A DNA stretch of 64,000 nucleotides from a virus (lineage: Duplodnaviria > Caudoviricetes). Below are positions 1 through 64,000 of the stretch, one piece after another (the stretch's first letter is position 1; every line of letters begins with the position of its first letter). Position numbers and translations under genes: made by a program. The notes beneath the pieces are model-generated. The model saw only the letters and a program-made list of their open reading frames with translations, had not been told where the DNA came from and did not search any database. Location of the stretch: the IMG/VR virus record IMGVR_UViG_3300028601_000023, positions 32,001-96,000 of that record; one strand, written 5' to 3'.

Positions 1-761
1 TTTCTGGAGTTGGTAAGACTTCATCGATCTCCCATTCATGTGCAATTAACAAACGACCTTTCTTCAGAGTCCAGATTACTAAAGAAACTGTGGATGAAGA
101 TCTCATTGGTGGCATGAAACTTGAAAACGGTAATACTGTTTGGCAAGACGGCCCTGTAATGATTGCATACAAATGTGGTGGAGTATTGCTTCTTGATGAA
201 TGTGATTTGAATAATGCTCTGATGATTTTGCAACCGATCCTTGAATGCAAGCCGTTCTATATCAAGCAGACTGGGGAGCTTGTACACCCCAAAGCAGGAT
301 TCACTGTATTTGCTACGGGTAACTCCAAAGGAACTGGAGAGGATTCACGATTCATTGGAACAACTGTTCTGAATAGTGCATTCCGTGAAAGATTTGCTTT
401 GATGCTTGAACAGGATCTTCCGCCGATCAATATTGAAAAACGGATCATCACTAAACTGATGAAAGACTGGAAGTTCTCGATTGAAAAGAATCTTTTGAAT
501 TCTTTCCTTAAATGGATCGATCTTTCAAGGAAGTCTTATGCTGACGGTAACATCGAAGATTATATTTCAACCCGTAGAGTGCAGCATATACTCCGTGCAT
601 ATAAAATTACATCTGACTTCCGCAAGGCCTTAGATATGTCCCTGACGCTTTATGATAATGTTTCTAAGGAAGCACTAATGTTGCTTTGGGATTCGGTTTA
701 TTCTGCTCAACCGGATACTGATGATCAGCCAGAAAAAGAAGATGATCGCCATCCTTTCTAA
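1..761 (+). CDS. MoxR/CobS-like AAA+ ATPase, 5'-truncated by the window edge
   Basis: The frame is open from base 3 with Walker A SGVGKTS, followed by Walker B LLLDECD, FATGN and AFRERF motifs. Confidence 0.85.
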   Translation, partial: SGVGKTSSISHSCAINKRPFFRVQITKETVDEDLIGGMKLENGNTVWQDGPVMIAYKCGGVLLLDECDLNNALMILQPILECKPFYIKQTGELVHPKAGFTVFATGNSKGTGEDSRFIGTTVLNSAFRERFALMLEQDLPPINIEKRIITKLMKDWKFSIEKNLLNSFLKWIDLSRKSYADGNIEDYISTRRVQHILRAYKITSDFRKALDMSLTLYDNVSKEALMLLWDSVYSAQPDTDDQPEKEDDRHPF

Positions 762-823
762 ATAGTTGACAAACCCACAAAGTCTGTATATACTAATTTT
801 TAACAAACAATAAGGAGTTCTAA

Positions 824-1498
824 ATGAAAATCTGTCCTGAAACACTTACACTTTTGAAACATTTTTCTACTATCAATTCTGGGATCTCGATTGATCCAGG
901 CAATCGGATCTTCTCGAAGTCTGAACTTGGCACCATGATTGCTGTAGCAACTGTAACTGAAACATTTGATAAACAGTTCGTTACAAGCTATCTTGCTAAT
1001 TTCTTAGCAGCCGCTTCTCTGTATGACAATCCAGAATTCAGTTTCGAGTCGACCCACGTTTGTATTGAATCTGATGATGGTTCCCAGAAGACGAAGTTCT
1101 TTTACGGTAATCCAGATCTTGTCAATCAGAAGAACAAGCTTCCAAAGCCGCAGCCTGAAGTTGCTTTTAGTTTCACTCTGAATCGTGAAGCATATGCAAA
1201 AGTATTGAAAGCAGCAGCTACCCTTTCTGCTCCAGACATTTGCTTCAAGGCCTCTGATGGAAAGATCATGATCTCTGCTTTTGATCGGAAGATTTCTACA
1301 AGCTCTTCATTTGAATTGCATGTAGCTGATTGTGATCCTGAACTCGATTATTCATTTTGCTTCAAGAAGCAGTATCTCAACCTGATGAATTCTTTTACAT
1401 ACGAATGTTCAATCTCTACTACATGTCTTGCAGAATTCACGGCTGTTGATTCTCCTTTCTCCGAACTTCGTTTCTTTACCGTCGCTGAACAAGTCTAA
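824..1498 (+). CDS. 45: DNA polymerase sliding clamp (T4 gp45-like)
   Basis: N-terminus MKICPETLTLLKHFSTINSGI resembles gp45; size fits; lies directly upstream of the clamp loader. Confidence 0.9.
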   Translation: MKICPETLTLLKHFSTINSGISIDPGNRIFSKSELGTMIAVATVTETFDKQFVTSYLANFLAAASLYDNPEFSFESTHVCIESDDGSQKTKFFYGNPDLVNQKNKLPKPQPEVAFSFTLNREAYAKVLKAAATLSAPDICFKASDGKIMISAFDRKISTSSSFELHVADCDPELDYSFCFKKQYLNLMNSFTYECSISTTCLAEFTAVDSPFSELRFFTVAEQV

Positions 1499-1501
1499 TA
1501 T

Positions 1502-1520
1502 GGGGCTTCGGCCCCTTTCT
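1502..1520 (+). terminator. Intrinsic terminator-like hairpin with UUCG loop
   Basis: GGGGC-TTCG-GCCCC followed by TTTCT, just after the gp45 stop. Confidence 0.7.
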
Positions 1521-1530
1521 AGGAGAAACA

Positions 1531-2478
1531 ATGTCTGATATATTGAATTCGACCTGGGTGGAGAAATACAGACCTCATTCTATTGACGACTGTATCCTTC
1601 CATCTAGAATTAAAAATGCTTTTAAGTCATCGGTTGAATCGGGGAAGATTCAGAATCTATTGTTGACAGGATGTCAAGGTGCAGGTAAGACCTCTATTGC
1701 ACTAGCATTAGTTGATGACTTAGAAGCAGACTATTTGTTTATTGATGCAAGTACTGATGGCGGAAAGCAAATGATTCAAGATTCAATTGTTCCATTTGCT
1801 TCTACAATATCAATGTCAAATGCAGCAGTACCAAAGATTATCATACTTGATGAAGCAGACGGTTTGACTTCTGCTGCTCAGCTTTCATTGCGTCCGACTA
1901 TCGAAAGGTATGCTGCTACAACACGATTCATCTTTACTGGTAATTATCCAGCCAAGTTTATCAAAGCTATCAAATCTCGGTGTGCTCATTTTGATTTTAA
2001 TATCAGAAAAGAAGATAAGCCTGAGATGCTCTCCCAGTTTCATAAACGATGCTGTATGATTCTTGAAGATAATTCTATACAGTACGACAAAAAAATCCTT
2101 GCTTTCTTTATCAATAAGTTCTTTCCAGACTATAGAAAAGTTATCAATGAACTGCAGTCGTATGCTGCGTCTGTTGGTGTAATTGATGAGGGTATTCTTA
2201 GTATTGGAGATGATGAGATTGCTGCAGTACTATATCCGCTGATTCTCAACCGAAAGTTTGAAGATGCGCGGAAATGGATTCAAGAGACCGCTAATTCTCC
2301 CGAAGATATATATGCATCTCTGTTTTCCAATATGAAAGATCATGTTGAACCAAAGATGATGCCGGCCTTTATTGTTATTCTTGCAGACTATCAGCATAAA
2401 TCTGCTATGGTTGCAAATCAGAATCTCAATACACTTGCGTGTCTTGTTGAGATGATGGGTGCTGTAAATGGCGCGTAA
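1531..2478 (+). CDS. 44: Clamp loader large subunit (gp44, RFC-like)
   Basis: WVEKYRP, Walker A GCQGAGKT, Walker B IILDEAD and the SRC motif. Confidence 0.95.
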   Translation: MSDILNSTWVEKYRPHSIDDCILPSRIKNAFKSSVESGKIQNLLLTGCQGAGKTSIALALVDDLEADYLFIDASTDGGKQMIQDSIVPFASTISMSNAAVPKIIILDEADGLTSAAQLSLRPTIERYAATTRFIFTGNYPAKFIKAIKSRCAHFDFNIRKEDKPEMLSQFHKRCCMILEDNSIQYDKKILAFFINKFFPDYRKVINELQSYAASVGVIDEGILSIGDDEIAAVLYPLILNRKFEDARKWIQETANSPEDIYASLFSNMKDHVEPKMMPAFIVILADYQHKSAMVANQNLNTLACLVEMMGAVNGA

Positions 2479-2998
2479 GAAGAAAGAAGAATACGATGAG
2501 TTAGTTCCACATTCTCAGGTAGTAGAAATAGTGCCTGAGAATGAATCTACAGATCGTAAGGCTATAGGGCTGTTTGATATTATCAACGACATATCAAGTC
2601 ATTCTAATGTCATCTCAGAGCTTATAGAAACGGAAGGATTCCCTAAAGAATATTCAGCGTTCATGATAACCAAAGCATTCGGCAATTTTTATGATACTAT
2701 ACTTCTAGCTAATGAAATGAATTTGCGTCACTGGATTCCTAACGAAGCTCATTATCATTTTCTTTATAATTCTGTTTATCCTCGGAAGAGATTTTCCAAA
2801 TGGTATAAACAGACTTCTGATGAAAACTTCTCTCACATCGCAAAGGTATTAAATATTTCAGAACGCGTACTGCGACTGATTTACAAAAACATTCCCAAGG
2901 AGTCTATTGATGCTATACTTGAATACAAAGACGGACAAGTCGAAACCAAAAAATCGGCCTCTATCAAAACAACCAAAAAGAAAAGCAAACGCTCTTAA
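2468..2998 (+). CDS. 62: Clamp loader small subunit (gp62)
   Basis: ANEMN...HYHFLYNSVYPRKRFSKW motif; follows gp44. Confidence 0.85.
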   Translation: MARKKKEEYDELVPHSQVVEIVPENESTDRKAIGLFDIINDISSHSNVISELIETEGFPKEYSAFMITKAFGNFYDTILLANEMNLRHWIPNEAHYHFLYNSVYPRKRFSKWYKQTSDENFSHIAKVLNISERVLRLIYKNIPKESIDAILEYKDGQVETKKSASIKTTKKKSKRS

Positions 2999-3743
2999 TG
3001 ATTCAAAAAATATCAAGTTCAACGAAAAAATAGTCGAAAAACCAAATGGAGAACAGATCACACTGTGGAGTTATTTTGTAACTACCAATATGGTACAACT
3101 GCAGGATGATTATCCACCGTTCCCTTCTACATGTGTAGATCTATATTTGTATAATGAAATTCAAGATGTAGAACTATATACTGAAGTATTTCATCTATTG
3201 CGGAATCTTGAAAAACCAGATGAACTGCATATTTACATTAACTCTCCCGGTGGTTCTGTAAATACTACAGCATCTTTCCTTGCTGTTATCAGTGAACTAC
3301 CATGCATTATTGTAACACATATCGACGGTGTTGCTGCATCTGCTGCATTCATCCTTGCTCTGACCGGTGACTATATTGAAATTGGACCTTACTCTTCTTT
3401 AATGGCTCACAACTTCTCTCTTTCTACATTCCATACTGATGGAGCTAATCTGTCTAAGTACTTGGATTCTATGAAAGCTACATATCGTGAGATGTTGTTT
3501 GAATATGGTACTAAGATTCTATCTGAAGAAGAGATCAAAGGAATTCTTGATCATGGCCACGAATTACATCTAACAGCACAAGAAGCAAAGACCAGATTCG
3601 AAGCTTATATTGACCGGAAGAAAAAAGAAGCTGAAGCAAAAACAAAGGTTAAGCGTAAAACTATCAAAAAGAAGCTCTGTTCAACTGATCTACCACCAGA
3701 ACAAGAAGATGCTCTTGTCAATGATCTTGTTGAAGCAGACTAA
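2907..3743 (+). CDS. ClpP-like serine protease (true start probably further downstream)
   Basis: IYINSPGGSV, AASAA (catalytic Ser) and LMAHN (His). Confidence 0.85.
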   Translation: MMLYLNTKTDKSKPKNRPLSKQPKRKANALNDSKNIKFNEKIVEKPNGEQITLWSYFVTTNMVQLQDDYPPFPSTCVDLYLYNEIQDVELYTEVFHLLRNLEKPDELHIYINSPGGSVNTTASFLAVISELPCIIVTHIDGVAASAAFILALTGDYIEIGPYSSLMAHNFSLSTFHTDGANLSKYLDSMKATYREMLFEYGTKILSEEEIKGILDHGHELHLTAQEAKTRFEAYIDRKKKEAEAKTKVKRKTIKKKLCSTDLPPEQEDALVNDLVEAD

Positions 3744-3814
3744 TTGACAGACCATCAGTTTTAGTATAGGATCTATTTTTAATGGGTCCTAATTTATTTT
3801 AACACGGAGGAAGA

Positions 3815-6526
3815 GTGCAGTATCTAAATGTATACAGGGGCAGACGCGGTTTATGTGTACGGGAGCATGATGGAAAAAAAGAGATTCGTAAAAGGTTAAC
3901 ATTCAAACCTTCTCTCTATGCTCGATGTTCTGATGGATCAGCAGATTTTATGGATTTTTATGGCGGTCCTGTCCAGAAGATAACCTTTGATTCTATGTAT
4001 GAGATGAAGAACCATGTTAAGAATTATGGCGATATGCCTGGGGAACTGTGGGGTAATACTAATCCAGTCTATCAGTATATCTATGAGACATATAAAGACG
4101 AGCCGAATCCAAATAACGTCAATATAGCTTTCCTTGACATCGAAGTACTATCAAAACAATTGATAAATGGAGAATGGGTTGATGGCGGATTTCCTGTTGC
4201 ATCAGAAGCAAAGTTCCCAGTCAATGCTATCTGTCAATATAACTCAAATAAAAAACGATTTGTAGTATATACAACTGCTCTATGGAATGTCAGTGAGTCT
4301 ATTCTGAAGTATAAAGATCTTGTTGATTATGTGTATTGTAAATCAGAAGAAGAGCTGATCGAAAAATGGTTATATGCATGGGAATCTGATACACCAGCTA
4401 TTCTAACTGGATGGAATGTTCTAAGTTTCGACGTTACATATATGATCAATAGAATAAAGATTGTTCTTGGTGAAGACGAAACAAAGCGTTTATCTCCTTG
4501 GGGTGTTATTGATTCTAGAGAAACAAAGAATAATTTTGGACAATCTGAGATCTCTTATTCTATCGCCGGTGTCGCTATTCTAGACTATATTGATCTCTAC
4601 AAGAAATATCGTTATAAACCTCGTGAGAAATACACACTTTCCTTTATTGCTAAATGTGAACTGAAGGAAGATGAATACAAGTTGGAATATGAAGGATCGT
4701 TGAATAATCTTTATTATGACAATCCGACATATTTTGTTGACTACAACATCAATGACGTATTCTTGATCACAAAGTTTGAAGAGACATTACAGTTTGTACA
4801 GATTGCAGTATTCCTAGCATACTTTGCTGGCATTAACATTGAAGATTCATTTAGTCCAATTAGAATATGGGATACTCTGATCTATCGAGAATGTGAGAAC
4901 CGTGGTATTGCTATTCCAATGGATAAAATGTCAGAAGCAGTTGAATATGAAGGCGCTTTTGTCATGGATCCTATTCCTGGACTAAAGAAATGTATTGTCA
5001 GTTTCGACTTGACATCGCTGTATCCATCCATTATGAGACAATGGGCTATTGGTAAAGACAAGCATATATCTGGATCTGCTCATATTGATCTGATGAACGG
5101 ACTAATAGAAGTACTACAAAATGAACAAAATTCAAATGCTTCTCGACAAATTCTTACAGACATTCAACAAAAAGGTGGTTTTGGAGAATATTATATTGAA
5201 AATGATATTCCAGAATGTATGACTGAATATCTTGAAAAGAATAAAGTGACCATGACTGTCAATAATCAGTTCTTTTCTATCGAAGGTGAATCTGTTTTTG
5301 CTTACTTGATTAACAAACTCTTCAAGGAACGAAAAGAAAACAAGAAAATGTCACAAGATTTTAAAAATCTTGCTAAAAATGAATCGGATTCAGTATTAAA
5401 AAAAGAATACCTATTAAAGGCCGAAATCTTTAACGTATTACAGCTAGTGAAAAAAATCGCCCTGAATTCCTGTTATGGGGCTATCGGATCTAGATTCTTT
5501 AGATACTATACTCCTGCAATGGCCGAAGCTATTACTCTATCAGGACAGATGATCATTAAGAAGTCTTCTCATAAGATTAATGATTATGTAAATAAATTGT
5601 TGAAAAATACTAATAATTTCAATTATTTAGTGTATAGTGATACGGATTCGTCATATTTTGAATTATTCGACATTTTGGAAAAGTACTGTCCAAAAGACTA
5701 TACAGCTGATCAGAAAACAGATTTTATGGATGCAGTCTGTAAACGTATTGAATCTCAGTGCCTCGCTCCTTTATATGAAAAGATGCATAAAGAATTGAAT
5801 TGTCATCCAGATAACAAAGCTCTGCATATGGACCGAGAAGTCATTGCTGTTGGAGCAGACAAAACTGGAACATGTGGATTCTGGACCGGTAAGAAACGAT
5901 ATGCTCTATTAGTAAATGACATGGAAGACTATAGATATCCAGAACCAAAGATGAAGGTCATGGGTCTAGCATCTATTCAGTCATCTACTCCAGAGATTTG
6001 TAGAAAAGATCTATCAGTTTCAGAAAAGATGCTGATTACTGAAGGAGTAGAAGCTGTTAGAACATATATTGAAGAAGTCTATACTCGGTTTATGTCTAAA
6101 TCCCCTGAAGAAATAGCTCTACCAAAATCTGTTTCAGACGTATCAAAATATGTAGACCCTCAAACTGGTCTACCGTGGGTTGGTGAATGGTATGATCATA
6201 AAAATCAGAAGACACGGAACGGCGGTGTTCCAATTCAGAGTTCTGCTGCAGTCAACTACAATTTTCTGATAAATAAATTTGGTCTATCAAAAAAATATCA
6301 GAAAATACTTGATGGAGACAAGATCAAATTCATTCACTTATATGACAATCCATATAGATTCAAAGTGATTGGATTCAACGATGTTCTTCCAGAGGAATTC
6401 GGACTGCACAAATATATCAACTATGAGGCCCACTATGAAAAGGCTTTTCTGTCTCCTCTACGTGATATTCTAACAGCTTGTAGTCTCCAACTCGAAAAAA
6501 CAGTCTCCATTGATGATTTCTTCTAG
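3815..6526 (+). CDS. 43: Family B DNA polymerase (gp43)
   Basis: Exonuclease motif FLDIEV, then SFDLTSLYPSI, KIALNSCYG, YSDTDS and KKRY; GGAGG RBS with GTG start. Confidence 0.97.
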   Translation: MQYLNVYRGRRGLCVREHDGKKEIRKRLTFKPSLYARCSDGSADFMDFYGGPVQKITFDSMYEMKNHVKNYGDMPGELWGNTNPVYQYIYETYKDEPNPNNVNIAFLDIEVLSKQLINGEWVDGGFPVASEAKFPVNAICQYNSNKKRFVVYTTALWNVSESILKYKDLVDYVYCKSEEELIEKWLYAWESDTPAILTGWNVLSFDVTYMINRIKIVLGEDETKRLSPWGVIDSRETKNNFGQSEISYSIAGVAILDYIDLYKKYRYKPREKYTLSFIAKCELKEDEYKLEYEGSLNNLYYDNPTYFVDYNINDVFLITKFEETLQFVQIAVFLAYFAGINIEDSFSPIRIWDTLIYRECENRGIAIPMDKMSEAVEYEGAFVMDPIPGLKKCIVSFDLTSLYPSIMRQWAIGKDKHISGSAHIDLMNGLIEVLQNEQNSNASRQILTDIQQKGGFGEYYIENDIPECMTEYLEKNKVTMTVNNQFFSIEGESVFAYLINKLFKERKENKKMSQDFKNLAKNESDSVLKKEYLLKAEIFNVLQLVKKIALNSCYGAIGSRFFRYYTPAMAEAITLSGQMIIKKSSHKINDYVNKLLKNTNNFNYLVYSDTDSSYFELFDILEKYCPKDYTADQKTDFMDAVCKRIESQCLAPLYEKMHKELNCHPDNKALHMDREVIAVGADKTGTCGFWTGKKRYALLVNDMEDYRYPEPKMKVMGLASIQSSTPEICRKDLSVSEKMLITEGVEAVRTYIEEVYTRFMSKSPEEIALPKSVSDVSKYVDPQTGLPWVGEWYDHKNQKTRNGGVPIQSSAAVNYNFLINKFGLSKKYQKILDGDKIKFIHLYDNPYRFKVIGFNDVLPEEFGLHKYINYEAHYEKAFLSPLRDILTACSLQLEKTVSIDDFF

Positions 6527-6774
6527 GAGAATTCATGAACGAGCTTTGTCCGTGCTATTTGTGCAGGTATCTAAATCGAGACGTAAAGGGTTTATATGCT
6601 TGCACAAAAGATCCGCTAAACATTAGATATGCAAGAAGAGATTACTATTATGAACTATTGTCAGAATGTCCTCTAGGATTTATGTATTTTATTCAACCAG
6701 ATAGCAGAATTGCATTTACTCGTTGACATATCTAATTTTACTTGATATTGTCTGATATTGATTTGGAGGCAAAT

Positions 6775-7449
6775 ATGATATTAGTCTGTGGAGATCTTCA
6801 TGGAAGATGGAGAATGCTAAATGCTCTAATCAACAAAAAACAACCAACTATCATTTTGCAATGTGGAGATTTCGGAATCTTCGAAAAGTTCAACTGTTTT
6901 GTAGAAGACATAAACACACAAAACACAAAGATCTATTTCTGTGATGGAAACCATGAGAACTTTGACATTCTAGACGATCTTCGGAACAAACATGGAAACG
7001 TTCCGATTGAATATGTTAAAAATATATTCTACTGTCCTCGTGGGTCTGTTCTAGAACTACCTGATAAACGTAAAGTATTGTTTATGGGAGGAGCTGATTC
7101 TATTGATAAGAATTATAGAACTATTGGAGTAGATTGGTTCAAACAGGAAATCATCTCTCAATCAGATATAGATGGCCTTCCAGAAACAGATATCGATATT
7201 GTTATATCTCATACATGTCCGCTTTCTGTCCTTGGATATCTTAATGATGCATGGGTCCGAGACATTAGACAAAGAGATCCGTCTGTAGTTGCTTTGGATA
7301 TTGTCTATGAGAAATACAGACCGAAAGAATGGTACTTTGGACATTGGCACGTTTATAAGAAATTTAAACATGAGCAAACAGTTTTTACTGCTCTGTCTCA
7401 TAATAGATCAGAACAACAATGGTGGGTAACTTTACAGGAGGATATTTAA
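6775..7449 (+). CDS. Calcineurin-like metallophosphoesterase
   Basis: GDLHG, CGDFG, DGNHEN and FGHWH motifs; ATG at 6775 follows GGAGG. Confidence 0.9.
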   Translation: MILVCGDLHGRWRMLNALINKKQPTIILQCGDFGIFEKFNCFVEDINTQNTKIYFCDGNHENFDILDDLRNKHGNVPIEYVKNIFYCPRGSVLELPDKRKVLFMGGADSIDKNYRTIGVDWFKQEIISQSDIDGLPETDIDIVISHTCPLSVLGYLNDAWVRDIRQRDPSVVALDIVYEKYRPKEWYFGHWHVYKKFKHEQTVFTALSHNRSEQQWWVTLQEDI

Positions 7450-8360
7450 TGTCTAAATTAATGGAAAGGATTTTGAAGAACAGTACTACTAAACATGCCG
7501 CTATGCTTTATGATTCTGTTATGTTTAAGGATAAAGATATTATCTCAACTGATATTCCGGTTATAAATATTGCATTTTCCGGTGAATTAGATGGTGGGAT
7601 CATTTCTGGTTTAACACTTCTTGCTGGTCCGTCTAAAGTTTTCAAATCTATGCTTGCGCTTGTTTGTGTAAAAGCATTTCTTGATAAGTATAAAGATGCA
7701 GTTTGTATTTTTTATGATTCAGAGGGTGGCATTACTCCTGATTATCTTTGTTCGTTGGGAATCGATCCAACGCGAGTAGTGCATATTCCGATTGAACATA
7801 TAGAAATGCTTAAGTTTGATATTGTAAAACAGCTTCAAGAAGTAGATAGAAAGGATAAAGTTATTATTGTTATAGATTCTATAGGAAATACTGCAAGTCT
7901 AAAAGAACTTGAAGATGCTATCAATGAAAAGTCTGTTGCAGAAATGCAGAGAGCAAAAAGCATTAAAGGTCTGTTTAGAATGGTAACACCTTCTTTAGTA
8001 ACCAAGGATATTCCCTGCATTGCTATATGTCATACATACCAAGAGATGGGGCTGTATCCCAAACAAATAATTTCAGGGGGATGTCTGCTTCCAGGAACCA
8101 AAGTTATTTTGGCAGATGGATCAACAAAAAATATAGAAGAAGTCGTTATTGGCGATCAAGTAAAAACTTCTTCTGGTATCTCTGATGTTTACGCTATATG
8201 GAATCCAGACACATTGGAAGATGGTTCTCCTGAATGTTATGAAATAGAACTAGAAGATGGATATATCATTAGATGTTCTGAGAATCACAAGTTCTTGGTC
8301 AATGGAGAATGGAGAGTGGCAAAAGACCTAACCAGCGGAATGGATTTAGATACGATTTAA
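7449..8360 (+). CDS. uvsX: UvsX recombinase N-terminal part fused to a split-intein N-half
   Basis: Walker A AGPSKVFKS and IDSIGN; the UvsX sequence stops at ISGG and continues as CLLPGTKV...CSENHKFL up to a stop codon. Confidence 0.93.
   Translation: MSKLMERILKNSTTKHAAMLYDSVMFKDKDIISTDIPVINIAFSGELDGGIISGLTLLAGPSKVFKSMLALVCVKAFLDKYKDAVCIFYDSEGGITPDYLCSLGIDPTRVVHIPIEHIEMLKFDIVKQLQEVDRKDKVIIVIDSIGNTASLKELEDAINEKSVAEMQRAKSIKGLFRMVTPSLVTKDIPCIAICHTYQEMGLYPKQIISGGCLLPGTKVILADGSTKNIEEVVIGDQVKTSSGISDVYAIWNPDTLEDGSPECYEIELEDGYIIRCSENHKFLVNGEWRVAKDLTSGMDLDTI
8082..8357 (+). mobile_element. Split intein N-half (IntN, 92 aa)
   Basis: Block A CLLPGTKVILADG with Cys1; block B IRCSENHKFLV. Confidence 0.92.
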
Positions 8361-8367
8361 TTCTTTG

Positions 8368-8422
8368 TCTCCTCTCATCATGTCTTTGATAAATAATATC
8401 GAAATAACATGATGAGAGGAGA
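8368..8422 (+). promoter_or_regulatory. RBS-sequestering hairpin with a late-promoter-like GATAAATA in its loop
   Basis: Perfect 16-bp inverted repeat (8368-8383 / 8407-8422) whose 3' arm covers AGGAGA; GATAAATA lies at 8388-8395. Confidence 0.8.
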
Positions 8423-8427
8423 TTTTA

Positions 8428-9737
8428 ATGAGACAAAGGTTTAATGAAGAACTGCAACAATACTTATGGTCTAAATACCCATTTGAATTTAAATTTTCGC
8501 CGTCAAAAGAACATACGTTTTGGACATTATATAAACAAAAAGAAGATTTTCGTCCTGAAGTAGACAAAAGCTTATCACACATGGCAACGCTTTCAAATTA
8601 TCCATTCTTTTGGTATAATCTTGGATGTAGTATAGACGACGCATTTAAATATTCTGCAACTAAAGGATATAAAGTATGTCAGTGGTGCGAGAAAATTTAT
8701 CATCTTGATACGAGATATAAGTCATGCTGCTCTGAAGAATGTTATAAACAGAATAGATTAAGAGGAAATGCACGATTAAGCGAGTCAAAACTAAAATATA
8801 ATAGCAGAGATCCAAAACAATATGCGATTAGACATAATATTTCAGTTGAAGAGGCGGCAGCAATAGTAGATGATTTTGTTAATGGCGGATCTGTTAGAAG
8901 AAAAGAATATTGGACTAAACGTGGATATACTGAAGAAGAAGCTATTCTAAAAGTATCAGAAGTTCAATCTAGGTGTTCTGCTCGATGTATAGTTACTGGG
9001 AAGAAAGAGGATATTCTCCTGAGGAAGCGAAGACCAAAGTATCAGAAATTCAAAGAGAAGCATGTATGCACTATCACGATAATGCTTCTAAAGAAGTTCA
9101 CCAGCAAAATAGTTCTTGGTGTGTTGATTTTTGGGTCAAACGTGGACATACTATATCTGAAAGCAAACGTATAATATCAACACGAGCCAAAGCATATTCA
9201 AAAGTGCAATTGTTAAAATATACAGAACAAGAAAGAAGAGAGTATAATCCAATGTGTTTAGATTATTGGATCAAGAAACATGGAAGAAAGTTAGCAAAAA
9301 TAAAATATGCTGAATATAAAACAACCGTTTCCAATTTAACTTTTCGGTCAAAAGTTGCTGATTGCTTTTTCTCTGAGTTATCTTCATATTTTAAATCAGA
9401 CACACAATTATACAGTGAAAGAGAAATGTGTTTATTATTACCAAATGGAAATTATATAAAACCCGACTATATAAATGTTGAAAGAAATATATGTGTAGAA
9501 TTTTTTGGTGACTATTGGCATGCAAATCCAAAGAAATATAAAGCAACTGATGTTATTTCTTATCCAAATAAAACAAAACGTTTAGCAAAGGATATTTGGA
9601 CGGCTGATGCAATACGAATTGACAACTTGACTAGAATGGGATATAATGTTTTAATTGTGTGGGAACAAGATTATTATAAAAATTCAAAAGAATTGATAGA
9701 AAAGACTGTACAGGAGATAAAAAATGAAAATATCTAA
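8428..9737 (+). pseudogene. Free-standing Vsr/DUF559-like homing endonuclease, frameshifted near 8992
   Basis: Two overlapping ORFs (8428-9174 and 8973-9737) share a YWxxRGYxxEEAxxKVSExQ repeat; the C-terminus has KPDY..VEFFGDYWH..D..R..GYNVLIVWE. Confidence 0.8.
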
Positions 9738-10272
9738 TATTAAACCAATCGGCAAGCATGATGTATATGATATTGCTGTAACAGATGATGAACATTATAT
9801 TCTTGAAAATGGTGTAATATCACATAATAGTGGCCTTATCTATTCTGCAAATCAAGCATTTATTATTGGAAAATCACAAGTTAAAGAAGGAACTGATATT
9901 GTCGGGTACAACTTTACAATCAATGTTGAGAAATCTAGATTTGTAAGAGAAAAATCTAAATTACCTTTTACTGTAACATATGAAAATGGTATTATGAAAT
10001 ACTCTGGTTTACTTGACATTGCATTGGAATCTGGACATTGTATCAAGCCTTCCAATGGGTGGTATTGTCGTGTTATAGATGGTGTTACAGAAGATAAAAA
10101 ATATAGATTGAAAGATACTCATACTGCTCAATTCTGGGATCAGATTTTGAATTCTGAATCCTTTAAAGAATATATTAAAGCACGGTATCAGCTCGGCGCT
10201 GTAAAAATGGTAAGTGAAGCCGATCAAATTGTAGAGAACATTGAAGACGAGAAAGAATATGCTCTCAACTGA
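9724..10272 (+). CDS. uvsX: Split-intein C-half (35 aa, 9724-9828) fused to the UvsX C-terminal part
   Basis: VYDIAVTDDEHYILENGVISHN|S, then SGLIYSANQAFIIGK...NVEKSRFVREKSK...YSGLLDIALE; has its own AGGAG RBS. Confidence 0.93.
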   Translation: MKISNIKPIGKHDVYDIAVTDDEHYILENGVISHNSGLIYSANQAFIIGKSQVKEGTDIVGYNFTINVEKSRFVREKSKLPFTVTYENGIMKYSGLLDIALESGHCIKPSNGWYCRVIDGVTEDKKYRLKDTHTAQFWDQILNSESFKEYIKARYQLGAVKMVSEADQIVENIEDEKEYALN

Positions 10273-10516
10273 TGAATTTATAGTAACAATATTAGATAAA
10301 GAATATCTGATAAAGGGTCTTTCCTTGGGAGGAGACCCTTCCATTGACAAAAAATTGACTATGGAATATTCTGTATCTTCTGATTTACCTCTAACAGACG
10401 ATGACCATGAGCTCGTCAAAAGTTTTCTATCCGCACTTGTTAAGGAGAGCATGAATGGAGTTAACGGAAAAGATTGTCTTAAAGAACTTAATCCTCAACC
10501 CGAACTATTTTCTTAA
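10259..10516 (+). CDS. Small protein at the T4 gp40 position
   Basis: Synteny between uvsX and gene 41 only. Confidence 0.4.
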   Translation: MLSTDEFIVTILDKEYLIKGLSLGGDPSIDKKLTMEYSVSSDLPLTDDDHELVKSFLSALVKESMNGVNGKDCLKELNPQPELFS

Positions 10517-11831
10517 AGTATATCCGTTCATTGAAGAATCGTTATTTTCAGAAAGAATTACACAGAAATTATTCAAAGCAATATCAGCATATAATAACAA
10601 GTATAATAGACAAGCAAATCTTCCAGTAATAAATGTATTCATTGAATCTATCAAAGGTGTCTCAGATACAGAATATAAAGCTCTAAAAGAACTTGAACAA
10701 TATTTCCATGCAAATGAAACCTTTGCAGATGATTGGTTGTTTGATGAAACAGAATCTTGGATTCAGAAGCGGAAGTACTATGAATCATTAATTGGTGCAG
10801 CAGAGAAGTTTGAGAAAGGAGAGCTTGATACTACTCTTACTGATAAGATTGATGCTGCCCTTTCTATTACCTTTGATAATAACATTGGTATGGAATTCTC
10901 AGAGGCTGAAGACAGATGGGAATCTTATATATCAGAAGAATCACATATTCCGTTTTTGCTTGATGAATTCAATGCTATTACTAACGGCGGCGTTTGTCCA
11001 AAAACATTGAACTGTTTGTTGTCATCTGATACTGGTGGATTCAAATCTGGCACGCTTTGTCATCTAACTGCAGATTATATCAGAACTGGAAAAAATGTTC
11101 TCTATATTACATTGGAAATGGCAGAGGATAAAATTCTTGAACGAATTGACGCCAATATGCTTGATGTTGAAATTGATAATCTTGTCGGACTTGGAAAAGA
11201 TACTTTTATTCGAAGTATTGATGAATGCAACAAGCGAATTCAAGGAAGATTAGTAGTTAAACAATTTCCTACTACTGTTGCTCATGTAGGACATATTCGT
11301 TATCTGTTGAAAGAACTAAAACTGAAAAGAAATTTCATTCCAGATATTATATGTGTAGACTATTTGAATCTAATGGCTTCTATTAGACTTAAGGCATCTG
11401 ATTCTGGGAATTCATATGGTTATATAAAAGCTATTTCAGAAGAGCTTCGTGGCCTTGCAATTGAGCATGATAATGCTATTTGGACTGCAACTCAGTCAAA
11501 TAGAGGCGGTGCAGAGAACGAAAACTTATCTATTACAGATGTATCAGAATCTTATGGTTTAACATATGGCATGGATCTATTTATCGGTATCATTACTACA
11601 GAAGAATTTGATGCTCAGAATAAGATACTATATAAACAGTTGAAGAATCGTTATGCTGATAAAAACAAAATGAATAAGTTTTTTCTTGGTGTAAATAAGG
11701 CTAAGATGACTCTATATTCACAGATGCAGCGTGGTATATCACCTGACAATAAACAAGAAAAACTTGAAGACGAACAGAACGCAATGATGTTCAAAGGTAA
11801 AAAGAACAAGTTTGATAATTTCAACTTTTAG
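10455..11831 (+). CDS. 41: Replicative helicase (gp41, DnaB family)
   Basis: NVLYITLEMAE, ICVDYLNLM, ISEELRGLA, WTATQSNR and QLKNRY. Confidence 0.95.
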   Translation: MELTEKIVLKNLILNPNYFLKVYPFIEESLFSERITQKLFKAISAYNNKYNRQANLPVINVFIESIKGVSDTEYKALKELEQYFHANETFADDWLFDETESWIQKRKYYESLIGAAEKFEKGELDTTLTDKIDAALSITFDNNIGMEFSEAEDRWESYISEESHIPFLLDEFNAITNGGVCPKTLNCLLSSDTGGFKSGTLCHLTADYIRTGKNVLYITLEMAEDKILERIDANMLDVEIDNLVGLGKDTFIRSIDECNKRIQGRLVVKQFPTTVAHVGHIRYLLKELKLKRNFIPDIICVDYLNLMASIRLKASDSGNSYGYIKAISEELRGLAIEHDNAIWTATQSNRGGAENENLSITDVSESYGLTYGMDLFIGIITTEEFDAQNKILYKQLKNRYADKNKMNKFFLGVNKAKMTLYSQMQRGISPDNKQEKLEDEQNAMMFKGKKNKFDNFNF

Positions 11832-11840
11832 AGGAGTTCA

Positions 11841-12386
11841 ATGAAAAGTCATCCACTAGTAGTAAACCTTTATGGCGGTCCAGGAACTGGTAAATCGACG
11901 GCCGCCGCTATGATCTATTCTAAACTGAAAATGCAACACCTTGAAGTAGAACTTGTTACTGAGTTTGCTAAAGATCTAACTTATGAAGAAAGATTTCATG
12001 ATCTTGGAAATCAGATCTATGTTTTCGGCGAACAATATCGTAGAATGGATCGTCTATTCGGATCTGTAGATATTATCATTACTGATTCTCCATTATTACT
12101 TTCGTGTATCTATTCAAAGAATCCTCTATATAAGAACTATCTTGATGTTATGATCAGGCGCGTCTCAGAATATGTAGACCGATATGCTATCAATGTTTTA
12201 CTACAACGAGAATCTGACTATAAAGAATCCGGCCGCAAAGAGTCTATGACAGAAGCAGAAGAGATTCATATGATCATTGAAAATATGCTAAAGGGAGAAG
12301 AAATCGACTATATTACTGTTCTAAGCAATCCAGATCATATTGATAGACTTGCTCAGTATATTCTCGATAAAATAAATAGATCATGA
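11841..12386 (+). CDS. P-loop NTPase/kinase (AAA_28, NadR-like)
   Basis: GGPGTGKST, VTEFAKDL and IITDSPLLL. Confidence 0.75.
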   Translation: MKSHPLVVNLYGGPGTGKSTAAAMIYSKLKMQHLEVELVTEFAKDLTYEERFHDLGNQIYVFGEQYRRMDRLFGSVDIIITDSPLLLSCIYSKNPLYKNYLDVMIRRVSEYVDRYAINVLLQRESDYKESGRKESMTEAEEIHMIIENMLKGEEIDYITVLSNPDHIDRLAQYILDKINRS

Positions 12387-13138
12387 AAACATTTATAGAA
12401 TATATTGCCGAAGCTAAAAAGTTCGCTCGTGCAAAAGATCAAGATTTCACAAATGATCCTCAGCTTGTATTGTCCTTTGTAGAATCAGATGAAAAGACTT
12501 ATAAACAGTCATTGGAAAGAAGCCATGATTCTGCTAGTCATGGAATAAAACATTTTGGTGAGTTCGATCCTGAAACTATGCGAGCAATTCTAACTCAGGT
12601 CAAGTCAACAATTCAACAGTTTCTAAAAGATAATCCAGATCACTTCTGTGGGCTTCTCAAAAAACTATCGGGATTTATTACAACTGATCCTAAAGAAGCC
12701 TTTAAACGTGCTAATCTACATATTCTAGCTAACACTCTTGATCTAATCAATGACAAATATATACTTAGAAATAAAATGATTGACATTGAAAAGGATCTGG
12801 TTAAGTATATTCGTATGATTGAGAAAAACTATCTGAGGATTATCAATGACAAACTGAAATCTTCCGTCTCATTAGATAAAGTTTCTGATGATCAGATGCG
12901 TGATGAACTTTTCAAAGCAAAAAGAGTTTCATTTCAAGCATGGCAAGGAACGATTGCTGTTGATATTCTTTTAGACTTTACTGATAATTCAATGATCATT
13001 AGTACACCAGATTATATTAGAACTATGTATCAGTTCGATAGACCGGCGTCTACAAAAGAAGGAACGATTAAGAATTTTTTGTCGAAAGGAATTAAACCCG
13101 AGAACAAACAACTAAATGCTATAATGCAAGGGATCTAA
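12383..13138 (+). CDS. Putative internal head protein with capsid-targeting leader
   Basis: N-terminus MKTFIEYIAE|A. Confidence 0.6.
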   Translation: MKTFIEYIAEAKKFARAKDQDFTNDPQLVLSFVESDEKTYKQSLERSHDSASHGIKHFGEFDPETMRAILTQVKSTIQQFLKDNPDHFCGLLKKLSGFITTDPKEAFKRANLHILANTLDLINDKYILRNKMIDIEKDLVKYIRMIEKNYLRIINDKLKSSVSLDKVSDDQMRDELFKAKRVSFQAWQGTIAVDILLDFTDNSMIISTPDYIRTMYQFDRPASTKEGTIKNFLSKGIKPENKQLNAIMQGI

Positions 13139-14221
13139 ATGCAAAACATCCATTCGTCTCATATTGAAGATTTAGTCATAGATGGAGTCGATGGTCTTTT
13201 TAAAATAATGGATGGCCTCGACATGACCCAAACCTTTTGTCGAGGCCATGGATATGAGAATTCTATCTCTTTAAAGATAGATGGTTCTGTATCTATTGTT
13301 GCTGGATGGCTGAATGGAAAGTTCTTTGTAGGCTCCAAGTCTGTTTTCAATAAGAAGCCAAAGATTAATTTCTCTGAAATTGACATTCAAACAAATCACA
13401 ACGGAGAACTTTCCAAGATTCTTGTGCTCTGTTTAGAACTTCTTCGTCCAGTTATTCCAAAAGGAAAGATATATCAAGGCGATCTTCTATTCTATCCTGA
13501 AAAACCTGCAACCAGTTTCGGATCTCATTGTATTTTTCACTGTAATAAAATAATCTATACAGTTCCAAGCAATAGTAATCTTCTTTATGCTACTATTGGA
13601 ATTGCTTTTCACACTGAATATGATTCTAATTTCAATTTGTATTCATATGTCGTTCATCCAGAAGTTCTGAATTATTCTGACAACGTATATGTGTTGAGTA
13701 CATTATTCAAGTCTCCTAAAGTGTACGTTCCATATAGTGAAGTGTTTTTGGATGATTTTATTCATCGACTTGGACGAACTCCGTTTCATCCTGAAATCAA
13801 ACCTCTTTTCTTGATGTATCAGAATTCTTTCTATAGAGAAGATATTTATCATCCAACGGACCCATTTGAGAAGGCGTTTTATTTTGAAGAATGGATTGCT
13901 AAAAGAAAAGAAACCGATAAGAAGAAATATGATTGGTTTGCTATCATGACTTCAATCAATCATACTCCTATTGTAGAAGCATTTTCAGTTGCCAATTATG
14001 TAACTGATGTAAAGATAAGATGTATAGAAGCTCTTAATTCTGTTCAAAATATAAAATGTAGCTTTTATCGAAAATCAAAAGCTGATATTAATGATGCCAT
14101 AGAATCAACCAATCATGAAGGATATGTCATTACTATGGGCAAAGCTATGGGCACTAAACTTGTAAATCGGAATATATTTTCAAGAGCTAACTTCTCAGAC
14201 GATATTATCAGAGGATGGTAA
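13139..14221 (+). CDS. Ligase/nucleotidyltransferase-fold protein conserved in T4-like phages
   Basis: HIEDL, SLKIDGS (KxDG), YQGDLLF, HEGYV and KLVNRxxFSRANF. Confidence 0.65.
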   Translation: MQNIHSSHIEDLVIDGVDGLFKIMDGLDMTQTFCRGHGYENSISLKIDGSVSIVAGWLNGKFFVGSKSVFNKKPKINFSEIDIQTNHNGELSKILVLCLELLRPVIPKGKIYQGDLLFYPEKPATSFGSHCIFHCNKIIYTVPSNSNLLYATIGIAFHTEYDSNFNLYSYVVHPEVLNYSDNVYVLSTLFKSPKVYVPYSEVFLDDFIHRLGRTPFHPEIKPLFLMYQNSFYREDIYHPTDPFEKAFYFEEWIAKRKETDKKKYDWFAIMTSINHTPIVEAFSVANYVTDVKIRCIEALNSVQNIKCSFYRKSKADINDAIESTNHEGYVITMGKAMGTKLVNRNIFSRANFSDDIIRGW

Positions 14222-14222
14222 T

Positions 14223-14744
14223 ATGAATATCTTAACTTTTGCTATGTGTAGAATGCAGCCTCCTACAAGAGGTCATATGAATATCATTGATGCTTTGCAG
14301 TATTCTCCAGGTGATCAGATCCTTTTTCTATCACAGAAACAAGACTCCAAAGACAATCCGCTATCGTTTGAAGTCCGAAAAGAATTTCTTCGGCATAAGT
14401 ATTTCAATTTGAATATTTTGCCAGCTGCTAATCTTTTTGGATGTTTAGAATTTCTGAAAGGTGAATATGATATTGTTAATATAGTCTGTGGATCTGATCG
14501 GTATGTTGAGTATCATAAGTTCAAGAAATATGAATCAGACCTCGGTTATTTTATAAATATAATACAATGCGAGTCTGATAGTCGAGATAAAGTTTCTGGA
14601 ACTATGCTCAGAAATGCAGTGATAAATAATGAAAAGGATCAATTTATTAAACTTTGTATGTTTGATAATTATAGATCAGAGCAGCTATACGATTTGATGA
14701 GAGGACTATTGTGTGATTCATCCTTTAGAGATAAATGTAAATAA
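14223..14744 (+). CDS. Cytidylyltransferase-family (HxGH) nucleotidyltransferase
   Basis: RMQPPTRGH, NPLSF, VCGSDR and SGTMLR. Confidence 0.8.
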   Translation: MNILTFAMCRMQPPTRGHMNIIDALQYSPGDQILFLSQKQDSKDNPLSFEVRKEFLRHKYFNLNILPAANLFGCLEFLKGEYDIVNIVCGSDRYVEYHKFKKYESDLGYFINIIQCESDSRDKVSGTMLRNAVINNEKDQFIKLCMFDNYRSEQLYDLMRGLLCDSSFRDKCK

Positions 14745-15774
14745 AGCATTTGTTGTTGACGTCGAAAATATTGTTTCATGGGGTGCAGGGGTTTCCTACC
14801 CCTCATCCCTCGCCCTCCTCTACGACGCCGACAAAGCACCCACACGCGAACTGACCAGCAAGGGGCACAAGTTCAACTCCTCCATCCTCTCCCCACAGTA
14901 CCAGCGTAACGCGGCCGGCTCGTACACTGACGTAGGTGCGAAACCTGCGGTGGATGTGTTTGACGGCGAGAAGTGGTTGCGGAGTTGTGGCGCTATCACA
15001 AACCTTTTCTCGGGCGATACATCTATCGCCCGATCTGCCTCGCTCACAAGCGGCGCAGTTTACGCACTGCAAGTTTTCGGTACTGGTGCGGTATCATGTT
15101 CCTACGGCACTGCTACGGTTGCAACCCCGCTGACATTCACGGCCACGGAAACTGAGTCTGTCACATTCACCCCTACGGGCGCAACGTATTGGATGCTCAC
15201 CAGCACAGCCTACCCCGTGCCGTACGTCCCGCCGGGCGTCACCCAACCCGCAAGCAACGCCACGACCACGAACGGCTGTTGGTTCATACTGTCCGATGGG
15301 TCGCCGATGTGGAAGGCGCTGACGGGCGAACCCCTCACACTGGCAACGCGGGTCAGGATGGGCGTGGGGAGTGCAGATTTGCCGAATAATTCTAATCTGT
15401 CGATTGTGTCCTGTGCAGGTGTCGACAGCATATCCACTGCAAGGATTGATTCAGTTGGCAACGCTGTGGTGCATCGATCATATGACGGGGCAACGAATAT
15501 AAATCGAACAGCATCTTGGCCCCGCAACTCCATCATCGACCGTGTCACCCAAGTCAACACCGCAGGCACACACTTCCGCATCGGCTACATGATCGAAGGC
15601 ACGAACACAACAATTCAGTGGAGTTCGTGGCAAGTCTATGACGGCAGCTTCAATCCGAGCACTCTCTACCACCTCATGCTCGGCTACAACAACCCATATC
15701 CAATGTGGTTCAACAAAATAGCAGTGTGGAACAAACAGGTTGATGATGCGGCGATATTGGAGGCTTTGAACTAA
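14713..15774 (+). CDS. High-GC, beta-rich virion or fibre-like protein with a LamG/ConA-like C-terminus
   Basis: Thr/Gly/Ser-rich and ends NKIAVWNKQVDDAAILEAL; TATAAATA lies upstream at 14552; GC content jumps abruptly. Confidence 0.5.
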   Translation: MIHPLEINVNKAFVVDVENIVSWGAGVSYPSSLALLYDADKAPTRELTSKGHKFNSSILSPQYQRNAAGSYTDVGAKPAVDVFDGEKWLRSCGAITNLFSGDTSIARSASLTSGAVYALQVFGTGAVSCSYGTATVATPLTFTATETESVTFTPTGATYWMLTSTAYPVPYVPPGVTQPASNATTTNGCWFILSDGSPMWKALTGEPLTLATRVRMGVGSADLPNNSNLSIVSCAGVDSISTARIDSVGNAVVHRSYDGATNINRTASWPRNSIIDRVTQVNTAGTHFRIGYMIEGTNTTIQWSSWQVYDGSFNPSTLYHLMLGYNNPYPMWFNKIAVWNKQVDDAAILEALN

Positions 15775-15978
15775 TGAGACACACACATCCTACTTCGGAG
15801 CCTACTACCACTGTCCTTGGATGACTCCTCGTCAGATTCTCATCCTTGAAGAGTTATGTAAGAAATATAAAGATGAGATGGAAGATTCTATTGACAAAGA
15901 AGCATTTTTAGATTTCAAAAAACAAATAGATGCTGAAGCTGAAATTAAACGGAAAATATTTTCTAAGGATATAATACA

Positions 15979-16194
15979 ATGAAAACTTATACTGAATTTT
16001 TAAATGAGGGCGTAGATCCTGAAGTAAAGAAATTGAAAAAAGGGCAGACTATCAAATACTATGTTAAGTCTGGTACTTCTCATTTGTTTACTGGAACAAT
16101 TATGAAAGTCGGATCAAATTTCTTTATTATCAAAATGCTTCCGACTGGTGACACTACTCATATTCTAAAATCTGACTTGGAGCTTGACAAATGA
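15979..16194 (+). CDS. Small putative internal head protein (SH3-like pattern)
   Basis: Leader MKTYTEFLNE|G. Confidence 0.55.
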   Translation: MKTYTEFLNEGVDPEVKKLKKGQTIKYYVKSGTSHLFTGTIMKVGSNFFIIKMLPTGDTTHILKSDLELDK

Positions 16195-16577
16195 AATCAT
16201 TTAAAGAAATTCTAGAGAACGAATTCCCAAAAGGATATGGTGCAGAATCTTTACATCAACTTCCATATGACGTTCAACGAAAGGTTCCACACGGTCATCA
16301 TTTAATTGCTGTAATGCAACAGAAGACTGCTAAAACATTTCAATTGATTCTTGATCCCGAACCAGATGTCATTTCTGAATTCGGTAAAGGAGTATATCGT
16401 TTCTATTCTCCTTCACTTGATGCAAAGACTCTGATCAAGATTAATCTGTCTAATGGATTCTGTCAGTTTATTGATATGGACCTCTACAAAGATGAACATA
16501 AGATCCGATGGAAGTCAGCATTCAAACCTCTCTGGCTTGATATCTATAATATGCAACTGATGAAAAAATATCAGTAA
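16191..16577 (+). CDS. Putative internal head protein
   Basis: Leader MKSFKEILE(NE). Confidence 0.45.
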   Translation: MKSFKEILENEFPKGYGAESLHQLPYDVQRKVPHGHHLIAVMQQKTAKTFQLILDPEPDVISEFGKGVYRFYSPSLDAKTLIKINLSNGFCQFIDMDLYKDEHKIRWKSAFKPLWLDIYNMQLMKKYQ

Positions 16578-16651
16578 AGCATTCTAACATTCTGAAAGGA
16601 TCTGGTTGACATCGATCAGATCCTTTTGTATTTGTAATTCTTGAATAACAA

Positions 16652-18481
16652 ATGGAGGCAACCTTGAGTTCAGAATTTAAAGTCCTATCCGATCGAGCGC
16701 ATATCTTACTGAGACCGTCAATGTATATAGGCTCAGTCTCTCCAGAACTAGTCAATAGATATATAGACGGCAAACATGTTCAAGTTTCAATCGTTCAAGG
16801 TCTATCAAAAATCATTAATGAATTGATAGATAATTCTATTGATGAATTCCTCAGATCTGGCAAGAAATTTGCAAACAAAATTTCTATCACAGCAAATTCA
16901 AAATCATTCAGAATAGAAGACAACGGCAGAGGCATTCCAGTAGAGAAATATGAAAATACTTGGAAACCAGAACTTTGTTGGACAGCATGCAGAGCTGGAA
17001 CGTCTTTCTCTGATGATCGTGTTGGTGCTGGTGCAAACGGCCTTGGATCTGTTGCTGCAAATATCTTCTCTAAGAAATTCCTTGGAGAGACAGCTGACGG
17101 TCAGAGAGTTTGTACTGTTCTCTGTCAAGACAATGCCGAAAAGGTCAATACATCTGTCAGTATAAAGAAAACAAACAAGACTGGAACGTCTGTTTATATT
17201 GAACCAGACTTTCAACGATTCTCTTGTACAGAATTCTCTGAAGATCAAATCACGTTGATCCGAGAAAGACTCCTTGGGATTGCTTCTATCTATCCAGAAA
17301 TCTCCTTTACTTTCAATGGTGAATCAATCCGTTGTAGAAAACCAAAAGATTATTTGACTATCTTTGGTGAAACATTTATTGCTCATGAAGATCAGAATTT
17401 CTTTATCGGAATCTTTCCGACATCGACTGATGAATATTGTCAGAAATCAATGCTGGACGGTCTAGAGTTTTTCAACGGTGGATCTCATGAAGAATATGTT
17501 TCAAGGTCTCTATCAAATGAACTAAAAGTTCTGATTAAGAAAAAACATAAGCTTGAGATGAGTCCTGCTGAAATCAAGCGTGGACTATTCTTGGTCATCA
17601 ATGGAAAACATTTTCAGAACATGAAATTTGATTCTCAGACTAAAGAGCGTCTGACCAACACGGAATCAGAAGTCAAAAAGTATTTCGGTGAGATTCCATT
17701 CGAGAAACTTGCTAAACAGATTCTTGCCACTGATGATATTATTTTGCCGATCATTGAAACAAAATTAGCAAAGCAAGCTGCAATCGATGCTCGTGCTGTT
17801 ACAATGGCACAAAAGAAATTGTCTGCAAATAAAGTAGACAAACATTTGAAAGCTCTGTCAAGAAATCCAGATGAACGTATTTTGTTTCTTTGTGAAGGTG
17901 ATTCTGCTGCTGGTGCTTTGAAAGTTGTCCGTGATATTCAGAAACATGGAGGATTCCCTTTACGAGGAGTTCCAATGAATTGTTATGGATCAACTCATAA
18001 GCAGATACTAGAGAACAAAGAATTCAAAAACATCATGGCTATTCTAGGATTGCAATTCAATAAATCTAAAATAGAAACACTTGACAATCTAGAATATGGC
18101 ACTGTTGGAATCATGACTGATGCCGATGTAGACGGCTCTCACATCCTAACTCTCTTAGTAAATTTCTTTTACAATTGGCCGGAGCTCTTTGCTAACGGTA
18201 TTATCAAATATGTACGTACACCGCGTTGGATATGTACAAAAAATAAAGATGTTCAGTATTTTTATACAGATGAAGATTTTGAACAGAAGAGAAACTCTCT
18301 GAAAGGATATGAAATCCGCTATATCAAAGGCCTTGGATCTCTTAGAACACATGAATATACATTTGCTATTAATAATCAATCTATGTGGCAGACTATTACC
18401 ATAGACGATGTCTCAGCAATCAGAACAATGTTCGCTGGAGATGCTGTTTCAGAAAGAAAAGAAATTCTAAAAAACGGTTGA
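16652..18481 (+). CDS. 39: Type II topoisomerase large subunit (gp39+60 fused)
   Basis: RPSMYIGS, ELIDNSIDE, EDNGRGIP, CEGDSA, PLRG, DADVDG and YIKGLG. Confidence 0.95.
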   Translation: MEATLSSEFKVLSDRAHILLRPSMYIGSVSPELVNRYIDGKHVQVSIVQGLSKIINELIDNSIDEFLRSGKKFANKISITANSKSFRIEDNGRGIPVEKYENTWKPELCWTACRAGTSFSDDRVGAGANGLGSVAANIFSKKFLGETADGQRVCTVLCQDNAEKVNTSVSIKKTNKTGTSVYIEPDFQRFSCTEFSEDQITLIRERLLGIASIYPEISFTFNGESIRCRKPKDYLTIFGETFIAHEDQNFFIGIFPTSTDEYCQKSMLDGLEFFNGGSHEEYVSRSLSNELKVLIKKKHKLEMSPAEIKRGLFLVINGKHFQNMKFDSQTKERLTNTESEVKKYFGEIPFEKLAKQILATDDIILPIIETKLAKQAAIDARAVTMAQKKLSANKVDKHLKALSRNPDERILFLCEGDSAAGALKVVRDIQKHGGFPLRGVPMNCYGSTHKQILENKEFKNIMAILGLQFNKSKIETLDNLEYGTVGIMTDADVDGSHILTLLVNFFYNWPELFANGIIKYVRTPRWICTKNKDVQYFYTDEDFEQKRNSLKGYEIRYIKGLGSLRTHEYTFAINNQSMWQTITIDDVSAIRTMFAGDAVSERKEILKNG

Positions 18482-18533
18482 TCTTTCCAGATCTATTCAA
18501 TATAATAAGAAATCAAGACAAAGAGGAGTACAA

Positions 18534-19850
18534 ATGTCAGATTTGAAAGTTTCTGAGATGATGCATACGAAATGGAAAGAGCATGCCTTATATGTAATTG
18601 AAAATCGAGCTATCCCATCCTTTGCTGATGGGTTCAAACCAGTCCAAAGATTTTTATTCTATCAAGGAATGAAACTCTGTAAAAATGAATTTGATAAAGT
18701 TGCTGGGGTCGGTAGTTCTGTTGCACGTATTGGATACCATCATGGCGAGAATTCTGCTGTCTCTGCTCTGACTGCGATGGGAGCTGACTGGAACAATAAC
18801 CTTCAGATTTTTCTTGGTGATGGTAACTTTGGATCTAAACTTGATCACGCAGCGGCTGCTGGTAGATACATCAGAGTCAAGATGAACCCAGTAATGAATC
18901 ATATTTTCCTTGATACTGAACTGTCTCCCGAACACGAAGACAAAGAACATATTCCGCCGAAACATTATCTTCCGATTATTCCAATGGCCCTAGTCAACGG
19001 AGTCAAAGGGATTGCTACAGGATATTCAGTCGACATTCCTCCGATGGATCCCGTTACTATTGTAGATGCAATGATTGATATGTGCAGGGGGAAAAATCCC
19101 AGAGAGATTAAACCGAAATATTATGATTTTACTGGATCAGTCAAAAGAGAGTCTGATTCATTTATTATAGAAGGGAAATACGAACAACGATCTCCAACCA
19201 AAATCACTATCACTGAACTTCCTAGAGGATTTGAATCTGATTCATATGAGTCTGTTCTAGACAAACTGCAAGAAAAGAATTTTATTGTTGATTACGTAAA
19301 TGAGTCTAACAAGGATTTCTTCAAGTTTGAAGTCACACTAAAACGAACAGTCAAATGGTCTCATGAAGAAATCATCAAGCATTTTAAATTGCGGACATCT
19401 CATACGTGGAATATCAATACGATTTCTCCAGACGGTAAACTCCAAGAATGGGATTCGACAACTGCTTTTACTGATCTGATGATAGCGTTCTATCAGTTTA
19501 GACTACCGTTTGTTGCTACTAGAATAAAGAATAAGATCTCTTTTCTGGAACACGATATTGCTGCAAAGGAAGCGTTCCTAAAGTTTTGTGCTGACGTTAT
19601 TGCTAATAAATTCTCGTTTAAGATTTCTGAGGAAGATTTTATTGACATTCTAAAAAATAAGTATAAAATGCCAGATTCACACATCCAACCAACAATGAAT
19701 CGACCAATTCGATCGTTTACCCAGAAACATGTTCTAGACATCGAGAATGCCCTGAGAGGACAGAAAGACGAGTTATCATATTATCTATCAACTACCCCTG
19801 AAAAAGAGTACGAGAAGGACCTACAGAACCTCAAGAAATATATCAAATAG
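18534..19850 (+). CDS. 52: Type II topoisomerase medium subunit (gp52)
   Basis: RAIPSFADGFKPVQR, YHHGE, AAGRY (catalytic Tyr) and GIATGY. Confidence 0.95.
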   Translation: MSDLKVSEMMHTKWKEHALYVIENRAIPSFADGFKPVQRFLFYQGMKLCKNEFDKVAGVGSSVARIGYHHGENSAVSALTAMGADWNNNLQIFLGDGNFGSKLDHAAAAGRYIRVKMNPVMNHIFLDTELSPEHEDKEHIPPKHYLPIIPMALVNGVKGIATGYSVDIPPMDPVTIVDAMIDMCRGKNPREIKPKYYDFTGSVKRESDSFIIEGKYEQRSPTKITITELPRGFESDSYESVLDKLQEKNFIVDYVNESNKDFFKFEVTLKRTVKWSHEEIIKHFKLRTSHTWNINTISPDGKLQEWDSTTAFTDLMIAFYQFRLPFVATRIKNKISFLEHDIAAKEAFLKFCADVIANKFSFKISEEDFIDILKNKYKMPDSHIQPTMNRPIRSFTQKHVLDIENALRGQKDELSYYLSTTPEKEYEKDLQNLKKYIK

Positions 19851-20025
19851 GAGAATTCATGAAGATTGCTTATATTTGTCATAAATGTGGAACCGCTCAT
19901 TATATTGTTACAGACGTTGAGGCTGAAGGCGAGCTATATATTTGTATTGATAAGTTTACTTGTAAGGGAAAAGAACTAAGAAAATTCGGAAAGAAAAAAA
20001 CTTTCAAAAAAACTTTCTAAAATAG

Positions 20026-20068
20026 TTGACAGTCTATCAAGAATTGAATATTCTAAACTCAATTGAAC
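20026..20068 (+). promoter_or_regulatory. Early promoter cassette
   Basis: TTGACA-N17-TATTCT-AAACTCAATTGAAC. Confidence 0.85.
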
Positions 20069-20092
20069 ATAACAACAACCTTGGAGTTGAAA

Positions 20093-20590
20093 ATGAACAC
20101 GAACGAAATGATCATGAACAAGCTGGAAGAAATCCTGAAGCCCATTGATGAAAAGATCCTTGAAGATTCCAAGAGATGGATTCTGGAACGTCGAGATGCA
20201 GTACGAGCTTTCACGGCAACCGACGATGCAAAGGCTCTTCGTAGAAGTAACCTTAACCGCTACTATCAAAACATTTGGGATATTGCTGGTGGAAAGGGTT
20301 GGTACAATGTGATCGATGGAAGAAGCGAAGCCGATATTCTCAAGATCATGGAAAAGAATTGTGAAATGACTGCCGAGAAGAGAAACCTTTCCATAGTCAA
20401 GAAGCTTCAGAAGGTAGAAGTAAATGAAGTTCTTGAAGAAAAGTGGAGTCAAACTTCTGATGGATTCAACGGATTCTACTCAATCAACACTGACAAGGGA
20501 AACAAGATTATCGAAATTGACACAATACTTGCCGGTGGCTACAACATCCAGAGACTTCATGTTCGTGTACTTGTAAAGATTCGCAAGTAA
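20093..20590 (+). CDS. Hypothetical early protein
   Basis: Promoter and GGAG RBS upstream; C-terminal ILAGGYNIQRLH. Confidence 0.6.
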   Translation: MNTNEMIMNKLEEILKPIDEKILEDSKRWILERRDAVRAFTATDDAKALRRSNLNRYYQNIWDIAGGKGWYNVIDGRSEADILKIMEKNCEMTAEKRNLSIVKKLQKVEVNEVLEEKWSQTSDGFNGFYSINTDKGNKIIEIDTILAGGYNIQRLHVRVLVKIRK

Positions 20591-20591
20591 C

Positions 20592-20613
20592 TGAGAGGGC
20601 TTACGCCCTCTCA
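20592..20613 (+). terminator. Hairpin, possible terminator
   Basis: TGAGAGGGC-TTAC-GCCCTCTCA, with no U-tract on the + strand. Confidence 0.5.
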
Positions 20614-20627
20614 TAAAAGGATAAGAA

Positions 20628-20804
20628 ATGATTATCAAATGTTGTTGCTGCGCAAGACAGATCACCCACCATAATACAAGCAATGAATATGAATGTCCTT
20701 TGCCAGCTACATATATGGGTCCTACTGTTGGGTATTGTTGTGCTGAATGTTCGAAGGATTTAGATTCAGAAGGAATGTTTCCAGAAGAGAGAGGACTGTA
20801 CTAG
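20628..20804 (+). CDS. Small Cys-rich protein (58 aa, not in the ORF track)
   Basis: MIIKCCCCARQ...YCCAECSKD, with AAGGA upstream. Confidence 0.5.
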   Translation: MIIKCCCCARQITHHNTSNEYECPLPATYMGPTVGYCCAECSKDLDSEGMFPEERGLY

Positions 20805-20962
20805 TGTTAACAGAAGGCTCTACTAGATCTAACATAAAATATAATATATTATCTCGAAGACCGACTTCTCCTCCACCAGCACCTAAAGCAAAGAATTCTA
20901 TTGACATCAAAGATGAATCTGAATATTCTAATCTTAACATAAACAAAATCACAGAGATTAAA

Positions 20963-22282
20963 GTGCACAAAGGAATTACACAGAAGATCATCGAAGCAGG
21001 GTTTGAATGTTATTATGTCGGCGGGTGTGTCCGTGATGAGATCATGGGTATTATTCCCGATGATTATGACATTACAACAAACGCCAAACCAGAAGAGATT
21101 TTTGAAATCTTCAAAGATTCTCATAAGGTAGTCTATTGTGGTGAAGCTTTCAAGGTTGTCCGTGTTGGAGACATTGAAGTTGCTACCTACAGAAAAGATC
21201 ATTACTTTGGCGATTCTGATAAGAACTGCGTAATTGAATACGCCAATTCTATTGAAGAGGATTTGAGCCGCAGAGATTTAACAGTGAATGCCATAGCCAA
21301 GTGCGCTAATACTGGAAAGATCGTTGATCCATTTAATGGAATGTTTGATATAAAGATCAGAGTCATTAGATTTGTTGGTGATCCATTTGAACGCATCAAG
21401 GAAGATCCAAATAGAATGATTCGTGTTGCGAGATTTGCTGCTAAAATGGATGCTATCCTAGCTTTTGAAACAGAAAGGGCAATTAGAAATTCTAATCACT
21501 TGTTTCAATATATTGCTAAGGAGAGAATATCAAAAGAGATTCTTAAGGCGATGAAGGCTAAGAAAGCCTCTTGGTTTTTCACAGTACTTTTGGATTGTGG
21601 ACTTCTAAAAGATATTTTTCCCACACTTGATAGATGCGTTTATCATGATGGTGGCCCCCATCATAAGGAAGATTTGTTTCAACACCAGATGATTGCTGGG
21701 GACTATATGTCGACTCGATGTGCAGTTATGAAACTTGCAGCGTATATCCATGATATTGGTAAAGTAAAAGCATATGATCCAACTGAAAGAACATTTATCG
21801 GTCATGAGTTTATCGGTGAAAAAGTTGCAAGAAAAGAACTAAAAGAACTGCGATTTTCCAATGATCTCATTGACCGAATATGTTCACTGATCAAACTTCA
21901 TATGAGAAACAACTATGGTTCTGAGAAAAGTGTTAGAAAGCTTATCAGAGAGTTCCAAGAACATCATATTGATTACCGATCACATACTCGCTTGAAGCTC
22001 TCAGACCGTGCTGGAAACCTTTCTAAGCCAAACTTCGCGTTCTCTGAGATCAAAGCTATTCTATTGAAATACGAAGAACTGTTTACGGCTGATCAGAATT
22101 CGGTATTCTCTATTCGAGATCTGGCTGTAAACGGTAAAGATATAATGGATCGGTTTGCTATGAATCCTGGAAAGAAGGTTGGTGAATTTCTATCATGTGC
22201 TCTTGAAGCTGTATTAGATAAGAAGGTGAACAATGAAAAAGAACCTCTATTGAGATATCTTTCAGCCACTTTATTTTATTGA
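20963..22282 (+). CDS. cca: CCA-adding tRNA nucleotidyltransferase with HD domain
   Basis: VGGCVRD, DYDI, DLSRRDLTVNA, EDPNRMIR and IHDIGK; GTG start inferred from the promoter at 20901-20929. Confidence 0.9.
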   Translation: MHKGITQKIIEAGFECYYVGGCVRDEIMGIIPDDYDITTNAKPEEIFEIFKDSHKVVYCGEAFKVVRVGDIEVATYRKDHYFGDSDKNCVIEYANSIEEDLSRRDLTVNAIAKCANTGKIVDPFNGMFDIKIRVIRFVGDPFERIKEDPNRMIRVARFAAKMDAILAFETERAIRNSNHLFQYIAKERISKEILKAMKAKKASWFFTVLLDCGLLKDIFPTLDRCVYHDGGPHHKEDLFQHQMIAGDYMSTRCAVMKLAAYIHDIGKVKAYDPTERTFIGHEFIGEKVARKELKELRFSNDLIDRICSLIKLHMRNNYGSEKSVRKLIREFQEHHIDYRSHTRLKLSDRAGNLSKPNFAFSEIKAILLKYEELFTADQNSVFSIRDLAVNGKDIMDRFAMNPGKKVGEFLSCALEAVLDKKVNNEKEPLLRYLSATLFY

Positions 22283-22343
22283 CATCTCTAAAAAAGATGG
22301 ATATTTCTGATTTTAACAAACACACTTTAGCAAGGAGAATTTA

Positions 22344-23012
22344 ATGATGATTAAAGGTAAGTGCCCCGTCTGTGGAACTGAAGGAACAACATACGATGGT
22401 TTTGGCTTTAGTTGTGGAAACAAGGAATGCCCTATCAGCTTGATTACTCTGTCATATCAGGATTGGCTGACATACTGCGACAGAGCAAAGGAACTTGTGG
22501 ATGCAGCATTCGCTCGTATGGATAAAACCGTATCAGGTGTAGAAGAAGTTCGAGAGGATCTTGATCCGCGGATGAGCTCAATCCTTTATCCTGTTGCCGA
22601 TTATTTCAAGAATGATCAATATATGTATTCCAGGAACTATTATTGGAATCGTGATCATGAAGAGATGATGCTTGATCCTTTCGGCGGGGCTGTGGTGTTG
22701 TATAACATTGATCCAGATACTTTGACAGTTTCTTACACTTATTACAAGAACACTCCAGCAGCGCGGTTTGTTAAAAGTATTCTTCGTGATACGGTGAAAA
22801 AACGCAACGAGCAGTGGAATGTTTATTCTGAAGTTTCTTTGATTGAAATTGAAAATCTAATGGATGAAGTAGATTATGATTATCTTGCTGAAGCTGCAGA
22901 AAACGGAGACAGCTATAAAGAACACCTTGGCGAAATGTTCTTGATCTTTCGAATTGCGTTTGCTCGGTATATCAAGAAGAAGCACGGAATTAAGTCTTCC
23001 TACCGAGTCTAA
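22344..23012 (+). CDS. Hypothetical protein with an N-terminal zinc ribbon
   Basis: CPVC...CGNKEC; AAGGAG RBS. Confidence 0.55.
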   Translation: MMIKGKCPVCGTEGTTYDGFGFSCGNKECPISLITLSYQDWLTYCDRAKELVDAAFARMDKTVSGVEEVREDLDPRMSSILYPVADYFKNDQYMYSRNYYWNRDHEEMMLDPFGGAVVLYNIDPDTLTVSYTYYKNTPAARFVKSILRDTVKKRNEQWNVYSEVSLIEIENLMDEVDYDYLAEAAENGDSYKEHLGEMFLIFRIAFARYIKKKHGIKSSYRV

Positions 23013-23404
23013 ATTTTAGGAAGTAGGTTTTGTAGGTCTGAGTCTATACGAAGTCTTATGAGATCTACTTCCGGAATTTCTGATGGACATCGGTAAATAA
23101 ACTGCAGATATGTTTTGACTTCGGAATGAACATCTTCAGAACAGATAAAAAACAACAACCTGGCTAATGAATTTCCTTCAAAGACGTTAGCCAGTTTTAT
23201 GATTAGGTTTAGAATCGTTTGATGATAGATCGGTGGAGTATTTTCAGATGGGTATTTTTGTATTAGAATACATTTAGATACTAAAGAAAACTTTCGCAGA
23301 TCAGAAAAGAAATCGTTCCATGTTCCTTTCCCTTTATTATAATGGCGAATTGCATATAACATATATGTAGATTTATTTAAAGGCTCGTTCCAAATCATTT
23401 GCAC
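23009..23404 (-). CDS. Conserved T4-like hypothetical protein, the only credible minus-strand gene
   Basis: YAIRHY..FFSDLRKF..ILNLIIKLANVF..LLFF pattern; fills the gap between + strand genes. Confidence 0.7.
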   Translation of the reverse strand: MQMIWNEPLNKSTYMLYAIRHYNKGKGTWNDFFSDLRKFSLVSKCILIQKYPSENTPPIYHQTILNLIIKLANVFEGNSLARLLFFICSEDVHSEVKTYLQFIYRCPSEIPEVDLIRLRIDSDLQNLLPKI

Positions 23405-23681
23405 TCCGAGGTTATTATGGATCCTATTGAAGTTATTTATTCAGCGTATCAGATGAAGATGATGGTCTGCTGGATCTTTCTAGCAGCGTTCCTTACATCA
23501 GCTATTATCTGTATTAATATTATACATAAATCTGAGCGTTGTACGTCTGATGCAGTTGGATTTGCTTTGATCATTGGTGCTATCGGTTGTTTATTAACAG
23601 TAGTAACAATGATGGGTATGAATCCCTCTCAAGATCTTATTCGAGTTATTGCAGTTATGAACGCTACAATTTGTCAATAAG

Positions 23682-24668
23682 ATGGCTGATCTCGTATTAC
23701 AACAGAAATATATATCGTTGCTTGGAGCTCAATTAGACGGCTTCAAGCAACGCAAACCAAATTGCTGGTGGTTCCGTTGTCCAATCTGTGGAGACTCTGA
23801 GACCGACAAAAAGAAGCGCCGAGGCTATATATATTTAAAGAACGGAGAATATTGGTACTATTGCCATAATTGTGGGCAAGGCCAAAAGTTTGAACGATTG
23901 CTTTATGCTACAAACGGAGATCTATATTCCGATTATAGAAAAGAGAATCTGATTGCACGGTTGGTATTCTCAGATAAGAAAGCTCCAGAAGAAATCAAAA
24001 CCAAGCAATGGATCTTCAAACAAAAACCAATCGCGTCTATTGCTGATCTTCCAGAATCTCATCAGGCGTATAAGTATCTTGTTTCTAGATGTATACCTAA
24101 AGAGAATTACAGTAAGGTCAAATGGGTTGATGATTATCCGACTCTAGTTCGTACAACTATTCCAGAGAAATATGATGATACCAAGATGCATCGGTCTGGG
24201 ATCTTGTTTGAACTATTCAATAAGGATTCTGATCTTGTAGGCTATCAACTGCGGTCTATAGATCCGTCTGTTAAAAAACAATATCGTTTTTGTAATGCGT
24301 CTATCGGAGAAGAACGCGGATTCTTTGGTAGTCTTGATTTGTCTCAGCCACATTTTGTTGTTGAGGGATGTATGGATGCTTTGAGTATTCCAAATGCTAT
24401 GGCTGTAATTACGTCAGACCTTTCTGCTGCTAATGTTCCAACAGCTATCTATTTCAATGACCAGGAACCGCGAAACTCTCAGATCGTCAAACAGATTGAA
24501 AAGGAAATCTCTTTGGGCTATTCGGTTGTTCTATTGCCTGATGAATATATTGGAATGGACGCAAATGATCTTCTCAAAAGATTTGGAGATTCGACTAAAG
24601 AATTCTTGCTGAATCACGTCTATTCTGGTCTAAAAGCAAAAATCAAACTCGCAGGGTGGAGAAAATGA
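23682..24668 (+). CDS. 61: DNA primase (gp61)
   Basis: Zinc finger RCPICGDS...YCHNC; TOPRIM VEGCMDA, DQEPRN and DAND. Confidence 0.92.
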   Translation: MADLVLQQKYISLLGAQLDGFKQRKPNCWWFRCPICGDSETDKKKRRGYIYLKNGEYWYYCHNCGQGQKFERLLYATNGDLYSDYRKENLIARLVFSDKKAPEEIKTKQWIFKQKPIASIADLPESHQAYKYLVSRCIPKENYSKVKWVDDYPTLVRTTIPEKYDDTKMHRSGILFELFNKDSDLVGYQLRSIDPSVKKQYRFCNASIGEERGFFGSLDLSQPHFVVEGCMDALSIPNAMAVITSDLSAANVPTAIYFNDQEPRNSQIVKQIEKEISLGYSVVLLPDEYIGMDANDLLKRFGDSTKEFLLNHVYSGLKAKIKLAGWRK

Positions 24669-24912
24669 AATTGTTGACAGTTCTTCTATTATTGATTAGT
24701 ATTTTTTTAAGTATGAATTGTTTTGCTTTTCCGTTTGATTATATCGTAACAGGATCCGGAGACGGCAAAGAAGTCACTGGATATCTTACTGAAAATGAGA
24801 ATGGAACTATTCGAGGATCAGTTGACAGTTCATATGTTGAATGTTCATGGGTTGGATATGGAATTTTGGAATGTCAATCAGTGGAAAACTTTTATGAAAT
24901 GGAAGTGACAGA

Positions 24913-25950
24913 ATGAAAGAAAAAATCTTAGAAACCATTCAGAATAATATGCCAGACGGCTATGATCTCCTGTATGCTGCTATTACAGGATCAAGGCTTT
25001 ACGGAACTCATAACGAAAATTCTGATACTGATGTAAAGTTTATCTTCAAACCTTCGTTAGATGATTGTATCCTCGGTATTGCTTCTAGAAACCTGAATAT
25101 GAATACATCTAATGATAAAGAAGCAAATTCTAAAGATGACATAGATATTCAAGGATGGTCTATCCAGTTCTTTTTAGATCTTCTGCGTAAAGGTGATACT
25201 AACGCTATTGATGTTCTGTATTCAATAAGCAATACTGATTGTGTTGTATATTATCCAGAGAAAAGAGGTGCTACATATCAGTATTCTATGATCATGGAAG
25301 ATCTGTTTAGTAATCCTCTTGCTTATTTTGATCTGACTAATATGAGAGGATTGCTTGGGTATGTCGTGTCAATGTCAGATAAGTACGGGCTTAAGGGAAG
25401 TCGATATTCTAAGTTGCTTGAAGTCTCTAAAGTCACAGATGAAGAAGTCGACAAAATGTTATTCAAGGATTTGGATCCAATTCGTCTAGATGATATCTAC
25501 GAAAAGATCCTTGAGAAATGCGGAGACAATACTTTCTGCAAATACGAAGTTTGCCAAGATAAAAGAAAAGCTATTCGTCTTGGTGGAAAAGTTCATTTAT
25601 TAGATATCTCCATTCATGAATTCATGAGAAGGCTTGATTCAGAACTTAGTAGATACGGTGAACGAACTAAGAAAGCCCTTGATGGATCTGATTGGAAGGC
25701 TCTTTCCCACGCTTATAGAGGAATCGTCCAGATAGCTGAATTGCTTGATACTTATAATCTGATTTTTCCACTACAGAGAGCCAATGTTCTAAAAGAAATC
25801 AAAGAAGGAAAACTGTCTATGGAAAATGTGAATCAGATGATAAGTTCTGGTTTACAAATTGTAGAAGATGAATTAAAAAATACTAAACGGACAAAAAAGG
25901 TAGACCACAATTTGATTAACAAAACAATTTTAGACCTGTACGGAGTTTAG
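24913..25950 (+). CDS. Pol-beta-family nucleotidyltransferase (RlaP/NrdC.11-like)
   Basis: GSRLYGTHNENSDTD and DWKALSHAYR. Confidence 0.8.
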   Translation: MKEKILETIQNNMPDGYDLLYAAITGSRLYGTHNENSDTDVKFIFKPSLDDCILGIASRNLNMNTSNDKEANSKDDIDIQGWSIQFFLDLLRKGDTNAIDVLYSISNTDCVVYYPEKRGATYQYSMIMEDLFSNPLAYFDLTNMRGLLGYVVSMSDKYGLKGSRYSKLLEVSKVTDEEVDKMLFKDLDPIRLDDIYEKILEKCGDNTFCKYEVCQDKRKAIRLGGKVHLLDISIHEFMRRLDSELSRYGERTKKALDGSDWKALSHAYRGIVQIAELLDTYNLIFPLQRANVLKEIKEGKLSMENVNQMISSGLQIVEDELKNTKRTKKVDHNLINKTILDLYGV

Positions 25951-26466
25951 AAGATGAGCAATGAAAACTATACGGATCTTTATAAAAGCAAGATATCTCA
26001 TGAACTTGCCTTGGAAATCCTAGAAGAGATTGCTAAGTCAATCGGAACTTCGTTATATAGTATGACAGGTATGAGCGAATATGATCATCTTGGTGTTGAA
26101 TTTGGTTTGGGTAATTTGGTGAACAACATCAGAAGAATCAACTCAGATGCAAAAGAATATTATGAACTCCGGAAAATTCTAAAGAAGGCTGTATCATAAT
26201 GCAAAAGGTATATTGTATGGGATGTGAGTATTTTGATATGAACCGTTCTACATCTCTTACTCCGTGTGATTATATTAAAAAGAAATGTGTTGTGGATACT
26301 CCTATAGCTCAAGAATACAGATTTGAAAAGGCTTTTCCATATATTGATAATGCAGACAACAATTGTTTTTATTATACTCCAAGGCAACCAAAGAAGAAAG
26401 AACCAACACATATCCTTGGTAAAGTATGCAAATTTTTACAAACATATTTCGGATAGGAGTCTATAA

Positions 26467-26850
26467 ATGAAAATTAGAACCGGCTTTGTTTCCAACAGTT
26501 CCTCAAGCAGTTTCATCTGCCAGATCTGTAATGATGAACGAGAAGGGTGGGACTGGAACAACCACTGTGGAGATAAGCTGACATGTGTTAATGGTCATTG
26601 TTTCTGTCAGAGCCATATAGATAATGATTCACCGACATATAACACAGTTGAGCGCTATCGGAAAAACGATGAACCGATTCCAGCTATTCTTTGTCCGATT
26701 TGTTCTGTCGTAGCAACAGAAGCTCTAAAGTTTAAGAATGTCTTATTTTATCTATTGAAGAAATACGATCTAAAATATGTTGACATTGTGGATGAGATGG
26801 GTATATTGTTCAAAACGAACGAAGAACTTGACCGATATCTGAGGAGCTGA
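26467..26850 (+). CDS. NSSSSS-leader protein 1 (Cys-rich)
   Basis: MKIRTGFVSNSSSSSF followed by CxxC, CxxGHxFC and CPIC. Confidence 0.7.
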   Translation: MKIRTGFVSNSSSSSFICQICNDEREGWDWNNHCGDKLTCVNGHCFCQSHIDNDSPTYNTVERYRKNDEPIPAILCPICSVVATEALKFKNVLFYLLKKYDLKYVDIVDEMGILFKTNEELDRYLRS

Positions 26851-26945
26851 TATGAATACTGAAATAATAGACAGTATTATTTCTATTACTGAGAAATATA
26901 TGCAAAAACTAAAAGAAGAAATCGAAACTCTATAGGAGAATAAGA

Positions 26946-27329
26946 ATGAAAATTAGAACGGGATTTGTAAGTAATTCTAGTAGTTCCAGTTTTATTTGTG
27001 ATTATTGTGGAGACGTTGAGTCTGGTTATGATCTGTCTATGGAAGACGTAGAACACGCTCAATTTACTTGTGGTCATGAAGTTTGTCTGTCTCATATTCC
27101 AAATTCGATAAGAGAATCTGATGAATGGGAAGAAGCCTGGAGTGAAGAAGGTGGGTGGGATATGCCAGAAAAATGGTGCCCAATCTGTAACTTTGAAGTC
27201 ATTGATGATGCAACGGTTCTAGCTTTTATTTGTAAAGTATGTGATTTTGACCGAAACACAATTAAAAATGAAATTCGTGATAGGTTTAATAATATGAAAG
27301 AACTTCGTGAATTCCTTGGTGAAAAATGA
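26946..27329 (+). CDS. NSSSSS-leader protein 2 (Cys-rich)
   Basis: MKIRTGFVSNSSSSSF followed by CDYC, CGHEVC and CPIC. Confidence 0.7.
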   Translation: MKIRTGFVSNSSSSSFICDYCGDVESGYDLSMEDVEHAQFTCGHEVCLSHIPNSIRESDEWEEAWSEEGGWDMPEKWCPICNFEVIDDATVLAFICKVCDFDRNTIKNEIRDRFNNMKELREFLGEK

Positions 27330-28419
27330 TATCCTGTACAGGATGCAAGTTTCTAATCTGGCGCAATAGAATTCCATATTGTCAGAATCAACTATCTAAC
27401 TATTATATGGTCCCGCTATTGAAGTACGAAGATCTTGTCGGACCAGGCTGTCGTTACAAGGAATAAGAATGATTACACCATATGCTGATCATAAAGTCAT
27501 GAGAGATATGCTGAAATATTCTATTGACGATAAATCTCAAAATTGGGATACAATCTCAAACGGCATGTTAGATGTGGTTGCAAATCATGATCTGACTGCT
27601 GGTGATGTAGATTGGAAAGAGCTCATGGAAAACACTCTATACAAAAATATAACAAACAATGCGTGGATAACTTCGATTACTCCACCGTTTGATCCACCAC
27701 TTCAAGACTATCCAATATACACAAATTCAGAATCTTCATACAAAAAAGATTTTGAGATGAAGTTCTTAGTCAAAAAAGGTATTCCGATTCGAGTTCTATC
27801 TCTACAGATGAGTTCTGATCCGAAAGAAGAAATAAAGATTGAAGAAGATTCTATCTTCGACAGCAAAACAAATAAAGACAACCTTCTTCACTTAACAGAT
27901 GCTCTTTATATGTCCCCAGATACAAAGTATGGTCATTTTCGAGCAGTTCTAGACAATAGTCATTCAGAAATTGGATCACTGTTTCTCAGTTCTTTTGTTG
28001 CTGGCATCAATCACAAACTGAAGAATATTTGGAAGAGTTCTTTGTCTGTTCCGTTTATGCTGAATTATATAATTAAACGCGGTGAGATCGTTTTTGTTAG
28101 AACGTATCTGACAACTAAACACTTTATGTTCGTCAACTGTGCTAATGTAGAAATTGTTTTAGATGTTCCGGCATACTAAAATTCTTGTTGACAGAACTCC
28201 AAGGTTTAGTTATTCTAAACTTAATTGATCGGAAACAACTACCTCGGAGTTCCAGATGAGAAAAAATACTTACAAAAACGAGAATGAATTTGCTAAAATT
28301 GTTGCTCAGTCGATTGGAACGGTTCTTGCAGCTGGGTCCATTCTATTTTCAATGTGGTTTATCGTTTGTGTATTAGCATCTTTCAATAATCTGTTTTAAT
28401 TAACTAAAGGAGATCTCTC

Positions 28420-29040
28420 ATGTATTCACGTAGACTGACTAATGAAATTCGAGACATTACTAGAAACAATTGTTATAAGCATCTAGATGATGAGCGAGCA
28501 AAGAATCCTCTACAGATTGAACTCAATGAAAAAACTGATATTCTTGTAGAACGGTTCTTGAAACTTGTATATGAGCATTCAATGCCAGAAGAAGATTTTA
28601 AAGTCATCATGAAATATAAGAACCAATCAGAAGCATTGAGATTCTGGTTGAGAAAAAACACAGACGACACCAATAACGTCTTCTACGAGTTTTCTGCATG
28701 GGGAAAAACTATAATGATAGTAGCAATTCGAGTACCTCGGTTCGTATATTATGATTCTGCTGAAAAGATTATTAATATGACATATAAATCATTTGATAAA
28801 AAGTTTATTGCTGATATCTATGAACTCGCTTATATCCTGAAATGCGAGGAAGAGAAAGCAAAAGCCTCTATCAAAACTATTCTGCAGCGATTTAGTACTA
28901 CTGGAAAACTTGTAGAAGCATATCCTGAAATGGAAAAGTTTATTCCAGCACAATTCAAAACAAAAGAACCTAGATCAGATTCAAAAGGTCCAGCTGACCG
29001 TCTAGATCTTGATATTGATCTCCCTTCATTGTTGAACTGA
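28420..29040 (+). CDS. Hypothetical protein
   Basis: AAGGAG RBS; C-terminal TTGKLVEAYPEMEKFIP. Confidence 0.55.
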   Translation: MYSRRLTNEIRDITRNNCYKHLDDERAKNPLQIELNEKTDILVERFLKLVYEHSMPEEDFKVIMKYKNQSEALRFWLRKNTDDTNNVFYEFSAWGKTIMIVAIRVPRFVYYDSAEKIINMTYKSFDKKFIADIYELAYILKCEEEKAKASIKTILQRFSTTGKLVEAYPEMEKFIPAQFKTKEPRSDSKGPADRLDLDIDLPSLLN

Positions 29041-29417
29041 TATGTATAATATAACCGAGAAATGTGTGGTTTGTGGATCGCCTAATATAAAGATATTTCA
29101 AACAGAATATGGAACATCTATTCTATGTGAACGTTGCCATACAATTCTCGGCTATGATTGGATGATTCAGTTGCGGAACAAACTGGAACAGCTACAAGAA
29201 TACAAACGACAAGAGCAAGAGACACTTCAAAGATCTTTTATTGAACATCAAAAGAAACAATCTTTACAGCGTCGACTTCCAGATTCTATTGCACCAGACA
29301 GGAGAAAATCTGAACGACGAACTCCCGTTTATATCCTTCCATCATGAATGAGTTGACAAGCATATCTTAAATAGTTATTCTAATCATATCTTTTAAAACA
29401 AACCACGGAGTTTTGGA

Positions 29418-29879
29418 ATGGCCGATATTTTTAGATTCGAAGTTTTTGATAGAACTATTGGTAGACATAAAGGTGTATATTCTTACGACTATCTTTGGCG
29501 ATTAGAAGAACATGAGCATTCAACAGGAAGACCCGGGCCAATTTCTGATAAAGGACTAAATAAAAAATGGAATCCGTTCAAGAGAAAGAATTTTGTTGAT
29601 GACTATGATCTATTCTTTGGATTTGATACTATTGAGAAAATGATCAGATGGTTCTCTAATCGGGACGAACTTCAGATGATCTTTGGTCTTCAAGAAAGAG
29701 AAGGATACTTGAGAGGTTGTTTTTGTATCTATGAAGATATTGAGAAATTCTTTTCTTCCAGGTATCAAGCAGCATTCATCAAACCCAATTATGAACCAAA
29801 AAGAATCTATACTTTTGAAGAATATAATACTTTTTTAAAAACTGGAGATAGAAATGCCTGTTGTAGAATTCCTTGCTAG
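29418..29879 (+). CDS. Early hypothetical protein, possibly ADP-ribosyltransferase-like fold
   Basis: IFRFE..GVY..RPGPISD..FGFDT..WF pattern; has its own promoter at 29353. Confidence 0.3.
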   Translation: MADIFRFEVFDRTIGRHKGVYSYDYLWRLEEHEHSTGRPGPISDKGLNKKWNPFKRKNFVDDYDLFFGFDTIEKMIRWFSNRDELQMIFGLQEREGYLRGCFCIYEDIEKFFSSRYQAAFIKPNYEPKRIYTFEEYNTFLKTGDRNACCRIPC

Positions 29880-31011
29880 ATTTTCGGATAAAATGGAAGG
29901 TCTTGCAAAACTTGAAGAACTTTATGGAATCAAAGCCCGTGTCTATGATAATTTCTTTCTCTTGAACTATTCTCAAATCGACTCTCCGAAGATGGATCCA
30001 ATTGTTACTGAATGTCGAGGACTCATTCTTGACTGGGATCTTCATGTTCTACGCAGACCTTTTGATCGATTCTTTAACTATGGAGAAGCTGATACTGATA
30101 AGACTTTTGATTTCAATGGATCTATCTGTTATGAAAAAGTTGATGGATCTATTGTTCCAATTTGGTATAATGGATTTGATGGAGAATGGCGAGCAGGAAC
30201 TCGTGGAACCGCCTTTGCTGAAACAGAATGTGCATCTGGTAGATTATTTTCTGATCTGATCTTAGATACACTTGAATGTACTCCGCATTATTTGTTGGCG
30301 CGTGCTGAGAAATCATTACAGACTTCTTTGAATAATTATACTTTCATTTTTGAGTTGTGTACTCCAGAGAACAGAGTAGTTACAAGATATCCGGAATCTT
30401 TTATGGCTCTACTTGCTATTAGAAACAATGTGTCTGGAAGTTATAAGTCTCAGGGGTCTGTTGCATTTTTCAATAATCTGTTTGGACATATTCAGATGAC
30501 CGCTGGTGTTCCTATTTCTATTCGTCTGCCAAAGACATATGATATCTATGATATTGATTCGGCTAGGTTTTCAATGAAAGATCTTGACACTCTTGAAGAA
30601 GGATATGTATTCTATAATCCGAAGACTCAAGAACGAGTAAAAGTAAAGAACCCTTCTTATGTTGCTATCCATCATATTCGAGATAACGGCAACGTAAATC
30701 CGAGAAGGATCTGTGATCTCGTCTTTCTGAATGAGACTGATGAATATCTTCAGTACTTTCCAGAAGATTTCAAATTCTTTTCTCCTTGGATTGATGCTTA
30801 CAACAAATTTCATGAGACAGCTATCGAGATCTACGAAAAGAATAAGCATATAGAATCTCAGAAGGAATTTGCTCTACAAGTAAAAGATCTTCCATATTCT
30901 GGTCTATTATTTGGTATGAGACAAGGAAAAAGTTTTTCAGAGTGCATAAATCGGTTGCATTCCGATAAGAAAGTAGATATACTAAATTCATTCAAAGGAA
31001 ATGGAGAATAA
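29854..31011 (+). CDS. rnlA: RNA ligase 1 (Rnl1)
   Basis: ECRGLI, RFFNYGE, EKVDGS, TFIFEL, EEGYV and RVKVKNPSY. Confidence 0.92.
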   Translation: MPVVEFLARFSDKMEGLAKLEELYGIKARVYDNFFLLNYSQIDSPKMDPIVTECRGLILDWDLHVLRRPFDRFFNYGEADTDKTFDFNGSICYEKVDGSIVPIWYNGFDGEWRAGTRGTAFAETECASGRLFSDLILDTLECTPHYLLARAEKSLQTSLNNYTFIFELCTPENRVVTRYPESFMALLAIRNNVSGSYKSQGSVAFFNNLFGHIQMTAGVPISIRLPKTYDIYDIDSARFSMKDLDTLEEGYVFYNPKTQERVKVKNPSYVAIHHIRDNGNVNPRRICDLVFLNETDEYLQYFPEDFKFFSPWIDAYNKFHETAIEIYEKNKHIESQKEFALQVKDLPYSGLLFGMRQGKSFSECINRLHSDKKVDILNSFKGNGE

Positions 31012-31569
31012 ATGAATAAAGAAATGATAGAACTTGTAGAAGAATTGAAAAGAGTATTTGAAGAGCAGAACAAAAGAATTCAGGATCTTGAGCAGATAGT
31101 TGTTCATCAGCAGGGGCAGTTGGATTTTCTAGAACGTAAATCTCATAAGGATACGGTACATTAGAATGACTGATGACATTATAATTGTAATTATTGCTTT
31201 CTTGGCTGGTGTTGCTGTGCACTTTAAAAAATATGATCAAGCTGTTTTTACTATACTTTTGTTTTTTTCTATTTTGGCGAAAATGTCATGAAAATTCAGA
31301 TCTCTCCTTCTGGCGAGCTTGAGATCTTTCGGTCTCACGGATTCAAAACACAAAAATGTATCTTTACTGAAGCAAAATCCTGTGGAGACAGGTGCCCACA
31401 TTTCAGTGAACCTGTGGAAGTTTACAATGCTTCTGGAACAAAATCTATGTGTATTACTATATGTAATGGAAAGGACTTATTCTCAAAACTAGATGATTTC
31501 CAAGATCTTAGAACTAAACAGATATCTGAATACGATTATAACATTAAACTCCCAATAGAGGAATAGAGC

Positions 31570-32562
31570 ATGCAAGTAAACAAAATCCCCACTGGCTATC
31601 TCTGTGTCAACGAATATTCTAAAGGTCAGTTGGAATTTCTTTCGATTGGTGACTATGGAAAGTCAAAGAATATTAAAGCAGATTTTCTCGGATATTCTCG
31701 AGATCTCAATGGAGTTCCAAATGGCAGCATTGCTCCTCTCCAAGAGAAATGGGTGATCACACTGTCTACTCAGTATGGATGTTCTATGAAATGCAAATTC
31801 TGTGACTGCCCGTCTATTCCATTCAAAGGCAATGCTACTGTTGACGATCTGAAGAATCAACTTGTAGATGCTATTAATTTGTTCCCTGAAGTAAAGTATA
31901 CAGACCGGCTTAATATCCACCTAGCACGCTGTGGGGAACCGGTTGCCAACTTTCTTAAGGTTTTCAACTTTTGCAACTGGCTTGCTGATAAAAGAGCATT
32001 TCAATCTCGGACAAATCTAAGAGTTGAAACGATTCATCCAGTATTTACTACAATGGTTCCAAAGCATAGTTTTTGTTCTGATGTCATCCGTGATTGGGCT
32101 GCGGAATATAAGAACGGAAAGTTCAATGGACAAGCTGGACTGCAACTGTCTATCAATAGCACGTCTGATGAACAGCGAAATGAAATGTTTTCAGGGATGT
32201 CAAAGTCTCTAGAAGATATCTCAAAAATCTGTGAGAAACTTGAAGATCCGCTTGGACGTAAGTACTGTTTGAACTTTGCATATTCTGATCAGTTTGAAAT
32301 CGATGCTCGAAAGCTGAGAAATTTGTTTGATCCTCAGAAGTTCATGTGTAAGATTACTCCGATCCATAATAACACAGCATGTCAGAAGAATTCGTATCAG
32401 ACTACCACAGGTTATGAATCTTATAAGCCGTATAGCAAAGTAGAAGCTGAACTAAAAGCTGAAGGATTTAATGTCCTGGTATTTGTTCCGTCTATGGATG
32501 AAGAAGACGGTCTTGTAACATGCGGTAACCTTATCTTGTCTGGAAGGGAACTACAGGTATAA
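31570..32562 (+). CDS. RlmN/Cfr-like radical SAM protein
   Basis: STQYGCSMKCKFC, CGEP, LQLSINS and C-terminal TCGNL. Confidence 0.8.
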   Translation: MQVNKIPTGYLCVNEYSKGQLEFLSIGDYGKSKNIKADFLGYSRDLNGVPNGSIAPLQEKWVITLSTQYGCSMKCKFCDCPSIPFKGNATVDDLKNQLVDAINLFPEVKYTDRLNIHLARCGEPVANFLKVFNFCNWLADKRAFQSRTNLRVETIHPVFTTMVPKHSFCSDVIRDWAAEYKNGKFNGQAGLQLSINSTSDEQRNEMFSGMSKSLEDISKICEKLEDPLGRKYCLNFAYSDQFEIDARKLRNLFDPQKFMCKITPIHNNTACQKNSYQTTTGYESYKPYSKVEAELKAEGFNVLVFVPSMDEEDGLVTCGNLILSGRELQV

Positions 32563-32839
32563 CATGACTGCTACTGGAGCGCGTCCGAACTGCGAAGAAA
32601 ACAAAAATGGAACTATCATTGTAGTTGATAATGCTGATTCTTTTCCATGTTTATTGATAGATGATAGACTAGGATGTACTGTAGAACTTTTACTTCGGGT
32701 TGCTGATTCTGCAACGAATATTGAATGTTCTCAAGTATACGATCCAAACCAAGAATCAGAATTCGAGAAATGGAATCGACTGAAATCTCAAAAGAATTTC
32801 AGAAAAATGATGAAAAAAGGAAAACTTTAGTATTTCTTG

Positions 32840-32882
32840 TTGACAGTCCAATAAGTATTGGTTATTCTAAACTCAATTGAAC
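32840..32882 (+). promoter_or_regulatory. Early promoter cassette
   Basis: TTGACA-N17-TATTCTAAACTCAATTGAAC. Confidence 0.85.
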
Positions 32883-33765
32883 GGAACAACAAAAACCAAG
32901 GAGTTTTAAAATGATTACCCTTTTCAAAAATTATGAATCCAAAACTGACGAAAACGGAATCATCACTTACGTAGGAACGATCCTTGATGATAACACCTTT
33001 GTTTATTCGGTTGTTTTTAAATTTCAAATGTTCACCTTAGATATGGAACGCGGGACGGTGCGTGGAAAGGTGACCTATAGCGATTCTGAAACTACCAATT
33101 CATACGCTGGTGAATTTGAGTATTGTCTTCTTCATAACAACCCGAATAGATTTGCAGAACATATGTTGTTTGAATCTGACAAAGATTTCTAAATAACCAA
33201 AACCGTGGAGTTTAAAATGAAAAAGTATTCGTTGCTCAACAAAAAGACCCAGAAGCTCGTTGAATTTGATAGTACATCAAACACTGGAATTGGTCCATGT
33301 GTAGATGTTATGTATACACTCTGTGAAAACGGTGAACAAGTTTGGCTGGTTGATTCATATGAAAAAGCAAAGAAAGTGCATTCTAATCCTTCAACACCGT
33401 GGTATAATGCAGGATATGAAACTCCGAATTATAATCTTGATATGAATGACTATGAAGTTGTTGAGGTTCATTTTTTTGTTGCTAAAGTTTAACCATAAGG
33501 AATACTAAAATGAAAATCAAATCAATCGTTTCCCAGTCCCGTAGAGATTTCACAGCTATCTATGAATGTGAACATTGTGGAGCAACTGAAAAGTCATATG
33601 GATATGATGATTCGTATTTCCATCAGAACGTTATTCCGAACATGGAATGCAAAGAATGTCATAAGAAAGCTTCTGCTGAATATAGGCCGTTGACAACAAA
33701 ATATCCCGATGGAAAGGTTGTATAAATTTCAATGAAATCTAATAGCAAAAGGAGTTCTATGGAAC

Positions 33766-34810
33766 TTGGCATTTCTATCAAAGACTGATTTACTAAAAAG
33801 AAACAATATAGAATTGTTCTGTGACAGATGTATCACCGGAGAATTTCAACTTGGTTTTTTTGGTACGGATGGATCTATAAAGGTAGATAACTGTACGATA
33901 CAAGAAAAGGAAAGAGTTGAAATTCTCCGTATTGATTTAGACAACAAATTCGAATGCGGATCTCTACTGAGAGAAGCATGTCTATGTTCTGGCTATTACC
34001 CTCGCATTTTTCTAAAAGATTCGTTTCATAAAGTCTATTTACTTACTGACATATACAAAGATCATGAATTTGCTGGAAAGAATTCTCCACCAATTTCTGA
34101 TTCTTTTAAACTAGATGCAGAACGACAAGAAAGAGCTCTTGTCGATGCTATTAACTTTTACTGTAAGGAGGCGCCTATAGCAATTCATGGATTGTCATAT
34201 CACACATGCTGAAAAGGTTGAAGGGGTTTCATTATTGGGGAACGAACCGTACATTGACATATTATTACATACAACAGACAATCGAAAGATCGGAGTGTCT
34301 TGTAAAGGGACTTGCTGTCCGTCATTAGCAGGAGGTGGACTAAAAGGATTGAAAACAATTGATCCAAATCTTGTATATCGTCTATTTGGCTCTATAGAGG
34401 ATGTTTACAGTGGTCTGGGTTTCAAACAAAACTTTGAGTTCTTTCATATAGATATTCCTGACTTGTTTTTTCAGATTCCAAAGGATTCGGTCAAACGGAT
34501 TCTCTCTGGAACAGAAGAGATGGGTGGGCCGATAGACTATATGTATATCGGTCCTATGGAGATAGAACATTCTCTTATAGATAACGTGCTCTATCTGAAT
34601 GGGAAATTTAAAAGTATTGATGAATACGCTGAGAAGGAATTGTTCTTTCGGATTCGTCAACGTGACTCTAAAGACAAAATTTTAACAATGGATTTTCAGA
34701 CATATGATCGAGAAGGCTATCCGTTTATCCATAGACATGGTAAAAAGAAGACATCTCGGATCGTGATCACCGATTTTGCAACTGGAAATTTATTTTACAA
34801 AATTTTGTGA
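33766..34810 (+). CDS. PD-(D/E)XK-like nuclease split over two overlapping ORFs (33766-34212 and 34187-34810)
   Basis: ERQE in ORF1; YIDIL...GVSCKG..SLAGGG in ORF2. Confidence 0.5.
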
Positions 34811-35169
34811 AATTATGAAAAAGTAGTTGACAGCTTTTCTTATCGGTTATATCTATTAATTGAAATTGCTTATAAACATCAACAATCAACCACAGAGTTT
34901 ATCATGATCACGACACTTTCTATCAGTTCCATCGAGATCGCAAACAGAGCTCGAAACCTTTACAAGCACAACGGACTATACTTCAGACTGTTTGCTAAAG
35001 GTATTACTCCTAATGGCTGCTGGTTGGTCGCTCCTTACATGCTGCAGCTGATTGATATTGATGCTGCAACTGGCGAAGACGTATATGGACAGAACAGGAT
35101 TGAGTTCATAGGAATGGTTGAGTCCAATAGAGAATATGTAAAATATTTTGACTGAAAGCGTAAAATTGA

Positions 35170-35212
35170 TTGACATATACTAACCATTTAGTTATTCTAA
35201 ACTCAATTGAAC
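35170..35212 (+). promoter_or_regulatory. Early promoter cassette
   Basis: Same consensus as at 20026. Confidence 0.85.
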
Positions 35213-35243
35213 GGAACAATAACAAAAAACCAAGGAGTTTATC

Positions 35244-35591
35244 ATGAAGACCGAACTTACCACCATGATCACGGAATTTGCCAAAGCTAACAAAGTTTCC
35301 AAAATCAAGACCACCGAATTCATCGAGACTGTTCTCGCTCAGCATGCAGTGAAGAAGGAAAAAGTTGTTCGAGAAAAGGTCAAAAAAGAACGTGTGATTG
35401 ATCGGATCTACAATCTTGCTGCTAATTTTCAGACCTTCAACGTTGGTCAGGCTGCTGAGTTGACCAACTCTTCTTGGATCAGTTCTTATCATGCAATTAA
35501 ACATCTTGCCAAGGAAGGTAAGATCAAGGAAGTTTCCAAACAGGAAACTGGTAAGCGTGGAAAGAAGTCTGCTATCTGGTCGATTGCCTAA
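35244..35591 (+). CDS. Basic winged-helix-like DNA-binding protein
   Basis: FNVGQAAELT..SYHAIKHLAKEGKIKEV..GKRGKKSAIW. Confidence 0.55.
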   Translation: MKTELTTMITEFAKANKVSKIKTTEFIETVLAQHAVKKEKVVREKVKKERVIDRIYNLAANFQTFNVGQAAELTNSSWISSYHAIKHLAKEGKIKEVSKQETGKRGKKSAIWSIA

Positions 35592-36505
35592 CTCAACCCA
35601 TCTATAAGGAGATATTCAATGACTTCCTATGAACTTGCTGAGTCCATCATGTGTGAGCCGATCCGTTTTGATGACGCAGATGAACTGACAATATCCGCAG
35701 AGGATCGAGCAGCATTGCGCATTGCAAAGATTCTTGGTATCTCTGCGGAGGAGGAATAAGATGTTGGAAGAAAAAGTTGTTCATCTGTTGAATCAGTTGG
35801 AAAATCTGTCAAAGCAATATACACCAGAAGTATTTGATGCTGCTGTGGCAGTTATTCAGATGAATGGTATTACAGAGATTCTAGGAGGACTTATTGTTAT
35901 TGTTCTTGCGGTTGCTGTAGGATATATTTCTTTACGGCTTTACAAATATGCAGGTCAAAAATATGAAGAAGATTATATGAGTGATTGGAACGAAGTTCAA
36001 GGAGTTGTTCAATGGATCGGTCCAATAATTACAATAACGCTTTTAGTCATTGCTTCTTGTTTTCTATTTGATATCTGGAATTGGATTGCTATTTTCAATC
36101 CGAAGTTGGCTCTTGCAAAAACTGTTCTAAAGTTTTAGGAGATCTCATGGGAATCTGTCCGTATTGTGAAAAAGAAATTCCAAGACAAGAATCTGCTATT
36201 CACCATGTTCTTGATTGTGCTAGACTGTTGATCGAGAAGTATGAGAATGCTCTACATAAAATTGTCAAATATTGTCCGTATGAAAATACTGATCCGAAAC
36301 TTCTATCTGAGCAAAAGCGTATTCTAAATGAAATCATGGTGTGTCCAAACTGTGCTAAGAAAGCTGCAAATCAATACGCGTTTTCTAATAGATGTGACAA
36401 GCATTATTCTGAAGAACGAAAAATAGATCTACGGATCAATTCACATCGAGAATATCTAGCTGAGTATGGACCGAAAGAAATTGCTAAAGAGGCATTGAAG
36501 AAAGA

Positions 36506-36781
36506 ATGACAGAAGAAAGAATTATAGCATCAGCGATTAGACATAAGGAAACATGTGAAATATGGACTCTACCCGCACCAGCAAGACACCACAATCTTTT
36601 TAGAATACTTCCTGATGAGTTATCTAGTTCAGATATTGCTAAGTATATAGAACAGGGATTTGAAACCAATCTTAGACCGTTTGTTGATCGAAAAGAAGCA
36701 AAGAAGATTGCTCGTGAAGCAGATCAACTGTTAGATCGAGCTTCTCCACTAAATATTCTTTTTTCTGAAGATGTTTGGTAG
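36506..36781 (+). CDS. Conserved phage hypothetical protein
   Basis: PARHH..QGFET..FVDRKEA..LFSEDVW pattern. Confidence 0.6.
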   Translation: MTEERIIASAIRHKETCEIWTLPAPARHHNLFRILPDELSSSDIAKYIEQGFETNLRPFVDRKEAKKIAREADQLLDRASPLNILFSEDVW

Positions 36782-36788
36782 AATTCTA

Positions 36789-36831
36789 TTGACAGTCTAA
36801 TAAGAATTGAATATTCTAAACTCAATTGAAC
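36789..36831 (+). promoter_or_regulatory. Early promoter cassette
   Basis: Nearly identical to the copy at 20026, including the spacer. Confidence 0.85.
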
Positions 36832-37063
36832 AACATAAACCAAGGAGTTTGAAATGGAAACCAACAGAATCGAAATCGACACCAACTTTTCATATGAAAT
36901 TGACTATCAGAATTTGCATAGAACCGGTACTTGGACTCTGATTACAATTTACAAGAACGGACAATTGTTCGGTGGAACTTCTCATAAGGGTCGTCTGTCT
37001 GAGGAAGAGTGTTTGAAGAACGCCAAGAATTTCATTGCAATATACAACTCTTAAGGAACCAAA

Positions 37064-37468
37064 ATGAATAAAACACTTTATATTGTTCGTGGACTTCCTG
37101 GATCTGGCAAGTCAACGCTTGCAAAAAATCTTGTCAGTGAGCCTCTTCTTCATCATCATGAAGCGGATCAGTATTATGTTGGATCTGATGGCGTGTATCG
37201 TTTTGATCCAGATAAGATCGGGGCGGCCCATTCATATTGTCGGAGATGTGTTGAAAACGATATGGAAAACGATATCCCAAGGATTTCTGTCTCTAATACG
37301 TTTACTACTCTGAAAGAGATTCAACCGTATTTGGAACTATGCAAGCTTCATGGATATACTCCGGTTGTCATTCATTGCGAAAATAACTTTGGGAATATTC
37401 ATGGCGTACCAGAAGAAACTCTTGCAAAGATGAAAGCCCGGTGGCAGAAATATGAAATTGCAGTATAA
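37064..37468 (+). CDS. Polynucleotide-kinase-like P-loop protein (AAA_33)
   Basis: RGLPGSGKSTLA, VSNTF and NIHGVPEE. Confidence 0.85.
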   Translation: MNKTLYIVRGLPGSGKSTLAKNLVSEPLLHHHEADQYYVGSDGVYRFDPDKIGAAHSYCRRCVENDMENDIPRISVSNTFTTLKEIQPYLELCKLHGYTPVVIHCENNFGNIHGVPEETLAKMKARWQKYEIAV

Positions 37469-37641
37469 TGTATGCCCAGATTGTATCTTTAAATCTATTT
37501 ACTATCGCGAGATCTGTGAACAACCAAATCATATGAAAGTAAATTATATTACTGGAAAGAAGAAGGGTGTTAATTGTGTAGAGGTCCGTGGTGGATTTAT
37601 CAGCTGTATATTTTTCAAACCTAACATGGAGAAGACGCATA

Positions 37642-37923
37642 ATGGAATTACCAGTTAACTATGATGCTCTTGATCCCTCTTTTAGACACCTTGTGAGGGA
37701 AGAGTATGTACATCTTCAAAAGGGAGACTGTTATTATTGCGGCAGAAAACTTGATGAAGAGCCACCTATTGATGTTTTATGTAAACGAATACATCGTCAT
37801 CTTTATCCAGATGGGTTCTTTAATAGTCCTATTCATCTTCATCATGATCATGAAACGGGGTTGACTTTAGGGGTTGTTCATGCTTATTGTAACGCCGTAT
37901 TATGGGAATATGAGGGAGAATAA
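37642..37923 (+). CDS. Endonuclease VII/HNH-like small protein
   Basis: QKGDCYYC...HLHHDHETG..GVVHAYCN. Confidence 0.7.
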   Translation: MELPVNYDALDPSFRHLVREEYVHLQKGDCYYCGRKLDEEPPIDVLCKRIHRHLYPDGFFNSPIHLHHDHETGLTLGVVHAYCNAVLWEYEGE

Positions 37924-38368
37924 GATGATAGTTTATAGAATTTATAAACAGATGAATGCGGCAGATACATGGAGAGATCCAGATGATATTCATGTTGTTG
38001 AACTTGGATACAAACAATCATTAGAAGATTCTCTTGTGTTTGTTCAAAAACAAATTTTAGAAACATTTCATAGAAAACATACTGAAATTTTTAAAAGAAA
38101 AGACGGAACTTATAGTGCTCAGGATTTTTGTTCTTATGCGTGGGAAATAATCATTCAACCAATTGAGGTAGATTAAATGATGAGATGTCCTAAGTGTAAG
38201 GAACAGATGAAAAGAACTTATACACATCATAGAGCATATGATAAGCCCAATATGCATATTGAATCATGTGCAGATTGTTCAATTCAAATTTGTTGGTTCG
38301 AAATGAAAGATGGTTACACATATAAAATTGATCAGATTAAAGATGATGAAACATTAGAAGGATAGAAA

Positions 38369-38770
38369 ATGGAAAAAGCTAATAGATTTTGCGTTCAAAC
38401 TCTAATCAAAGCAGATGAACCAACTTTTAATGGGAGAATCTATTCGAAAGATCTATTGAAAGAAATTTGTAAAATGGATTTCCCAGAATACGGGTCGTGC
38501 TTTCATGGTTATGATAGAAATTTTGATATTGGAACAATTTCTCACATTAACCACGGGTTGTTTATTGAAGATGGTATCCTTACTGGTGATATTGAAGTTT
38601 TAGAAACACCTCCCGGTAAAATTTTAAAAAATGTAATACAAGAATGTGGAGCAGAATCTTTGTTTTTAAACATTTGTTTTGATGCAACTAATATAGACGA
38701 TAAAGAAAATTTTAAGATTATTAGCATTGTTAGTCTTCCTATATCTCCAAGGAGCGATATTCATGAATAA
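38369..38770 (+). CDS. Degenerate prohead-protease (gp21/S77)-like protein
   Basis: ADEPTFNGRIYS, GSCFH, ISH and EVLETPPGKIL; the SSRG catalytic motif is absent. Confidence 0.6.
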   Translation: MEKANRFCVQTLIKADEPTFNGRIYSKDLLKEICKMDFPEYGSCFHGYDRNFDIGTISHINHGLFIEDGILTGDIEVLETPPGKILKNVIQECGAESLFLNICFDATNIDDKENFKIISIVSLPISPRSDIHE

Positions 38771-39419
38771 GTTTATTGTGTGTATTTTGCTTTTGTTTTG
38801 TTGTGCATGTTCAGATGTTGATCTTACTATTCCAAATGAAGTCAAAAAAGTGCAATCCTATAATAAAGGAGAGGTGTGTACTTATTCTTTATATGATGGA
38901 ACAGGACAAGGATATGATACAATTGATGGACCTTGTGGTTGGGCTAATGTGAATGATATAGCTGTTATGGAAAATAATCAAATTGTAGTAAAGAGGAGGA
39001 ACTGATGACTGTAGTAAAAATTAACGACTATACAGATAATGAAGTAATTAATCTCATAGATTGTGTTACTGGGTGGGCATATAAGATTTTCTTTGAGGGT
39101 GGAAATAGTTCTATATGGTTGTGTCTAGATGTTGAAGGTGAAACAGTTTTTGTTGATTGTAACCATCTTTCTGTTGAAACCGCAGAATCTTTAACAGTAT
39201 CATATGATCCGATCATCAAGATTATTCCAATTGAAAATATAACTATTATTGCAGAGTAAGCAATGAATTCTGATCTCATAAGATGCACATACTGTGGAAG
39301 ATTCATCGCATATAAAGATCTTGAAGAAGAAACTGCTTCTTTCATAATGACTCTTCCTGAGTCTGCTTATTCAGTTGAGACATGGGTTGGAACATGTAAA
39401 GCATGCAACCAAAAAATGA

Positions 39420-39462
39420 TTGACAGCCCATCATGTTTCAGTTATTCTAAACTCAATTGAAC
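39420..39462 (+). promoter_or_regulatory. Early promoter cassette
   Basis: Same consensus; the downstream gene starts at 39483. Confidence 0.85.
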
Positions 39463-40192
39463 AACAAACCAAGGAGATTGAAATGGAATTCGTCAAAACC
39501 AATTGCTTCGACAAAGAAACTTCTGACTTTAAAATAGCTGTTCACGGTAATCTCAAAAACCTTTTCGTTGTTGGTGTCTATTCATTTGATATTGATTGCT
39601 TCTATTGGCACAAGTTATTTGTTTATGAAAACGGAAAGAAGCGTAGACCAACACTTGTTGAATTAGATAAGATTGAAAAAAAAGTTCTTTCTTATTATGA
39701 TGAGGATGGTGATTTAGATGTATAGTATGAGAAACAAAGATGGATTTTTGATTGCAAAATTTTCAGATTATATTGGGAAGCTTATTATCATGAGGTCTGA
39801 TGGGCACTTTGACTGTAAGACCTTTTTATCTGGTGGCTATCATAAATGTTACGTTCTTGATGTGGATGCTACTTTTTTCCTTGGGGAAGAAGGAAAAGAA
39901 GAATTTATGAAGGTGTATCTTTGGAAAGGATCTTATCTATATGAGGTTGAGTAATGAAAGTATATTGTAAGAATTGTAAATTTTTTCCAACTCGCCATTT
40001 TCATGCTTTTAATTATAGTTCATGTAATGCTATTACTAGGGTGTGGGCAAGAAAAACAGAAGAATCCCCATATGTCCCACAGTATGAAGAAAAGATTAAT
40101 GAATATGCTATACCAGCCGCCCACAACAAATACAACACATGTAAGTATTATGAAGAAGGATTCTTTTACAAACTTTTCAAAAGGTGGATGTA

Positions 40193-40792
40193 ATGGCTAC
40201 TTTCTTTACTTCAGATTTACATATTGGACATGAACGATGTGCTATTGATTTTAGGCCGCATTCTTCATTGGGTGATATGCATGATTTCATCATAACGGCG
40301 TGGAATGGAACAATTACAAATAACGATGATGTTTATGTCCTTGGAGATGTTTTCATGGGAGAATGGAAGACGCTTGAAAAAGCAAATGAATTTCTCAATA
40401 GTTTGAATTTCAAATCTTTCAATGTTATTCCAGGAAATCATGACAAACCAAATTTTCTAAGAGAAATTTCCATACATAGATCAAAGATGGAACTGAATGA
40501 TTTTGACGTATCCACAACTCATATTGTTGAGAAAAAATTCCCTGTTGAAACAAAGAACACAAAAATGTATCCACTGGTATGTTCTCATTATCCTCTTGCT
40601 TCATGGTCAACAGTTGCTAAAGGTATTGGTCATGTTCATGGACACTGCCATATGGCATATAAGGGAAAAGGTAGAATTCTTGATGTTGGTTGGGATGGAT
40701 TCTATACAGAACGAAAGAAAGGAATTTGGTCTGTTGATGATATCAAAGAATATATGAACAAACAAGAAATTTTTAGCGTAGACTATCACTAA
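40193..40792 (+). CDS. Calcineurin-like phosphoesterase
   Basis: SDLHIGH, LGDV, GNHD, SHYP and HGHCH. Confidence 0.9.
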   Translation: MATFFTSDLHIGHERCAIDFRPHSSLGDMHDFIITAWNGTITNNDDVYVLGDVFMGEWKTLEKANEFLNSLNFKSFNVIPGNHDKPNFLREISIHRSKMELNDFDVSTTHIVEKKFPVETKNTKMYPLVCSHYPLASWSTVAKGIGHVHGHCHMAYKGKGRILDVGWDGFYTERKKGIWSVDDIKEYMNKQEIFSVDYH

Positions 40793-41271
40793 AGGAGAAT
40801 GTATGAATATCGGAACATGTTCTATTTGTGGAGGAGCCGTTACTACACCAGACGTTTGGCATGGTGTTATTCCGCCAACCCCGCGATGTTCTAGCTGTGG
40901 TGCAGTTCCTGCTGCTACTTATGGACCAATCATTCAAATGAGACCACAAGTGATTACTGAGATCATTACGACTGGTCCTACAACACTTAATCTATAAACA
41001 CCATTATGAACCTTATAACTTTTCTAACTATCTGGTCATGGATCTTGATGATTGCTGGAGGGATTCTTTCTATTGCCAATGCTGCAATGTTTTGGTATTA
41101 TGAATTCACGAACGACGGGCAGTATACTGTTCTTGTCTATGGTCCTAGACATTATTGGTCTGTTAAGTGGGCTGTTCTTTTTCTTGTAGTTGGTGTATCA
41201 ATATTCTTTTCATTGGAGTAAGCAATGCAAACTTTCATGCCGTATTGGGAAAATCTATTTAGGGGGAAGTT

Positions 41272-41544
41272 ATGAAAATTCGAGCGGGGTTTGTTTCTAA
41301 TTCGAGCAGCAGTTCATTTGTGGTTCATAAGTCTGAACTCGGCGAGCACTATAATGATATTGTAAATGATCTTGAATTGCTTAGTATCAATACTGATGGA
41401 TATTGGGGAGATTCCGGAGAAACTTATACTGAGCAGCGTGGATATCTATTTGTAGAAACTCATCGTGTCTATAGTGAAGTAAAAGAGATCTTTGCTCGTC
41501 GTGGAATCGATTGCAACAATATTGGACTACGGATGGTTGGCTAA
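41272..41544 (+). CDS. NSSSSS-leader protein 3
   Basis: MKIRAGFVSNSSSSSF with a body unrelated to copies 1 and 2. Confidence 0.7.
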   Translation: MKIRAGFVSNSSSSSFVVHKSELGEHYNDIVNDLELLSINTDGYWGDSGETYTEQRGYLFVETHRVYSEVKEIFARRGIDCNNIGLRMVG

Positions 41545-42461
41545 TGAATTTTATTAAGTATACTGATATAGAACACCATTATCAGAGCAAATACGTTAAC
41601 TACATGTTGGAGACGCATCCTGAACTGAGAACATGTAAGTATATTGCTCAGGAGAAAATCGACGGATCTAATTTTCAGATTGCAGCTGATTCTACTTCTT
41701 TTCGGTTTGGATCTCGGAATCATCTGTTAGATTCATATGGTAATTTTCAGGGAATGAGTCTAGTACAATTTGCTGATGAACATTTTAGATTCATATTTGA
41801 TCTACAGAAATTTGCTATTCAGCAGAAACAAACAGTTAGAGTCTTTGGTGAGTTATTCGGCAAAGGTATTCAGAACCGAGTATACTATGGAGACCATAAG
41901 TATTTTAGAATCTTTGATATGATGATCGGAGACGAATATCTTACACAAAAAGAATTTTATAATTCTAATCTATTCTATGGGTATGATCTAATTGCATATG
42001 GAGCACCAGAAATACTTTCACTTGAAGAAGCTCTTTCACTTGATCCAACGGCTAATTCTCTCTATACTGGTGCCTTTTACAATAAACCAAATCCAATGGA
42101 AGGTTATGTTATTAAACCGTGGGATGTCAAATCTTCTTTTAGAATCAAATTGAAGAACCCTTCTTTTGCTGAAAAGTCTGTTGCTAGAGAAATTAAGAAT
42201 AAAGAATATTCTGATAGAGTAAATGGGCTAAAAGCAAATTTTGAATCTTATATCAATGATTCTCGGATCTTGTCATGTTTCTCTAAGGTTGGTCCAATTG
42301 AAACTCAGTCTCAACTAGGTCATTATATTCCTTTAATTCTTGAAGATGCTAAAGTAGACTTTTTCAAGGAGAACGAGACAAATGAATTGACAAAGGAAGA
42401 AGTCAAATATATATTCAATTCTGGAAAACAAATTGCGCGAATGCTGCAAAATCATCTTTAA
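41544..42461 (+). CDS. RNA ligase 2 (Rnl2 family)
   Basis: EKIDGSNF, FGELFG, FDM, EGYVIKP and IKLKNPSFAE. Confidence 0.9.
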   Translation: MNFIKYTDIEHHYQSKYVNYMLETHPELRTCKYIAQEKIDGSNFQIAADSTSFRFGSRNHLLDSYGNFQGMSLVQFADEHFRFIFDLQKFAIQQKQTVRVFGELFGKGIQNRVYYGDHKYFRIFDMMIGDEYLTQKEFYNSNLFYGYDLIAYGAPEILSLEEALSLDPTANSLYTGAFYNKPNPMEGYVIKPWDVKSSFRIKLKNPSFAEKSVAREIKNKEYSDRVNGLKANFESYINDSRILSCFSKVGPIETQSQLGHYIPLILEDAKVDFFKENETNELTKEEVKYIFNSGKQIARMLQNHL

Positions 42462-42485
42462 CCTTTAACCCGTTTGGAGTATCTA

Positions 42486-43184
42486 ATGGCAACTATTATT
42501 GCAATTTCTGGTTTTAAGCGTTCTGGCAAGGATACATTCGCAGAAGAAGTACGTGATGCGCTATATGGTTATTCTGCTATTGGAAGTGTCTATATTGAAC
42601 CAATGGCTGCAGCGATCAAAAATGTTGTTGGACAGATCTACAATGTCAGCGAGAATTCTTATCTTGATGCTGGTCTAACAAAGGAATCTCCTCTTCCGGA
42701 ATTGACCAAATACTATCTACCAAAAGTAAAGTCTGCTGTTCCATTTGGTAGCTATCGTTATGCGTTGGATCTCGTTGGTGAGACAATGAAAACTCTTTTT
42801 GGACCAGACGTTTGGGTTGATGCCATTAAGAGATTTGTAAATGATACAACTTTCTTTTCTACTGGAGACGGTCTGATCATTCCTGATATTCGATTTGCTC
42901 AGGAACAGAAGATGTTGGCAGATCTGGAAAAGGAAGGACATCGTGTGATCCGAGTTTTGGTACTTCGCAAAGACGCTATTCCTGAATGGGCAAAGCATGG
43001 TCTGGTTCCTTCTAATCCGGAAGAACTGAAGATCATCAAGAAAGACTTCCGTGCCTCTAATCCTGAAATTGATTGGTGTATTTCTAATCCGAAATTTGAT
43101 TTTATTGTAAAAAATGATGGACCGATTGAAGAAGTCGCTGAAATTGCTAAAGAATTTGTTAAAAAGTTTTTCAAAGACGCGTAA
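42486..43184 (+). CDS. Deoxynucleoside monophosphate kinase (gp1-like)
   Basis: ISGFKRSGKDT, VWVD, IPDIRF and NDG. Confidence 0.85.
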   Translation: MATIIAISGFKRSGKDTFAEEVRDALYGYSAIGSVYIEPMAAAIKNVVGQIYNVSENSYLDAGLTKESPLPELTKYYLPKVKSAVPFGSYRYALDLVGETMKTLFGPDVWVDAIKRFVNDTTFFSTGDGLIIPDIRFAQEQKMLADLEKEGHRVIRVLVLRKDAIPEWAKHGLVPSNPEELKIIKKDFRASNPEIDWCISNPKFDFIVKNDGPIEEVAEIAKEFVKKFFKDA

Positions 43185-43273
43185 TAATCTAAAAGAAAAG
43201 TGATAAAAGAGGGTCTTTCCTATTGACAGGGGAGACCCTTTTGATTATTCTGAATCCAACAAGGAGCAATTAT

Positions 43274-43846
43274 ATGAGATACTGCTACATTCATGGATTC
43301 AACTCTGGACCGAAAACGTCTACGCTAGATGCCTTAAGATCTGATCTCGGTGTGGAAGTCTTTGGGTTGTCTTACAAATCTCAGTTCACATACTACCAGA
43401 ACATTGAAAAGCTCTCCAGACAAATCAATGATCTTAGAGAACCGTGCATCTTGATCGGAACATCTCTTGGTGGATTTTATGCCAGTCGACTTCTTATCAA
43501 CTACAATGTTTCTGGTGCTGTCATGTTCAACCCATGCAACTGTCCAGCCGAAGAACTCCAACAATTCATCGGACTGAATACCAACTTTTCAACTGGAGAA
43601 CAGTACGAGCTGACTGATTATATTGTAGACACATATTCCATGGCTACAGAATTAGATCTTCGTAATGTCATGAAACCAAAGTTGGTTTATCTCGCCAACA
43701 ATGATGAATTGATAAATAATACTGAATCAGAATCGTACTGGAATGGATGTGCTCAGATAGAATGGTTTGAAGGAAACCATCGAGTCACAGATTTCAGTCC
43801 GTTCAAAGATGAAATTCTTTCAATGGAGCATCTTATATATCTATGA
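43274..43846 (+). CDS. YqiA/YcfP-like alpha/beta hydrolase
   Basis: YIHGFNS, GTSLGG, FNP, DE and GNH. Confidence 0.88.
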   Translation: MRYCYIHGFNSGPKTSTLDALRSDLGVEVFGLSYKSQFTYYQNIEKLSRQINDLREPCILIGTSLGGFYASRLLINYNVSGAVMFNPCNCPAEELQQFIGLNTNFSTGEQYELTDYIVDTYSMATELDLRNVMKPKLVYLANNDELINNTESESYWNGCAQIEWFEGNHRVTDFSPFKDEILSMEHLIYL

Positions 43847-44382
43847 TAACTTTTTCAGAATTTTTAAATGAGTCTTATGTAAATTTGTTCAAGCCAGATG
43901 AAAAGAAAGTATATGCTGATGAAGTGTTTGCTCTACTACAAAATTCATATAAGAAAGTTGGTGGTCTGAAAGGATCTGGTTTCAATTCACCAGATGATAT
44001 GGTTGCGCGTATTCCGTTCTGGAAGCTTGTACGCAAAAATGATAAGATAGTAGCGGCGGTATTCTATAAGGATTCTGGTGGTAGAAAGTTGGTTGCCCTT
44101 GGAACTGATGGCTCTCCAGAAGGTAAAGCTGCTATAGTTGATTTGATGAAAGCTGAAATTACTAGACAGAGATCTTATTCTGAAGTCTCAGAACCAGTTG
44201 TTTCGTTCATCAAGAAATATGTATTGTCTAATCTAGAACAATATATGATCCCAGCCGATCAAGTTGCAGAGATCCTTGGAAAGGAGATTCGTATTACTGG
44301 AAAGTATACTTATACTCGTGAGATCGGTGGAAACCATCATGAAAAGTTAATGTTTGGAAAACCCGGAGTCAAGTTCTACTAA
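43843..44382 (+). CDS. Putative internal head protein, possible GNAT-like body
   Basis: Leader MITFSEFLNE|S; GATAAATA upstream at about 43711. Confidence 0.55.
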   Translation: MITFSEFLNESYVNLFKPDEKKVYADEVFALLQNSYKKVGGLKGSGFNSPDDMVARIPFWKLVRKNDKIVAAVFYKDSGGRKLVALGTDGSPEGKAAIVDLMKAEITRQRSYSEVSEPVVSFIKKYVLSNLEQYMIPADQVAEILGKEIRITGKYTYTREIGGNHHEKLMFGKPGVKFY

Positions 44383-44520
44383 AATGTTAACATTTATTAT
44401 ACTTATATGGATTGGATTTTTTACTTGGGCTTTATGGTATCTTGGTGATTTTTAGTTGACATTCTATCATCTCCTTGTTATTTGTTATTCTCAATGGCGA
44501 CAATAACAAGGAGATTCTAA

Positions 44521-45858
44521 ATGAAATCCGTCTCTCAAATCCTCGAACAACTCTCTTCTACCAATTCTTCTAACGACAAGTTGAATATTCTCTCAGCAAA
44601 TATTGATAACAAAGATCTTCAGCGATTCTTTTTCTATGCTTTGAATCCTCACTATGTTTATGGACTCAAAAAGATTCCTGGATATGTAAAGCGATCTGAA
44701 ACAGTAATAGAAGCAACGGTTTTTCACTTTCTCGATGCTCTCAGAGGACGTAAAGTTACTGGTAATAAGGCAATAGAAGAATTGAAAGGGATCCTTGAGA
44801 ATACATCTGATGACTTAGAATGCCAGATTCTCAAAATTATCAAGAAGGATCCTGATGTTGGAGTTTCTTCCGGGTTGATTGAAAGAGTCTGGCCGTTGCT
44901 TTTACCTATTGGAGTAAAGCTCTGCAAGGCACAACCGTATTCTCCTAAAGCAATTTCCAAAATCTCTTTTCCTGCTATCTCTGACCTGAAAGCTGATGGA
45001 GCAAGGGTTAATGCTTTTATCTATAAAGATCGTGTTGAACTGTTCTCCTCTGGTAGTCTGAAACTTCATGGAGTCAAAATCCTCGAAGATGATATTCTAT
45101 TGAGTGGAGCAACTGAACACGTTCTTGACGGCGAGTGTGTTGTTCTTGAAGAAGATATGAAAACCGTTATGCCTCGGAAGAAAGGAAACGGAATCATCAC
45201 CAAAGCAATCAAGGGAACTATCTCTCCCGAAGAAGCAAACCGAATTCGTTTTCATGTTTGGGATCTCATTGGATTCAGATCTTATAATGACTCAACCAAA
45301 TATCCTACTGCTGGATATAGAGCTCGTCGAGAATCTCTCATTCACAGGATCACTCCATGTTCTCGAGTTGAAATGATTGAGTCCAAGATTGTCAACAATA
45401 TTACAGAAGCAATTGCTCATTTCAAAGAGATGCTTGCGCTTGGACAAGAAGGAACCATCCTGAAGAATCTCGATTTCATTTGGGATGGCAAGAGGGTTCA
45501 AGATTGCGTCAAGTTCAAACTGATCATTGAGAATACTCTGAAATGTATTGATGTCAAGATCTCTATTGAGACCAAATACGAAGGGCAAATTGGAGCTCTG
45601 ATATGTGAATCAGCTGATAAGAAGGTTGTTGTTTCTGTTGGATCTGGATTGTCTGATGATGATCGTATTAAATATAGCATGGAATCGCCGATCGGAAAGT
45701 TCTTCGAAGTACGTTCTAATGGTTTGATCTCAGATGAATCAGGATGGTCATTGTATTTGCCGCGCTTGGTAGAAGAACGCTTTGACAAGTCAGAAGCAGA
45801 TGATTTTGAGACCATTGAAGCCCTGTCTAATGGATCACAAATGCTGCTGAATGAATAA
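44521..45858 (+). CDS. 30: ATP-dependent DNA ligase (gp30)
   Basis: LKADGAR, LDGEC, VWD, EGTILK, KFK, VGSG and LPR. Confidence 0.95.
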   Translation: MKSVSQILEQLSSTNSSNDKLNILSANIDNKDLQRFFFYALNPHYVYGLKKIPGYVKRSETVIEATVFHFLDALRGRKVTGNKAIEELKGILENTSDDLECQILKIIKKDPDVGVSSGLIERVWPLLLPIGVKLCKAQPYSPKAISKISFPAISDLKADGARVNAFIYKDRVELFSSGSLKLHGVKILEDDILLSGATEHVLDGECVVLEEDMKTVMPRKKGNGIITKAIKGTISPEEANRIRFHVWDLIGFRSYNDSTKYPTAGYRARRESLIHRITPCSRVEMIESKIVNNITEAIAHFKEMLALGQEGTILKNLDFIWDGKRVQDCVKFKLIIENTLKCIDVKISIETKYEGQIGALICESADKKVVVSVGSGLSDDDRIKYSMESPIGKFFEVRSNGLISDESGWSLYLPRLVEERFDKSEADDFETIEALSNGSQMLLNE

Positions 45859-45879
45859 CAGATTACTAAATTCTCTTTG

Positions 45880-45887
45880 TATAAATA
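45880..45887 (+). promoter_or_regulatory. T4-type late promoter
   Basis: Intergenic TATAAATA upstream of thyX. Confidence 0.55.
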
Positions 45888-45914
45888 AATCCCCGCTTAA
45901 AAATATGGAGGCAT

Positions 45915-46685
45915 ATGAAAGTTACTTTGATAGGTATTTCCGTCCCAAACATTCAACAGACTTATCAGGAGGATTGTGATCCAGACAAAGTTGTTTATAC
46001 AGCATTAGCACAATGCTACAACGATTCTTTCAATCCGTTATCAGACAAATATCCTTCTGTAGAAGAGATGAAAAAGGTCATTAATCATGTAATAAAATCT
46101 GGCCATCATTCAGTAGCAGAACATGTCTATTTTAGTTTTCTAATTGAAGATGTTAGTAGAGCATTGACGCATCAGTTGGTACGTCATAGAATTGCGAGTT
46201 ATTCACAGAAATCTCAACGATATACTGATGGATCATTCTTTTCTTATGTAGTTCCACCGACAATTGCGAAGAATGATGATGATCGTAAAGCATATGTAGA
46301 TCATATGGAATCTACTCAGAAGCTCTATGCTAAACTTGTAGATTCTGGTGTTCCTCATGAAGATGCTCGGTTTATTCTACCAAATGCGTGCACGTCCAAT
46401 ATAGTAATGACAATGAATATTCGTTCATTGGGTGAGTTCTTTGCTAAGAGACTTTGTAAGAGAGCTCAATGGGAAATTCGTGATCTAGCATCTGTAATGG
46501 CTGTTAAACTACAAGATGTTGCTCCGACGTTTTTCAAAGATAATAAACTTGGATATGCTGCATGTATTCAGAACGGTTTTTGTAAAGAAGGAAAGTCTTG
46601 TGGTATGATGCCGAAACTAGACGATCTAAAGAATGCTTATAAAATTCTACAGGTACAAAAAGATGAAGTATATAACAGGCGATGA
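45915..46685 (+). CDS. thyX: Flavin-dependent thymidylate synthase
   Basis: GHHSVAEH, SRALTHQLVRHR, SQRY, EDARFILP and AQWEIR. Confidence 0.95.
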   Translation: MKVTLIGISVPNIQQTYQEDCDPDKVVYTALAQCYNDSFNPLSDKYPSVEEMKKVINHVIKSGHHSVAEHVYFSFLIEDVSRALTHQLVRHRIASYSQKSQRYTDGSFFSYVVPPTIAKNDDDRKAYVDHMESTQKLYAKLVDSGVPHEDARFILPNACTSNIVMTMNIRSLGEFFAKRLCKRAQWEIRDLASVMAVKLQDVAPTFFKDNKLGYAACIQNGFCKEGKSCGMMPKLDDLKNAYKILQVQKDEVYNRR

Positions 46686-46908
46686 AGCAACAGAATATAT
46701 TTCTAAGTTTGAAGATGAACTGAAAGCTCTATTAGAAAAGTATAAAGCTGAAGCCAATATAGAAGATAACTGGAACGGATATTCTGAATGTGGTAGAGAT
46801 CTTCATATTGTATTTGAACTAAAAGATTGTTTAAAAGAATTAGAATTCGGTTCTTGGATAGATAAAGATACCAAAGGTAAAATTGAATAAAGGAGATATA
46901 TCGAAAGA

Positions 46909-48714
46909 ATGGCTAAAAAGTTAAAACCAATGGTCCGGTTGAATAAGGATCAGATCGAGCAGAAACAATTATTTATTGATAGCTACAAAGGAGCGAAGAA
47001 CGCTGCTATTGGATCTTCAGTAGATGCTAACTCAAATGTGGTATCTAAAACTGTTGCAACTCTTGGTGCTGAATTATTTAAGGATTTTCATATTCAGATT
47101 AATAGAAAAACGGTCTATGATAAAATTGCTGAGATGTTCGATCAAGAAACAGCTGACAAATACGTAGAATGGTTAGAAGACCATCGAATCTATAGACATG
47201 ATGAGACTGCTCAAACTCCTGGGACTCCATATTGTGTTGCTATCAATATGTATCCCTTTCTTGAACATGGCATGACTAGACTCGGTGGAGAATCAAAAGC
47301 TCCTAAACATTTAGAATCTTATTGTGGATCCTTTATCAATTTGGTCTTTGCTATTAGTTCTCAGTTTGCTGGTGCTGTTGCTACTGTAGAATTCTTATTG
47401 TACTTTCACTATTTTGCTAAGAAGGACTATGGTGTCGATTATCTCCATACAGAAACCGAGAGAGTCAAATCAAAACTTCAACATGTAGTATATTCTTTAA
47501 ATCAACCCGCTGCAGCAAGGGGCTGGCAATCTGTATTTTGGAATGTTTCTGTATTTGATAGATACTTCTATGAATCTATGTTTGGTAACTTTATGTTTCC
47601 AGACTTTACAAAAGTAGACTATGATGAATTCAACGAAATGCAGAAGTTCTTTCTTGAATGGCTATTAGATGAAAGATCTAAGTCTTTGCTAACCTTTCCA
47701 GTACTAACGGAAGCTTCTTTGAATGCAGAAGATGATGCAAAGGATTTAGAATGGGCTGACTTTATTGCAGAAATACGCGCAAAAGGTTTATCTATGTTTT
47801 CTTTTAATGATAAAACAGCATCAAGTTTGTCCAGCTGCTGCAGATTAGCCTCAAAGCTAGATGATACCATAAACGATTTCTCATTCTCACTTGGGGCAGG
47901 CGGTGTTAGTACAGGAAGTACTAGTGTCATTACAATCAATATAAACAATGTAATACAGAAAGGTTATGAATTAGAAGAAACAATCAAAGAAGTACAGAAG
48001 TTCCAGGTTGCAAATAGAAAACTTGTAGAAGAATATGTTTCTGATGGATTGCTTCCCGCTTATAACGCAGGATTTATTAGTCTAGATAAACAGTTCGTCA
48101 CACTTGGCGTTCTTGGACTAAACGAAGCAGCTGAGTATCTCGGTTATACAGTTGGCAACAATGACGCGTATAAAGATTGGGCTGCTGGGATTTTCAAATT
48201 GTTCTCGGATCTTAATTCTGAAGCTCGTCAAAAATACGGCATCAAATTCAATACTGAGTGTGTTCCTGGAGAATCTCTAGGTGTCAAGTTTGCTAATTGG
48301 GATAAAGAAGCTGGTCTAAAAGTAAATCGTGATTGTTATAATTCATATATGTATCTACCAGAATCAACTGATACTTCTATTCCAGACAAGTTTCAGCTTC
48401 ATGGTGGAAATATTGCAGAAATGCAAGATGGCGGTTCTGCTCTACATTGTAATCTATCTCAGCTACCAGACAAAGAACTCTTCAGATGGCTTCGTAAACT
48501 TGCTGCTGTCTATGGAACAAAATATTGGACAACCAATGTTCTGACATCAGTCTGTGAAGAATGCGGTCATATTGATATGAGAACAGTTGATGTGTGTTCT
48601 GTTTGTGGATCAACAAATATCAACTGGGCTACACGTGTTATCGGATATCTTCGTAAAATTGCCAACTATTCTGAAGGTAGACAGAAAGAAGCAGCTATCA
48701 GATATTACCACTAA
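46909..48714 (+). CDS. nrdD: Anaerobic (class III) ribonucleotide reductase without ATP cone
   Basis: YRHD, PYC, SSCCRL, Zn site CEEC..CSVC and glycyl-radical motif RVIGYL. Confidence 0.95.
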   Translation: MAKKLKPMVRLNKDQIEQKQLFIDSYKGAKNAAIGSSVDANSNVVSKTVATLGAELFKDFHIQINRKTVYDKIAEMFDQETADKYVEWLEDHRIYRHDETAQTPGTPYCVAINMYPFLEHGMTRLGGESKAPKHLESYCGSFINLVFAISSQFAGAVATVEFLLYFHYFAKKDYGVDYLHTETERVKSKLQHVVYSLNQPAAARGWQSVFWNVSVFDRYFYESMFGNFMFPDFTKVDYDEFNEMQKFFLEWLLDERSKSLLTFPVLTEASLNAEDDAKDLEWADFIAEIRAKGLSMFSFNDKTASSLSSCCRLASKLDDTINDFSFSLGAGGVSTGSTSVITININNVIQKGYELEETIKEVQKFQVANRKLVEEYVSDGLLPAYNAGFISLDKQFVTLGVLGLNEAAEYLGYTVGNNDAYKDWAAGIFKLFSDLNSEARQKYGIKFNTECVPGESLGVKFANWDKEAGLKVNRDCYNSYMYLPESTDTSIPDKFQLHGGNIAEMQDGGSALHCNLSQLPDKELFRWLRKLAAVYGTKYWTTNVLTSVCEECGHIDMRTVDVCSVCGSTNINWATRVIGYLRKIANYSEGRQKEAAIRYYH

Positions 48715-48729
48715 AATAAATAAAAGTTG

Positions 48730-48795
48730 TTGACATCTAGACTCCGAATGGTTATTCTAATCTTAATTGAACGGAAACATATAACCATTCGGAGT
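48730..48795 (+). promoter_or_regulatory. Early promoter cassette with an anti-RBS inverted repeat
   Basis: TTGACA-N17-TATTCT; 15-bp inverted repeat at 48741-48755 / 48781-48795. Confidence 0.8.
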
Positions 48796-49068
48796 TATCA
48801 TGCTTTACCACCCCACTTACACTGCCGCAATTTCTACTGCTCTTGATTCCGCTGAAGAACTCGGTTATTCCTATGATGAAAATGAATACTTTGATACAAT
48901 AGCAATCGGAACATCTCGTCCAAAAGTTGGCGAGACTTCGAGATTCTCCCTTAGACTTCGTCACAATAGCATGAAAGCCACTGATGCTGATGTATATATT
49001 CATGTACAGGTTTATGGAATGGAATCTGGAATGTACGAACTTAACTTTTATATTCTGTAAAACAATTA

Positions 49069-49111
49069 TTGACATTCTATAAGCTATTAGTTATTCTAAA
49101 CTCAATTGAAC
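49069..49111 (+). promoter_or_regulatory. Early promoter cassette
   Basis: Same consensus. Confidence 0.85.
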
Positions 49112-49694
49112 AACAAATCCCTGGAGGATTAAGATGAACACACGATTTCATTATACTGATTTTTCAGTTTATTCCGACCTCTACAAAGACGTTTATGGAT
49201 TTCGTCCTCGCAGTATTCCTTTCACAACAGTTGCAGAGTATCGAGCCGAGATGACACAACTCAGTGAGATGCTCAAAGATGACATTTCTGTAGAAAAACA
49301 AGAAATAAAATTTGCAGTTGATAGATTCAATCAAATTGTGTCTGATACCATGAATACTTGTAATTGTTCATGGAAAAAGGCTATTGATTTTTTAATGGAT
49401 GCAGAAGACAATGTATATGTTTCTGATGATATGGAATTCTTTCTGTATCATTATGGAATCTATGGGAATCTAGCGTATGAGATTATCAGAAAGTACAAGG
49501 AGGAAAACTAAAATGTTCGCAGATATTTATGTCAGAGACGGATACGGAGATACAATTATCAGACGCAAGCAGGTGAAGCATTGTCCTCATAAAGGTGAAC
49601 GAGTCGAGTTGGATGGTGTATACTATAATATTGTCGATATAGTTCATCGTCTTGATTATGATTGTTTTAACCTTATTTTGGAGAGGAGCTACAA

Positions 49695-50075
49695 ATGAAA
49701 CTCGCTATTGTCGGATCCAGAACGTTTACCGATTATCTGTTTTTAGAATCTACTATAATGACTAGGATAAATAAAACTGTAACTGAGATCGTTTCTGGTG
49801 GAGCTCCTGGTGCTGATAGTCTTGCTGAAGATTTCGCAAAGAAGTTCCGACTGAAAATGAAAGTATTCCCTGCAGATTGGAAAGGGCTTGGAAAGAAAGC
49901 TGGATATCTTCGGAATATTTCTATTATAGAATATTCTGATATTGTAATTGCTTTTTGGGATTTTGTTTCTCCTGGAACAAAATCATCTATTAACCTTGCT
50001 TATAAGATGCACAAGGAATTGCATATCATCGACGTACGAACCAATAAAAATGGAGTTTATAATGAAAACATTTAA
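49695..50075 (+). CDS. YspA/DUF2493 SLOG-family protein
   Basis: AIVGSR, VSGGAPGAD, PADW..GKKAGYLRN and AFWD..SPGT. Confidence 0.85.
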   Translation: MKLAIVGSRTFTDYLFLESTIMTRINKTVTEIVSGGAPGADSLAEDFAKKFRLKMKVFPADWKGLGKKAGYLRNISIIEYSDIVIAFWDFVSPGTKSSINLAYKMHKELHIIDVRTNKNGVYNENI

Positions 50076-50796
50076 GGAATTCATAGAAGAAGCAACTAAG
50101 GAAATGACCCTCAAACAGGTCATGAAGAAAATCAATGACGGCTACTGGGAAGCCGAACAAGATATGAAAGTTGGTCGTCACGCTATCCTTAGAGATATCA
50201 GGACCAAGAAACGGATCACTGTCTATATCAAGGAAGATCTAAACGAAGAATTTAAGACGGGTGATTACGTAAAACACACAAAAAGTGGCGTTGTTGGCAA
50301 GATTGTGAATGTTGCCAGCGATAAGGCCGCCGTCGATGTCAAATGGAATAGTGGAAAAACCACTACAACTGATCCAAAGAAATTGACTAAATTCAATCTA
50401 AAGGAAGATCTAATCGAAGCTGCTCAAGAAAAAGATCTTGATCCTAAGAAGAAGATCGTTGTCAAAGGTGTCAAGGGAGCAAAGTCCAAGCCTTTCGTAA
50501 AGAAATTCAGAAATATGGACGCATACGAAAAGTGGACTGATTCTGATGAGTTTGGTGATTTCGAAGTTCATCAGATTATGAATGAGTCTGATGAAGATAA
50601 TTATATCAATGAAGCTGAGGACGTACACAACTTTATTAGTGACATGATCATGGACTTCGAAAAGAAACTTGAAAGTGTCATTTCAAAGGGTGCTAAGTCG
50701 ATTGATCCAACTGTTCTTAAAGAACTCAAGAAACTTGAAGCTGAATGTGGCAAAGTTCGCAAAGGTAAATTACACGACGTTAGACCTGGGCGTTAA
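50062..50796 (+). CDS. Putative internal head polyprotein
   Basis: MKTFKEFIEE|A leader after a GGAG RBS; internal KEDLNE, KEDLIE, IMNE and YINE sites. Confidence 0.6.
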   Translation: MKTFKEFIEEATKEMTLKQVMKKINDGYWEAEQDMKVGRHAILRDIRTKKRITVYIKEDLNEEFKTGDYVKHTKSGVVGKIVNVASDKAAVDVKWNSGKTTTTDPKKLTKFNLKEDLIEAAQEKDLDPKKKIVVKGVKGAKSKPFVKKFRNMDAYEKWTDSDEFGDFEVHQIMNESDEDNYINEAEDVHNFISDMIMDFEKKLESVISKGAKSIDPTVLKELKKLEAECGKVRKGKLHDVRPGR

Positions 50797-50797
50797 T

Positions 50798-51208
50798 ATG
50801 AAAACGTTCACAGAATATATCAATGAGAGCTTTACAGTTAAAGCTGGCCTTCAGGGAGCTCTCAATGTCAATGGTAAAGACATTGCTAAAGTTGTAAAGC
50901 ATGGAAACAATGTCTTTATTATGATTGACAAAAAAGACGGTGACAAAAATCGTCTTCTGGTTCCAGGTGGAAAAGATATGCTATCATCTGAGATAGTTGA
51001 TTGGTTTACATCTTATCTCAAAAAGAATCCAAAGGTTCTGTCTGAAGATTTAGAAGAAGCGTATACTCTTTCTGGAACTCCCGAAGAAGCAAAGAAAGCG
51101 ATAGATCAATACATGAAAGCTATCCAGGGTCTTGGAATTTCAAAAGAAATTGTCAAGGCTGGTGTAGATGCTATCATGGCAAACTTCAAAAAGGATTGTA
51201 AAAAATGA
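50798..51208 (+). CDS. Putative internal head protein with two modules
   Basis: MKTFTEYINE|S; internal SEDLEE|A. Confidence 0.6.
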   Translation: MKTFTEYINESFTVKAGLQGALNVNGKDIAKVVKHGNNVFIMIDKKDGDKNRLLVPGGKDMLSSEIVDWFTSYLKKNPKVLSEDLEEAYTLSGTPEEAKKAIDQYMKAIQGLGISKEIVKAGVDAIMANFKKDCKK

Positions 51209-51477
51209 AAACATTTAGCGAATATTTGAATGAGTCTATTGATTATACAAAGAAAAAACATCCAGATGGCGGAGAGCTCGCAATTCTCATAAATCCTTTG
51301 AAAAATGATGGCGAAGATGGAAAGTATACAGTAGTGCTTCGTCCGAATAGAAAAAAAGGATCAATAAAAACTCGAAAATCTATAAACATACAATCTTTTA
51401 ATAATCTTCATGATGCTGAAAAGGCAAAAAAAGAATATGCTATAAAATTTGGTTATGGTATAGTAGGATCGAAATAA
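51205..51477 (+). CDS. Putative internal head protein
   Basis: MKTFSEYLNE|S. Confidence 0.6.
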   Translation: MKTFSEYLNESIDYTKKKHPDGGELAILINPLKNDGEDGKYTVVLRPNRKKGSIKTRKSINIQSFNNLHDAEKAKKEYAIKFGYGIVGSK

Positions 51478-51999
51478 ATGATCAATTATTCACTCTTTGT
51501 AGAACTCTGTGATCTAGTAGAAAAGTATAAAGACCGTTATGAGGAATCTAAACGGTCTCATATTGAAAAGGTCATAACAAACGGAAAGAAACTGTTCTAT
51601 TCTGGAATGTTTCCGACACTACCAGATCTGTTTTTGTCTGAACTAGAATCTCATGACAATACAAAGTTCTACTCTGATGAATATTTTGGAGCAGTCCTTC
51701 GGCACGCTGTTAATTTCTGTGGTGCTAAATATCCCTCTAAAGATATAGAAGACTTTGCTAATAGTTCAATTGATACCCATAAGAAATTGAATTCTCATCA
51801 TCCAGAGAGCTTTCTAAACCCAAATGATATGACTCTAATGCATCTTGCTTTAATGATATCTGACTGGGAAGCTGTTGCGTCAGAGGAAAAGAATTCTACT
51901 AGAGAATGGTGGAACAAGGTCAAGGGCAACTATAACTTTGATGATGAACATGTATATATGATTGAACGACTGATTTGGTTTTTTGAGAACTATTCATGA
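51478..51999 (+). CDS. HD-like (DUF5662-type) protein
   Basis: HI..V, SHDNTK, HKKLNSHHPE and MISDW. Confidence 0.65.
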   Translation: MINYSLFVELCDLVEKYKDRYEESKRSHIEKVITNGKKLFYSGMFPTLPDLFLSELESHDNTKFYSDEYFGAVLRHAVNFCGAKYPSKDIEDFANSSIDTHKKLNSHHPESFLNPNDMTLMHLALMISDWEAVASEEKNSTREWWNKVKGNYNFDDEHVYMIERLIWFFENYS

Positions 52000-52418
52000 T
52001 AACCTTTACTACCTTTCTAAATGAGTCTGTTCTAAAAGTAAAGAACAAGTCTCTATCAGTTGTCTCTGCTGACAGGAACAAACTTGTCAGCATCAATATT
52101 AAAAAATTTGATGAAGCTTTCAAGAAGTCTAATATGTATATCGGTCCTGGTGGATCTGGATCTATTCATGGTAGATATAAACGGTTTGGAATATTTGTCT
52201 TTGGTGGAGTAGAAGATATTGGAGGAGGGATCAAGATTCCCTCCAAAGGTGTTGATTCAATTGAAGCTCCACAGGTTTCAGTCAATGACATCGGAGAGAT
52301 CAGCTTTACCAATGGCCGGCATAGATATGCATGGCTTCGAGACAACAAAGCTGATAAGATTTTTGTTTCAATGGATCCGACATCGATCAAGAACGCCAAG
52401 GACTTTGGATACATTTAA
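51996..52418 (+). CDS. Putative internal head protein with a ParB/Srx-like motif
   Basis: MITFTTFLNE|S; FTNGRHRYAWL. Confidence 0.55.
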   Translation: MITFTTFLNESVLKVKNKSLSVVSADRNKLVSINIKKFDEAFKKSNMYIGPGGSGSIHGRYKRFGIFVFGGVEDIGGGIKIPSKGVDSIEAPQVSVNDIGEISFTNGRHRYAWLRDNKADKIFVSMDPTSIKNAKDFGYI

Positions 52419-52456
52419 AGACTTTCAAGCGCCGCAACGAAACAGTCAATAATATC

Positions 52457-52478
52457 GGGACCTTACGGTCCCTTTTTT
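52457..52478 (+). terminator. Intrinsic terminator
   Basis: GGGACC-TTAC-GGTCCC-TTTTTT. Confidence 0.85.
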
Positions 52479-52479
52479 A

Positions 52480-53170
52480 ATTTTCTGCTAATTTTGTTGG
52501 TAAATATACAGCAATTTTCGTCAATTTCGGGAATAGTCAATTAATTCAACAGGTTAGATGAAATATAGACACACTCTAAGTGGTTGATTTAATTCAACAA
52601 AAAAAGATACCGTTATTTTCCACAACATTTTTCGTAAATCACAAAAGTGAACCGTTTAAAGTAGACAGCTGAAGGTTTTCTATATGTATTTCGCTGAATA
52701 TTCTACTAGAGAAGAGCGAAGCTAAATCTTTCCACTGAGGGAACCGAAGTGGATGTCCGCAAGGACAAAACTCTGATGAGATTTTATTAGATCACCGGAG
52801 TGAATACTTAAAGTAGACAGCTGAAAGTATTTTTAGACTAAAACTTTAGAGTCTCTAAGGTGGGCGGTAAAAAGTATATCTAAATCGTTCTATGAAATTC
52901 TATTTCAATTAATGATCAACCAATTTCTTCTATTGCCTCTAATTGTTCCCTAGCGGGAAATGGCCTCGGTTCCCTTCGGCCAAAGTTTTAATGGTTTCTA
53001 TAAATATTTCTATGGAAACCTTCTATCAAATTTTCAACTAAGTTTCTATTAATTTTTATTCATTATTTCTATGTTATATCCATGTTTTATAGCTCCAAAC
53101 TATATTTGCTTGTGACTAAGTATTCAAGATTATTGAAAATGATGAATTCGGCAACAATTTCAGCTATTCT
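52480..53170. other. Large structured non-coding region, candidate replication origin
   Basis: No ORF of 60 aa or more; an 18-bp direct repeat, mirror-image hairpin modules and AT-rich flanks. Confidence 0.45.
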
Positions 53171-53222
53171 ATTGACAACTGAAGAATTTTGGAGTATATT
53201 AATCTTTTAACGGAGGATATCT

Positions 53223-53714
53223 ATGACTGAACAACTATCTCTATTGGCTTATCACAAACATCAATTCGTTCCGGTTGATAGAACACTTGAAATTTATTTT
53301 TCAGGATGTACTCATCAGTGTCCAGGATGTCATAACTCAGAACTATGGGAACGGACGTCTGAGAATACTACTTGGATCTCTCCTATGAATCTTGTTGAAG
53401 GCCTGTTAGACTACAAGGACATTGCTACATCGGTCCATATTCTTGGTGGGGAACCTTTGGACCAAGATCATCAAGCTCTTTATGTGTTTATTCATTTCCT
53501 TGACAGCGTTGGTTTCAAAAATATCATTTTCTTTACTGCAAATGATATATCAGAAAGCGATGTATCTAAAAGTATTATGTTTGACTATTGTTCATTTGTC
53601 AAGGTTGGAGCTTATGATGAGTCCTTGACAGACGGTGCTTATGTTGATATTGAAACTGGAATCAAGTTAGCTTCATCTAACCAGAAAATCTACAAAGGAC
53701 GAAAACATGAGTAA
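53223..53714 (+). CDS. nrdG: Anaerobic RNR activase (radical SAM)
   Basis: FSGCTHQCPGCHN, LGGEPL, VKVGAY and ASSNQ. Confidence 0.92.
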   Translation: MTEQLSLLAYHKHQFVPVDRTLEIYFSGCTHQCPGCHNSELWERTSENTTWISPMNLVEGLLDYKDIATSVHILGGEPLDQDHQALYVFIHFLDSVGFKNIIFFTANDISESDVSKSIMFDYCSFVKVGAYDESLTDGAYVDIETGIKLASSNQKIYKGRKHE

Positions 53715-54171
53715 AGAATACAAGAAGCATATGACCTTTTTGAGAATCGCAAAAGAATTTGCAAATCTGTCTCATTGTGTTTCTCATAAGGTTGCTGCTA
53801 TTGCTGTAAAGGATGGAAGGATCGTTTGTTCTGGTATCAATGGGACTCCTCCCGGAGATGCTAACTGTGATGATATCTTTGATGCTGATAATTTTGATAG
53901 AGAAGAACACAAAATCTTCTCAGACAAGAAAGAACTTCATGCTGAAATGAATTTGATTCTCTCAGCAGCTCGTGAAGGCATTTCGTTGAAAGGATCTACT
54001 CTATATTGTACGTTGTTTCCTTGCGGACAGTGCATCAAGAATCTTATGCTGTCTGGTATCTCTACTATCTATTACGCAAAGGTCTATGACAGATATTCAG
54101 AAAAAGAATACAATGACACGTTGTGGTGGTGTCGGGATCGTGGAATTACTATTGAACATATCCAAGTATAA
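53707..54171 (+). CDS. cd: dCMP deaminase
   Basis: GINGTP, HAEMN and PCGQC. Confidence 0.93.
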   Translation: MSKEYKKHMTFLRIAKEFANLSHCVSHKVAAIAVKDGRIVCSGINGTPPGDANCDDIFDADNFDREEHKIFSDKKELHAEMNLILSAAREGISLKGSTLYCTLFPCGQCIKNLMLSGISTIYYAKVYDRYSEKEYNDTLWWCRDRGITIEHIQV

Positions 54172-54201
54172 ATAATTCAAAATAGACCCAAGGAGATTTA
54201 T

Positions 54202-54567
54202 ATGGCACGGAAAAAGAAAGATGTAGAAGTAGTTAAAGAAACATTTGATACTCCAGAAGAAGTGGTAGAACCAGTTGTAGAAACGTTTGCTGATATCACT
54301 GTAGATGAAATGCTTCCAGTATCAGATGCAGATGAAGAAGTTAAACCAGTAGTTGAAGAAATAGTTGAAGAAGTAAAGGATCCTGCTGTTAGTGAAGTAT
54401 TATTCCCTCTAGTAGTTGGACTTGTTGCTGATGGATATCAGGCTAGTGATATCAAGGCTCGTGTAAAAGCTATTGTAGAAAAGCGAGAAATTCATGGAGA
54501 TCTAACCAAATTCTATGAGCAACGTTTTACTAAGGATATGATTCTTGTTCTGTCGGAGCTTAAGTAA
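54202..54567 (+). CDS. Acidic hypothetical protein, probably late
   Basis: TATAAATA at 54167-54174; AAGGAG RBS. Confidence 0.55.
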   Translation: MARKKKDVEVVKETFDTPEEVVEPVVETFADITVDEMLPVSDADEEVKPVVEEIVEEVKDPAVSEVLFPLVVGLVADGYQASDIKARVKAIVEKREIHGDLTKFYEQRFTKDMILVLSELK

Positions 54568-54568
54568 G

Positions 54569-54895
54569 ATGGTACTGACATTCAGAGAGTTTCATAATAC
54601 TGTCAAGAAGGTTGAAGAAGCCTTTAACGAGAATACTGATGAGACTATCGAGGGCTTCTTCGAGAAACTAGAAGAAAAACAAGTCTGTCTTGAAACCGTT
54701 ATGACTGGTGATATTGCTCAGATGACTCTTCCTCTCGGAGTTATGCGTAGACGTAAACCTATTCCGGAGACTGTTCCTGACAATTCAGAAATGGAAAAAT
54801 GGATAGCTGCAAACAAAGCTGCTTTCAAGAAACGCTATGGTGATGACTGGGAAAAGGTCCTTTATTCTACAGCAGAAGCCCTCTACAAGAAATGA
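54569..54895 (+). CDS. Possible internal head protein
   Basis: Leader-like start MVLTFREF; FKKRYGDDWEKVLY. Confidence 0.4.
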   Translation: MVLTFREFHNTVKKVEEAFNENTDETIEGFFEKLEEKQVCLETVMTGDIAQMTLPLGVMRRRKPIPETVPDNSEMEKWIAANKAAFKKRYGDDWEKVLYSTAEALYKK

Positions 54896-55464
54896 TAGTT
54901 GCTGGTGTAGATTACAGCATGTCGTCACCAAGCATTTGTGTGTACGATACTGAATCTGGTGATTTGTCTCATCAGAACTGTTTCTATTTCTATAAACAGG
55001 TTGTTCCGTCTATAAAGGAAATGAGTAGGATCTGTCAGTTAGATCTGATAAATATCTTTCCTGGATATCAGAGCAAGTTTGAAGATGAATTCACTAAAGT
55101 ATTCTGTCTAGCTGATTGGGGATATTCTATCATACGAGAAATGAAAGTAGAACTTGTAGCTCTCGAAAGTTATGCTTTTGGTGCGTCTGGCAGAGTATTC
55201 AATATTGCTGAAGCTACTGGATTATTCAAGATGTTTCTTCGGTTGAACAAAATTCCTTTATTGACTTTTGCTCCATCTCAGATTAAAAAGGTTTTTTCAG
55301 GAAAAGGAAATAGTAATAAGAACGCAATGATCAAATTCTACAATGATAAATATAGCGTTAATATGTGGGATATTTTTGGAGTTGAAGAAAAAGTTGAAGC
55401 TCCGATTGCTGATCTTGTTGATTCGCATGCTATTCTTTATACATATCTAGAACTAAAATCTTAG
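54892..55464 (+). CDS. RuvC-like Holliday junction resolvase
   Basis: GVDYSMSSP, ALESYAF, PSQIKK..GKGNSNK and DLVDS. Confidence 0.85.
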   Translation: MIVAGVDYSMSSPSICVYDTESGDLSHQNCFYFYKQVVPSIKEMSRICQLDLINIFPGYQSKFEDEFTKVFCLADWGYSIIREMKVELVALESYAFGASGRVFNIAEATGLFKMFLRLNKIPLLTFAPSQIKKVFSGKGNSNKNAMIKFYNDKYSVNMWDIFGVEEKVEAPIADLVDSHAILYTYLELKS

Positions 55465-55473
55465 GAGGCCTTA

Positions 55474-55911
55474 ATGATTTACACCAAAGTTGGGGATGTA
55501 AAGTCCCCTTGTCGCGCTAATGATACTGATGCGGGTATCGACTTCTACGTTCCAAATGACTTTTCTCCAATTACACTTGATCCACAAAAAGACATTCTCA
55601 TTCCTCTCGGAATCAAAGTACAAGTTCCAAATGGATATGCTTTAATTGCATTCAATAAATCTGGTGTGGCCACTAAAAAGAAATTTGTTGTCGGTGCGTG
55701 TTGTGTAGACGTAGGCTATGAAGGTGTTGTGCATTGTCATATTCTCAACGCTGGAACAGAACCACAAGAAATTATTCCAGGAATGAAGATTGTTCAGTTT
55801 GTTCTTCTTCCTATTAGCTCAGCACATCCTAAAGAGGTATCTAACGATGAATATACAGCATGTTGTGGATCAAACCGCGGAGCAGGCGGATTCGGATCAA
55901 CTGGCGTCTAA
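55474..55911 (+). CDS. dut: Trimeric dUTPase
   Basis: AGIDF, KSG, VDVGYEG, IVQ and RGAGGFGSTG. Confidence 0.95.
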   Translation: MIYTKVGDVKSPCRANDTDAGIDFYVPNDFSPITLDPQKDILIPLGIKVQVPNGYALIAFNKSGVATKKKFVVGACCVDVGYEGVVHCHILNAGTEPQEIIPGMKIVQFVLLPISSAHPKEVSNDEYTACCGSNRGAGGFGSTGV

Positions 55912-56177
55912 CTATACTGTCAATCTATATGTAATGGATCCTTCTGGGATCCGCGAAATACTTATTGAGACCCAGTTAGATTTGATCTCTGCTTATTATC
56001 TACAGAAGAATCTAAATGCTTCTATTGAACTATTGAGAAAAACAAAAGATTCTGTTGCTGTTTCATTTACTTATATTAAAGACGGCGAACTTTGTTCTTG
56101 TGGGTTTATCAATGTTGTTGGGATCGTTCATAACATTCCAGTATTGAAAGCACAAGAAATTCCAGATGAGGTGATTG

Positions 56178-56552
56178 ATGAATAAGCATAAAGGATATTC
56201 TCGTATTCTAATGGACATCGACAACACTATCTCGTTTACTACTGATAGGGACTATGCTAATGCGGTTCCTAATATGCCAGTAATAAAAAAGATGAGAGAG
56301 CTTGCTTCTCAAGGTGTAAACTTTGTTTTGTTTACTGCTCGGGGAATGGTGACATTTGAAGACAATGTAGATGCAGCTGAGAGGCGTCATAGACCACAGC
56401 TAGAAGAATGGATGAAAAGGTACAATGTTCCTTATTCTGATATTGTATTTGGAAAACCATTTGCTTTAGCTATTGTAGATGATACTGCTATCAGACCAAA
56501 TGAATTCTTGGAGTTATCTCTTGATAAAACAACACACACCGATAGTAATTGA
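56178..56552 (+). CDS. Minimal HAD-family phosphatase
   Basis: DIDNT, FTARG, FGKP and VDD. Confidence 0.85.
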   Translation: MNKHKGYSRILMDIDNTISFTTDRDYANAVPNMPVIKKMRELASQGVNFVLFTARGMVTFEDNVDAAERRHRPQLEEWMKRYNVPYSDIVFGKPFALAIVDDTAIRPNEFLELSLDKTTHTDSN

Positions 56553-57945
56553 TAGCAACAAAAAGGAATCAGTGGTTTTCATGGTTCCTTTTTGTCCGTC
56601 CAAGACTATCAAGTATTCACCTATTTTTGGATTCAAGTATACAATTTTAAAGGAATTGCAGAACCAATTCAATGTGATCATTATCGGTGGAGACACTGAA
56701 CTGTCTACAGAATTCAATTATTTTCGTCCAGACCAGAAAAGATTTGATGAAATAAAAGAATCAGAATTCAAGAAAAAGACTGAGACTGATAATCATTTTT
56801 TATATAACTATAATATCATCAAAGGCCATCTACGAGACGTTCTAAAAGTTATTTCTGGATTGAACGTCAAGTATATACTAAACAATGATGAAGGTATGTG
56901 GCTTCCGTTGATGAAGTATAAGCTCAAAGAATTTAAACACGAGTTCAACGAGTTCTTTGACTATACTGGAGATGATCTTAGTATAATTCAAAAGAAAAAT
57001 GAATATAGTGAAGAAGTCTCAAACAATATACATCGGCATGTCAATATTCTTGCATATTCTCAGGTCCGCCAAGCATTTCAGTATTGTCTGATTGATGTTC
57101 TAGTTGAGATGTTTCAGAATACTCTAAAATCTTTTGACAATTTTGTTATAGATCCGGTGAACTTTGCTCCGTACTATAATAACCTTCCGGTTCCAAATAG
57201 GAATCTTTATTTTGTTGATGACAATAGAGGAACACGTAACTTTCAGAAATTTCCAATTGGACAATTACAACACGCCTATCATGATGAAGCCGTTAAGACC
57301 ATAAACCCGTTAGACGATGAAGATCCGATTGTAAAAGATAAAATCTTTATTCATTATAGCTCATTGTTCCATGAGAAAGGTTCTAGATTGGACCTGTGGA
57401 ATTTATATTTCAAAGATCTAAGAATCGAAAATTCTTCTCTGTTTATTCCAATGAAGTCTAATGGATTCTTTTTCAAATCAGAAAAGGAATTGAACGGATC
57501 ACAGCGTTTGATTTCTGAAATGGATAAACTATATAAGATTTTTGGAGAAGATCTTGTTGATGAAGTTAATTCGCATCCAATGTATTGTAAATGGTTTAAA
57601 CCCGAGCAATGCAATGATATTCTAAAGCAGTATCGTTATTCTACGATCATTCGTTGTATGTCTCATTATGATTCGTTGAACTATCGTCCGGTTCTATATA
57701 CTTACAATAAAGTATTACCGTTGTTAGATCCAATGTATGATCCGGCATACTTACATATTCCGAAAGAGATTCAGGAATTGCTTTTAGTACGAGATCATAA
57801 AGACATTGAAGACAAAGTAAAGTATTACGAACAACGCCCACAAGAACGTGAAGATATATTGGAATTTCTATGGAACCATTTCGAGATTGACAAATGGAAG
57901 AATCCAGAATATATTGACTCATTAATCAAATCATATTGGAGTTAA
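56479..57945 (+). CDS. Putative GT-B glycosyltransferase (T4 BGT-like C-terminus)
   Basis: YRYSTII...SLNYRPV..VLPLLDPMYD...DIEDKV resembles the BGT C-domain; start may be TTG at 56521. Confidence 0.5.
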   Translation: MILLSDQMNSWSYLLIKQHTPIVIDSNKKESVVFMVPFCPSKTIKYSPIFGFKYTILKELQNQFNVIIIGGDTELSTEFNYFRPDQKRFDEIKESEFKKKTETDNHFLYNYNIIKGHLRDVLKVISGLNVKYILNNDEGMWLPLMKYKLKEFKHEFNEFFDYTGDDLSIIQKKNEYSEEVSNNIHRHVNILAYSQVRQAFQYCLIDVLVEMFQNTLKSFDNFVIDPVNFAPYYNNLPVPNRNLYFVDDNRGTRNFQKFPIGQLQHAYHDEAVKTINPLDDEDPIVKDKIFIHYSSLFHEKGSRLDLWNLYFKDLRIENSSLFIPMKSNGFFFKSEKELNGSQRLISEMDKLYKIFGEDLVDEVNSHPMYCKWFKPEQCNDILKQYRYSTIIRCMSHYDSLNYRPVLYTYNKVLPLLDPMYDPAYLHIPKEIQELLLVRDHKDIEDKVKYYEQRPQEREDILEFLWNHFEIDKWKNPEYIDSLIKSYWS

Positions 57946-57951
57946 AAATTT

Positions 57952-59352
57952 ATGGCTAATGTAATCTATGCCAAATTCGGTAAAAGTATTCTTTTTGACG
58001 AATCCAAATGGTCACCAGCCGGAGGAGATAATGAAGCATCTTATCTCCTTTTTGCAATGGCTCGGTTCTATCCTGAACATACCTTTTGGATCGTTGGTAA
58101 ATCTGATTGGGATAGAGTCTTTCCAGAAGGTCATGAAAAATTTCCAAATATCAAGTATATCTGGTCTAAGGAATATTGGGAAGATGCGACCAATCCGAAC
58201 AAATATTCTGATGATGAAGATAAAAATGTCGTTATAGAAAAGTATTGTAACTATACATATAAGACATTTCAGCGTCTAGGAATTACTATTGATTACGGTA
58301 TCCTTCTGATGGGAATTATGTACAATGCTCATATTCCGAACTGCGTCCCAAAGACTCGCGGAGTAAAGGATACTGATCCAATTGAATTTTGTAAGCCGTT
58401 AGAATGCCCGCTGAAGTATTCTTCTCATATCAATGTTCTATTGAATGAGACAGATGTTCCATGGATGATTATCTGTACTGATCCTCGCCAAACAAGAAAC
58501 AAACCCAAGGATCTGATCAACCAAGCATATATTGTAGCATCTCAAATTGATGACGTCTATTCTAAAGCTGGAACAAAACATTGGTATAACGGAAAGCACG
58601 TTCCTACTCTGAATGACAGACATCATGAGAGTTCTTATGCTGAATTCATCAATCTGTTATCTAGAGACCCTTATATGGAACTAAAGAATCTTGATCGAGA
58701 TTGGTTTGCTAAAAAATCTGGATTCAATATGATAGTAAATGAGGGCATACCTTCAACAGATCCAAATAAGAAACCTCCACGCTGGCATCCGTTGAATGAA
58801 TATATTCTATCAGATCCATTGTTTGAATGTTCTATCTATGGCAAATGGACAGACGAAGTACTTGATTCTGATAGTAGATTTAAAGGACCGATCCACCCGA
58901 ATAGTCTTGGAACTGTTCTAGAGACTACTAAATATACATTCTGTATTCCGATCGATGCTGGATGGATGACTTCTAAATTTGTCGAGATGGCCCACTTCGG
59001 AGTAATTCCGTTTCTACATAAGGACTATGCATCTAAATCACTGTCAAAGAATTTCATTGATGACTATTTCTTTGTTTCTTCTAAAGAAGATCTGTTCAAT
59101 AAAATAACAGACTTGGAATCATCCTTTGATAAATACATGGCAGTCATTGAAAAGCTGAAAAAAATTATCTTTATCAGTAATAGCATGGCTATGTATACTG
59201 GGGCCTTTGTTTCTGCTTCTATGGTCAATTTGATACACAAGCATGAACAACATACTGATATTTGGCCGTTGAAAACAAAAGAATCATTAAAAGAAACAAT
59301 TACATTGAAAGATTATATGAAAGTATCAAATCCCATGGATGCTTTTTTCTAA
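57952..59352 (+). CDS. Putative GT-B glycosyltransferase (BGT-like)
   Basis: AGGDNE, TDPR, IYGKW and YTFCIPI..WMTSKFVEM..GVIPFLH..Y. Confidence 0.6.
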   Translation: MANVIYAKFGKSILFDESKWSPAGGDNEASYLLFAMARFYPEHTFWIVGKSDWDRVFPEGHEKFPNIKYIWSKEYWEDATNPNKYSDDEDKNVVIEKYCNYTYKTFQRLGITIDYGILLMGIMYNAHIPNCVPKTRGVKDTDPIEFCKPLECPLKYSSHINVLLNETDVPWMIICTDPRQTRNKPKDLINQAYIVASQIDDVYSKAGTKHWYNGKHVPTLNDRHHESSYAEFINLLSRDPYMELKNLDRDWFAKKSGFNMIVNEGIPSTDPNKKPPRWHPLNEYILSDPLFECSIYGKWTDEVLDSDSRFKGPIHPNSLGTVLETTKYTFCIPIDAGWMTSKFVEMAHFGVIPFLHKDYASKSLSKNFIDDYFFVSSKEDLFNKITDLESSFDKYMAVIEKLKKIIFISNSMAMYTGAFVSASMVNLIHKHEQHTDIWPLKTKESLKETITLKDYMKVSNPMDAFF

Positions 59353-59355
59353 GGA

Positions 59356-60654
59356 GTGCAAATGAATTTTACTTGGTCAGTTATTGTCCCTCTCATCGGC
59401 GGACTTCCACTTGCTATGAAAAATGTTTTTGAGAAAGATCCTGAATACATAATGAGTTATTCTCCATTTCAAAATAATGATAAACATTTTGTTTCTTATC
59501 TTCGTCAACATGGATGGAACGGAAAATATCATGTTCTTGATTCTGTAGAAGATTCTTGTATTGCTGATATTTGTACTGATGAACCCGAAACAAATGTAGA
59601 TGTGGTTGGAGCTGTTTGTCCATGTGCTGGACTATCTTCTTTATCCGTTACAAGTAATGCTGATTCAGCTGTCAATCAATGGCTCTATACTTCAGCAGAA
59701 TATGTATTGAAAAATCGGAAACCAAAGATCTTTTGGGGCGAGAATGCTCCGAGGCTTGCCACTGCGTCTGGAAAGAAGGTTGCTGATGAACTCTATGAGA
59801 TCGGCAAAAAGTATGGATATCATTTTCTAATCTATTCAACCGAATCGCGTCTCCACGGCAATCCACAGATCAGACCAAGAACTTTCTATTTCTTTTTCAA
59901 TAAAACGCATTTTGCTTCTATGCCAGTTCTTTATGATATTCCCAAAGAAACCCTTTCTTATGAAGTAGTCCTTGCTAAACCTCTAATAGAAAATGATCCG
60001 ATGAACATTCTAATGAATCCGAATGTTCCGTCAAAGGATCCATATTACTCTTTCTTATATGAGCATCTGCAGGCTGAGTCTCATCGTGATCTAATAGAAA
60101 AGCTTTGTCCGTCTACTAACGGAGATAACAAATCTGCTAATCTATTGGTTTATTCTATCGATTATGTCGATAAGAATCATGGTGGTCTTGACTATCTAAT
60201 TGATTGGTTTAAAGATAATGGCTTTGAGCGTGCATCTAAACGTATGTCTGATGTAAAAGCAAAAAGAGAATGCAATAAAGGAGCATGGTTGCATGGAACA
60301 ACTGTTGCTAGAGATATAATCCCATCATTTGTTGCACATATGCCATCTTCTCTGATTCATCCATACGAAGACCGTTACTTGTATATTCGAGAAGGTCTCC
60401 GTCTAATGAAGATGCCTGATGATTTTATGCTTGCTAATGAGAATCCACTACGAGATCTAAATCATATCTGTCAGAACGTTATTGTTACTACTGCAGAACT
60501 AATGTGTAAAGAAATTATTCTTATGCTTACAGGGAATTCTCCAGTAACAGATGGGTCTTATGCTATACAGACTAACAAAGGTGGAACAACTGCTATTTGT
60601 GATCGGACACCAGTTGATGATTTATCTATCTCTTCTTTAGATGATTTTTGTTGA
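59356..60654 (+). CDS. Divergent DNA cytosine-C5 methyltransferase
   Basis: Motif IV CPCAGLS, motif VI GENAP, motif VIII QIRPRTF and motif IX RYLYIREGLRLMKMPDDF. Confidence 0.8.
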   Translation: MQMNFTWSVIVPLIGGLPLAMKNVFEKDPEYIMSYSPFQNNDKHFVSYLRQHGWNGKYHVLDSVEDSCIADICTDEPETNVDVVGAVCPCAGLSSLSVTSNADSAVNQWLYTSAEYVLKNRKPKIFWGENAPRLATASGKKVADELYEIGKKYGYHFLIYSTESRLHGNPQIRPRTFYFFFNKTHFASMPVLYDIPKETLSYEVVLAKPLIENDPMNILMNPNVPSKDPYYSFLYEHLQAESHRDLIEKLCPSTNGDNKSANLLVYSIDYVDKNHGGLDYLIDWFKDNGFERASKRMSDVKAKRECNKGAWLHGTTVARDIIPSFVAHMPSSLIHPYEDRYLYIREGLRLMKMPDDFMLANENPLRDLNHICQNVIVTTAELMCKEIILMLTGNSPVTDGSYAIQTNKGGTTAICDRTPVDDLSISSLDDFC

Positions 60655-60715
60655 CAGTAACTCAAAGAATGATTATTGTTTATCCATTAAATCAACCTAA
60701 ACCTGGGGTTTTGAG

Positions 60716-60874
60716 ATGAAGATTTCAAAGGAAGAAATCAACAAGATGAATCGGGCTGATGAGTTTTACCACATGTCGGTTGGCGAAAACAAGCGTCGGT
60801 GTAAAACTCATGAGTCTCAGAAACAGTATAAGAGAAAAGATAAGTATAAAAAAGATTTTTCGGAGGCTGAATGA
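60716..60874 (+). CDS. Small basic protein (52 aa, not in the ORF track)
   Basis: Promoter at 60651; ATGA overlap with rnh; tail KTHESQKQYKRKDKYKKDF. Confidence 0.5.
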   Translation: MKISKEEINKMNRADEFYHMSVGENKRRCKTHESQKQYKRKDKYKKDFSEAE

Positions 60875-61758
60875 TTCTTTATGATTTTTCTGGTACTTTG
60901 TTCGCTGCAATCCACGTATCCCTTGCTCAGAACGGCTCTATTGTTACAGAAGAAAAGTTTCTTAGACATCTGATCATTAACTCTCTACGTCATTGTAATA
61001 ACAAGTACAAAGACAAATATGGAGAGATGGTTGTCTGTCTAGATTCTCGTGATGGATATTGGAGAAAGAAGGATGTATTTCCATACTACAAATATGGAAG
61101 AAAAGAAGGACGCGAAGCTTCTGCTATTGATTGGAATACTATCTTTGTATCAATCAACAAGATCGTTGAAGAAGTAAAGACATACTTTCCGTATAAGATC
61201 CTCCAAGTTCCACTCTGTGAAGCTGATGATCTAATTGCTGTTCTTGCTAAGAATGCTGAAGAACTAACAGAAAAGAATATTCTTGATGAAATGACTCATC
61301 CTGTTTTGATTGTTTCTAATGATAAAGACATGAAACAATTGCATAAATATAAATGGGTTCGGCAGTATTTTCCACAGAAGGATACTATTCTACGAGAAGC
61401 CGACCCAAAAATGTTTCTGATTGAACAGGTTCTGAAAGGCGATAAAGGAGACGGTATTCCAAATGTCAGGTCAGCAGCCGATTCATTTGTCGTTGGAAAA
61501 AGACAACTTCCAGTCACAGCGAAGTTCATTCGAGAATTCTTAGAGATGGGGACAGCTGCTTTTACTACTGCAGAATATAACCGATACCGCGACAACAAGA
61601 AGCTGATTGACCTTTCAGAGATCCCGGATAAATATGAACAACAGATAGTTGAAGCATACAAATCGGCCAAACCAAATACAAACAAAATGGATCTCATGAA
61701 GTATTTTTGTGCAACAGATTTGAAACAGTGCTTAGAGAAGATATCTGAATTTTACTAA
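60871..61758 (+). CDS. rnh: RNase H / 5'-3' flap exonuclease (T4 rnh)
   Basis: YDFS, YWRK..YKYGR, EADD, SNDKDMKQL and GDKGDGIPN. Confidence 0.93.
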   Translation: MILYDFSGTLFAAIHVSLAQNGSIVTEEKFLRHLIINSLRHCNNKYKDKYGEMVVCLDSRDGYWRKKDVFPYYKYGRKEGREASAIDWNTIFVSINKIVEEVKTYFPYKILQVPLCEADDLIAVLAKNAEELTEKNILDEMTHPVLIVSNDKDMKQLHKYKWVRQYFPQKDTILREADPKMFLIEQVLKGDKGDGIPNVRSAADSFVVGKRQLPVTAKFIREFLEMGTAAFTTAEYNRYRDNKKLIDLSEIPDKYEQQIVEAYKSAKPNTNKMDLMKYFCATDLKQCLEKISEFY

Positions 61759-61770
61759 AAGGAACAAACT

Positions 61771-62847
61771 ATGGCTTACACATTACTAGAAGTGATTGAG
61801 AATCCGAGGCGGATCAACAATATCGGAAGAGATTCTCTCTTCGATTATCTAGAAGAGGCGTCTAAAGATCAGGAAAGGTTTAATGCATATATGCAGATGT
61901 TGGACAACTTTGTTCCATGGGCTTATTCTGGTATTATGTTGGCTGCCTCTGATATCTATAGCCTAAAAGCATTGTTTGGTGATGAAATTGAAAATGCTGG
62001 AACAGTCAAATATGATCATGGATCTGTCGGACTACTTCCAGCAATCAAAATGATCTATACATATTATGAGATTGGGAATATTGTAGACGAAGTTCGTCGA
62101 GCGCAGATCATGACATATGCTGAATCGACTCTAGCATCAGACGATCATCGATTCTTTATCCGGATGCTTAAACAAGATGTTTCTAAAAAGGTTATGAAAG
62201 CGCTGAAACAGTATAAAGAAGATGGATTAATGCAGCCGAGATATGCCGAATACTTCAAGTTCTCTTATGAGAAACCTGTTTTGTGTGAACCCGCATCAGA
62301 TTTTTCATATTTCATTCCAGTATCTAATCTATCAACAAAAGTAAAGTGTGAGAATGTACTATATGAGATGGACGGATCTATCTCTTCTTATAATTTGAAT
62401 ACGATCTATTCTGAACTTCGTAAAAATGGAATCAATACTTTTGCTTTACCACTTCGATGCTATATCTATTTTGATGGTGATGAAGCTGTTGCTTTTCAGA
62501 CTCCCCAAAAAATGTACTATCTCAAAAAATGTATCTCATCTGCAGCAGTCTCATTAGCAGACGTAATTTCAAAGAATCCTACTCATATTCTTGACTGTGA
62601 TATTGTTACTGGAGAAATCAAAGGATGCGCGTCAAAGGAAAACACAGAACTTGTAGAACGGTCTTTAGAAGTGAAATCTTCGTCTGTGTTAGCAATCCCA
62701 GTTCAGAATAACATCTACAGGATGCTACAGTGCGTTCTAAAGGATGATAACTTGATTACTATATCAACATACACCGGATTCGAGAAAGCTCCCGGAAAGA
62801 AAATTAAAGTCATTGAACATAATCAGGTATTCTATCTGTTAGAATAG
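61771..62847 (+). CDS. Hypothetical protein
   Basis: Long ORF with an AAGGA RBS; no motif recognised. Confidence 0.55.
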   Translation: MAYTLLEVIENPRRINNIGRDSLFDYLEEASKDQERFNAYMQMLDNFVPWAYSGIMLAASDIYSLKALFGDEIENAGTVKYDHGSVGLLPAIKMIYTYYEIGNIVDEVRRAQIMTYAESTLASDDHRFFIRMLKQDVSKKVMKALKQYKEDGLMQPRYAEYFKFSYEKPVLCEPASDFSYFIPVSNLSTKVKCENVLYEMDGSISSYNLNTIYSELRKNGINTFALPLRCYIYFDGDEAVAFQTPQKMYYLKKCISSAAVSLADVISKNPTHILDCDIVTGEIKGCASKENTELVERSLEVKSSSVLAIPVQNNIYRMLQCVLKDDNLITISTYTGFEKAPGKKIKVIEHNQVFYLLE

Positions 62848-63165
62848 AATCTTCAAAAACTTTTTCTTCTGAAAAGCGTTTTTCTGATTGACAGATTAAC
62901 GCTTTTTTTATATTCTGTTTCTACCAATTGAAACGGGGGACAAATGATCTGGATAAAATCTTTTTGGCTGGTTCTCACCGGATATGACTATTTTATTGTT
63001 GACGGCGAGGTCTTTGGGTATTATCATAAGGCTAAACCATACTACGATAGTCTAAACGATTCTCATGTTGTTATGCTTGGTTACAATATTATTATTGGCA
63101 GGACTTCAAAGGTTCACGAAAAATATAACCGGAACGGCACGTCTGTTCAATTCTAGGAGATTCAC

Positions 63166-64000
63166 ATGTTAGCTTACACCAAAGATCTAAAGGTTTTTCG
63201 TTCCAAGGATTTCAACTACAACTTTGATATGAAGACGGGATTCACTCAGCTCTGGGGCAGAACAGCTGATGAAGATCCTGAAGTTGCACCGTTTCCTGTA
63301 ATAGCCGACATAGAGATTACAGAGGTTTGTGCTGGACCCGGGGGAGTAATTTGTCCATTCTGTTATAAATCAAACGTTCCTCATAAAGGTTCTGTAATGT
63401 CATTGGAACTTGCAAAGAACATCATCGACAAGCTTCCAAAAGAACTCACCCAGATTGCATTTGGTGTTGATGCTCAATGTGAATCCAATCCAGAATGGTA
63501 TGAAATTTTTGCATATGCTCGTAGATCTGGATTCATTCCAAACGTAACTGTTGCAGATATTACAGAAGAGACTGCAGTAAAACTTGCAAACATGTGCGGG
63601 GCCGTTGCAGTTTCCAGGTATGCTGATAAGAACTGGTGTTATGACTCAATTGAAAAGCTTACACGGAATGGTCTAAAGCAGGTAAATATCCATATTCTAC
63701 TCAGCGCAGAAACGCTTCCATGGGTCTATGAAACAATTGAAGACGCAAAAACAGATCCTCGTCTTGCTGGTCTGAATGCAATTGTATTCCTTTCGTTGAA
63801 ACAGAAAGGCCGAGGTGTACACTTCAACAGAGTTTCTCAGGAGCAATACAAAGAAGTTGTAGGTAAGTGCTTTTCTACTGGTATAAGTTTTGGCTTTGAC
63901 AGCTGTCAAGGCGCAGCATTTCTGAAGACTATCAAAGACCGTCCTGATTATAAAAAGATTGAGCAAAGTGTGGATCCTTGTGAGTCGACAAGATTCTCCA
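63166..64000 (+). CDS. Radical SAM (probably SPASM/twitch) enzyme, truncated by the window edge and missing from the ORF track
   Basis: AGGAG RBS; frame open to the end; DIEITEVCAGPGGVICPFCYKS (CX7CX2C), GFDSC and DPCESTRFS. Confidence 0.85.
   Translation, partial: MLAYTKDLKVFRSKDFNYNFDMKTGFTQLWGRTADEDPEVAPFPVIADIEITEVCAGPGGVICPFCYKSNVPHKGSVMSLELAKNIIDKLPKELTQIAFGVDAQCESNPEWYEIFAYARRSGFIPNVTVADITEETAVKLANMCGAVAVSRYADKNWCYDSIEKLTRNGLKQVNIHILLSAETLPWVYETIEDAKTDPRLAGLNAIVFLSLKQKGRGVHFNRVSQEQYKEVVGKCFSTGISFGFDSCQGAAFLKTIKDRPDYKKIEQSVDPCESTRFS

Follow-up and report, generated by a model that had tools for sequence, protein, structure and literature searches.

Putative leader-tagged cargo polyproteins with modules exchanged at their joints in an uncultured T4-like phage

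The leader-tagged gene cluster

The DNA analysed here, referred to as the window, is a stretch of 64,000 nucleotides from the 141-kb genome of an uncultured T4-like phage. Between nrdD and nrdG, amid nucleotide-metabolism genes, it carries a cluster of ORFs that share one type of ten-residue N-terminal leader (Table 1). The first of these encodes 244 aa (ATG at 50062, stop codon at 50794-50796, GGAG 8 nt upstream of the ATG) and has the layout that an earlier sequence-only reading of this DNA had proposed: the leader, module 1, KEDLNE, module 2, KEDLIE, module 3, the segment IMNE-SDEDNYINE and module 4. With a slash marking the predicted cut, its candidate sites are FIEE/A (residue 10), KEDLNE/E (57-62), KEDLIE/A (114-119), IMNE/S (175) and YINE/A (184). 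As that reading also held, the modules bear no similarity to one another, and the next ORF is of the same design (MKTFTEYINE/S, module A, SEDLEE/A, module B); this second ORF starts at an ATG at 50798, not 50799, ends at 51208 and encodes 136 aa. The same leader opens two ORFs further downstream (51205 and 51996), and other parts of the window add three more such ORFs, at 12383, 15979 and 43843; seven ORFs in the 141-kb genome begin M-K/I-T-F/Y-x-E-F/Y-I/L-x-E.

Table 1. Coordinates of the leaders, modules and joints in the cluster (positions of the window)
Feature	Position	Strand	Remarks
Leader MKTFKEFIEE, T4-type capsid targeting sequence	50062..50091	+	Predicted cut after E10; one of seven
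Module 1, residues 11-56, small alpha/beta domain	50092..50229	+	AlphaFold pLDDT 84-91
Joint 1, KEDLNE	50230..50247	+	Predicted protease site L-N-E/E; aligns with leader positions 5-10
Module 2, residues 63-113, possibly SH3-like	50248..50400	+	Weak Pfam SH3; AlphaFold pLDDT <50
Joint 2, KEDLIE	50401..50418	+	Predicted site L-I-E/A; 18/19 bases as joint 1
Module 3, residues 120-175, ~56-aa beta-beta-alpha-alpha-beta domain ending IMNE	50419..50586	+	AlphaFold pLDDT 95
Acidic spacer SDEDNYINE	50587..50613	+	Between candidate sites M-N-E/S and I-N-E/A
Module 4, residues 185-244, helical hairpin	50614..50793	+	AlphaFold pLDDT 92-95
Leader MKTFTEYINE of second ORF	50798..50827	+	
Module A of second ORF	50828..51040	+	AlphaFold pLDDT 72-87
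Joint SEDLEE of second ORF	51041..51058	+	Predicted site L-E-E/A; pLDDT <50 segment between two units
Module B of second ORF, helical	51059..51205	+	Low confidence, pLDDT 49-58
Third leader-tagged ORF, 90 aa, MKTFSEYLNE/S	51205..51477	+	Single module
Fourth leader-tagged ORF, 140 aa, MITFTTFLNE/S	51996..52418	+	ParB_N/PFIN-like motif

Structure prediction had been named as a check on whether the linkers bound independent domains, and AlphaFold returned separate domains with the joints in between (pTM 0.36). The YINE/A site coincides with the beginning of a helix in the model. The SH3/KOW-like character ascribed to module 2 fared less well: sub-threshold Pfam matches (E about 0.01-0.09) point towards it, and the fold was not obtained by AlphaFold.

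Searches of Pfam and PHROGs with the window ORFs gave sub-threshold matches only, and no family was assigned; comparison of the AlphaFold model with PDB and BFVD by Foldseek yielded nothing at E<=0.001, and neither megablast nor tblastn matched the locus or the 244-aa protein to any of 50,697 phage records. No published description of such cargo polyproteins was found in the literature. Pfam scans of the window ORF and 83 homologs contained no peptidase or LPD domain; the only domains recorded were HicA, EF-hand, DUF5824, DUF6321, T4_CASP, Dockerin_1 and OCRE. A ParB_N/PFIN-like identity of the fourth leader-tagged ORF is a lead only, coming from a Pfam PFIN match (E=4e-4) below the cut-off and from Atlas neighbours that include ParB_N and PFIN clusters. 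Together with a HicA toxin module in two clusters, it makes up the sole enzyme-like modules among the relatives. The modules are without recognisable function, and the term "effector" is therefore a guess.

Leaders, joints and the prohead protease

In T4 the capsid targeting sequence (CTS) is ten residues long and opens the protein; positions 4 and 7 serve targeting, positions 8 and 10 serve processing, and a Glu-to-Asp change at P1 abolishes processing while targeting is left intact (PMC9026906). T4 IPII and IPIII start MKTYQEFIAE/A (sequence from AF158101), and MKTFKEFIEE is identical to this at 7 of 10 residues, which supports the earlier reading of it as a targeting leader; MKTFTEYINE also resembles the T4 leader and likewise ends in [IL]-x-E. 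Encoded in the same genome is a prohead protease of the gp21 family (Peptidase_S77; G000:C1:16898-17563, a match that passes the cut-off with E 5.7e-43), whose alignment with T4 gp21 spans the conserved blocks. The genome also encodes the gp23 capsid protein, in which the sole site ahead of the conserved core is KDLQE/A; this is predicted to be the capsid protein's own maturation site, and its motif equals that of the joints.

Within the genome, leader codons vary from gene to gene as the peptide pattern stays, and conservation of the leader is seen in its DNA as well. Homologous cargos of a more distant phage bear another leader type (MSIVDKIEAFVNE, MKLIEKIDEYLDE), changed together on all cargos; the third leader-tagged ORF has a homolog in a more distant phage that bears that phage's own leader type.

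The setting of the cluster might suggest that its products never enter the virion. The surrounding nucleotide-metabolism genes are of early type, behind sigma-70-like sites, and of the 5 copies of the late promoter TATAAATA in the window, a number not above chance, none is directly upstream of the cluster. The ORFs could accordingly be early cytoplasmic multidomain proteins whose N-terminus is a translation-initiation or regulatory cassette or a recombination handle, and conservation of the leader as DNA would fit this. We nevertheless hold this account to be very improbable, since the match is to an experimentally defined CTS, the peptide pattern is constant despite differing codons, in the other lineage all cargos have changed their leader peptide in concert, the joint motif is that of the capsid protein's predicted maturation site, and module 3, described below, occurs both as a fusion to head scaffolds and in head gene modules.

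The two KEDLxE linkers had been reported to match at 18 of 19 bases (50230-50248 versus 50401-50419); this was confirmed, and the similarity extends to 43 nt at 74% identity (repeat search, family D1). By our own estimate, ~6e-5 chance occurrences of a 19-mer with one mismatch are expected in a 735-nt gene; once identical peptides are granted, identical joint codons are just moderately unlikely (a few percent). The joints correspond to leader positions 5-10, with the T4 processing positions 8 and 10 kept and the targeting position 7 lost.

Because [LI]xE has a density of about 2.6 per 100 residues in the cargo proteins, the motif is uninformative alone, and the signal is the location of the sites. 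In acidic joints, [LIV]xE is frequent through composition alone. Conservation of [LIV]xE at module boundaries, another check named beforehand, was found even in very distant homologs, across which P3 (L/V/I), P1 (E) and P1' (A/S/T) are constant and P2 and the upstream residues vary. Within one protein a lineage-specific joint type, such as EEVELDE/A or ENLDE/, repeats many times.

Exchange of modules at the joints

The same modules stand-alone behind a leader, or in another order, in relatives had been named beforehand as support, and both arrangements were found. P0003 and P0004 consist of the leader with modules 3 and 4, P0009 and P0159 of the leader with 1 and 4, and P0002 of the leader with 1, 3 and 4. 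P0005 reads 1+X+A+3+Y+4, with A being the module that follows the leader in the neighbouring 136-aa ORF, and P0006 reads 1+Z+3+W+4. Across P0001-P0009 and P0159, the joints are the exact points at which modules have been lost, gained or put in another order, and the connection in the relatives is always at [LIV]-x-E. Module 1 occurs in 20 other proteins, internal or duplicated in some, and at the joint 1 point relatives attach it to modules 2, 3, 4, A, X, Z or T. Just two homologs were found for module 2, which is missing from P0002, P0003, P0004 and P0009; module 4 is present in 9 homologs, with differing partners ahead of it. Module A recurs within the polyproteins P0005, P0028 and P0063, after a KEDLDE-type joint and before four different partners, and alignment shows the SEDLEE joint to be the swap point.

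In HSPs with at least 70% identity, 43% of breakpoints lie within 1 residue of [LIVM]xE, compared with 8% for random positions; the test over all HSPs is noisy, with ~1.7-fold enrichment, and becomes sharper when limited to HSPs of at least 50-70% identity. At the DNA level, syntenic relatives are ~90% identical, and identity to one of them, L005, resumes exactly at joint 2, within L005's leader. Elsewhere in the syntenic relatives different cargos have leader DNA alone in common; at the third leader-tagged ORF, the leader DNA is all that is conserved in L005, with a different cargo. The suggestion that shared linker DNA permits module exchange agrees with DNA identity to a syntenic relative that is lost and regained precisely at leaders and joints, and the modules turn over from strain to strain at one locus. 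In mid-protein, P0001 and P0007 each contain a complete fossil leader together with a Shine-Dalgarno of its own. An assembly or frameshift artefact was considered for these fusions and rejected: P0001 is present on two contigs from two samples, and P0007 has the same internal leader.

A rival account is a packaged multidomain protein that loses its leader, is not cut internally and acts as a single chain, the joints being only flexible acidic linkers or scars of past fusions between leaders. Homology of the joint 2 DNA to the L005 leader is as expected of a fusion scar, fossil leaders with Shine-Dalgarno sequences persist inside P0001 and P0007, and [LIV]xE is common by composition. Scars should decay, however, yet P3, P1 and P1' persist across very distant proteins, lineages repeat their own joint type many times per protein, and the positions retained are the T4 processing positions. 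We regard the uncut chain as rather unlikely.

Module 3, an unnamed conserved domain of ~56 aa, accounts for most of the 221 matching protein clusters. Of the 156 homologs retrieved, 141 contain it, and these proteins are 57-1412 aa long. The motif [LIVM]xE[AST] immediately precedes it in 97 of 131 internal copies (~4% expected), although the copies are not independent and the motif might be counted as part of the domain; stand-alone copies start right behind the same point. In most homologs a similar short acidic spacer ending [IL]-x-E comes after module 3. A search of the ESM Atlas with module 3 returned unnamed viral clusters only, and we know of no cultured carrier. Module 3 is linked to head scaffolds: gp22-type scaffolds are fused to it in three clusters, with the P0121 gene seen between the protease and capsid genes, and a 715-aa module-3 polyprotein is encoded between the portal and protease genes, in the gp67/gp68 slot. 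Among the proteins considered, T4_CASP homology or a position in the head gene block was found only for the distant module-3 proteins P0016, P0121, P0133 and P0075; the window ORFs have no T4_CASP match and lie outside the portal-protease-scaffold-capsid gene block. T4 gp22, searched against the homolog set with phmmer, matched just the scaffold parts of P0121, P0133 and P0075. As phmmer with T4 gp67 and gp68 matched nothing in that set, module 3 is no recognisable relative of either. The head-module polyprotein P0016 matched, by tblastn, only through an unrelated module in Synechococcus phage S-SKS1.

The head links might also suggest accessories that help to build the prohead core or scaffold, like T4 gp22, gp67 and gp68, and which would be degraded, their fragments leaving before DNA entry so that nothing is delivered. 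The module-3 proteins in the gp67/gp68 slot and fused to gp22-type scaffolds speak for this, as does the phage's own scaffold, in which two basic repeats are flanked by [LV]DE sites. Scaffold segments, however, have sites throughout, whereas the modules are compact, conserved and confidently folded, with few internal sites. A HicA toxin module in two clusters also argues against degradation, and turnover at one locus is closer to the diversity of cargo and the arms-race pattern between strains described for T4 internal proteins (PMC3012670) than to an assembly factor. We judge this alternative to be quite improbable.

Proposed mechanism and comparison with known systems

We consider it likely that the 244-aa and 136-aa ORFs are polyprotein precursors of internal head proteins, cut by the gp21-family protease so that the modules are freed. 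The 10-residue leader would carry the entire chain into the prohead scaffolding core. The joints KEDLNE, KEDLIE, YINE and SEDLEE would be degenerate copies of the leader's second half that retain the T4 cutting residues (hydrophobic P3, Glu P1) and have lost the targeting aromatic. During head maturation the gp21-family serine protease would cleave after each Glu and remove the leader; the small, mostly basic modules would be released inside the capsid and the acidic spacers lost, and the freed modules would probably exit with the DNA at infection, like the T4 internal proteins. Because leaders and joints are similar as DNA, recombination could fuse, delete and swap modules, giving strain-specific cargo sets. 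The arrangement is thus probably a plug-in means of loading changeable cargo into the capsid.

We lean slightly towards a broader view in which the CTS serves uncultured T4-like phages as a general construction kit. The full leader would be the address and its second half a universal cut joint, in chains of up to ~1400 residues that are reshuffled between strains, and module 3 would be a widespread internal head domain that reaches the prohead alone behind a leader, in polyproteins or fused to the scaffold.

The internal proteins of T4 are the textbook example of phage proteins that are injected together with the DNA and counter host defences. For engineering purposes, the CTS serves as a tool for loading foreign proteins into capsids. 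If the polyprotein version is true, phages may enlarge and reshuffle their injected arsenal at very little sequence cost, and hundreds of unnamed small domains become candidate early-acting, for example anti-defence, proteins. It would further provide a model from nature for putting several cargos, in fixed proportions, into T4-based vectors, and a leader plus [LIV]-x-E joints would be a simple rule to spot virion cargo in metagenomic phage genomes. Module 3, with its links to scaffolds, is a candidate for a new and conserved component inside the head.

Read as polyprotein cargo, the arrangement would be a new form of the T4 internal-protein/CTS system. T4 IPI, IPII and IPIII (and Alt), which prohead protease gp21 processes, begin with ten residues of a like pattern that end in [IL]-x-E, and a gp21-family protease is encoded in both genomes. 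The T4 internal proteins, too, are small, mostly basic, highly strain-variable cargos in which the leader alone is conserved. A T4 internal protein, however, is one cargo per leader, whereas here one leader precedes several unrelated cargos, separated by putative cleavage-only copies of the leader's second half at which modules move between genes. The cargos here are without sequence similarity to those of T4: the mature parts showed no homology to IPI, IPII or IPIII by Pfam, PHROG or tblastn in the 50,697 phage records.

Polyvalent proteins of phages and conjugative elements (Iyer et al. 2017, PMC5512222) also carry many unrelated domains per polypeptide, as does the 244-aa ORF with four modules, whose homologs reach 1412 aa; polyvalent proteins are thought to be delivered with DNA and processed into separate units. 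Their processing is attributed to an embedded zincin-like peptidase (MPTase), and they have large enzymatic domains (PMC5512222), whereas the modules here are just 50-80 residues with no peptidase domain, and it is the prohead protease that would cut them, in trans, at short linear motifs. In T4 gp22, gp67 and gp68 and in the inner-body or ejection proteins of phiKZ, 201phi2-1 and SPN3US, a gp21-related protease cuts after Glu at several sites inside the prohead, as is predicted here. There the extra sites clear propeptides or scaffold, whereas in the present proteins the sites bound conserved, folded domains that are shuffled as units, and the motifs S/A/G-x-E and A-x-E of phiKZ and SPN3US differ from the [LIV]-x-E of the present joints.

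Layout of the two ORFs and the phage that carries them

The 244-aa ORF ends with a stop codon at 50794-50796, has a GGAG 8 nt 5' of its ATG and overlaps the 3' end of the upstream SLOG/YAcAr gene. Its translation bears out the design read from the sequence alone, namely one leader followed by cargo modules that are separated by joints, KEDLxE-like putative sites for a gp21-type protease. Joints 1 and 2 are identical at 18 of 19 bases, and in a repeat search their similarity extended to 43 nt at 74% identity. The 136-aa second ORF consists of leader MKTFTEYINE, module A, SEDLEE/A (a slash marks a predicted cut) and module B; this design also stands, with the start one base earlier than had been implied. 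The SH3/KOW label given to module 2 draws solely on sub-threshold Pfam matches.

Features of the locus and related loci, in window numbering unless prefixed (folds from an AlphaFold2 model)
Feature	Residues	Coordinates	Predicted fold (pLDDT)
Leader-tagged ORF, 251 aa		12383-13138	
Leader-tagged ORF, 71 aa		15979-16194	
Leader-tagged ORF, 179 aa		43843-44382	
Leader-tagged ORF, 244 aa	1-244	50062-50796	
Leader MKTFKEFIEE	1-10	50062-50091	helical
Module 1	11-56	50092-50229	alpha/beta (84-91)
Joint 1, KEDLNE	57-62	50230-50247	
Module 2	63-113	50248-50400	not folded (<50)
Joint 2, KEDLIE	114-119	50401-50418	
Module 3, C-terminal end IMNE	120-175	50419-50586	beta-beta-alpha-alpha-beta (95)
Acidic spacer SDEDNYINE	176-184	50587-50613	
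Module 4	185-244	50614-50793	helical hairpin (92-95)
Second leader-tagged ORF, 136 aa		50798-51208	module A folds (72-87)
Third leader-tagged ORF (start)		51205	
Fourth leader-tagged ORF, 140 aa		51996-52418	
ORFs with MKIR.GFVSNSSSSSF (starts)		26467, 26946, 41272	
Two small ORFs, 125 aa (PHROG 21968) and ~62 aa		49060-49673	
Terminator-like hairpin		52457-52472	
Own gp22-position scaffold, 567 aa		G000:C1:17606-19309	
Portal gene of another T4-like phage, 1200 aa		L014:1355-4957	
Module-3 polyprotein P0120, 827 aa		L011:2700-5183	

The model of the 244-aa protein was built from a 48-sequence alignment; for module 2, two homologs only were found. Its pTM was 0.36, so that the modules are predicted to be beads whose relative placement is not fixed. 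Both KEDLxE joints fall between predicted domains, in agreement with the proposal of independent domains bounded by linkers, although module 2 is unfolded in the model. The YINE/A site falls where the module-4 helix begins (pLDDT 72-79), which would count mildly against its accessibility; the leader is also predicted to be helical, and scaffolds are helical too. In the 136-aa ORF, SEDLEE/A falls in a segment with pLDDT <50. Fold searches with the predicted structures found no match.

The source IMG/VR record (141,174 bp, 36% GC, estimated completeness ~80%) is, judged by its genes, that of a T4-like phage: it encodes UvsX, a gp41-type helicase, topoisomerase II and NrdD/NrdG, and a head block in T4 order (sheath, tube, portal, protease, scaffold and capsid genes) lies outside the window. 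The protease is a member of the Peptidase_S77 (gp21) family (E 5.7e-43) whose conserved blocks align with T4 gp21. The gp23-family capsid protein has one [LIV]xE[AST] site N-terminal of its conserved core, KDLQE/A, which resembles the joints EDLNE, EDLIE and EDLEE. The phage's own scaffold, encoded 14.4 kb before the window start, contains two very basic repeats of ~55 residues (VKHM.AKEKL...KVAKLRRE), each after a poly-acidic stretch ending in an [LV]-D-E site, and may itself bring basic peptides into the head.

The leader and its putative cut-only versions

Seven ORFs of the genome start with M-K/I-T-F/Y-x-E/T-F/Y-I/L-x-E. The T4 internal proteins IPIII and IPII start with MKTYQEFIAE/A (translated from AF158101), and by this likeness the leader is a capsid targeting sequence (CTS) of the T4 type. 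In T4, the first 10 residues are enough for head packaging, positions 4 and 7 being important in targeting and 8 and 10 in processing, and Asp at position 10 leaves targeting intact and blocks cutting (PMC9026906). When set in register, both joints correspond to leader positions 5-10 (K-E-F-I-E-E). Since they retain position 8 (L/I) and position 10 (E) while the aromatic position 7 is replaced by Asp, the joints look, on the T4 data, like cut-only versions of the leader. The three leader-tagged ORFs before the cluster are dispersed among replication genes and gave no family match. Another invariant N-terminus, MKIR.GFVSNSSSSSF, is common to three ORFs and is unrelated to the leader.

Modules in relatives and exchange at the locus

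Architectures were obtained by a word-index search and an exhaustive search of representative clusters (P numbers denote homologous proteins or clusters). As the sequence-only reading had anticipated, the modules recur in other combinations, joined at leaders or joints: leader+3+4 (P0003, P0004), leader+1+4 (P0009, and with a different leader P0159), leader+1+3+4 (P0002), 1+X+A+3+Y+4 (P0005), 1+Z+3+W+4 (P0006), 1+A+Z (P0028), 1+V+Z+T (P0058) and 1+A+T (P0063); P0116 has two copies of module 1. Module A of P0005, P0028 and P0063 is the module that opens the window's second ORF. In its alignment the leader end EYINE/S precedes module A in three phages, and the same columns hold the joints EDLDE/G, EDLNE/G and a DLLEE-type joint in three others; the C-terminal neighbour is one of four: B, module 3, Z or T. 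Among HSPs of >=70% identity, 43% of similarity breakpoints lie <=1 residue from [LIVM]xE, compared with 8% of random positions. A complete second leader, MKSFSEYLEE/A, stands mid-chain in P0001 and P0007, with its own GAGGG ribosome-binding site still 5' of it; P0001 was seen on two contigs from two samples, which rules out assembly error as the source of its mid-chain leader.

With L for leader, the locus reads (L-1-2-3-4)(L-A-B)(L-90 aa) in the window, (L-132 aa)(L-3-4)(L-A-B)(L-86 aa)(L-110 aa) in the syntenic contig L005 and (L-1-2-3-L-C)(L-A-B)(L-90 aa) in the near relative L015. L005 and the window share ~88-94% identity across nrdD, the SLOG gene, modules 3 and 4, the second ORF and DUF5662, and the cargos between these blocks differ. 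Identity restarts at the first base of joint 2, which aligns within the leader of the L005 leader+3+4 gene, and the third ORF shares with L005 only the 27-nt leader DNA (96%), the cargos being unrelated. These gene contents and identity breakpoints support the idea, put forward for the shared linkers, that leader and joint DNA recombine with each other. The pattern parallels T-even internal-protein loci, where the CTS alone is conserved and the cargo varies (PMC3012670). Just 5' of the cargo cluster, two small ORFs are missing from the otherwise ~93% identical L005 (an indel), and a strong bidirectional hairpin (GGGACC TTAC GGTCCC, then a T-run) ends the cluster.

The exhaustive search returned 221 representative clusters at E<=0.001; module 3 is present in 141 of the 156 proteins fetched, in chains of 57 to 1412 residues and at any place along them. 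Its N-terminal flanks are unrelated between proteins except for the final few residues: a Glu lies 1-4 residues ahead of 125 of the 131 internal copies, with L/V/I/M at P3 and A/S/T at P1' in 108 each of these 125. The full [LIVM]xE[AST] motif occurs in 97/131 internal copies, which are not phylogenetically independent, against ~4% expected from motif density. Stand-alone copies start right after the site (e.g. M-T-S-Y-E-K-D), C-terminal copies end directly after the domain's last strand, and the joint type peculiar to a lineage recurs many times within one protein (e.g. EEVELDE/A, ENLDE/, ETELDE/A). A less likely rival reading takes the joints for linkers that stay uncut or for scars of fusion, as joint composition favours [LIV]xE; against it, exactly the processing positions are conserved across distant lineages.

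The gene of P0016, a 715-aa module-3 polyprotein with EEVELDE/A joints, lies between portal and S77 protease, where T4 has its genes 67 and 68. Module 3 also forms the N-terminal part of three fusions with a gp22-type scaffold (P0121, P0133 and P0075; T4_CASP, best E 8.6e-62), and the P0121 gene is located between those for protease and capsid. In T4, the scaffolds are known to be cut by gp21 (AF158101 annotation; PMC9026906). By these comparisons, module 3 is an unnamed domain that occurs widely and is linked to the scaffold of the head. The scaffold fusions and the match to the T4 CTS also speak against a non-virion role of the leader, an unlikely alternative that has early-type neighbouring genes and no late promoter found directly upstream of the cargo cluster in its favour. 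T4 produces its internal proteins from an early stage onwards. In another T4-like phage, an intein that matches HNH_3 faintly splits the Portal_T4 domain of the portal gene.

Proposed processing and comparison with known systems

In the most likely scheme, whose five steps are all inferred from T4, the leader would dock the precursor into the scaffolding core, the gp21 homolog would cut behind the Glu that ends the leader and each joint, the small modules would stay with the DNA, the acidic spacers would exit the head, and the modules would probably be ejected at infection, like T4 internal proteins. Module net charge is +2 to +4, module 3 being near neutral overall with a very basic N-terminal half. 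The proteins might instead be core accessories that are degraded and then expelled; this reading is less likely, since the modules are compact and conserved and their turnover is arms-race-like.

A HicA RNase-toxin module occurs in two related clusters; one is P0120, with a HicA domain (E 1.3e-8) and DUF5824, and the second also has both families. The fourth leader-tagged ORF contains a motif resembling ParB_N/PFIN (..NGRHRYAW..; Pfam PFIN E 4e-4, below cut-off), and its Atlas neighbours include ParB_N clusters. Both would fit enzymes acting in the host. DdrB-ParB of phage P1 is a head-packaged protein, of which the fourth ORF is reminiscent.

No published description of such polyproteins turned up in a literature search. 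Polyvalent proteins (Iyer et al., PMC5512222) follow a similar logic, whereas the window's polyproteins are without the embedded peptidase and typical domains. In phiKZ and SPN3US head proteins, multiple cleavage sites clear propeptides, and the proteases use a different motif. Leader and protease, the testable defining features of the T4 CTS/internal-protein system, are both found here; the difference lies in several shuffled cargos per leader, separated by putative cut-only joints. Comparison gives good support to a real, several-cargo polyprotein variant of that system.
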